NCBI RefSeq assembly: GCF_044704955.1
Contig: NC_091999.1
Span: forward strand, 61,628,001-61,692,000
Length of the DNA stretch: 64,000 bases
Direction: 5' to 3'
Source of the DNA: Pristiophorus japonicus
Lineage: Eukaryota
Position 1 is the first letter of the stretch; each line of letters begins with the position of its first letter. This document shows, piece by piece, positions 1-64,000 of this stretch. Both the position numbers and the translations under genes were made by a program. The notes under the pieces were generated by a model that was given only the letters and a program-made list of their open reading frames with translations, was not told the DNA's origin and did not search any database.

Positions 1-11628: not shown

Positions 11629-11710
11629 GTAGTTGTTGCCGAGTGGTTAAAGCGATGGTCCAGAAATCCTTTCGTTTTTCTGCGTGAAGTTTCGAATCCT
11701 GCCGACGACA
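11629..11710 (+). pseudogene. tRNA-Ser(AGA) pseudogene
   Basis: gtagttgttgccgagtggttaaagcgatggtccagaaatcc...ttcgaatcctgccgac. Confidence 0.82.
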
Positions 11711-12227
11711 ATTCACAGCATTTTTCATTCCATTTTACAATTTAACCAGGTTTTTGCAAAACGGATCCTGAGATCGGCAGAATAACGTCCCACACATTTC
11801 AACACTGACATCTATTTCTCATTTTTATTCATCTGCAATATTCATGATTCATACGGATAGAAAAACGCAAAAATTAGCCAAAGTAGCGACAGTGATTTAG
11901 TCTGTCTATCCGTCTATATGTCAAAATCATGTCTGTTGGTGCATGTATATTTTTGGTTATATGTGTGGGTGTGTGTGTCTCTGAGTCTATCTATCTGTAT
12001 ATATGTCTCTGTGTATGTGCAACTGTCTGTGGAAATCATCACCATGAATTTGGTATGTGCTGGAACATTTTTAAAAAGACTTGGGGAAAATAATACGGTT
12101 GTGAACTTTGGTATTGGCTTTGGTTCAGTGGCAGTATCCTCGACTGAAAAACGCAAAAGACAGCCAAAGTTGCGACAGTGACCCTGCCTGTCTATCCATC
12201 TACTTGTCTAAGGCAATCTTTGTATAT

Positions 12228-12950
12228 CTTGATCTGGGTGCCATGGTACATCAGTCATTGATTGTTGGTATGCAGGTGCAGCAGATGGTGAAGAAGGCAA
12301 ATGGCATGTTCCCCTTCATAGCTAGGGGATTTGAGTATAGGAGCAGGGAGATCTTACTGCATTTGTACAGGGCCTCCGTGAGGCCACAACTGGAATACTG
12401 TGTTCAGTTTTGGTCTCCGAATCTGAGGAAGGACGTCCTTGTTATTGAGGGAGTACAGCTTAAGTTCACCAGCATGATTCCCGGGATGGCAGGACTGACA
12501 TATGAGGAGAGACTGGATGAACTGGGCTGGTATCCACTGGAGTTTAGCAGAATGAGAGGAGATCAGAAGAAACATGAGAAATTATGACGAGATTGGACAG
12601 CTTAGAGGCTGGAAGAATGTTCTCGCTGCTGGGGAGTTCGAGACCAAGGATCACAGTCTAAGAGTAAGGGGTAAGCCATTTAGAAACCGAGATGAAGAGA
12701 AACGACTTCAGTGAGAGAGTGGATAACCTCTGAAATTTTCCACTGCAGAAAGTCGTTGAGGCCAGTTCATTAGATATATTCAAAAGGGAGTTAGGTATTG
12801 CCCTTACGGCTAAAGGGATGAAGGGGTATAGAGAGGAAGCAGGAAAGGGGTACTGAGGTTGAATGATCAGCCATGATGTTATTGAATGGTAGTGCAGGCT
12901 CGAAGGGCCGAATGGCATATTCCTGCACCTAATTTCTATGTTTCTATGTT
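12228..12950 (+). mobile_element. CR1 3' fragment carried inside the tRNA repeat unit (copy 2)
   Basis: C-terminal part of ORF 12108-12587; ctatgtttctatgtt tail. Confidence 0.9.
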
Positions 12951-13117
12951 GAAGCGTGTATATTTTTGGTTATTGTGTGTGCGTGTGTCTGTGTATGTCT
13001 ATCTGTATGTATGTCTCTGTGTATGTCCAACTGTCTGTGGAAATCATCACCATGAATTTGGTACGTCCTGGAACTTTTTAAAAAACTTGGGGAAAATAAT
13101 ACAGTTGTGAACGTTGG

Positions 13118-13366
13118 TATCGGTTTTGGTTCAGTGGTTCCACTCTCGACTGAATCAGGAGGTTGTGTGTGTAAGTCCCACTCCTGAGACTTGAACCCAT
13201 AATCTTGGCTGACACTCAAATGCAGTACTTGGGGAATGTTGCATTGTTGAAGCTGTTGACCATCGGCTGAAATTTTAAATTGAAGCTCCATCTGCACCCT
13301 CGGGTAGATGTGTAAGTTCCCAGAGCCTTAGTCGAAAAATAATAGGAGAGTTGCGCCCGTGTCAAT
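13118..13366 (+). mobile_element. DeuSINE relic upstream of tRNA-Leu
   Basis: Paralogous to 9697-9945. Confidence 0.75.
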
Positions 13367-13466
13367 GTAAAGAAAAATGTTTGTAAATGCTCCCTGAAAT
13401 CCGATATGTCTGGAGCTGAAGCCCAGATTCTCACAGAGGCTGAGTCCAACCTGTGACAGGATCAGG

Positions 13467-13549
13467 ACCAGGATGGCCGCGTGGTAAAGGCGTTAGACTT
13501 AAGATCTAGTGGGTTTATACCCGCGTGGGTTCGAACCCCACTCCTGGTA
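13467..13549 (+). tRNA. tRNA-Leu(TAA), best-preserved Leu copy (A14 changed to C)
   Basis: ACCAGGATGGCCGCGTGGTAAAGGCGTTAGACTTAAGATCTAGTGGGTTTATACCCGCGTGGGTTCGAACCCCACTCCTGGTA; all stems pair and the B box is intact. Confidence 0.88.
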
Positions 13550-14553
13550 ATTCCTTACTTAAACAGATATTTTTCCCATCCTGCTCAGTGATACCCAATT
13601 TTCATCTGCTGAATCTCTAGTTTTCTGTAACTATGTGACACTCTGAGCAGATAATGAAATGAAATTGTGAAATGTCTCTGCCGCTCTCTCTCTTTTGAGA
13701 GCTGTGCATGTGTTTGTGTGTTTGAGTCTTTGTCTCTCTCTGACCCACTCTGTCTGTCGCTGTCTCTAACCTGATAAGTATTTCCATTATTTTCTGTGTT
13801 TGTCTCTATGTCTCTCTCTCTCTATCTGTCTTTCTCACTATCTGTCGCCCTCTTTTTCACTCTCATTGTCCCTGTCATTTTCTCTGTCATTCCATCACTA
13901 TTTGCCCCCCCTCTCATTTTGGAGCACGCAAATACATCTCTGTGTATGTATGTGTTTGAGTCTTTTTCTCATTCAGTCTGATCCTCCCTTTCAGTCTCAA
14001 AATTTCTGTCTCTCTTTGTCTCTATCTCGCTGTCTGTCTCTCCCTGTTTCCCTGTTTGTCTCTGGTTCTGAATCTGTCTGTCTCTTTCTCACGGTGCCCA
14101 GTTCTGTTCGAAAGGGATTCACTCAGTCTCTCTGTCTGACTGTCTCACTCTTACCCATCATCTCTGTCTGTCTATGTTTCTGCCTATCTGTCTCTCTTTG
14201 CCTGTCGCTGGTCGTTGCTACCTCTAACCTGCTGAGTATTTCCATCATTTTCTGTTTATATCTGTCTCTCTCTCTATCTGTCGCACTCTCTCTATCTGTC
14301 TCTCTCCTTGTCACTGTCTTTCTCTCACTCTTTCCCTCTCTCTCTTTATAGATCACACACACATCTCTGTATATGTAGGTGTTTGAGTCTTTTTCTCACT
14401 GAGTCTGCCTCACTTTTCAGTCTCACCCTTTCTGTCTCGCGTTGTCTCTCTCTCTCGCTGTCTGTCGATCTCTGTTTGCCGGTTTGTCTCTGTCGATCAA
14501 TGTGTCTGTCGACTTCTGTTGACAGCTCGATTACTGCTCTAACGCAACCCATA

Positions 14554-14626
14554 TCCTCGTCCGTATCGTAGTGATTTTCCCCACTTGTTATGCGGGAGAA
14601 CCGGGTTCCATTTCCCGATGGCGCAG
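14554..14626 (+). pseudogene. tRNA-Asp pseudogene
   Basis: tcctcgtccgtatcgtagtgattttcccc...gcgggagaaccgggttcc. Confidence 0.75.
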
Positions 14627-14841
14627 CAGTTTTTCAAAATGTCGAATTTTACTTCTGTTTCTTGTTATAGATTTTATTAAAAAGATCCAGAGCAATATAG
14701 AACAGTAAAAATACAGCAAGAGGAGATTGCCTCTTCAGATTTTTTGCAAACGGAGACTTTTTCAGGATTCTGTGGCCGTCTGCTGCACAGAGATGGATGA
14801 CTGAGTTTTTTCTGAGTAACATTTAAAGTGCCAGAGACGCA

Positions 14842-14923
14842 GTAATTGTGGCCGAGTGGTTAAAGCGATGGACTAGAAATACTTTGGGTTTTCTGCGCGT
14901 AGGTTAGAATCCTGCCGACTACG
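14842..14923 (+). pseudogene. tRNA-Ser(AGA) pseudogene
   Basis: gtggccgagtggttaaagcgatggactagaaat...ggttagaatcctgccgactacg. Confidence 0.85.
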
Positions 14924-15434
14924 ATTCTCAGCATTTTTCATTCCATTTTACAATTTAACCAGGTTTTGGCAAAAATGATCCGGAGATAGATGGAATAACG
15001 TCCCACACCTTTCAACGCTGACATTTTTTTCACATTTCTATTAGTCTGCAATATTCACGATACATACGGATAGAAAAATGCAAATATCACCCAATGTAGT
15101 GACTCAGCCTGTCTATCCTTCGATATGTCTAAGGCATCTGTGCATGTCAGTTGGTGCATGTATATTTTTGGTTATGTGTGTGTTTGTGTCTGTGTCTGTC
15201 TATCTGTATATATGTCTCTGTGTATGTGCAACTGTCTGTGGAAATCATCACCATGAATTTGGTATGTCCTGAAACTTGTTCAAAAGACTTGGAGAAAATA
15301 ATACGTTGTGAACTTTTGTATCGGCTCTGGTTCAGTGGCAGCATTCTCGACGGAAAAACGCAAAGGCCAGCCAAAGTAGCGACAGTGACCCTGCCTGTCT
15401 ATCCGTCTATTTGTCTAAGGCTCTCTGTGTCTAT

Positions 15435-16135
15435 CTTGATCTGGGTGTCATGCTGCATCTGTCATTGAAAGTGGGCATGCAAGTGCAACAGGCGGTGAAG
15501 AAGGCAAATGGCATGTTCGCCTTCATAGCTAGGGGATTTGAATATAGGAGCAGGGAAGTCTTCCTGCAGTTGTACACGTAAAATATTTTGTTAGTTTTGG
15601 TCTCCAAATCTGAGGAAGGACGTCCTTGCTATTAATGGAGCGCAGCGAATGTTCACCAGCTTGATTCCAGGGATGGCAGGACTGACATATTAGGATAGAC
15701 TGGATCAACTCTGCTGGTATCCACTGGAGTTTAGAAGAATGAGAGGGGATCTCATAGAAACATATAAAATTCTGACGAGATTGGACACGTGAGAGGCAGG
15801 AAGAATGTTTCTGTTGCTGGGGAGTTCGAGAACCAGGGGTCACAGTCTAAGAATAAGCGGTAAGCCATTTAGAACCAAGATGAGGAGAAACAGCTTCATT
15901 CAGAGAGTGGGTAACCTGTGGAATTCTCTACCGCAGAAAGTTGTTGAAGCCAGTTCGTTAGATATATTGAAGAGTGAGTCAGATATGGCCCTTACGGCTC
16001 AAGGGATCAAGGGATATGGAGAGAAAGGAGGATATAGGTACCGAGGTTGAAAGATCAGCCATGATCTTATTGAATGGTGGTGCAGGCTCGAAGGGCCAAC
16101 GGCTTACTCCTGCAACTAATTTATATGTTTCTATG
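15435..16135 (+). mobile_element. CR1 3' fragment carried inside the tRNA repeat unit (copy 3)
   Basis: Same 5' junction (cttgatctgggtgtcatg) and same tail position as copies 1 and 2. Confidence 0.9.
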
Positions 16136-16315
16136 ATTCTATGTTAATGCGTGTATATTTTTGGTTATTTTATGTGTGTGTGTGTCTGTGTATGTCTATC
16201 TGTATCTATGTCTCTGTGTATGTGCAACTCTCTATGGAAATCATCACCAAGAATTTGGTATGTCCTGGAACATTTTAAAAAACTTGGGGAAAATAATACG
16301 GTTGTGATCTTTGGT

Positions 16316-16555
16316 ATCGGCTTTGTTTCAGTGGCTCCATTAAAAAGGTCGTGTGTGTAAGTCCCTCTCCTGAGACTTGAGCGCATCATCTTGGCTGACA
16401 CTCAAATGCAGTACTTAGGGAAATTTGCATTGTTGAGGCTGTTGACCATCGGATGAAATGTAAAATTGAAGCTCCGCCTACACCCTCGGATGGCTGTGAA
16501 AGGTCCCAGAGCATTACTCGAAAAAGAATAGGAGAGTTGCCCCCGTGTCAATATC
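16316..16555 (+). mobile_element. DeuSINE relic upstream of tRNA-Leu
   Basis: Paralogous to 9697-9945. Confidence 0.72.
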
Positions 16556-16663
16556 ACGAAAAATGTTCGAAAATGCTCCCTTACACCCTCTGTGTATGTG
16601 TGTGACTGTGGGGGTGGAGTTGAAGCCCAAATTCTGACAGAGACAAAGCCCGTTTCTGCCAGG

Positions 16664-16745
16664 CCCAGGATGGCCGAGTGGTTAAAGTGTTGGACTTAAA
16701 ATCCATGGATTTATAACTGCGCGGGTTCGAACCCCACAACTGCTA
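16664..16745 (+). pseudogene. tRNA-Leu(TAA) pseudogene
   Basis: ccaggatggccgagtggttaaagtgttggacttaaaatcca...gggttcgaaccccac; acceptor stem broken. Confidence 0.85.
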
Positions 16746-17060
16746 ATTGTTTAATTAAACAGAGATTATTTCCCATGCTGCTCAGTGTTACCCCATTTAC
16801 CTCTGTTGCATGTGCATGTTTCGGTGACACTCTGAGCAGATAATGAAATGTATCTGCGTCGCTCAGTCTCCACCTCTCTCTTTCGAAAGCTGTGTATGTG
16901 TTTGAGTCTTCGTCGCTCGAAGTCTGCCTCTGTCTCGTTCTCACTGTGTCCAATTCTGTTCCAAAGGGATTCTGTCTGACCGTCTGTCTCTTTACCTGTC
17001 TGTGTTGGTCCCTGTCTCTCACCTGATGAGTCATTCCATCATTTTCTGTTTTTATTTCTA

Positions 17061-17097
<37 letters not shown>

Positions 17098-17840
17098 ATC
17101 TGTCTTTCTCTATATCTGTCTCCCTCTTTGTCTCTGTCTTTTTCTTGTCATTCCATCACTATTTGCCTCCCTCTCTTTATGGAGCACGCAAACAGATCTC
17201 TGTGTGTGTAAGTATTTGAGTCTTTGTCTCACTCAGTCTGACCCTCCCTCTCAGTCTAAAACTTTCTGTCTATCTCTGTCTCTATCTCGCTGTCTGTCTC
17301 TCCCTGTTTCCCTGTTTGTCTCTGTCTCTCAATATGTCTGTCTCTTTCTCACGGTGTCCAGTTCTGTTCGAATGGGATTCTCTCAATCTCTCTGTCTGAC
17401 TGTCTCTCTCCTTCCCATCATCTCTGTCTGTCTATGCCTCTGCCTGTCTGTATCTATTTGCCTGAGGCTGTTAGTTCCTGTCTCTAACCTGCTGAGTATT
17501 TCCATCATTGTCTGTTTATATCTTTGTCTCTCTCTCTATCTGTCGCTCTCTCTCTATCTGTCTCTGTCCTTGTCACTGTCATTAACACTGCCTTTGTCTC
17601 ACTCTTTCCCTCTCTCTCTTTATAGAGCACACACATATCTCTGTATATGTATGTGTTTGAGATTTTTTCTCACTGCGTCTGCCTCTCCTTCTGAGTCTCA
17701 CACTTTCTGTCTCTCGTTCTCTCTATCTCGTTGTCTGTCTCTCCCTGTTTGTCGGTTTGTCTCTGTCTCTCAATGTGTCTCGCTACTTCTCATGGAGTCC
17801 AGTTTTCTTCACAGTTCGATTCCTGCTTTGACTAAACCCA

Positions 17841-17912
17841 CATTCGTTGGTACAGTGCTTAGTATCCCGGCCTGTTATGCAGAAGACAGGGTTTCAATTC
17901 TCCAACGGACAG
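17841..17912 (+). pseudogene. tRNA-Asp pseudogene
   Basis: tcgttggtacagtgcttagtatcccggcctgttatgc; degenerate. Confidence 0.72.
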
Positions 17913-18099
17913 GAAGCTTTTTCAAAATGTAGGATTTTACTTCTGTTTCTTGGTATAGATTCATATTAAAAAGTTCCAGTGCAATGCAGAATAGTAAAAA
18001 AATAGGAAGAGGAGGTTTTTTCAGAATTCTGTGTCATCTGCTGCAGAGAGGTGGATGATTGAGTTTTATCTGAGTTACATTTAAAGAACAAATGAGTCA

Positions 18100-18181
18100 G
18101 TAGTCGTGGCCAAGAGGTTGCAGCGATAAACTAGAAAATCCATCGTATTTTTCCGCTGAAGGTCGAAACCTGCCGACTACG
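18100..18181 (+). pseudogene. tRNA-Ser(AGA) pseudogene
   Basis: gtagtcgtggcc...actagaaaatccat...cctgccgactacg. Confidence 0.8.
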
Positions 18182-18589
18182 ATTCTCAGCATTTTTCATT
18201 CCATTTCACAATTTAACCAGGTCTCTGCAAAACTCATCCTAAGATAGATGGAATAACGTCCCACACCTTTCAAAACTGTCATTTTTTAAATCATTTTATT
18301 AAACTGCAATATTCACGATACTTTCGTATAGAAAAACGCAAAAATCAGCCAAAGTTGCGACAGTGATTCAGCCTGGCTATCCCTCTCGATGTCTAAGACA
18401 TCTGTCCTTGTCCGTTGTTGCGAGTATATTTTTGCTTATGTGTGTGTTTGTCTGTGTCTGTCTATCTGTATATATATATATATATCTGTGTATGTGCAAC
18501 TGTCTGTATAAATCATCACCATGAATTTGGTATGTCATGGAACTTCTTAAAAATATTTGATGAAAATAATAGTGTTGTGAACTTTGGTA

Positions 18590-18826
18590 TCGGCTTTGGT
18601 TCAGTGGCGGTATTCTCGACTGAATCAGGAGTTTGTGTGTTTCAGTCCCACTCCTGAGACTTGAGCAGATAATCTTGGCAGACACTTAAGTGCAGTACTT
18701 GGGGAATTTTGCATTGTTGAAGCTGTTGAATTTCGGAAGATATTTTAAATTAAAGCTCCGTCTGCACCCTCGGGTGGATCACAGCATTACTCGAAAAAGA
18801 ATAGGAGAGTTGCCCCCGTGTCAATA
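18590..18826 (+). mobile_element. DeuSINE relic upstream of tRNA-Leu
   Basis: Paralogous to 9697-9945; this unit lacks the CR1 fragment. Confidence 0.72.
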
Positions 18827-18934
18827 TTACTAAAAATGTTCCTAAATGCTCACTGAAACCCGGTGTGTTTGTGTGTCTGTGGGGTGGAGTTGAAGCCCAG
18901 ATTCTCACAGAGACAGAATCGAAACGCTGGAAGG

Positions 18935-19016
18935 ACCAGGCTGGCCGAGTGGTTAAGGCGTTGGCCTTAAAATTCAATTGGATTTTCCCACGAGAGTTCG
19001 GTCCCCACTCCTCGAA
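18935..19016 (+). pseudogene. tRNA-Leu(TAA) pseudogene
   Basis: accaggctggccgagtggttaaggcgttggccttaaaattcaa...gttcggtccccactcc. Confidence 0.82.
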
Positions 19017-19432
19017 TCTCTTTAATGTATCACTGATTTTGCCCCATGCTGATCAGTGATACCTGAGTTTCATCTGCAATATCAACAATTTTCTGTTGCT
19101 CTGTGACATTCTGAGCCGATCATGAAATGAAATTGTGAAATGTATCTGTGTATCTCAGTCTCTGCCTTTCTGTCTTTAGAGAACTGTGCATGTGTTTGTG
19201 TGCTTGAGTCTGAGTCTGCCTCTCCCTGACTCACTCTGTTTGTGCCTGTTTTTCTGTTTGTCTCTGTCTCTCAATCTGTCTCTTTCTCTCGGTGCCCACG
19301 TCTGTTCCAATAAGATTCTCTCAGATTCTATGTCTGACTGTCTCTCTCTTTCCCATCATCTCTGCCCATGTCTTTGCCTGACTCACTTTGTCCCTGTCTC
19401 TAACCTGATGAGTATTTTCATCATTTTCAGTT

Positions 19433-21390
19433 TTAGAAACATAGAAAATAGCTGCAGGATTAGGCCATTAGGCCCCTCGAGCCTGCGTCGCCATTCAATA
19501 TGTTCATGGCTGACCATTCCTTCAGTTCCCCTTTCCTGCTTTCTCTCCATACCCCTTCACCCCCTTATCCGTAAGGGCCATATCGAACTCCCTCTTGAAT
19601 ATATCCAATGAACTGGCATCAACAACTCTCTGCGGCAGGGAATTCCACAGGTCAACAACTCTCTGAGTGAAGAAGTTTCTCCTCATCTCAGTGCTAAATG
19701 GCCTACCCCTTATCCTAAGACTATGTCCCCTAGTTCTGGATTCCCGAACATCGAGAACTTTCTTCCCGCATCTAACCTGTACAGGCCCGTCAAAATCTTA
19801 TATATTTCTATGAGATCCCCTCTCATCATTCTAAACGCCAGTGAATAAAGGCACAGTTGATCGAATCTCTCCTCATATGACAGTACTGCCATCCCTGGAA
19901 TCAGTCTGTTGACAATATCGGACCGAGTCAGCATGAATTTATGAAAGGGAAATCATGCTTGATGAATCTTCTGGAATTTTTTGAGGATGTAACGAGTAGA
20001 GTGTCAAGGGAGAACCAGTGGATGTGGTGTATTTGGACTTTCAATAGGCTTTTGACAAGGTCCCGCACAAGAGATTGGTGCACAAAGTCCAAGTGCATGG
20101 TATTGGGATTAATGTACTGACGTGAATAGAGAACTGTTTGGCAACTGGTTTGCTGCACTCCCTCAATAGCAAGAACGTCCTTCCTCAGACTATAAGACCA
20201 AAACTGAATACAATATACCAGGTCTGGCCTCACTAAGGCCTTGTACAACTGCAGTAAGGTCTCCCTGCTCCTTTATTCAAATCCTCTAGCTATGAAGGCC
20301 AGCTTTCCATTTGCATTCTTTACCGCCTTCTGTACCTGCGTGCCCACTTTCAGTGACTGATGAACCATGACACCCAGGTCTCGTTGCATCTCCCCTTTTT
20401 CTAGGCTGCCGCCATTCAGATAATATTCCGCCTTCGTGTTTTTGACCCAAAATGGTTAATCTCACATTTATCCACATTATACTGCATCTGCCATATATTT
20501 GCCCACTCACCTAACGTGTCCAAGTCACCCTGCAGCCTCTTAGCATCCTCCTCACAGCTCGGACCACCACCCAGTTTAGTGTCATCCACAAACTTGGAGA
20601 TATTACACTCTATTCCTTCAACCAAATCGTTAATGTATATTGTAAAGAGTTGGGGTCCCAGCACTGAGCCCTGCGGCACCTCACTAGTAACTGCCAGCAT
20701 TTCTGAAAATGACCTGTTTATCCAGATTCTCTGCTTCCTGTCTGCCAACCAGTTCTCTATCCAAGTCAGTACATTAATCCCAATATCATGCGCTTGGATT
20801 TTGTGCACCAATCCCTTGTGCGGGACCTTGTCAAAAGCCTATTGAAATCCCAATACACCACATCGACTGGTTCTCTCTTGTCCACTCTACTAGTTACATC
20901 CTCAAAGAATTCCAGAAGATTCCTCAAGCATGATTTCACTTTCATAAATCTATGCTGATTCGGTCCGATCCTGTCAGTGCTTTCCAAATGGGCTGCTATT
21001 TCATCCTTAATGATTGATTCCAACATTTTCCCCACTACTGATGTCAGGCTAACTGGTCTATAATTACCCGCTTTCTCTCTCCCTCCTTTTAAAAAAAAAG
21101 TGCCATCACATTAGCTACCCTCCAGTCAATAGGAATTGATACAGAGTCGATAGATTGTTGGAAAATGATCACCAATGCATCCACTATTTCTAGGGCCACT
21201 TCCTTAAGTACTCTGGGATGCAGACTATCAGGACCCAGGGATTTATCGGCCTTTATTCCCATCAATTTCCCGAACACAATTTCCCGCCAATAAGGATATC
21301 ATTCAGTTCCTCATTCTCACTAGACTCACAGGCCCCTAGTACATTTTGAAGGTTTTTTGTATCTTCCTTTGTAAAGACATAACCGAATTA
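19433..21390 (-). mobile_element. CR1 LINE fragment containing an internal inverted duplication (19910-20150)
   Basis: aaacatag tail at 19436; minus-strand RT ORFs 20416-20811, 20766-21035 and 21089-21277. Confidence 0.92.
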
Positions 21391-21443
21391 TTGTCTCTAT
21401 CTCTCTCTATATCTGTCTTTCTCTCTATCTGTCTCCCCCTTTG

Positions 21444-23845
21444 AACATAAGAACATAAGAACATAAGAGTTAGGAACAGGAGTAGGCCATCTAGCCCCTC
21501 GAGCCTGCCGCGCCATTCAATAAGATCATGGCTGATCTGGTCGTGAACTCAGTTCCACTTACCCGCCCTCTCCCCGTAATCCTTAATTCCCTTATTGATT
21601 AAAAAGCTATCTATCTTTGACTTGAAAACATTCAATGAGCTAGCCTCAACTGCTTCCTTGGCAGAGAATTCCACAGATACACAAACCTCTGGGAGTAGAA
21701 ATTTTTTCTCAACTCGGTTTTAAATTGACTCCTCCGTATTTTGAGGCTGTGCCCCCTAGTTCTAGTCACCCCGACCAGTGGAAACAAACTCTCTGCCTCT
21801 ATATTGTCTATCCCTTTCATGATTTTAAATGTTTCTATAAGATCACCCCTCATCCGTCTGTACTCCATGGAGTAAGGACCCAGTCTACTCAATCTATCAT
21901 CATAAGGTAACCCCCTCATTTCTGGAATCAGCCTAGTGAATCGTCTCTGTACCCCTTCCAAAGCTAGTATATCCTTCCTTAAATAAGGTGACCAAAACTG
22001 CACGCAGTACTCAGGTGCGGCCTTACCAATACCTTATACAGTTGCAGCAAGACCTCCCTGCTTTTGTACTCCATCCCTTTCGCAATGAAGGCCAATATTC
22101 CATTCGCTTTTGGAATGCATGCACAAGGACCCCCAGGTCCCTTTGCACCACAGCATGTTGTAATTTCTCCCCATTCAAATAATATTCCCTTTTATTGTTT
22201 TTTTTTCCCAAAGTGGATGACCTCACACTTTCCGACATTGTATTCCATCTCCCAAACTTTAGCGCAATCGCTTAACCTATCCAAATCTCCTTGCAGTCTC
22301 GCTGAGTCCTCTACACACCCCGCTTTCCCACTAACCTTAGTTCCATCTGCAAATTTTGTTGCACTACACTCTGTCCCCTCTTCTAGGTCATCTATGTATA
22401 TTGTAAACAGTTATGGTCCAGCACTGATCCCTGTGGCACAGCACTAACCACTGATTTCCAACCAGAAAAGGACCCATTTAGACCGACACTCTGCTTTCTG
22501 TTCGCCAGCCAATTCTCTATCCATGCTAATATATTTCCTCTGACTCCGCGTACCTTTATCTTCTGTAGTAACCTTTTGTGAAGCACCTTATCGAATGCCA
22601 TTTGGAAATCTAAATACACCACATCCATCGGTACACCTCTATCCACCATGCTCATTATATCCTCAAAGAATTCCAGTAATTTAGTTAAACATGATTTCCC
22701 CTTCATGAATCCATGCTGCGTCTGCTTGATTGCACTATTCCTTTCTAGATGTCCCGCTATTTCTTCCTTAATGATAGTTTCAAGCATTTTCCCCACTACA
22801 GATGTTAAACTAACCGTCCTTTAGTTACCTGCCTTTTGCCTGCCCCGTTTTTTAAACAGAGGCGTTGCATTAGCTGCTTTCCAATCCGCTGGTACCTCCC
22901 CAGAGTCCAGAGAATCTTGGTAGATTATAATGAATGCATCTGCTATAACTTCAGCCATCTCTTTTAATACACTGGGATGTATTTCATCAGTACCAGGGGA
23001 CTTGTCTACCGTCAGTCCCATTAGCCTGTCCAGCACTACTCCCCCAGTGATAGTGATTGTCTCTAGATCCTCCCTTCCCACATTCCTGTGGCCTGCAGAT
23101 TTTGGCTTTGTTTTTGTGTCTTCCACTGTGAAGGCGGAAACAAAATAATTGTTTAATGTCTCAGCCATTTCCACATTTCCCATTATTAAATCTCCCTTCT
23201 CATCTTCTGAGCGACCAACATTTACTTTAGTCACTCTCTTTCGTTTTATATATCGGTAAAAGCTTTTACTATCTGTTTTTATATTTTGCGCCAGTTACTT
23301 TCGTAATCTATCTTTCCTTTCTTTATTGCTTTCTTAGTCATTCTTTGCTGTCGTTTAAAATTTTCCCAATCTTGTAGTTTCCCACTAACCTTGGCCACCT
23401 TATACGCATTGGTTTTTAATTTGATACTCTCCTTTATTTCCTTGGTTATCCATGGCTGGTTATCACTTCTCTTGCCTCCCCTCTTTTTCACTAGAATATA
23501 TTTTTTTTGCGCACTATGAAAGAGCTACTTAAATGTCCTCCACTGTTCCTCAATTGTGCCACTGTTTAGTCCTTGGTTCCAGTGTACTTTAGCCAACTCT
23601 GCCCTCATCCCACTGTAGTCCCCTTTGTTTAAGCATCGTACCCTCGTTTCTGATACAACTTCCTCATCCTTAATCTGTATTACAAATTCAACCATATCGT
23701 GATCACTCATGCCGAGAGGATCTTTTATGAGGAGATCGTTTATTTTTCCTGTCTCATTAGTAAGGACCAGATTCAAGATGGCTTGCTCCCTTTTAGGCTC
23801 TGTTACATACTGTTCTAAGAAACAGTCCCGTATGCATTCTATGAA
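21444..23845 (-). mobile_element. CR1 LINE fragment, (CTTATGTT)n-tailed subfamily
   Basis: (aacataag)x3 tail; EN/RT ORF pieces from 21632 to 23926; the CT spacer resumes at 23846. Confidence 0.92.
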
Positions 23846-24573
23846 TTGTCTCTCTCTTTGTTCCTGTCTTTGTGCCTGCCATTCCATCACTATTTGCCTC
23901 CCTCTCTTTATGGAGCACACAAACACATCTCTGTATATGTATGTGTTTGAGTCTTTCTGTTATTCAGTCTGACCTTCCATCTCAGTCTCAAAGTCTCTGT
24001 TTCTCTTTGTCTCTTTCTCTCTGTCTGTCTCTCCCTGTTTCCCTGTCTCTCAAAGTATCTGTCTCTTTCTCACGATGTCCAGTTCTGTTCCAATGGGATT
24101 CACTCAGTCTCTCTGTCTGACTGTCGCTCTCATTCCCATCATCTCTGTCTGTCCATGTCTCTACCTGTCTCTCTCTTTGCCTGTCTCTGTTAGTTACTGC
24201 CTCTAACCTGCTGAGTATTTCCATCATTTTCTGTTTCTATCTCTGTCTATCTCTCTATCTGTCGCTCACTCTTTCTCTGTCTCTCTCTTTGTCACTGTCT
24301 TTGTCACTGTCTTTCTCTCACTCTTTCCCTCTCTCTCTTTAAAGAGCACATACACACACATCTCTGTATATGTGTGTGTTTGAGTCTTTTTCTCACTTAG
24401 TCTGCCTCTCCTTCTCAGTCTCATACTTTCTGTCTCACGTTGTCTCTATCTCGCTGTCTGTCTCTCCCTGTTTGTCGGAAGTCTCTGTCTCTCAAAGTGC
24501 CTGTCGACTTCTCATGGTGTCCAGTTCTGTTCACAGCTCGATTCCTGCTCTGACAAAACAAATGCCCGTCAGT

Positions 24574-24645
24574 TCCTCGTTAGTGTAGTAGTTAGTATCC
24601 CTTCCTGTCACGCGTGATGTCGGGGTTCAATACCTTGACGAGTGT
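24574..24645 (+). pseudogene. tRNA-Asp(GTC) pseudogene; the downstream tRNA-Ser is deleted in this unit
   Basis: tcctcgttagtgtagtagttagtatcccttcctgtcacgcg...ggggttcaatacc; the sequence jumps to the pre-SINE spacer at about 24680. Confidence 0.82.
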
Positions 24646-24727
24646 GGAACTTTTTCAAAATGTTGAATATTGCTTCAAAATGTCCTGGAACTTTCGAAAA
24701 AGACTTGTGGAAAGTAATACGGATGTG

Positions 24728-24974
24728 AGCTTTGGTTCAGTGGCAGCATTCTCGGCTGAATCAGTAGGTTGTGTGTGTCAGTCCTACTCTTGAGACTTGA
24801 ACATATAATCTTGGCTGACGCTCAAATGCAGTACTTGGGCAATTTTGCATTGTTGAAGCTGTTGACTTTCGGATGAAATGTTAAATTGAAGCTCCGTCTG
24901 CACCCTCGGGTAGATGTGAAAGTTCCCAGAGCATTACTCGAAAAAGAATAGGAGAGTTGCCCCTGTGTCAATAT
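24728..24974 (+). mobile_element. DeuSINE relic upstream of tRNA-Leu
   Basis: Paralogous to 9697-9945. Confidence 0.72.
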
Positions 24975-25072
24975 TACTATAAATGTTTGAAAATGCTCAT
25001 TGAAAACCGATGTCTGTGAGAGTGGAGCTGCAGCCCAGATTCTCACAGAGACAAAATCCGAATACTGACAAA

Positions 25073-25155
25073 ACCAGGATGGCCGAGTAGTTTAGGCGTG
25101 GGGCGTAAAATCCAATGGGTGTATAGCCGCGTGGGTTCGAACCCCACTCCTGGTA
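25073..25155 (+). pseudogene. tRNA-Leu(TAA) pseudogene
   Basis: accaggatggccgagtagtttaggcgtggggcgtaaaatccaatgg...gggttcgaaccccactcctggta; anticodon arm damaged. Confidence 0.85.
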
Positions 25156-25355
25156 AATCTTTAAATTAAATCCGATTTCCTCCCATCCTGCTCAGTAATA
25201 CGCAAATGTATTCTGTTGAATCTGTTCATGTCGATAACTTTACAACATTCTCAACTGACAAAGAAATGGGATTATGCAATGTTTCTGTGCCTCTCACTCT
25301 CTGTCTTAAGAGAGCTCTTAATGTGTTTGTGTTTGAGTCTGACTCACTCTGTCTG

Positions 25356-28300
25356 AGGAATTACGAGCTGAATTTAGGGATCCTGGAGCTACGTTAACAA
25401 ATAGAACATCAAAGGTAGCAATTTCAGGATAGCTACCACTGACACCTGCTAGTCAGAGTAGGAATCGCAGGATAGCTCAGATGAATGTGTGGTGCAGAAT
25501 GGAGGGATTCAATTTCCTGGGAAATTGGAACTGGTTCAGGGGGAGCTGGGACCAGTGCAAACCAGACGCTCTGCACCTGGACAGAACCAATGTCCACGGG
25601 GGAGAGTTTGCTCGTGTTGTTAGGGAGGGGTTAAACTAATATGGCAGTGGGATGGGAACCTATGCAGTGAGACAGAGGGAAGTAAAATGGGGGCTGAAAA
25701 GTAAAGGTGGAGGGCAGAGAAACCCAAGGCAAAAATCAAAAAGGGCCACATTGCAGCCAAATTATAAAGGGACAAGGTGTGTTAAGATAACAAGCCTGAA
25801 GGCACTGTGCCTCAATGCGAGGAGTATTCGTAATAAGGTGGACAAATTAACTGCACAGGCAGCAATGAATGAATATGAAGTAATTGGCATCACAGAGAAA
25901 TGGCTCCAGGGTGACGAAGGCTGGGAACGCAACATCCAGGGATATTCACCAATCAGGAAGGATAGACAGAAAGGAAAAGGAGGTGGGGTGGCATAGCTGG
26001 TTGAAGAGGAAATTAACCCAATAGTAAGGAAGGACATTCGCGTGGATTCTGTGTGGGTGGAGCTGCGGAATATCAAAGGGAAGAAAACGCTAGTGGGAGT
26101 TGTGTATCACCAAACAATAGTAGTGAGTTTGGGGACAGCATCAAACAAGAAAGCAGGGATGTGTGCAATATAGCTACAGAAGTTATCATGGGCGACTTTA
26201 ATCTACATATAGATTGGACTAACCAAACTGGTAGCAATACGGTGGAGGAGGATTTGCTGGAGTGTATTCGGGATAGTTTACTTGACCAATATGTCGAGGA
26301 ACCATCTAGAGGGCTGGCCATCCTAGACTGGTTGACGTGTAATGAGAAAGGACTAATTAGCAATCTTGTTGTGTGAGGCCCCTTGGGGAAGAGTAACCAT
26401 AATAAGGTAGAAATATTTGTTAAGGTGGAGAGTGAAACAATTAATTCTGAGACTGGGGTCCTGAACTTAAGGAAAGGTAACTTCGATGGTATGAGACATG
26501 AATTGGCTAGAATAGACTGGGAAATGATACTTAAAGGGTTGATGGCAGATAGGCAATGGAAAACATTTAAAATCACATGGAGGAACTTCAACAATTGGAC
26601 ATCCCTGTCTGGAGTAAAAAAATAAAACGGGAAAGGTGGCTCAACCGTGGTTAACAAGGGAAATTAAGGATAGTGTTAAATCCAAGGAAGAGGCATATAA
26701 ATTGGTCAGAAAAAGCATCAACCTGAGGACGGGGAGAAATTTAGATTTCAGCAGAGGAGGACAAAGGGTTTAATTCGGAGGAGGAAAATAGAGTATGAGA
26801 GGAAGCTTGCTGGGAACATAAAACCTTCTATAGATATGTGAAGAGAAAAAGATTAGTGAAGGCAAACGTAGGTCCCTTGCAGTCAGATTCAGGTGAATTT
26901 ATAATGGGGAACAAAGAAATGGTAGACCAGTTGAACAAATACATTGGCTCTGCATTCACGAAGGAAGACACGCATAACCTTCTGGAAATAGTACGTGGCC
27001 GAGGGGCTAGTGAGAAGCAGGAACTGAAGGAAATCCTTATTTGTGGGAAATTTTGTTCGGAAAATTGATGGGACTAAAGGCCGATACATCCCCGGGGCCT
27101 GATGGTCTGCATCCCAGAATACTTAAGGAATTGGCCCTAGAAATAGTGGATGCATTGGTGATCATTTTCTAACAGTCCATCAACTCTCGATCAGTTCGTA
27201 TGGACTGGAGGGTAGCGAAAGTAACACTATATTTTGAAAAAGAAGGGAGAGAGAAAACAGGTAATTACAGACCAGTTAGCCTGACATCAGTGGTGGAGAA
27301 AATGTTGTAATCAATTATTAAAGATGAAATTGCAGCACATTTGGAAAGCACTATCAGGATCAGTCCAAATCAGCATGAATTTATGAAAGGGAAATAATGC
27401 TTGCCAAATCTTTTAGAATTTTCTGAGGATGTAACGAGTAGAGCGGACAATGGAGAACCAGTGGATGTGGTGTAGTGGGACTTACAAAAGACTTTTGACA
27501 AGGTCCCACACAAGAGGTTGGTGTGCAAAATTAAAGCACATGGCATTGGAGGTAATGTATTGATGTGGATAGAGAACTGGCTGACAGAGTCGGGATAAAC
27601 AGGTTCTTTTCGCAATGGCGGGCAATGATTAGTTGGGTGCCGCATGGCTTAGTGCTGGGTCCCCAGCATTTTACAATGTACATCAATGACTTAGATGAAG
27701 GAATTGTGTCTAATATCTCCAATTTTGCAGATGACATGATGCTGGATGGCGTTGTGATATGTGAGGAGGATGCTAAGAGGCTGCAGGGTGACTTGGACAG
27801 GTTAGGTGAGTGGGCAATTGCGTGGCAGATGTCGTGTAATAACGATAAATGTGAGGTTATGCATTTTCGTGGCAAAAACACGAAGGCAGAATGTTATCTG
27901 AATGGCGGATGATTCGGCAAAGGGGAAGTGCAACGATTCCGGGTGTCATGGTACATCAATCATTGAAGGTTGGCATGCAGGTGCAGCAGACAGAAAGAAG
28001 GCAAATAGCATGTTGGCCCCATATCTTGGGGATTTGAATATAGCAGCAGAGCGGTGTTGTTGCAGCTGTACAGGGCCTAGGTGAGGCCTCACCTGGAATA
28101 ATGTATTCAGTTTTGTTCTAATCTGAGGAAGGACGTTCTTACTATTCAGGGAGTGCAGCGAAGGTTCACCAGACTGATTTCCGGGATGGCAGGACTGACA
28201 TCAGAGGAGAGATAGGATCGACTGGGTCTGTATTCACTGGAGTTTAGACGATTGAGAGGGGACCTCAGAAACATATAAAATTCTGATGGGACTGGACAAG

Positions 28301-28657
28301 TTCGATGCAGGAAGAATGTTCCCGATTTTGGGGGAGTTCAGATCCAGTGGTCACAGTCTAAGGACAAGGAATAAGCCATTTAGGACCGAGATGAGGAGAA
28401 ACTTCTTCACTCAGAGAGTTGTTAACCTGTGGAATTCTCTTCTGCAGAACGTTATTGATGCCAGTTCATCAGATATATTCAAGAGGGAGTTGGATATGGC
28501 CCTTAAGGTAAAGGGATCAAGGGATATGGAGCGAAAGCAGGAAAGGGGTACTGAGTTGAATGATCAACCATGATCTTATTGAATGTTGGTGCAGGCTCGA
28601 AGGGGCGAATGGTCTATTCCTGCAACCGTTTTCTATGTTTCTATGTTTCTATGTTTC
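25356..28657 (+). mobile_element. CR1 LINE, degenerate (end of ORF1 plus the full ORF2 span)
   Basis: Esterase C-terminal remnant (PDALHL), ORF1 end gttaaactaa at 25630, CLNARSIRNK...RT pieces, (ctatgttt)x3 tail. Confidence 0.93.
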
Positions 28658-31600
28658 AGGGTGCATGCATCTAATGGCCCAGTGTGCTGTGCCATTTCTT
28701 TCAACTGGGTGCTATTTATTGTACCTGTAACTCGCCCGGTTTGTATCTGATCCATATCGTGTCTCACCTGACCAATCATCCATCTCCCATCAGCATGACA
28801 TGTGTCTCTTTTCCTGTCCTCGGCATCGTCCTCTCAATTCCTGCTTATTTTGCTCGTTAATTTTTCGTGCATGGCCTTCCAATACGGCTACACGCTCTAG
28901 CTTTTTTTGGGATGTTTTAGATCCTAACTCAGAAGATTCTATCCCAATCCTGGCCTGTTTCCTGATTAGTAACTCCGTTGTTCCCCTCAAATATTCTACA
29001 CCTGCCTGGATCGCCTGTATATCTGGTGCAACTACTAGAGATGTCCCTTTAAAGTTAATACGTCATTCGCTATATATCTCCTCTGTCTTCCTTCTTTGTG
29101 TCTCAGCTTCTTGTGTTATTCCCTTGCTCCTGATGTGTCGCTAGATAATCTCAGGATTGTGTCTAGCAATCGTATTTACAAAGCTTTAGTCTTGTGGTTA
29201 TTTTTTTCTGGCTGATTAATTTATGCTCACAGGTAACATTTCATGCTACACATTGCCAAATATCAACATTACTTCTGTTCCAGGTTTAACTATTTCCCAA
29301 GGTTAATTCCCCTGGTTTACAATATTCAGGTAACATTTTTTACACACTTATCTTATGGCTTCAAGACAAACGCTCCCGACACTTAGATGCCGCCCCCTAG
29401 AGGCTGCTTTATGTAGTTGTTGTACCCTCCGCTGTGGTTAAATGCTTCTGGGCCCCCTCGGGGCGGCCTTCTAGCTTTTCCTTGTAGAATCGGAAGGACG
29501 GTGATGATCACGTTTATATTCTGGTGATAAAGCACATCCTGGATATTCCAGGTTTTAGTTAGAGTCTTACCATTTCCATTTTAACCGGATTTCCCTTTCA
29601 CTAGCCACTGTATTGGTTCTGCAATTGCTGTGGTTAGGCACAAAATTCCTACAATAGCTAAAGAACCCCAGTACCTTACAAACCCCTCAGACTGGTTTTG
29701 GTCGGGGCATAATCCTAATGCCCTCCTTCCCGATATTGGACATGGTCCGATTTCCTTGGGATATTTCGTGTCCCAGGTACTGTACCACAAATTGTCCGAT
29801 TTGTGCCTTTTTGGGATTTAGTTTACATCCTGCTTTCCATTATCTCAAATGTATTTTTCATTACTAGAACAGAGTCTAGCACGTAGGCTTTGATAACTGC
29901 TTTCTGTTGTCTCAAATGTTCCAGTTTCAAAGCCTTTACGTCTCAGTTTCTATGGTTCTTCAACCACCGTATCTGAAGTCACAAGTTCAACTTATATTTT
30001 CCTTTGTTCTAAACTGCTAAAGCCTGCCATTTTAATATTTAATTTTTTTCAAAATTCCTTTTGCAATTTCGCAGATAGCTCCCCACTTGCCCAGGAGTTT
30101 GACCTGATCCCTGAAGGTATTTCTACATTGTTTCCAAACATTATATTTTTATTTCTTTTTTTTAAGAGATCAGATTTAACTTTTTAATTTAAATGTATCT
30201 AATTTTGTTGCGTATTTTCTTAAATAGTTGTACTTGAAATCTTCACAACAAAATTAACTCTTCACTGCTTCCATCCTAATTTCTGCTCCCTTTGTGTAGT
30301 ATTTGTATTTATTGTTGGATTATGAAATGTCAAATATGATAATACTGTTTTTTAATCGGACTTATCATTTATGCTTATAGTGATTCACAGATCACAGAAT
30401 GCAAATTACTTGTTTTATAATTATGTGCCTCACTTCTGCTTTAGAAGCTGAACATCAAAAACTCGAATCTTTTGCGCTGTAACTGCAATTTTGTGATACA
30501 GTATCTCATAAATGTAATCATTTAAAGCTTCAGCTTCTGACGCAGTATGTTTACTTTTATTAAAAGTCTTCCAAACCCAAGATTTTCCAATACAACCAAA
30601 ATGTTTATCAAGGAGAATCACCACAAATATCTCAAAATCCCAATTCAAATATGCCAATCTTTTATTTAAAAATATTTTTACTGAGCTCGAAGCTTTCGCA
30701 TCAAGATTTTACACAAAGAAATATGGGGGCGTACTTCCCAAGACCGCAGCCTTGAGTCACCCACGCAGGATAATTTTTTTAAGGCATTACAATTTCCCTT
30801 CTCCGTTCTTTATCTCATTCCTAGACTAAATGTATAGTCTTTCAAACAAATGTAATCAATGATTACATGTTTTCTTTTGACAAGTGAGCGTGTCGAAATG
30901 TTTTTTTTAAACCATCGGGACCACACATTTTTTATCTTTTGCTCAACAAACCTATCCTTTGTGCATTTCCTAGCTCCATAACATATCATCTGAATAAATC
31001 CACACATGGGTTTCTAAATTAAAATGTAATTCAAATCTAGGTTCACACTTTCTTAAAACTTCCTTCATACAGGACAACACTGCAAAGGGTTAAAACAAAT
31101 CACTCTTTCTGAAAAAGTGGGTGGAGCCATAACAACAGACAGCTCTACCACTTTCTGAAGCAGGCTTTCAGACACCTGAAAAATTCATTAATTCCCACCT
31201 CAAATATTTCGCAGCCAAAAATCACACAAGCACTTTCATTCAAAGACAGACATTCACAAAAGTCTCTCTTCATTCAACAAAGCTTATTGTTTGGCCGGCT
31301 CTATTTTTGGATCCATACTTCACTTAAGATAGTCACTAACATTTTGTGTTATGGACTTACGAAAAATATCTACTAAGCGAGCCTTCTGGCCCCCAATCAA
31401 TCGTTTATTTTCCTCAGTCCTAATCATAACCCTGTTAGTGTGGGATACAAGTTTGGGCCAAATTCCTCTGTCCATTCCCTTCTGTCATCTATATCTATTT
31501 TTATACTTACATCCTGTTGTCTTTTGTCACTTTCTCTGTCCATCTCACCTTCGGGTATCTTTCTATTCATCTTTCCGGCTGTTAAAATTATCTTTTTCCC

Positions 31601-32550
31601 TTCATCATATCCTGCCTTAACCATCTCCATGACCTTTTCAGATGTATCTCTCAGAAACTCTTCTGGTAGTTTATACCGAAGCCCTCCAAGTGCCTTGGCA
31701 GATTCCTTTGCCATTTCAGACATTGGGGCTTTTTCCCCAGTTCCTGTTTTACCATCTTTACTTAAGCAGAACTTTTTACACCAATGCTTTTTAACTAGTG
31801 CTGTTTTTCCACCTTTAATTATGCGGAAATATTTACACTGAGGCTTTTTCCCCGATATCCCGTATGCGTACTTATTGTCCCAACACTTACAGTACTTATT
31901 TACATTGTCCTGACGCGCCCCTCAACTGGATTTACTGGCTGCATGGACTCTACCTCAGATTCGTTGGATATCTGGTTACTTTGCGAGGAGAATTTCTCAA
32001 GGTAATTCTATACTCACTCGTTATTCGGTTGGTTTGGCTTTTTGAATCTAATCTGCCCGTCGAGTAGATCCTGTTGACTGCGCCACGTTGTTAGAGTTAA
32101 CTTCAAACCACCACTCGGAGATACAAGCTGGCAGGTGAGCTACCCTTGAAGGAATGCTCAGAGAAACTGCCAGAGACATCTTATTTTTTAAAGTTTCAGA
32201 TTATAGTCTTACTTAATTACGCAAGTTACAATTAATACGTGCTGATTGATTAATACATGATTATCTGGTAGGTTGCTTCCTCCAATCTGGCCTCTGTATG
32301 TTTAATTAGTAATTCAGGATACGTGTTGTTATGATTCTTTTTATTTAACTTGTATCGTATTACAGAATTCAAATTCGATGTTATCTGTGTCTGTGCCCAG
32401 CTCCCAAGGCCTTTGGTCTACGCATTGGAACATCTGACCCTCTGCGGAAGGCATCCCACACATGCTTCCCATTGATTGAAAACCAGGCTGTGGGATACAT
32501 TTTAAAAATCTGCTAACTCCATTTTAAAACATCCCAATTATTATTATTAA
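28658..32550 (-). mobile_element. Degenerate, internally deleted endogenous retrovirus / LTR element (5' LTR, PBS, leader ORF, RT remnant, env-like remnant)
   Basis: LTR end ...CTAACA at 32089 followed by PBS TGGCGCAGTCAACAGGAT. RT remnant at about 29590-29835: KAGCKLNPKKAQIGQFVVQYLGHEISQG...MPRPKPV*GVCKVLGFFSYCRNFVPN/AIAEPIQWLVKG. Coiled-coil, env-like remnant at 28660-29060. The distal LTR boundary is approximate. Confidence 0.75.
32068..32085 (-). promoter_or_regulatory. Primer-binding site complementary to tRNA-Ser
   Basis: Plus strand ATCCTGTTGACTGCGCCA versus tRNA-Ser 3' end ATCCTGCCGACTACG+CCA: 15/18, 3 nt from the LTR CA end. Confidence 0.8.
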
Positions 32551-32579
32551 TTGTAATTACAATTTTTGTTCTGCCCTTT

Positions 32580-34140
32580 CAATCTATTATGGGGTATCTT
32601 ATCGAAGGCTTTTGGAAATCTAGATAAATTACATCTACTACATTACGTTAGTTTACGCTATCTGTTACTTCTTCGAAAGATTCAAAGAATTTGGTCAATT
32701 CAAGACTTTCCCTTTTATAATCCATGCTGACTATTCATTTTTGGTTTCTAGTTGTTCTTCCACCTTCTCCTTTAGTAGGGAATCCATTATTTTTCCTCCC
32801 AACGATGTTAAGTTGACTGTACTATAGTTCCTCAGACACGTTCTACCTCCCTTCTTAAAAATAGGTATTACATTAGGTATCTGCCAATCCTCCGGCACTG
32901 CACTTTATTCTAACAAAGTATTAAATATGTTTATTAATGCCTCTTCTATCTCTTCCCTCGATGTAATTTGTCCGAAGCCGGCATTTTATCCAATTTCGGT
33001 TTGATTAGTTTATATAATATTTTCCCTCTTGTTATTTTAAATGCGTTTATTTCATTTCTAATATCATCCAATGTCATGTCCACCTGTGTTGACTCCCTGA
33101 TAAATACTAATGCAATGTAATTGTTTAATATTTCTTCCTATCTCTGCCTGTGGACAACCTTATGAGCGACGTACCTTGGTATGTATTGTGGATGTCCTCC
33201 ATGCAATCTTTATCCTTATCGTTGGGCAGGAGCAGTATCTCATTCTCAGCCTCTCCTCAGTTATCGCTACACGGCACCCAATCAACCACGGACTTTCCTG
33301 AACCTGCGTTTTTCTGTGGGATGTGACTGTTTTCTGGATTATATCACTTATCCTGTGTGTTTCAGAGTGTGTCGAACTCGCACTCCAGCCCAATTGCGCT
33401 GAGCCAGAGTGAATAAAGCAGAGACATTTCCTGCAGATGTGGGAAAGTGGGACAGATTTGATGTCCACAAACTCATACACACTACAGTCTCGACTCATTG
33501 CCTACCGTGCCATCTTTAGTTATTTTTTTATAAATTTATTTGCTTATTTACACACTGAATTAATTTAATTACTTAGTTTTTATTCAATGGTTATTTATAA
33601 TGATATTAATAAATTAGTAATTATAGTTAAATTATTAATTTAATAAAGTATTGTTATTGCTCCCAGGTCTTAGTGTAGACCAAGCTTCGAGAAAAAAGGT
33701 AATACTCACCAAACGTTCATCGACCGGCTGTAATTTGGCGGCCAAAGCAGCACCTCCTTCAACCACTGTTCCCATTCAAACTCTCACCAAATTCCGTTTA
33801 ATATCACTGTGCAGAACACACTGAGAATCACAAGTCAGTGTTTAGTTTTATATCTTTGGAGCCACACACAAATTACAAGTGCTGTCTCAGCTCCATGCCC
33901 ATTGCTGGCAGTAATTAGCACATATTTCAGACTAACACTTACAGCTGACTGGTGGTTAACTACTACTAACAGGCAGTTTCTGCTAATTTCTGTATTTAAA
34001 GTTCTAAGTTCAATTCAAAACGTTAATCTAAATTTCCCTTCTTACAGCTAATACTCAGCTAGACTCACCACGGACTTACCACCGAATCTCACTTTCCCTA
34101 CGTTCCCATGTTGACCACTCTCTTTGTGCACTCCGTTTAA
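32580..34140 (-). mobile_element. Old CR1 with internal deletion (5' UTR, ORF1 zinc-finger N-terminus, RT fragment)
   Basis: ORF 33160-33498 (..CSVYEFVD..VP.SHICRKCL) resembles the CR1 ORF1 N-terminus; 32580-33130 is degenerate RT (YLDF.KAFDK.PH). Confidence 0.7.
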
Positions 34141-34149
34141 GATCAGGAC

Positions 34150-36000
34150 ATGATGATGGAGTAAACTCTGGCATGGTCTGCTGGGCCGAAAGGGTCGGGG
34201 TGAGGAAGGTCGCTCTGTAAATTTGCAGTCCACAGGCAGACGGGCTGCTAACTTTTGTTTTGTTTGAGTATCTATCTCTCCTCTGTAGCAGGCAAGTATT
34301 ATTGCATCGCCTTTCTTCATTTTATTTTTATTCTGACTATCCCACCATGTCCTCTGTCTGTCGGGTGAGTCTTCTTTCTTTTATTAAGAAATCCAAACTG
34401 ATAATGTCCAGTATAAATAAAACAGCTGTCAATGGAATGGGTTAATTCCACTACAGGTTTGTAAGAAGGTCTGACGTAATTACGTGACTTCGGGTATTCA
34501 TCTGAAAATATTTCCCCAAGTCTTTGTGCTTTCAAAGCTTGATAAAAAATTAGGAATCCGTTAAAATAGCAGATATTATTAGTAAAGTTGTCATAATAAA
34601 ACCTTTTCATCAGGAAAGGCAGCATTTTAGATTAAACTCCAATTTCTCTACACATCCAATTCAAATACTTGCCAACGAGTTTTTCATTGATTTAAAGCGA
34701 GACCACACATTTTTAATAGCTATTCTGTTTACAGAAATCCAATTTCCACGCAATCTATATACATTCCAGCAGTTTGGTTTTTTTACGATCCCGTTCACTG
34801 AGCAAATCTTGTGTTTTATTTCTCTCGGCACTAAATCTAATCTTCGGTGCCGGTCCATCTTTTTTAAGAATTCTGTAACTCCCAGTTTTTTCTTTCTGTG
34901 CTGAGTTCGCCTAGCTTACTACTGTTCCCCCTTTTGAATCGGAACTTAATCATTTTTTGATGACCTTACTCCAGTCCATAGTTAGACATCGTTGTTTCTC
35001 TTTCTCAGCACAAAGCTTTGTCGGGTTTAACTCGTAAGTTTTTATATTTAAACCAATATCTTTTTCACAGCCAATTGAAATCTCATTTCTTCAAATTCGT
35101 TTTTGTAATTTGATGATCTTCCTCCAGTCCATTTTCCTCAACATCTTTGTTTCTCTTTCAAGCTGCTGCAGCTTTCAAGTTCGCATTTGTATCTTTTGGT
35201 AAAAACTAACTGTCCTTTGTAAATTCAATTTGCTTTTCCAACATTTTTCTTTTCTTTTAATAATTTTCCATTTATTTTAGCTTGCATTTTATCCCACTGG
35301 CCAGTTTTCCTAGGATCCTGGGGTCCCACCCCACTTTTTAGCTTGAATTCCTTCTTGCTTACACTACACACGATCAATACCAGCTTCACTGTGTTATTAC
35401 CATGTCACGCTTCAAGTCATACGCCGTATATTTCCTCTAACGATCGCTGGGGTGCACTCTCCCTTTAGTTGTATTCCTTCTTTTTCAGGCAATACACCTA
35501 TCCCACCCTTGGTTTTCAGCCTTCTGTGGTTCGTTATAACTTGTCCTGCAGCTTACCCCTTCGAATTCTTTATACAGATCACCTCCTTCCCCGTCAATGC
35601 TACAGCCATGTTGCTCCTTTCAGAGTACAACACTGCTTATCTGGTGCTATAATATTTCTAATCTAAACATTCTATGATGAAAATATCCACAGCCAGTTGG
35701 GTGCAAACACCAACTGTTGCTCAGTGAAATCTCTCTCTAATGATAACAACCATATTTTCCCCGATATGGAATGAACTAAACATGAACACCTTTCAGAAGC
35801 TGAATTAACCAAGTTCCCTATGCCAAGTCCACTCTCATCTTCCATTCACTTCAACTGAAAGGAAAATGCCAGGTTGTATCAGTCAGGATTTGAAAGATAT
35901 TTACAACAGATGGTAGATATTCTTAGAGTTAGCATCGTTCTCTATTCTGTCTACTCGAGGAGTTTGATAACAGACTTTCTCCTGTGAATGTGGAGCTGGA
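34150..36000 (-). mobile_element. Second degenerate LTR/ERV-like element (LTR end, putative tRNA-Val PBS, lysine-rich gag-like leader)
   Basis: ...GCAACA gt TGGTGTTTGCACCCAACT at 35712-35695 (13/18 to the tRNA-Val PBS TGGTGTTTCCGCCCGGTT). A-rich minus strand with broken ORFs. Shares the peptide IKNVWSR with the first element. Confidence 0.4.
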
Positions 36001-36596
36001 ATATTGGGCAGGGATGTATTTACTTGTTCATCTTGTTGACTCGAAACCGTTGGCAATTATTTGATGTGATCTGTATTCTCTTAAATACATTTCCTGAGTG
36101 GATTCAAATTTAAATTGAACCCAGGTTTGCAGGCGTGATGCTCCATTCACACATCGAAGGTGAGAGAGATGCTGTTGGACAGACACTAAGTCCAGTATCT
36201 GAAAGTGATTCACAGACTGGGTTTTGTGTTCAGTGATCCCAGGCATGTTACCGACACTTTTCCTCAATGCCAAGGCTAGGAGAGGCACTCTGGAAGGGAA
36301 GGGGAACTGGCATTTGTCCACGAGAGTAACCGAAGGTATGAGAACTGAAATAATCCAGAGTTAGAAAGGAGAAAAGGCGCCAAAATGGTGCAGTCAGTAA
36401 CAGGACATCAATTAGTCTCCTCTTATCTTGGAACATTAAATATCGACACACTCTGTTACTGAAACATCAAAATATTATATTCCAGCCCAATTATAGGGTT
36501 ATTATCATCAGAAACTAACTTCAACTGTCGTAATGGACACGATTCAGTCGGGATGTGATTAACAGCTGCAATGATAGCAGAATCCAACCCCTGCAG

Positions 36597-37379
36597 TCAC
36601 TTGTGAACTTGCAGGTGTCTCAGCAGGTGGGATGACACAGTGAATCGCTTCCCACACTCCGAGCAGGTGAACGGCATCTCGCCAGTGTGAACCCGCTGGT
36701 TTGTCAGCAGGTGGGATGACACACTGAATCCCTTCCCACACTCAGAGCAGGTGAATGGCCTCTCCCCAATGTGAACTCGCTAGTGTATCAGCAGGATGGA
36801 TGACTGAGTGAATCCCTTCCCACATTCAAAGCAGGTGAAAGGCCTCTCCCCAGTGTGAACAAGCTGGTGTTTCACCAGGCTGGATGACTGAGTGAATGGC
36901 TTCCCCCACATTGGGCAGGTGAACGGCCTCTCCCCAGTGTGACTGTGTTGATGAACTTGCCGCGCAGACGGGCAGCTGAATCCCTTCCCACAGTCCCCAT
37001 ATTTCCACGGTTTCTCCGTGGTGCGGGTGTGCTTCCGTCTCTCCAGGTTGGACGATCAGTTGAAGCCTCCTCCACACACAACACGTTTACTGTTTCTCCC
37101 CGCTGTGAATGGTGCAATGGTTTTTCAGGCTGTGTAACTGGTTAAAGCTCTTTCCACAATCAGTGCACTGATACACTCTCACTCGGGTGTGTGGGTCTCT
37201 GCTTTTTTAGTCACATTGATGTTTGTAATCTTTACCCACAGACAAAACAAAAAAACATTTCTACTTCCACATTTAAAGGCTGATGATATTCAAGTCCTGA
37301 TGAATCGAGTGACTCTATCTGATCTTGACGTGACGTTTAGTTTGAGTTTCCCTCCTTCAAATCCTCCCCTTCTAACACC
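36597..37379 (-). pseudogene. C2H2 (Kruppel-type, HTGERPFTC linkers) zinc-finger pseudogene 1
   Basis: Acceptor ccttttgcAG at 37380; about 7 fingers ending HK* at 36597; internal stops and frameshifts; the ATG seen in the 56.0 kb paralogue is ACG here. Confidence 0.9.
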
Positions 37380-37479
37380 CTGCAAAAGGAGTTTACAAAA
37401 GTAAGTACAGAATCGAAATTCAGAAGAGACAATTCTAGTTTCTATGGAACATTCTTTCCTTCTGCGGTGTGGTTTTAAG

Positions 37480-39385
37480 TATTGTCTTAATAAAAATAAT
37501 AAAGAGGGAGAAGGTAGATTTTGAGTAAACTGGCAAGAAATATAAATACAGTCAAAGTTTCTACAGATATATAAAAAGGAAGAGATAGGTAAAATAAACT
37601 TTAGTCCCTTGGAGGATGAGACGGGGAATTAATAATGAGAAACAGGGAAATGACGGAGACTTTAAACAAATATTTTGTATGGTCTTCACGGTGGAAGACA
37701 CTAAAAGCATCCCAATAATAATAGATAATCAAGGGGTCACAGGGAGCGAGGAACTTAAAACAATCACTATCACAAGAGAAAAAGTACCAGACAAACTATT
37801 GTGACTAAAGTTGGACGTCCCCTGGACTTGATGGCCTGCATCCTGGGGTCTTAAAAGAAGTGGCTGCAGAGAAAGTGGATGGATTGGTTGTAATCGACCA
37901 AAATTCCCTGGATTCTGGCAAGGTCCCAGTGGATTGGAAAACCTCAAATGCAACACCCCAATTCAACAAGGGAGGGAGGGAGACAGAAAGCAGGAAACTA
38001 TAGAGCAGTTAGCCTAACATCTATCATTGGGAAAATGCTGGAGTCCATTATGAAGGAAATAGTAGCAGTACATTTAGAAAATCATAATAGTCAAGCAGAG
38101 ACGGCATGGTTTTATGAAAGGCAAATCACGTTTGACAAACTTGCTCGAGTTCTTTGAGGATGTAACGAGCACGGTGGATGAAGAGGAACCAGTAGCAGTG
38201 GTGTATTTGCATTTCCAGAAGGCATTCGATAAGGTGCCAGATAAAAGGTTACTGCACAATATAAGAGCTCACGGGGTTGGGGGTAATATATTAGCATAAA
38301 TTTTGGATTGGCTAACTAACAGAAAACATAGAGTCGGAAAAATGGGTCATTTTCAGGTTGGCAAACTGTAACTAGTGGGGTGCCACAGGGATCAGTGCTG
38401 GGGCCTCAATTAATTACAACCTATATTAATGACTTGGATGAAGGGACGGAGTGCACTGCAGCCAAATATGCTGCTGATACAAAGATAGGTGGGAAAGCAA
38501 GTTGTGAGGAGTACACAAAGATTCAGCAAAGGATTATGGACAGGCTCAGTGAGTGGGCAAAAATTTGGCAGATGGAGTATAATTAGGGAAAATGTGAGGT
38601 TATGCACTTTGGTTGGAAGAATAAAAAAGCAAATTATTATTTAAATGGCGACTACAAAATGCTGCGGGACAGAGGGGATCTGGGGGTCCTTGTGCATGAA
38701 ACACAAAAAGTTAGCATGCAGGTACAGCAAGTAATCAGGAAGGCAAATGGAATGTTGGCCTTTATTGAAGAGGAATGGAGTATAAAAGTAGAGAAGTCTT
38801 GCTACAACTGTACAGGGTGTTCGTGAGACCACACCTGGAGTATGCGTACAGTTTTGGTCTCCTTATTTAAGGAGGATATACTTGCATTGGAGGCAGTTCA
38901 GAGAAGCTCACGAGGTTGATTCCTGAGATGAAGGGGTTGTCTTATGAAGTAAGATTGAGCATGTTGGGCTTGTACTCATTGCAGTTTCGAAGATTGAGAG
39001 GTGAACTTATTGAAACGTGTAAAATTCTGAGGGGGCTTGACAGGGTAGATGCAGAGAGGATGTTTCACCTCGTGGGGGAATCTAGAACTAGGGTGCATAG
39101 TTTTAGAATAAGGGGTCGCCCATTTAAAACGGAGATGCGGAGGAATTTCTTCTCTGAGGGTCGTGAATCTTTGGAATTCTCTACCGCAGAGAGCTGTGGA
39201 GGCTGAATCAGTCAATATATTTAAAGCGGAGATAGACAGATCTTTGCATAATAGGGGAGTCAAGAGTTATGGGGAGCAGGCAGGAAAGTGGAGTTGAGGT
39301 CAAGATCACATCAACCATGATTTTATTGAAAGGCAGAGCAGGCTCGAGGGATACAATGGCCTACTCCTGCTCCTATTTCTTATTG
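37480..39385 (+). mobile_element. CR1 LINE fragment
   Basis: RT ORF pieces 37948-39206; 3' UTR ends ggcctactcctgctcctatttcttat. Confidence 0.9.
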
Positions 39386-39521
39386 TTAATCTGTGAACGT
39401 TGACCTGAACATTCCAAAATGATACTGATTTTGAGGAATAGACAAAATATCTAAGCATTGATAAATGCATCATCTCACATCTCCAACTGAGCTAACCTGC
39501 TCTAACTATGTCAGTATTTGT

Positions 39522-39950
39522 GTCAGCTGTGACTCAGTGCGCAACACACTTGCCTCTGGGTCACAAGGTTGTGAGTTGATGTCGCACTCCAGAGACATGA
39601 ACACAGAAATCTCGGCTGATGCTCCAGTGCAGTGCTGAGGGACTGCTGTACTGTCGGAGGTGCTGTCCTTTGGATAAGATGTTGAACCGAGGCCCCGTCT
39701 GCTCCCTCAGGTGGACGTAAAAGGTCCCATTGCAATATTTCAAGCAGAACAGAGGAGTTATCCCCGATGTCCTGGCCAATATTTTCCCTTAGCATCAGTG
39801 AAGCAGATTATCTGGTCATTATCACATTGTAAATTGGTTGCTGCTTTTCCTACATTACGATAGTGACTACGCTTCAAAAATAACTTAATTGACTGTAAAG
39901 GGCTTTGGAGCATCTGGTGGTGGTGAAAGGTGCGAAATAAATGCAAGTGT
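39522..39950 (+). mobile_element. Near full-length DeuSINE (SacSINE1-like)
   Basis: tRNA-like head; Deu core (gagatgttgaaccgaggccccgtctgctccctcaggtggacgtaaaaggtcccattgc-like); tail gaaaggtgcgaaataaatgcaagt. Confidence 0.85.
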
Positions 39951-40224
39951 TTTTATTTTCTATATGTCTTTTATTACTCTCCCTTCTCCTATTGTGCCTC
40001 CTTTTGTCTGCTGTCACTTCCCCACCTCCTCTTCCCCACCCAACTTTACAGTTCATTTCTTGTGTACATGGTCTCTCTCTCTCTCTCCTTTCGCTCACTC
40101 GATCGCTCCCTATAAGCTGTCCATCTGCCATATCTCCCAGTTCTGATCAAATGCTCTCCCTGACCCACCACCATTTATCCTTCCTTTATAAACAACAACA
40201 ACTTTCATTTATATAGCACCTTTA

Positions 40225-40390
40225 AGAACATAAGAGTTATGAGCAGGAGTAGGCCATACGGCCCTTCGAGCCTGCTCCACCATTCAATAACATCATGACT
40301 GATCACCAACCTCAACTCCACTTTCCCGCCCGATCTCCATATCCCTCGATTCCCCAAACACCAAAAATGTATCTATCTCAGCCTTGAAAT
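40225..40390 (-). mobile_element. CR1 3' UTR fragment inserted in an older SINE/L2-like tail
   Basis: aagaacataagagttatgagcaggagtaggcc...; flanked by acaacaactttcatttatatagcacctttaa. Confidence 0.7.
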
Positions 40391-40484
40391 AACTCTGTAA
40401 AATGGCCCCTGGTGCTTCACAGGAGCATTATCAGATAGAATTTGACACCGGGGGTCAGAGAGGCACATTTTAAAGAGTGTTAAA

Positions 40485-41835
40485 AAGGAAAAGAGTGGCT
40501 AAAGTAAATGTTGGTCCCCTGGAGGATGAGACTGGGGAATTAATATTGGAGAACAGGGAAATGGCAGAGACGTTGAACAAATATTTTGTATCGGTCTTCA
40601 CGGTAGAAGACACTAAAAACATCCCAAAAGTGGATAATCAAGGGGCTATAGGTAGGGAGGAACTTAATACAATCACTATCACTAATGAAGTGGTACTAGG
40701 TAAAATAATGGGACTAAAGGCGGACAAGTCCCCTGGACCTGATGCCTTACATCCCAGGGTCTTAAGAGAAATGGCTGCAGAGATAGTGGATGCATTGGTT
40801 TTAATCTCCCAAAATTCCCTGGATTCTGGGGCAGTCCCACCAGATTGGAAAACCGCAAATGTAACGCCCCTATTTAAAAAAGGAGAGGTTTTTAGTGTCT
40901 TCTACCGTGAAGCAAGGGTCAGTGCTGGGTCCTCAGCTATTTACAATCTATATTAATGACCTAGATAAAGGGACCGAGTGTAATATTTGCTGACGATACA
41001 AAGCTAGGTGAGACAGTAAGCTGTGAGCAGAACACAAGAGTGCAAAGATATATAGGCAGACGATGTGAATGGGCAGTAAGGTGGCAGATTGAGCATAATG
41101 TCGGGAAATGTGAGGTTATTCACCTTGGTAGGAAGAATAGAAAAACAGAATATCTTTTAAATGGTGAGAAACTTTAAATCTTGGTGTTGAGAGAGATTTG
41201 GGTGTCCTTGTGCAAGAAACATAGAAAGCGAGCATGCAGGTACAGCAAGCAGTAAGGGGGTGGAGTATCAGAGTAAGGATCTATTGCTACAATTGTACAG
41301 GGCCTTGGTGAGACCACACCTGGAGTACTGGGCAGTTTCGGTCTCCTTATCTAAGGAAAGATACACTTGCCTTGAAGACGGTGCAATGGAGGTTCACAAG
41401 ATTGATTCCTGGGATGAGAGAGCTGTCTTACGATGAGACATTGTGTAGAATGGACCTATACTCTCTGGAGTTTAGAAGAATGAGAGGGGATCCCATTGAA
41501 ACATACAAGATTCTGAAGGGTATTGACAGGGTAGATGCTGAGAGCTCGATTCCCCCGGCCAGGAGTGACTAGAACTCGGGGGCTCAAGATAAGGGGGAGG
41601 CCATTTAAGACAGAGATGAGAAATGTCTTCACTCAGAGGTTTGTGAATCTATGGAATTCTTTGGAGGGCTGTGGATGCTCAGTCTATTCAAGGCTGAGAT
41701 AGATAGATTTTTGGACTCTCGAGGAATCACGGGATATGGAGATCAGGTGGGAAAGTGGAGTTGAGGGCAATGATCTTATTGAATATCGGAGCAGGCTCGA
41801 GAGGCCATATGACCTACTCCTGCTCCTATCTCTGA
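40485..41835 (+). mobile_element. CR1 LINE fragment with an internal deletion at about 40890
   Basis: ORF 40477-40956 (KSPGPD..HPRVL...[10 protein letters not shown]), then a jump to QGSVLGP; 3' UTR present. Confidence 0.9.
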
Positions 41836-41849
41836 TATTCTAATATTGA

Positions 41850-43550
41850 CATGTAAGGGGCTCTAGATTTATTAGTCCCACCCTTTATCTTAAGGGAACA
41901 TACTAGCTCTGAATCCTCGCTATCTCCTCCTTGAATGCCTCCTACTGCTCTGACACTAATTTACCTTCAAGTAGCTGTTTCCAGTCCACTTTGGTAAAAT
42001 CACATCTCTGCTTAGTAAATTTAGCTTTATGCCAATTGAGAACTTTTATTTCTGGTCCATCTTTGTCCTTTTTCATAACGACCCTGAATCTAACTGAATT
42101 GTGATCACCAGCACCAAAATGCTCTCCCACTGACACCCCTTCCACCTGCCCAAGCTTCATTCATTAAACCCAAGTCCAAAACCACCCCCTCTCTTGTTGG
42201 GCTTGCTACGTAATGGCTAAAAATGTTCTCCTGAATGCATTTTATGAATTCTGCTCCTTCTATATCATTCATACTAATTCTATCACAGTTAATATTTGGG
42301 TAGTTGAAATCCCCGACTATTACTGCCCTATTATGTTTGCACGTATCAGAAATGTGCCGACATATTTGCTCTTTTGTCTCCCTCTGACTGTTTGGGGGTC
42401 TATAGTATATCCCCAGCAGTGTGATCGCCCCTTTTTTGTTCTTCACTTCTCCCATGTGGCCTCATTTGATGATCCTTCAAACATATCATCCCTCCCCACA
42501 GCTGGAATTGTTTCTTTAATCAACTCTGCGATGTGCCCGCCTTTTTTTTTATCCCGTCTCTATCTTGTCTTAAAACCTTGTGACCAGGAATGTTGAGCTG
42601 CCATTCCTGCATTCTTTTAGCCGTGTTTCACGAATAGTTTCAATATCATACCCCCATATGTCTGTCTGTGCCCTCAGCTTATCTGCCTCAATCCCCAGAC
42701 TCCTTGCACTGGCATTGAAGTATTTCTAGATTGATTCCTGTGATGAGAGGACTGTCTTATGATGAGAGTTTGTGTAGACTGGGCCTATACTCTTCCGAAG
42801 TTTAGATGAATGAGAGGTGATCTCATTGAAACACACTGGCACTGGCATTTAGCCCTGCCAAACTCCCTTATTGTCTATTTTCTAGCCTTTGTTTCCTCTG
42901 CCTTCCAAACATTAGCAAAAGTCCCAGTGAGGATATTGTCCGGTCCTGTTGAGCTGCAACCTGTCCGGCTTGTACTGGTCCCACCTCCCCCAGAAACGCT
43001 CTCAATGCCTCAGGATTCTAAAGCCCTCCCTCCTGCACCAAACTCCAGCCATACATTCATCTGCTCCATCCTCTTATTTCTGTACTCACCAGCACGTGGC
43101 ACCGGAAGTAATCCGGACATTACTACCTTTGAGGTCCTGTTTTTTAATCTCTTTCCTAGCTCCCTAAAATCTGCCTGCAGGATCTCATCCCTCTTTCTAC
43201 CGATGTCATTGGTCCCGATATGGACCACAACCTCTGGATGTTCATCCTCCCCCCTCAACAATGTCCTGCAGCCGCTCAGTGACATCCTTGACCCTGGCAC
43301 CAGGGAGGCAACATACCATCCTGGAATCATGTCTGTGCCTGCAGAAGCGCTTTTTTGTTCCCCTAACTATCAAATGCACCAGCACTAATGCTCTTCCACT
43401 CTGCTTCCTCCCCGCCCTGTGCAGCTGAGCCACCCACGGTGTCGTGGACATGTTTCTGGCTGTACTCCCCAGAGAAATCATCGCCCTCATCAGTATCCAG
43501 AACTGAAAACCGGTTAGTGAGCGAGATGCACTCAGGGGACTCCTGTCCTA
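41850..43550 (-). mobile_element. Nested CR1 fragments (endonuclease region and ORF1 esterase region; short + strand piece at 42722-42835)
   Basis: ORFs 41942-42455 (YYRPP, GDFN, GDH) and 43010-43490 (HIGTNDIG). Confidence 0.85.
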
Positions 43551-44004
43551 CTCTTGCCCCATAACGCTGAAATTTTTTTCAACTCATGTTTATCTCTTTC
43601 GAAAGTTACAAGTGAATCTGCTTCCACCACCCGAACAAGCAGTGCGTTCCAGGCCAGAACATCTCGCTGCTTCATTAGTTCCCTCATGTAGCATCTGGTT
43701 CATTTACCAATCACATTCAATCTGTGCCTCTGGTTACTGAACTTTCTGACACTGAAAATTGTTTCTCCTTATTAAGAGGATTGGCGGGCTGGAGGAGGTT
43801 ACAGAGATAGGGAGGGGCGAGGCCTTGGAGGGATTTGAACAAGAGGATGAGAATTTTAAAGCCTGAAGCCACCACCCAACTCCCTCAGTGCAGAATGTGA
43901 CTCACTGCTGAGCATCCCTGATTATAATCGCTCAACTATTCGTGGCTTTGTCTTCTGTTGCCGAGGCCCCAAGCTCTGGAACACTCTCACGAAACCTCTG
44001 AACC

Positions 44005-44140
44005 TCCTCCCTGAAAGTACTGACTCTGGCTTTGTTCAGTTCGACCCTCACTGGTTCCCCTCCCCTGAAAGCACTGAATCTGGCTGGGTTCAGTTCTGCA
44101 CTCACTGGTTCCCCTCCCCTGAAGGTACTGATTCTGGGTG
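44005..44140 (-). repeat. About 2.5 inverted copies of the 54-bp minisatellite unit
   Basis: ctcactggttcccctcccctgaa(a/g)g(c/t)actga.tctggc is the reverse complement of the 53884-55430 unit. Confidence 0.9.
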
Positions 44141-44599
44141 TCTGTGCTCTCGTCACCTCTTTATACACTCTGACCCTCCCTATATATCTGTAATATCTCC
44201 CTGTTTTGGTGATGGGCTCTCCCTGACCGCTCGCTCCCTGACTCTCACCATTTCAGGGAATAACACAGCACAGAATGAGACCATTCGACCCATCGAGCCT
44301 GTCCAACTCACTGAAAGACCCACTCTCTGCACCTGCCCCAAAACACCAGAAAATGTTCCCTTTGAACATTGCTGGTTTTGAAAGTTATTATTGATGTCCC
44401 AGAATTGAGGCCAACCCTCAATATCTGAGTCGAACTCGTGAGTGATAAAGGTTGACCAGAACTTGCTTGTTGTACTCTATACTGCTATTAATGCTGGTAC
44501 AGATTGGCCACGGACCCTGCCCCTTACAGCTTTGTGTTCACCTGCAAATTGCACCATTTGCTTTCGAATGTCTCCCATTTTTCCTCTTTCCCAAATCCC

Positions 44600-45230
44600 A
44601 GCTGGCGGCCGGTGACCCCGCTGACCCCGGGCCTGTCACCGCGGGTCAAGCCCGGGGTCAGCCTCTGGGCTGTGATTGGCCCTGGGCCCTACACCAGGTG
44701 TTTATGACGCTCACCAGCCCCACACACGGCTCCACTTCCAGCCCCGCGCCGACAACCGAAATGATCCGGGCTCCACCAACTGTCGCCGCCGCCGCCCGCA
44801 CATGCTCAGTGCGGGAGATCCGGGCTCAGCCCTGCCTCTCGCACACTCCGATTGATTGGAGGACCCTCCGCCCGCTCGGTCCTCCAGCCCCGCCCCGAGC
44901 ACAGTCTGATTCGTTGGATGACCCATTGCCCACTCGGTCCTCCGGCCCCGCCCCCGCTCTTCCTATTGGCCCGGAGCTGCCGTCAATCACCCGGGCAGTG
45001 TGAGCTGAGCATGCGCGGTAGGGCGGCTGTGTCTGACGCAGCGGCTGAGAGATGGGCGGAGGGAGGGAGCGGGTTAATAAACCCCAGGGGGCGCGGGCTT
45101 CACACACACCGAGTGCGGGCACAGGCCCCGCCTGCCCGAGAGACAACACTCCGCATTATCCGCTTCACACACACACACTGTGGGCCTCAGGCCCCGAACA
45201 ACAACCTGCGGCTCCGGCCTTTCCCCGAGC
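44600..45230. promoter_or_regulatory. CpG island, candidate bidirectional promoter of the ZNF genes
   Basis: CpG-dense; CCAAT boxes (gattgg, tattgg) and GC boxes (ccccgcccc); inverted NRF1-like CGC(A/G)CATGCTCAG at 44797 and 45005; CTCF-like CCCCAGGGGGCGC at about 45080; minus-strand donor CTG|GTGAGC at 44714. Confidence 0.7.
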
Positions 45231-45231
45231 G

Positions 45232-45522
45232 GGGCCCCCGAGGAGGTGGGCTCTGGGCCCGTGCGGGGCCCCCGGGGAGGTGGGCTCTGGGCCCGTGCGG
45301 AGCCCCCGGGAAGGTGGGCTCTGGGCCCGTGCGGGGCCCCCGGGGAGGTGGGCTCTGGGCCCATGCGGGGCCCCCGGGGAGGTAGGCACTGGGCCCGTGC
45401 GGGGCCTCCGGGGAGGTGGGCTCTGGGCCTGTGCAGGGAGGTGGGCTCTGGGCCCGTGCGGGGTTCCCGGGGAGGTGGGCTCTGGGCCCGTGCGGGGCCC
45501 CCGGGGAGGTGGGCTCTGGGGG
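45232..45522. repeat. 34-bp GC-rich VNTR, about 8.5 copies
   Basis: Unit GAGGTGGGCTCTGGGCCCGTGCGGGGCCCCCGGG; one unit is shortened. Confidence 0.95.
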
Positions 45523-45629
45523 AGATTAGATTGTTAAGCACCCCCTGTCCACGCAATGGAAAAGTTTTTGAGGAACAAGTATTTCTGGAGAGACTTTTAA
45601 TCCATTGAACATTTACAGATTTTTAAATG

Positions 45630-45920
45630 TGTTCCGGGCTGTGGCCGTCCCTGCCAAGGCCGGCATTTATTGGCCATTCCTAATTACACTGGAGAAGGTG
45701 GTGGGGAGTCACCTACTTGAACCGCTGCAGTCCGTGTCGTGAAGGTACTCCCACAGTGCTGTTAGGGAGCCAGTTCCAGGATTTTGACCCAGTGACGATG
45801 AAGGACCAAGTCCGGATGGTGTGTGACTTGGAGGGGAACTTGCAGATGATGGTGTTCCCATTCACCTGCTGCCCTTTTCCTTCTGGGTGGTAAAAGCCGA
45901 GGGACAGGTTGGGTGGCAGG
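45630..45920 (-). mobile_element. 3' end of a different LINE family
   Basis: Minus-strand peptide ICKFPSKSHTI..WSFIVTGSKSWN.LPNSTVG....GLQRFK, typical of a non-LTR ORF2 C-terminus. Confidence 0.6.
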
Positions 45921-46229
45921 TTCCCTTCCATCAGAACATAAGGATTAGGAGCAGGAGTCAGCAATATGGTCCTTCGAGCCTTCTCCATCGGTCAATATGA
46001 CCATGGCTGATCTTCGACCTGAACTTGACTCTCCCGCCCGATCCCCATATCGCTGGAGGACATTAGTGCGCCAGTTGGGATTTTAGTGACAATCCGGCAG
46101 CTTTCATGGTGACTGTTTATCGAGAGCCCGCACCACAAATTCCCCGATTTATTAAGCTCAATTTTACAATCAGCCTGTGTGTTTTTCTGGGTTCTCTCTC
46201 ACTCCCTTTTATCTGTTTTATATTCAATG

Positions 46230-47216
<987 letters not shown>

Positions 47217-47270
47217 CTGCAGGGTGTGGATTCTGCTGTTAGTTACATCCAGAACTGAACCATGTTCATT

Positions 47271-47420
47271 CCACCGCTGGAAGAGACACCGTGCAGCAGA
47301 TTTAAAGGGACCGCTCACTAGCTCCCACCGCTGGAAGAGACACCGTGCAGCAGATTTAAAGGGACCACTCACCAGCACCCACCGCTAGAAGAGACACCGT
47401 GCAGCAGATTTAAAGGGACC
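47271..47420. repeat. 54-bp tandem repeat, about 2.8 copies, unrelated to the large array
   Basis: ccaccgctggaagagacaccgtgcagcagatttaaagggacc(g/a)ctcac. Confidence 0.9.
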
Positions 47421-48060
47421 ACACACATTGGTGAGAACAAAGTGCTAAATTGGTAAATTTGAAACAGTCCCATTCTTGGGGCCCAAATTTGACCAGTAGA
47501 GGTTTCTGACGAACTCACCAGAGGTGCGACGCTTTTCTATACCGATTAGGGCACCAAAAGTCTTCAGGCCGAGTTTGGCCGCTCCCCAGCCTCGCCTCGA
47601 TGGAGGCGCAGCCAGGTCCCGGGGCTGAAAACAGTGCCGGGACCTCTGCACATGCACGCTAGAGTGTGCACGCATGTGCAGTAGCTCCTCGCCCCCAGAA
47701 TCTCTGTGTGTGCTCTGCAGGCTGTGTGGGAGGGGCCCGAAGCGTGCCGCCCCTGTCCCTGGCCCAATGGGCTCCCTCATCGGCGGCCCGCTGAAGGTGG
47801 GACTTCTACTTTTTGTGTGTTTATTTATTTATTAATTGATTGTGGTCCATTTTTCATTTTGCTTTTTGGGTTGCAAGAGATCTCGAGACCCCAGTTTAAG
47901 TTGACTGAAGAGATTCTGAGCTTTCTCTGAGTTTTTACTGCACATACATGCAAGTTGAGTTGCAGTCAGTAGGAGGTTGAGGGTATATCACCAGGAGCAG
48001 ATCTACACAGTGAGAAAGAACCGATTCGCCGACCTTTTTATTTGTTATTGATTGATTATT

Positions 48061-49640
48061 ACATAGAAACATAGAAAATAGATGCAGGAGTAGGCCATTC
48101 GGCCCTTCGAGCCTGCACCACCATTCAATAAGATCATGGCTGATCATTCACCTCAGTACCCCTTTCCTCGTTTCTCTCCATAACCTTTGATCCCTTTAGC
48201 CGTAAGGGCCATATCTAACTCCCTCTTGAATATATCCAATGAACTAGCATCAACAACTCTCTGAGGCAGGGAATTCCACAGCTTAACAACTCTGAATGAA
48301 GAAGTTTCTCCTCATCTCAGTCCTAACTGGCTTACCCCTTATCCTTAGACTATGTCCCCTATTTCTGGCCTTCCCCAAATCGGGAACATTCTTCCTGCAT
48401 CAAACCTGTCCAGACCCGTCAGAATTGTATATATGTTTCGATGAGATTCCCTCTCATCCTTCTAAACTTCAGTGAATACAGGCCCAGTCGATCCAGTCTC
48501 TCCTCATATGTCAGTCCTGCCATCCTGGGAATCAGTCTGGTGAACCTCCGTTGCACTCCCTAAATAACAAGAATGTCCTTCCTCAGATTAGGAGACAAAA
48601 ACTGAACACAATATTCCAGGTGAGACCTCACTAAGGACCTCTACAACTTCAGTAAGACCTCCCTGCCCCTCTACTCAAATCCCCTTGCTGTGAAGGCCAA
48701 CATACCATTTGCCTACTTCACCGCCTGCTGGACCTGCATGCTATCTTTCAATGACTGATGTACCATGACACCATCTCGTTGCACTTTCTCTTTTCCTTAT
48801 CTGCTGCCATTCAGATAATATTCTGCATTTGTGTTTTTGCCACTAAAGTGAATAACCTCACATTTATCCACATTATGCTGCATCTGCCATGCGTTTGCCC
48901 AATTACCCAACCTGTCTAAGTCACCCTTCAGCCTCTTAGCGTCCTCCACACAGCTCACACCGCCACCCAGCCTAGTTTCATCTGCAGACTTGGAGATATT
49001 ACAACAATTCCTCCATCTAAATCATTAATGTATAATGTAAATAGCTGGGGTTCCAGCACTGAGCTCTTCGGCACCCCACTAGTCACTGCTTGCCATTCTG
49101 AAAAGGACTCGTTTATCCCGACTCACTGCTTCCTGTCTGCCAACCAGTTCTCTATCCACGTCAGTACATTAGCCCCAGTAGCATGTGCTTTAATTTTGCA
49201 CACGAATCTCTTGTGTGGGACCTTGTCAAAAGCCTTTTCAAAGTCCAAATACACCACATACACTGGTTCTCCCTTGTCCACTCTACTAATTACTTCCTCA
49301 AAAAATTCTAGAAGATTTGTCAAGCATGATTTCCCTTTCATAAATCCATGTTGATTTGGTCCGATCCTGCCATTGCTCTCTCAACCTTAATGATTGATTC
49401 CAACATTTTCCTCACTACTGATGTCAGGCTAACTGGTCTATAATTACCCGTTTTCTCTCTCATTTTTTAAAAAGTGGTGCTACATTAGCTACCCTCCAGG
49501 CCATAGGAACTGATCCAGAGTCGATAGACTGTTGTAAAATGATCACCAATGCATCCACTCTTTCTAGGGCCACTTCCTTAAGTAATCTGGGATGCAGACT
49601 ATCAGGCCCCGGGGGTTTATTGGCCTTCAATCCCATCAAT
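48061..49640 (-). mobile_element. CR1 LINE 3' fragment
   Basis: acatagaaacatag tail; RT ORF 49123-49341. Confidence 0.92.
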
Positions 49641-50059
49641 TACTTTGGTCTTGGTGCTTTCGATGCAGGGTTCCTTTTATTTTTTATTTGTTAATTAATT
49701 GCTTGTTACTTTTTGTGTTTTGTTTCGTGCTTTGTAAATCTTGGTGCTTGATGCAGGTTCTCTCAGCTTCCTTGTATTTTTTTATTTGTTATTGAATGCT
49801 TATTTTTGTGCTTTGTTAAGTGCTTGGTGCTTTCCTGTCTTTCTGTGTGGCCAGATATGCTGGCCTAAGTTAGTTTGGAGTAACTATTAGCTATTCAAAC
49901 TAGCTTAATGACATCACTGCAGTGCCCAGCAACCAACCTCCCTGAGCCCTGCTCATTATGGGCAAGGTTTAGCATTTGATGGGACAGTGCAGAGGGAGCT
50001 TTACTCTGTATCTAACCCTTGCTGTACTTGCCCTGGAAGTGTCTGATGAGGGAGTGGTA

Positions 50060-60006: not shown

Positions 60007-62994
60007 TCAGTACCCCCTTCCTGCTTTCTCGCCATAACCCTTGATCCCCCGAGTAGTAAGGACTTCATCTAACTCCCTTTTGAATATATTTAGTGAATTG
60101 GCCTCAACTACTTTCTGTGGTAGAGAATTCCACAGGTTCACCACTCTCTGGGTGAAGAAGTTTCTCCTCATCTCGGTCCTAAATGGCTTACCCCTTATCC
60201 TCAGACTGTGACCCCTGGTTCTGGACTTCCCCAACATTGGGAACATTCTTTCTGCATCTAACCTGTCTAAACCCGTCAGAATTTTAAACGTTTCTATGAG
60301 GTCCCCTCTCATTCTTCTGAACTCCAGTGAATACAAGCCCAATTGATCCAATCTTTCTTGATAGGTCAGTCCCGCCATCCCGGGAATCAGTCTGGTGAAC
60401 CTTCGCTGCACTCCCTCAATAGCAAGAATGTCCTTCCTCAAGTTAGGAGACCAAAACTGTACACAATACTCCAGGTGTGGCCTCACCAAGGCCCTGTACA
60501 ACTGTAGCAACACCTCCCTGCCCCTGTATTCAAATCCCCTCGCTATGAAGGCCAACATGCCATTTGCTTTCTTAACCGCCTGCTGTACCTGCATGCCAAC
60601 CTTCAATGACTGATGTACCATGACACCCAGGTCTCGTTGCACCTTCCCTTTTCCTAATCTGTCACCATTCAGATAATAGTCTGTCTCTCTGTTTTTACCA
60701 CCAAAGTGGATAACCTCACATTTATCCACATTATACTTCATCTGCCATGCATTTGCCCACTCACCTAACCTATCCAAGTCACTCTGCAGCCTAATAGCAT
60801 CCTCCTCGCAGCTCACACTGCCACCCAACTTAGTATCATCCGCAAATTTGGAGATACTGCATTTAATCCCCTCGTCTAAATCATTAATGTACAATGTAAA
60901 CAGCTGGGGCCCCAGCACAGAACCTTGCGGCACTCCACTAGTCACTGCCTGCCATTCTGAAAAGTACCCGTTTACTCCTACTCTTTGCTTCCTGTCTGAC
61001 AACCAGTTCTCAATCCACGTCAGCACACTACCCCCAATCCCATGTGCTTTAACTTTGCACATTAATCTCTTGTGTGGGACCTTGTCGAAAGCCTTCTGAA
61101 AGTCCAAATATACCACATCAACTGGTTCTCCTTTGTCCACTTTACTGGAAACATCCTCAAAAAATTCCAGAAGATTTGTCAAGCATGATTTCCCTTTCAC
61201 AAATCCATGCTGACTTGGACCTATCATGTCACCATTTTCCAGATGCACTGCTATGACATCCTTAATAATTGATTCCATCATTTTACCCACTACTGAGGTC
61301 AGGCTGACCGGTCTATAATTCCCTGTTTTCTCTCTCCCTCCTTTTTTAAAAAGTGGGGTTACATTGGCTACCCTCCACTCCATAGGAACTGATCCAGAGT
61401 CAATGGAATGTTGGAAAATGACTGTCAATGCATCCGCTATTTCCAAGGCCACCTCCTTAAGTACTCTAGGATGCAGGCCATCAGGCCCTGGGGATTTATC
61501 TGCCTTCAATCCCATCAATTTCCCCAACACAATTTCCCGAATAATAAAGATTTCCCTCAGTTCCTCTTCCTTACTAGACCCTCTGACCCCTTTTATATCC
61601 GGAAGGTTGTTTGTATCCTCCTTAGTGAATACCGAACCAAAGTACTTGTTCAATTGATCCGCCATTTCTTTGTTCCCCGTTATGACTTCCCCTGATTCTG
61701 ACTGCAGGGGACCTACGTTTGTCTTCACCAACCTTTTTCTCTTTACATACCTATAGAAACTTTTGCAATCCGCCTTAATGTTCCCTGCAAGCTTCTTCTC
61801 GTACTCCATTTTCCCTGTCCTAATCAAACCCTTTGTCCTCCTCTGCTGAGTTCTAAATTTCTCCCAGTCCCCAGGTTCGCTGCTATTTCTGGCCAATTTG
61901 TATGCCACTTCCTTGGCTTTAATACTATCCCTGATTTCCCTAGATAGCCACGGTTGAGCCACCTTCCCCTTTTTATTTTTACGCCAGACAGGAATGTACA
62001 ATTGTTGTACTTCATCCATGCGGTCTCTAAATGTCTGCCATTGCCCATCCACAGTCAACCCCCTAAGTATCATTCGCCAATCTATCCTAGCCAATTCTCG
62101 CCTCATACCTTCAAAGTTACCCTTCTTTAAGTTCTGGACCATGGTCTCTGAATTTACTGTTTCATTCTCCATCCTAATGCAGAATTCCACCATATTATGG
62201 TCACTCTTCCCCAAGGGGCCTCGCACAATGAGATTGCTAATTAATCCTCTCTCATTACACAACACCCAGTCTAAGATGGCCTCCCCCCTAGTTGGTTCCT
62301 CAACATATTGGTCTAGAAAACCATCCCTTATGCACTCCAGGAAATCCTCCTCCACCGTATTGCTTCCAGTTTGGCTAGCCCAATCTATGTGCATATTAAA
62401 GTCACCCATTATAACTGCTACACCTTTATTGCATGCACCCCTAATTTCCTGTTTGATGCCCTCCCCAACATCCCTATTACTGTTTGGAGGTCTGTACACA
62501 ACTCCTACTAACGTTTTTTGCCCTTTGGTGTTCTGCAGCTCTACCCATATAGATTCCACATCATCCAAGCTAATGTCTTTCCTAACTATTGCATTAATCT
62601 CCTCTTTAACCAGCAATGCTACCCCACCTCCTTTTCCTTTTATTCTATCCTTCCTGAATGTTGAATACCCCTGAATGTTGAGTTCCCAGCCCTGATCATC
62701 CTGGAGCCACGTCTCCGTAATCCCAATCACATCATATTTGTTAACATCTATTTGCACAATTAATTCATCCACCTTATTGCGGATACTCCTTGCATTAAGA
62801 CACAAAGCCTTCAGGCTTGTTTTATTAACACCCTTTGTCCTTTTAGAATTTTGCTGTACAGTGGCCCTTTTTGTTCTTTGCCTTGGGTTTCTCTGCCCTA
62901 CACTTTTCCTCCTCTCCTTTCTGTCTTTTGCTTTTGGCTCCTTTTTGTTTCCCTCTGTCTCCCTGCATTGGTTCCCATCCCCCTGCCATATTAG
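60007..62994 (-). CDS. CR1 ORF2: APE-type endonuclease plus reverse transcriptase (frame open from the ORF1 overlap; no AUG before the catalytic residues)
   Basis: The 932-aa track ORF starts at TTG, and 63 further open codons upstream reach the ORF1 end. Motifs [33 protein letters not shown]. Confidence 0.95.
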   Translation of the reverse strand, partial: LIWQGDGNQCRETEGNKKEPKAKDRKERRKSVGQRNPRQRTKRATVQQNSKRTKGVNKTSLKALCLNARSIRNKVDELIVQIDVNKYDVIGITETWLQDDQGWELNIQGYSTFRKDRIKGKGGGVALLVKEEINAIVRKDISLDDVESIWVELQNTKGQKTLVGVVYRPPNSNRDVGEGIKQEIRGACNKGVAVIMGDFNMHIDWASQTGSNTVEEDFLECIRDGFLDQYVEEPTRGEAILDWVLCNERGLISNLIVRGPLGKSDHNMVEFCIRMENETVNSETMVQNLKKGNFEGMRRELARIDWRMILRGLTVDGQWQTFRDRMDEVQQLYIPVWRKNKKGKVAQPWLSREIRDSIKAKEVAYKLARNSSEPGDWEKFRTQQRRTKGLIRTGKMEYEKKLAGNIKADCKSFYRYVKRKRLVKTNVGPLQSESGEVITGNKEMADQLNKYFGSVFTKEDTNNLPDIKGVRGSSKEEELREIFIIREIVLGKLMGLKADKSPGPDGLHPRVLKEVALEIADALTVIFQHSIDSGSVPMEWRVANVTPLFKKGGREKTGNYRPVSLTSVVGKMMESIIKDVIAVHLENGDMIGPSQHGFVKGKSCLTNLLEFFEDVSSKVDKGEPVDVVYLDFQKAFDKVPHKRLMCKVKAHGIGGSVLTWIENWLSDRKQRVGVNGYFSEWQAVTSGVPQGSVLGPQLFTLYINDLDEGIKCSISKFADDTKLGGSVSCEEDAIRLQSDLDRLGEWANAWQMKYNVDKCEVIHFGGKNRETDYYLNGDRLGKGKVQRDLGVMVHQSLKVGMQVQQAVKKANGMLAFIARGFEYRGREVLLQLYRALVRPHLEYCVQFWSPNLRKDILAIEGVQRRFTRLIPGMAGLTYQERLDQLGLYSLEFRRMRGDLIETFKILTGLDRLDAERMFPMLGKSRTRGHSLRIRGKPFRTEMRRNFFTQRVVNLWNSLPQKVVEANSLNIFKRELDEVLTTRGIKGYGEKAGRGY

Positions 62995-63938
62995 TTTAAA
63001 TCCTCCCCAACAGCACTAGCAAACACTCCCCCGAGGACATTGGTTCCAGTCCTGCCCAGGTGCAGACCGTCCGGTTTGTACTGGTCCCACCTCCCCCAGA
63101 ACCGGTCCCAATGCCCCAGGAATTTGAATCCCTCCCTGCTGCACCACTGCTCAAGCCACGTATTCATCTGCGCTATCCTGCGATTCCTACTCTGACTATC
63201 ACGTGGCACTGGTAGCAATCCCGAGATTACTACTTTTGAGGTCCTACTTTTTAATTTAGCTCCTAGCTCCTTAAATTCGTTTCGTAGGACCTCATCCCTT
63301 TTTTTGCCTATGTCGTTGGTACCAATGTGCACCACGACAACTGGCTGTTCTCCCTCCCATTTCAGAATGTCCTGCAACCGCTCCGAGACATCCTTGACCC
63401 TTGCACCAGGGAGGCAACATACCATCCTGGAGTCTCGGTTGCGGCCGCAGAAACGCCTATCTATTCCCCTCACAATTGAATCCCCTATCACTATCGCTCT
63501 CCCACTCTTTTTCTTGCCCTCCTGTGCAGCAGAGCCATCCACGGTGCCATGAACTTGGCTGCTGCTGCCCTCCCCTGATGAGTCATTCCCCTCAACAGTA
63601 CCCAAAACGGTGTATCTGTTTTGCAGGGGGATGACCGCAGGGGACCCCTGCACTACCTTCCTTGCTCTACTCTTCCTGCTGGTCTTCCATTCCCTATCTG
63701 GCTGTGGACCCTTTCCCTGCGGTAAGACCAACTCACTACACGTGATACTCACGTCATTCTCAGCATCGTGGATGCTCCAGAGTGAATCCACCCTCAGCTC
63801 CAATTCCGTAACGCGGACCGTCAGGAGCTGGAGGCGGATACACTTCCCGCACACATAGTCGTCAGGGACACCGGAAGCGTCCCTGAGTTCCCACATGGTA
63901 CAGGAGGAGCATAACACCCGACCGAGCTCTCCTGCCAT
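62991..63938 (-). CDS. CR1 ORF1p: CxxC-CxxC zinc finger, coiled coil and SGNH/GDSL esterase domain
   Basis: CSSC...CGKC, heptad LQLLTVRVTELELRVDSL, and esterase blocks IGDS, PGA, GTND, PDGLH; GCCATGG Kozak start. Confidence 0.95.
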   Translation of the reverse strand: MAGELGRVLCSSCTMWELRDASGVPDDYVCGKCIRLQLLTVRVTELELRVDSLWSIHDAENDVSITCSELVLPQGKGPQPDREWKTSRKSRARKVVQGSPAVIPLQNRYTVLGTVEGNDSSGEGSSSQVHGTVDGSAAQEGKKKSGRAIVIGDSIVRGIDRRFCGRNRDSRMVCCLPGARVKDVSERLQDILKWEGEQPVVVVHIGTNDIGKKRDEVLRNEFKELGAKLKSRTSKVVISGLLPVPRDSQSRNRRIAQMNTWLEQWCSREGFKFLGHWDRFWGRWDQYKPDGLHLGRTGTNVLGGVFASAVGEDLN

Positions 63939-64000
63939 GACTTAACCCTTAGATGCACTTAAACTGGTAATAACAATGTTAAAAGTTACTGACCAATATA

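Follow-up and report, generated by a model that had tools for sequence, protein, structure and literature searches.

The reverse transcriptase gene of a CR1 LINE in Pristiophorus japonicus is likely expressed by programmed −1 ribosomal frameshifting, the predicted shift site being a U_UUA_AAC heptamer next to the ORF1 stop codon; the case is built on sequence comparison. The window, meaning the whole stretch of DNA analysed, is 64,000 nucleotides long and holds an intact, young CR1 LINE of the esterase type. The features of this element are:

63939..64000, minus strand: 5′ UTR, 3′ part only, the remainder being past the window end (outside the window, and on the basis of locus L009, that remainder has tandem monomers of ~64 nt)
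62991..63938, minus strand: CR1 ORF1, 315 aa, ATG at 63938, PF13472, C-terminal GEDLN*
62991..63938, minus strand: parts of ORF1, namely an N-terminal Cys cluster, a middle that reads as coiled-coil-like from the sequence, then an SGNH esterase
63623..63634, minus strand: segment of ORF1 complementary over 12 bp to the G-rich element, a possible long-range partner, not conserved past two lineages
63000-62994, minus strand: slippery heptamer U_UUA_AAC (T_TTA_AAC), abutting the ORF1 stop on its 5′ side
62993-62991, minus strand: ORF1 stop UAA, the 0-frame codon immediately after the heptamer (UAG in other lineages)
60007..63000, minus strand: ORF2 frame, intact, with APE endonuclease and reverse transcriptase domains; length 997 codons, counted from the heptamer
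62811..62990, minus strand: basic linker of ~60 codons, −1 frame
62843..62989, minus strand: out-of-frame AUG with a 48-codon frame, not present in other lineages
62970..62987, minus strand: G-rich element GGCAGGGGGAUGGGAACC, 18 nt, 6 nt past the heptamer, conserved, candidate stimulator
62951..62983, minus strand: four G tracts with loops of 2/10/7, the third and fourth not conserved beyond the window's family
59909..60006, minus strand: 3′ UTR, a stem-loop-like inverted repeat followed by a (TTTCTATG)n tail, by direct sequence reading

The element has the traits of the CR1 clade: a tandem-repeat 3′ tail, no LTRs, and dispersed copies with 5′ truncation. Its ORF1 profile matches the esterase of ZfL2-1 ORF1p (PDB 4c1b) at E 2e-39, and the domains matched in ORF2 are PF03372, PF14529 and PF00078. 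In a tree made by a quick method, and of the ORF1 esterase only, it clusters with ORF1s from sharks, amphibians and reptiles. There are 44 near-identical copies of its subfamily, very young and intact. Targeting of tRNA genes was considered and rejected, since the flanks of other copies are unrelated.

As the initial annotation had it, GAG GAT TTA AAC TAA, read on the minus strand, places U_UUA_AAC in X_XXY_YYZ phase at the end of ORF1, and the −1 frame continues uninterrupted into the endonuclease and reverse transcriptase. That frame spans 1002 codons between stops, opening at 63015 and closing with the stop at 60007; with codons numbered from the heptamer, its endonuclease Asn falls at 69 and Glu at 96. 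The junction heptamer aside, there are 0 phased X_XXY_YYZ sites in ORF1 and 2 in ORF2, or ~0.2% per codon. On the frameshifting proposal, the majority of ribosomes would terminate at UAA and release a 35-kDa ORF1p. A minority would pause with UUA in the P site and AAC in the A site, re-pair one base back and continue through ...GEDLN-LIWQGDGN..., to yield, in the manner of Gag-Pol, an ORF1p-linker-endonuclease-reverse transcriptase fusion of the size originally estimated (predicted 1310 aa and ~148.5 kDa, or 1309 aa and 148.4 kDa if the initiator Met is not counted). The likely source of the pause would be the adjacent stop together with the conserved G-rich 18-mer that lies 6 nt beyond the heptamer. 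Shifting of this kind would keep the enzyme scarce relative to ORF1p, and through it the enzyme could be bound to the particle that ORF1p forms.

Heptamer and stop are kept in 21/22 copies of lineage 1b and in 21 of the 31 copies of the older lineage 2 (~50% aa; 8 mutated, 2 deleted), both lineages having been gathered without use of the junction. The 1c lineages were gathered by the junction pattern and their agreement is partly by construction. Modal distances from the heptamer to the endonuclease Asn are 204, 216, 162, 171 and 252 nt, all of them multiples of 3 and in the −1 frame (in lineage 2, 14/20 copies are in phase). The linkers of these lineages are dissimilar in sequence and length, yet the −1 frame is retained. 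It is the sole open frame in all 5 reference linkers (P 0.009–0.057 each), the window's among them with a probability of 0.057 that a shuffled linker is open. The commonest form of the heptamer in the genome is G_UUA_AAC, with 75 by hand count among the first 100 listed of 49,244 copies; it is carried by the commonest sister subfamilies, and predominates in two other organisms too (contigs of four runs). It departs from the X_XX rule, and G_UU(A) is the slip site of equine arteritis virus (PMC5009743).

Outside this genome the evidence consists of proteins and the contigs of four runs, joints on single contigs being left out. Metagenome and genome scans for CR1 junction DNA in other taxa returned 9 and 7 distant loci, none with the junction, and viral scans gave no CR1 junction. 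LN is the C-terminus of 48/82 ORF1 homologues, sharks, rays and one frog among them, and snake, lizard and turtle relatives are likewise LN-ended. Sixty-eight of 123 non-redundant esterases end in N, preceded by L, G or K in 63 of the 68 against a background of 24%. The four heptamers most prone to slippage encode LN, GN, KN and GF, and these dipeptides were scored as a set: one of them is in the terminal window of 40/44 proteins of the vertebrate clade (2.9 expected) and 44/69 of the invertebrate clade (5.8 expected, at the protein level only, 25/69 having no top-four dipeptide), and, unlike the CR1 here, 0/8 of the teleost outgroup, the terminal window and dipeptide set having been picked after the data were seen and the relatives not being independent. 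Sister proteins switch among the four. The sequence F-K-L, which is the −1 reading of TTT AAA CTA, is present in three junction-spanning database proteins (two ray, one painted-turtle), and longer fused proteins accounted for 2 matches among 8000 scored.

The G-rich 18-mer, present in 49,244 copies, has identical letters in lineages whose linkers are unrelated. The initial annotation had looked to a G-quadruplex for the stimulator, and four G tracts do start 10 nt past the heptamer (62983-62951). A three-tier quadruplex is rejected as a conserved stimulator because four G3 tracts are confined to the window's family (21/21, 30/32 and 7/8 copies) and are mostly missing in five other lineages, where 0/22, 1/24, 0/16, 0/13 and 5/21 copies have them. 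The total loop is 19 nt, and G4-stimulated −1 frameshifting declines already at loops shorter than that total (PMC3919603). No local hairpin or pseudoknot past the slip site was found beyond those of shuffles (z −1.1). A long-range duplex of ORF1 63634-63623 with the G-rich element has 12 bp in the window's family, with 0/60 codon shuffles as strong; in lineage 1b it reaches 10 bp. It shrinks to 7–8 bp, no better than control windows, in lineage 2 as in the TAG lineages, and there is no compensatory change. We tentatively suggest that the G-rich element may act as a two-tier G-quadruplex. It is rather doubtful that it is a protein-bound roadblock, and just as doubtful that there is no real stimulator other than the stop; action through the long-range duplex is improbable, and stimulation by the three-tier quadruplex equally so. 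The broader reading, to which as a whole we give an even chance, has as its cartilaginous-fish part a natural, pseudoknot-free G-rich stimulator, be it a two-tier quadruplex, a bound protein or an ORF1 strand 640 nt upstream.

Alternatively, termination-reinitiation of the L1/SART1 kind, either at an AUG in the linker or at a non-AUG codon, could yield a separate ORF2p, the heptamer, stop and G-rich element then being a termination/reinitiation signal. This is unlikely in our estimate, though it is the accepted model for L1/SART1 (PMC2881922). Initiation of L1 ORF2 is thought to be AUG-independent (PMC5009743), and so lack of an AUG, on which the initial annotation had drawn, proves little. 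The lack itself is real in the window copy, where the first in-frame Met is codon 198, ~130 residues into the endonuclease. The parent family has a linker AUG: codon 30 (62913-62911) is AGG in the window copy and ATG in the parent. Such a codon, a point in favour of reinitiation, is missing in only 61 of 17,719 copies and present in 100/100 of the first 100 listed of these. Also on that side is the predominance of G_UUA_AAC, a weaker slip site. Even with frameshifting, subfamilies that have a linker AUG may produce some free ORF2p in addition to the fusion. In most copies the linker Met is Met30 or Met20, and it is Met58 in 13/13 copies of one lineage. In two older lineages, represented by 24 and 16 copies, no common in-frame ATG is seen through and past the catalytic Glu. 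In the lineages of this genome heptamer phase and an open linker are kept, and the argument from absence of an ORF2 AUG holds for those two older lineages. That linker Met positions (20, 30, 58 or none) are non-homologous between lineages argues against reinitiation, as does the start of the open frame at the heptamer itself, upstream of every AUG; nor does reinitiation predict the switching of ORF1 ends among LN, GN, KN and GF.

The AUG directly after the stop (62989) is, as was first reported, out of frame, and its 48-codon frame closes at 62843. An ATG is within 20 nt in 1/21 copies of lineage 2, and the TAG lineages have TAG CTTGG. As a SART1-type stop-start for ORF2 it is rejected, being out of frame and not conserved. 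UGGGA within the G-rich element is a calicivirus TURBS-like motif; TURBS, however, sits 5′ of the stop, and this UGGGA is 3′ of it. [The AUG-less burst of 44 copies was in turn rejected as proof of AUG independence. Subfamilies with common linker frameshifts or deletions are dispersed as well, so the burst could have been mobilised in trans.]

A very unlikely explanation is that the LN end and the WQGDGN start have no recoding role and persist because the protein requires them, or because recombination has made the junction uniform. Chimeric and recombinant subfamilies are present in the genome, and the partly built-in agreement of the 1c lineages is also to its credit. Against it, TTA is fixed at the ORF1 end though it accounts for 3/26 of the Leu codons elsewhere in ORF1, and the synonymous sites of the 18-mer, though left free, are fixed too (exact in 72/100 matches listed, with no dominant alternative). 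Other clades carry different dipeptides in place of LN, and the esterase of the outgroup does without it; the match to the ZfL2-1 esterase stops before the LN position, so the fold does not need LN. That spliced or processed RNA, or transcriptional slippage, brings ORF2 in frame with a start codon is more improbable still, since splicing would drop parts of ORF1 and full-length dispersed copies have an unchanged junction, and since the slip site has runs of 3 nt only, which are a poor substrate for polymerase slippage. Of the original proposal, the core, programmed −1 frameshifting to an ORF1-ORF2 fusion, is as a prediction well supported, since the heptamer, its phase and an open linker are kept from lineage to lineage and between taxa; the three-tier G-quadruplex stimulator is not supported, and the argument from AUG absence is weak in this family.

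The arrangement resembles retroviral gag-pol and nidoviral 1a/1b (U_UUA_AAC of IBV; PMC5009743) in that a phased heptamer ends the structural ORF, with the polymerase ORF in the −1 frame and a conserved element 6 nt downstream. It differs in being non-LTR, in its predicted protease-less fusion and in having no detectable hairpin or pseudoknot, and here the frameshift is read from sequence. Among APE-type LINEs, a review states that −1 frameshifting is needed for ORF2 of Dictyostelium TRE5-A and TRE3-A (PMC5911963), which are of another clade and host; the ORF1 of the present element is of the esterase type. Canonical vertebrate CR1 (PMC13343379) and ZfL2-1 (PMC3905857) share with the present element the esterase ORF1, APE and reverse transcriptase ORF2 and tandem-repeat 3′ tail; there are 0 mentions of frameshifting in these two papers. 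L1/SART1 RNA is likewise bicistronic, with ORF2 output dependent on ORF1 translation, but yields a separate ORF2p (PMC2881922), whereas in CR1 the two frames overlap at a slip site that is conserved, and a fusion is predicted. In G4-stimulated −1 frameshifting G-rich sequence is also 3′ of UUUAAAC, and the best spacer, 6–8 nt, fits the start of the 18-mer (PMC3919603). However, those quadruplexes were engineered, short-looped and three-tier, and gave ~7% at best, whereas the CR1 tracts have 19 nt of loop, are 10 nt away and are not conserved. Our search found no published report of CR1 frameshifting or account of CR1 ORF2 translation, though the idea of a frameshift may already be present in older papers on CR1 sequences.

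In most vertebrate species the predominant retrotransposons belong to the CR1 group (PMC13343379). The genome offers intact, very young copies as well as naturally occurring variants that differ in the heptamer (G or U) and in whether the linker has an AUG, and so the question is directly testable with a short reporter. Were the proposal true, it would explain how ORF2 is translated in the LINE that is commonest in most vertebrates, and the active CR1 enzyme would be an ORF1p-endonuclease-reverse transcriptase fusion. Annotation of ORF2 from its first Met would cut off catalytic residues, and CR1 retrotransposition assays would require the native junction. Recoding of viral type would be extended to animal LINEs, and a natural non-pseudoknot stimulator would be on offer.

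The slippery junction that ends ORF1 of the minus-strand CR1 LINE is a real feature, and the element carrying it comprises the following.

59909-64000, minus strand: CR1 LINE, most of the full-length element
63938-62991, minus strand: ORF1, 315 aa, an SGNH esterase
63000-60007, minus strand: second frame (ORF2), stop-free, with APE endonuclease and RT domains

As the initial annotation had it, a phased U_UUA_AAC is present at 63000-62994 with UAA following, and beyond it the −1 frame is open, with the endonuclease Asn at codon 69 counted from the heptamer, the Glu at 96 and the first Met at 198. The AUG after the ORF1 stop is out of frame, four G tracts are present 10 nt downstream of the heptamer, and the computed fusion of 1310 aa (about 148 kDa) agrees with that predicted. 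Further phased heptamers are scarce, there being none in ORF1 and two in ORF2. [A G_GGA_AAC, also phased, is at 62946-62940, minus strand, in the −1 frame, 47 nt past the start of the first heptamer.]

The element is a canonical esterase-type CR1, and a protein homologue search gave shark and ray proteins as the nearest named relatives of its ORF1. This copy is very young: identity extends over 341 nt in 32 of the 40 matches scored, there are 0.24 differences per 100 nt between it and 30 other copies, and the flanks of these near-identical copies are unrelated to one another. Its insertion point lies within the 5′ end of one tRNA-Asp-like unit, part of an array of tRNA units (59900-59915, and the 5′ flank of locus L009), and a target duplication of 4-5 nt is possible there; comparison of flanks revealed no tRNA-type target at other CR1 copies. 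The 5′ UTR (upstream of ORF1 in L009, and in loci L001-L030) consists of tandem monomers of ~64 nt with a TATA-like box, the monomer motif having 1 to 6 hits per copy in L001-L030. Elsewhere in the window, C2H2 zinc-finger-like coding pieces adjoin a long array of tandem repeats that contains open frames (54340-56344).

Judged from sequence comparison, the likeliest route to ORF2 product is −1 slippage at the heptamer, and we consider it probable. Slippage would compete with termination at the ORF1 stop, and the output would be plentiful ORF1 protein plus a minor fusion of ORF1 protein, linker, endonuclease and RT. Junctions were gathered from this genome by protein, DNA and pattern searches and assigned to lineages by their linkers, lineages 1b and 2 being recovered without use of the junction in the search. 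TTTAAAC TAA is present in 21/22 copies of lineage 1b (75-80% aa identity) and in 21 of the 31 of the old lineage 2 (about 50%), where 8 are mutated and 2 deleted; TTA is used for just 3 of ORF1's 26 other Leu codons. The junction pattern with a TAG stop was found in 3098 copies (control pattern, 0), which represent three or more lineages whose linkers are unrelated, three clusters holding 53 of 60 copies. Between the heptamer and the endonuclease Asn the modal spacing is 204, 216, 162, 171 or 252 nt, in each case keeping the −1 frame, which is the sole open frame in 5/5 reference linkers (shuffle P 0.009-0.057) and has its phase intact in 14/20 lineage 2 copies. The heptamer phase is conserved across lineages; the lack of an ORF2 AUG, also anticipated, is not general.

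That lack holds for the window copy, for the mere 61 of 17,719 parent-family copies with AGG at linker codon 30 (44 of these, by hand count, with the window's haplotype), and for two lineages (24 and 16 copies) with no in-frame Met ahead of the catalytic Glu. An in-frame AUG is at codon 30 in all of the first 100 of the 17,719 listed, and other lineages have Met20 or Met58. These linker AUGs favor the main rival, synthesis of ORF2 protein by reinitiation, as does the view that the L1 ORF2 start is AUG-independent (PMC5009743). We rate reinitiation as the main source unlikely, though it may coexist with frameshifting in subfamilies having a linker AUG. The burst of AUG-less copies was discarded as proof of AUG independence since defective subfamilies disperse too. 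Dispersed non-autonomous subfamilies have linker frameshifts and deletions in common, and therefore trans-mobilisation occurs. [Those sharing linker defects or chimeric joins, the latter fusing two lineages directly after the endonuclease start, are loci L172, L182, L190; L179, L184; L181, L188; L173, L189; and L175, L187, L194.] LINE proteins of the stringent type recognise the 3′ tail (PMC4176376). Two genome matches to ORF1, G000:C4:150174680 and G000:C1:417583545, lie in frames that stay open for 955 and 639 aa and are possibly natural in-frame ORF1-ORF2 fusions. In a metagenome contig (L032:1326-1340), a distant LINE's esterase ORF1 ends UGA CUA, a stop-readthrough-like context, and the endonuclease ORF shares its frame; this suggests a different recoding route in that relative.

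The four G tracts (62951..62983, minus strand), proposed as a quadruplex stimulator, did not survive comparison. The window's family has them in 58/61 copies, other lineages in 0/22, 1/24, 0/16, 0/13 and 5/21, and their loops sum to 19 nt, whereas G-quadruplex stimulation already falls at loops of 6-10 nt (PMC3919603). Folding at the junction yielded no stable downstream hairpin. What is kept is a G-rich 18-mer, GGCAGGGGGAUGGGAACC, whose first base is 6 nt past the heptamer: eight groups agree in 18/18 columns, against 1/37 just downstream, an agreement owed in part to how the groups were found. A search that let synonymous sites vary gave 4044 matches; among the first 100 of them the 18-mer is exact in 72, the commonest variant accounting for 9 (hand counts). 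In lineage 2 another G-rich run occupies this position, and in every lineage most copies fit a two-tier GG quadruplex pattern over the first 30 nt. ORF1 contains a 12-bp complement to the G-rich element 640 nt upstream; in the lineage comparison its conservation ends at two lineages.

Anchoring on the 18-mer gave 49,244 copies, and the first 100 listed have G_TTA_AAC in 75, T_TTA_AAC in 16 and other variants in 9 (hand count). Elsewhere, contigs from two organisms carry mainly the G form and those from two more mainly the T form. This G_UUA_AAC majority departs from the strict heptamer rule; it fits a weaker slip site because G_UU(A) works as an arterivirus frameshift site (PMC5009743).

At the protein level, LN is the C-terminal end of 48/82 ORF1 homologues. 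A profile search extended the set to 223 proteins, and the 150 with the esterase His motif include ends in LN (88), GN (10, with snow crab proteins in this group) and KN (3); named LN carriers include sharks, rays, frog, snake, lizards and turtles. [P0007 and P0262, CR1 ORF1 proteins under bacterial names in public databases, are probably host contamination.] When 172 usable of 248 proteins were reduced to 123 at under 80% identity, 68 of the 123 had a final N, with L, G or K preceding it in 63 (background 24%). KN, GN, LN or GF is within residues 22-33 after the motif in 40/44 vertebrate-clade proteins (2.9 expected; 2 truncated rows dropped), 44/69 invertebrate-clade (5.8 expected) and 0/8 of a teleost outgroup, with clade labels being our reading of a rapidly built tree whose rows mostly lack an organism name. 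The residue range and the dipeptides were picked after data inspection and related proteins do not count as independent, which makes the P values look stronger than they are. Three junction-crossing database proteins, two from ray and one from turtle, read F-K-L, and this sets the same phase there.

By inference the CR1 junction works like gag-pol frameshifting. The Dictyostelium elements TRE5-A and TRE3-A are said to use a −1 frameshift (PMC5911963), and for L1 and SART1 the mechanism named in reviews is reinitiation (PMC2881922). The words 'frameshift', 'overlap' and 'translation' do not occur in a survey of CR1-group elements of vertebrates from 2026 (PMC13343379), nor does 'frameshift' in PMC3905857; the word is also absent from PMC4120745, the CR1 and frameshift passages of PMC11835228 are unconnected, and PMC8535693 yielded no relevant content. 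Literature searches found no report of CR1 frameshifting, older papers being outside their reach and an earlier printed suggestion possible. New here are the switching of the heptamer across clades, seen at the protein level, the G_UUA_AAC majority among CR1 copies, the caveat that linker AUGs attach to an AUG-less ORF2, and the replacement of the four-tract quadruplex by the conserved 18-mer as the element that is kept.
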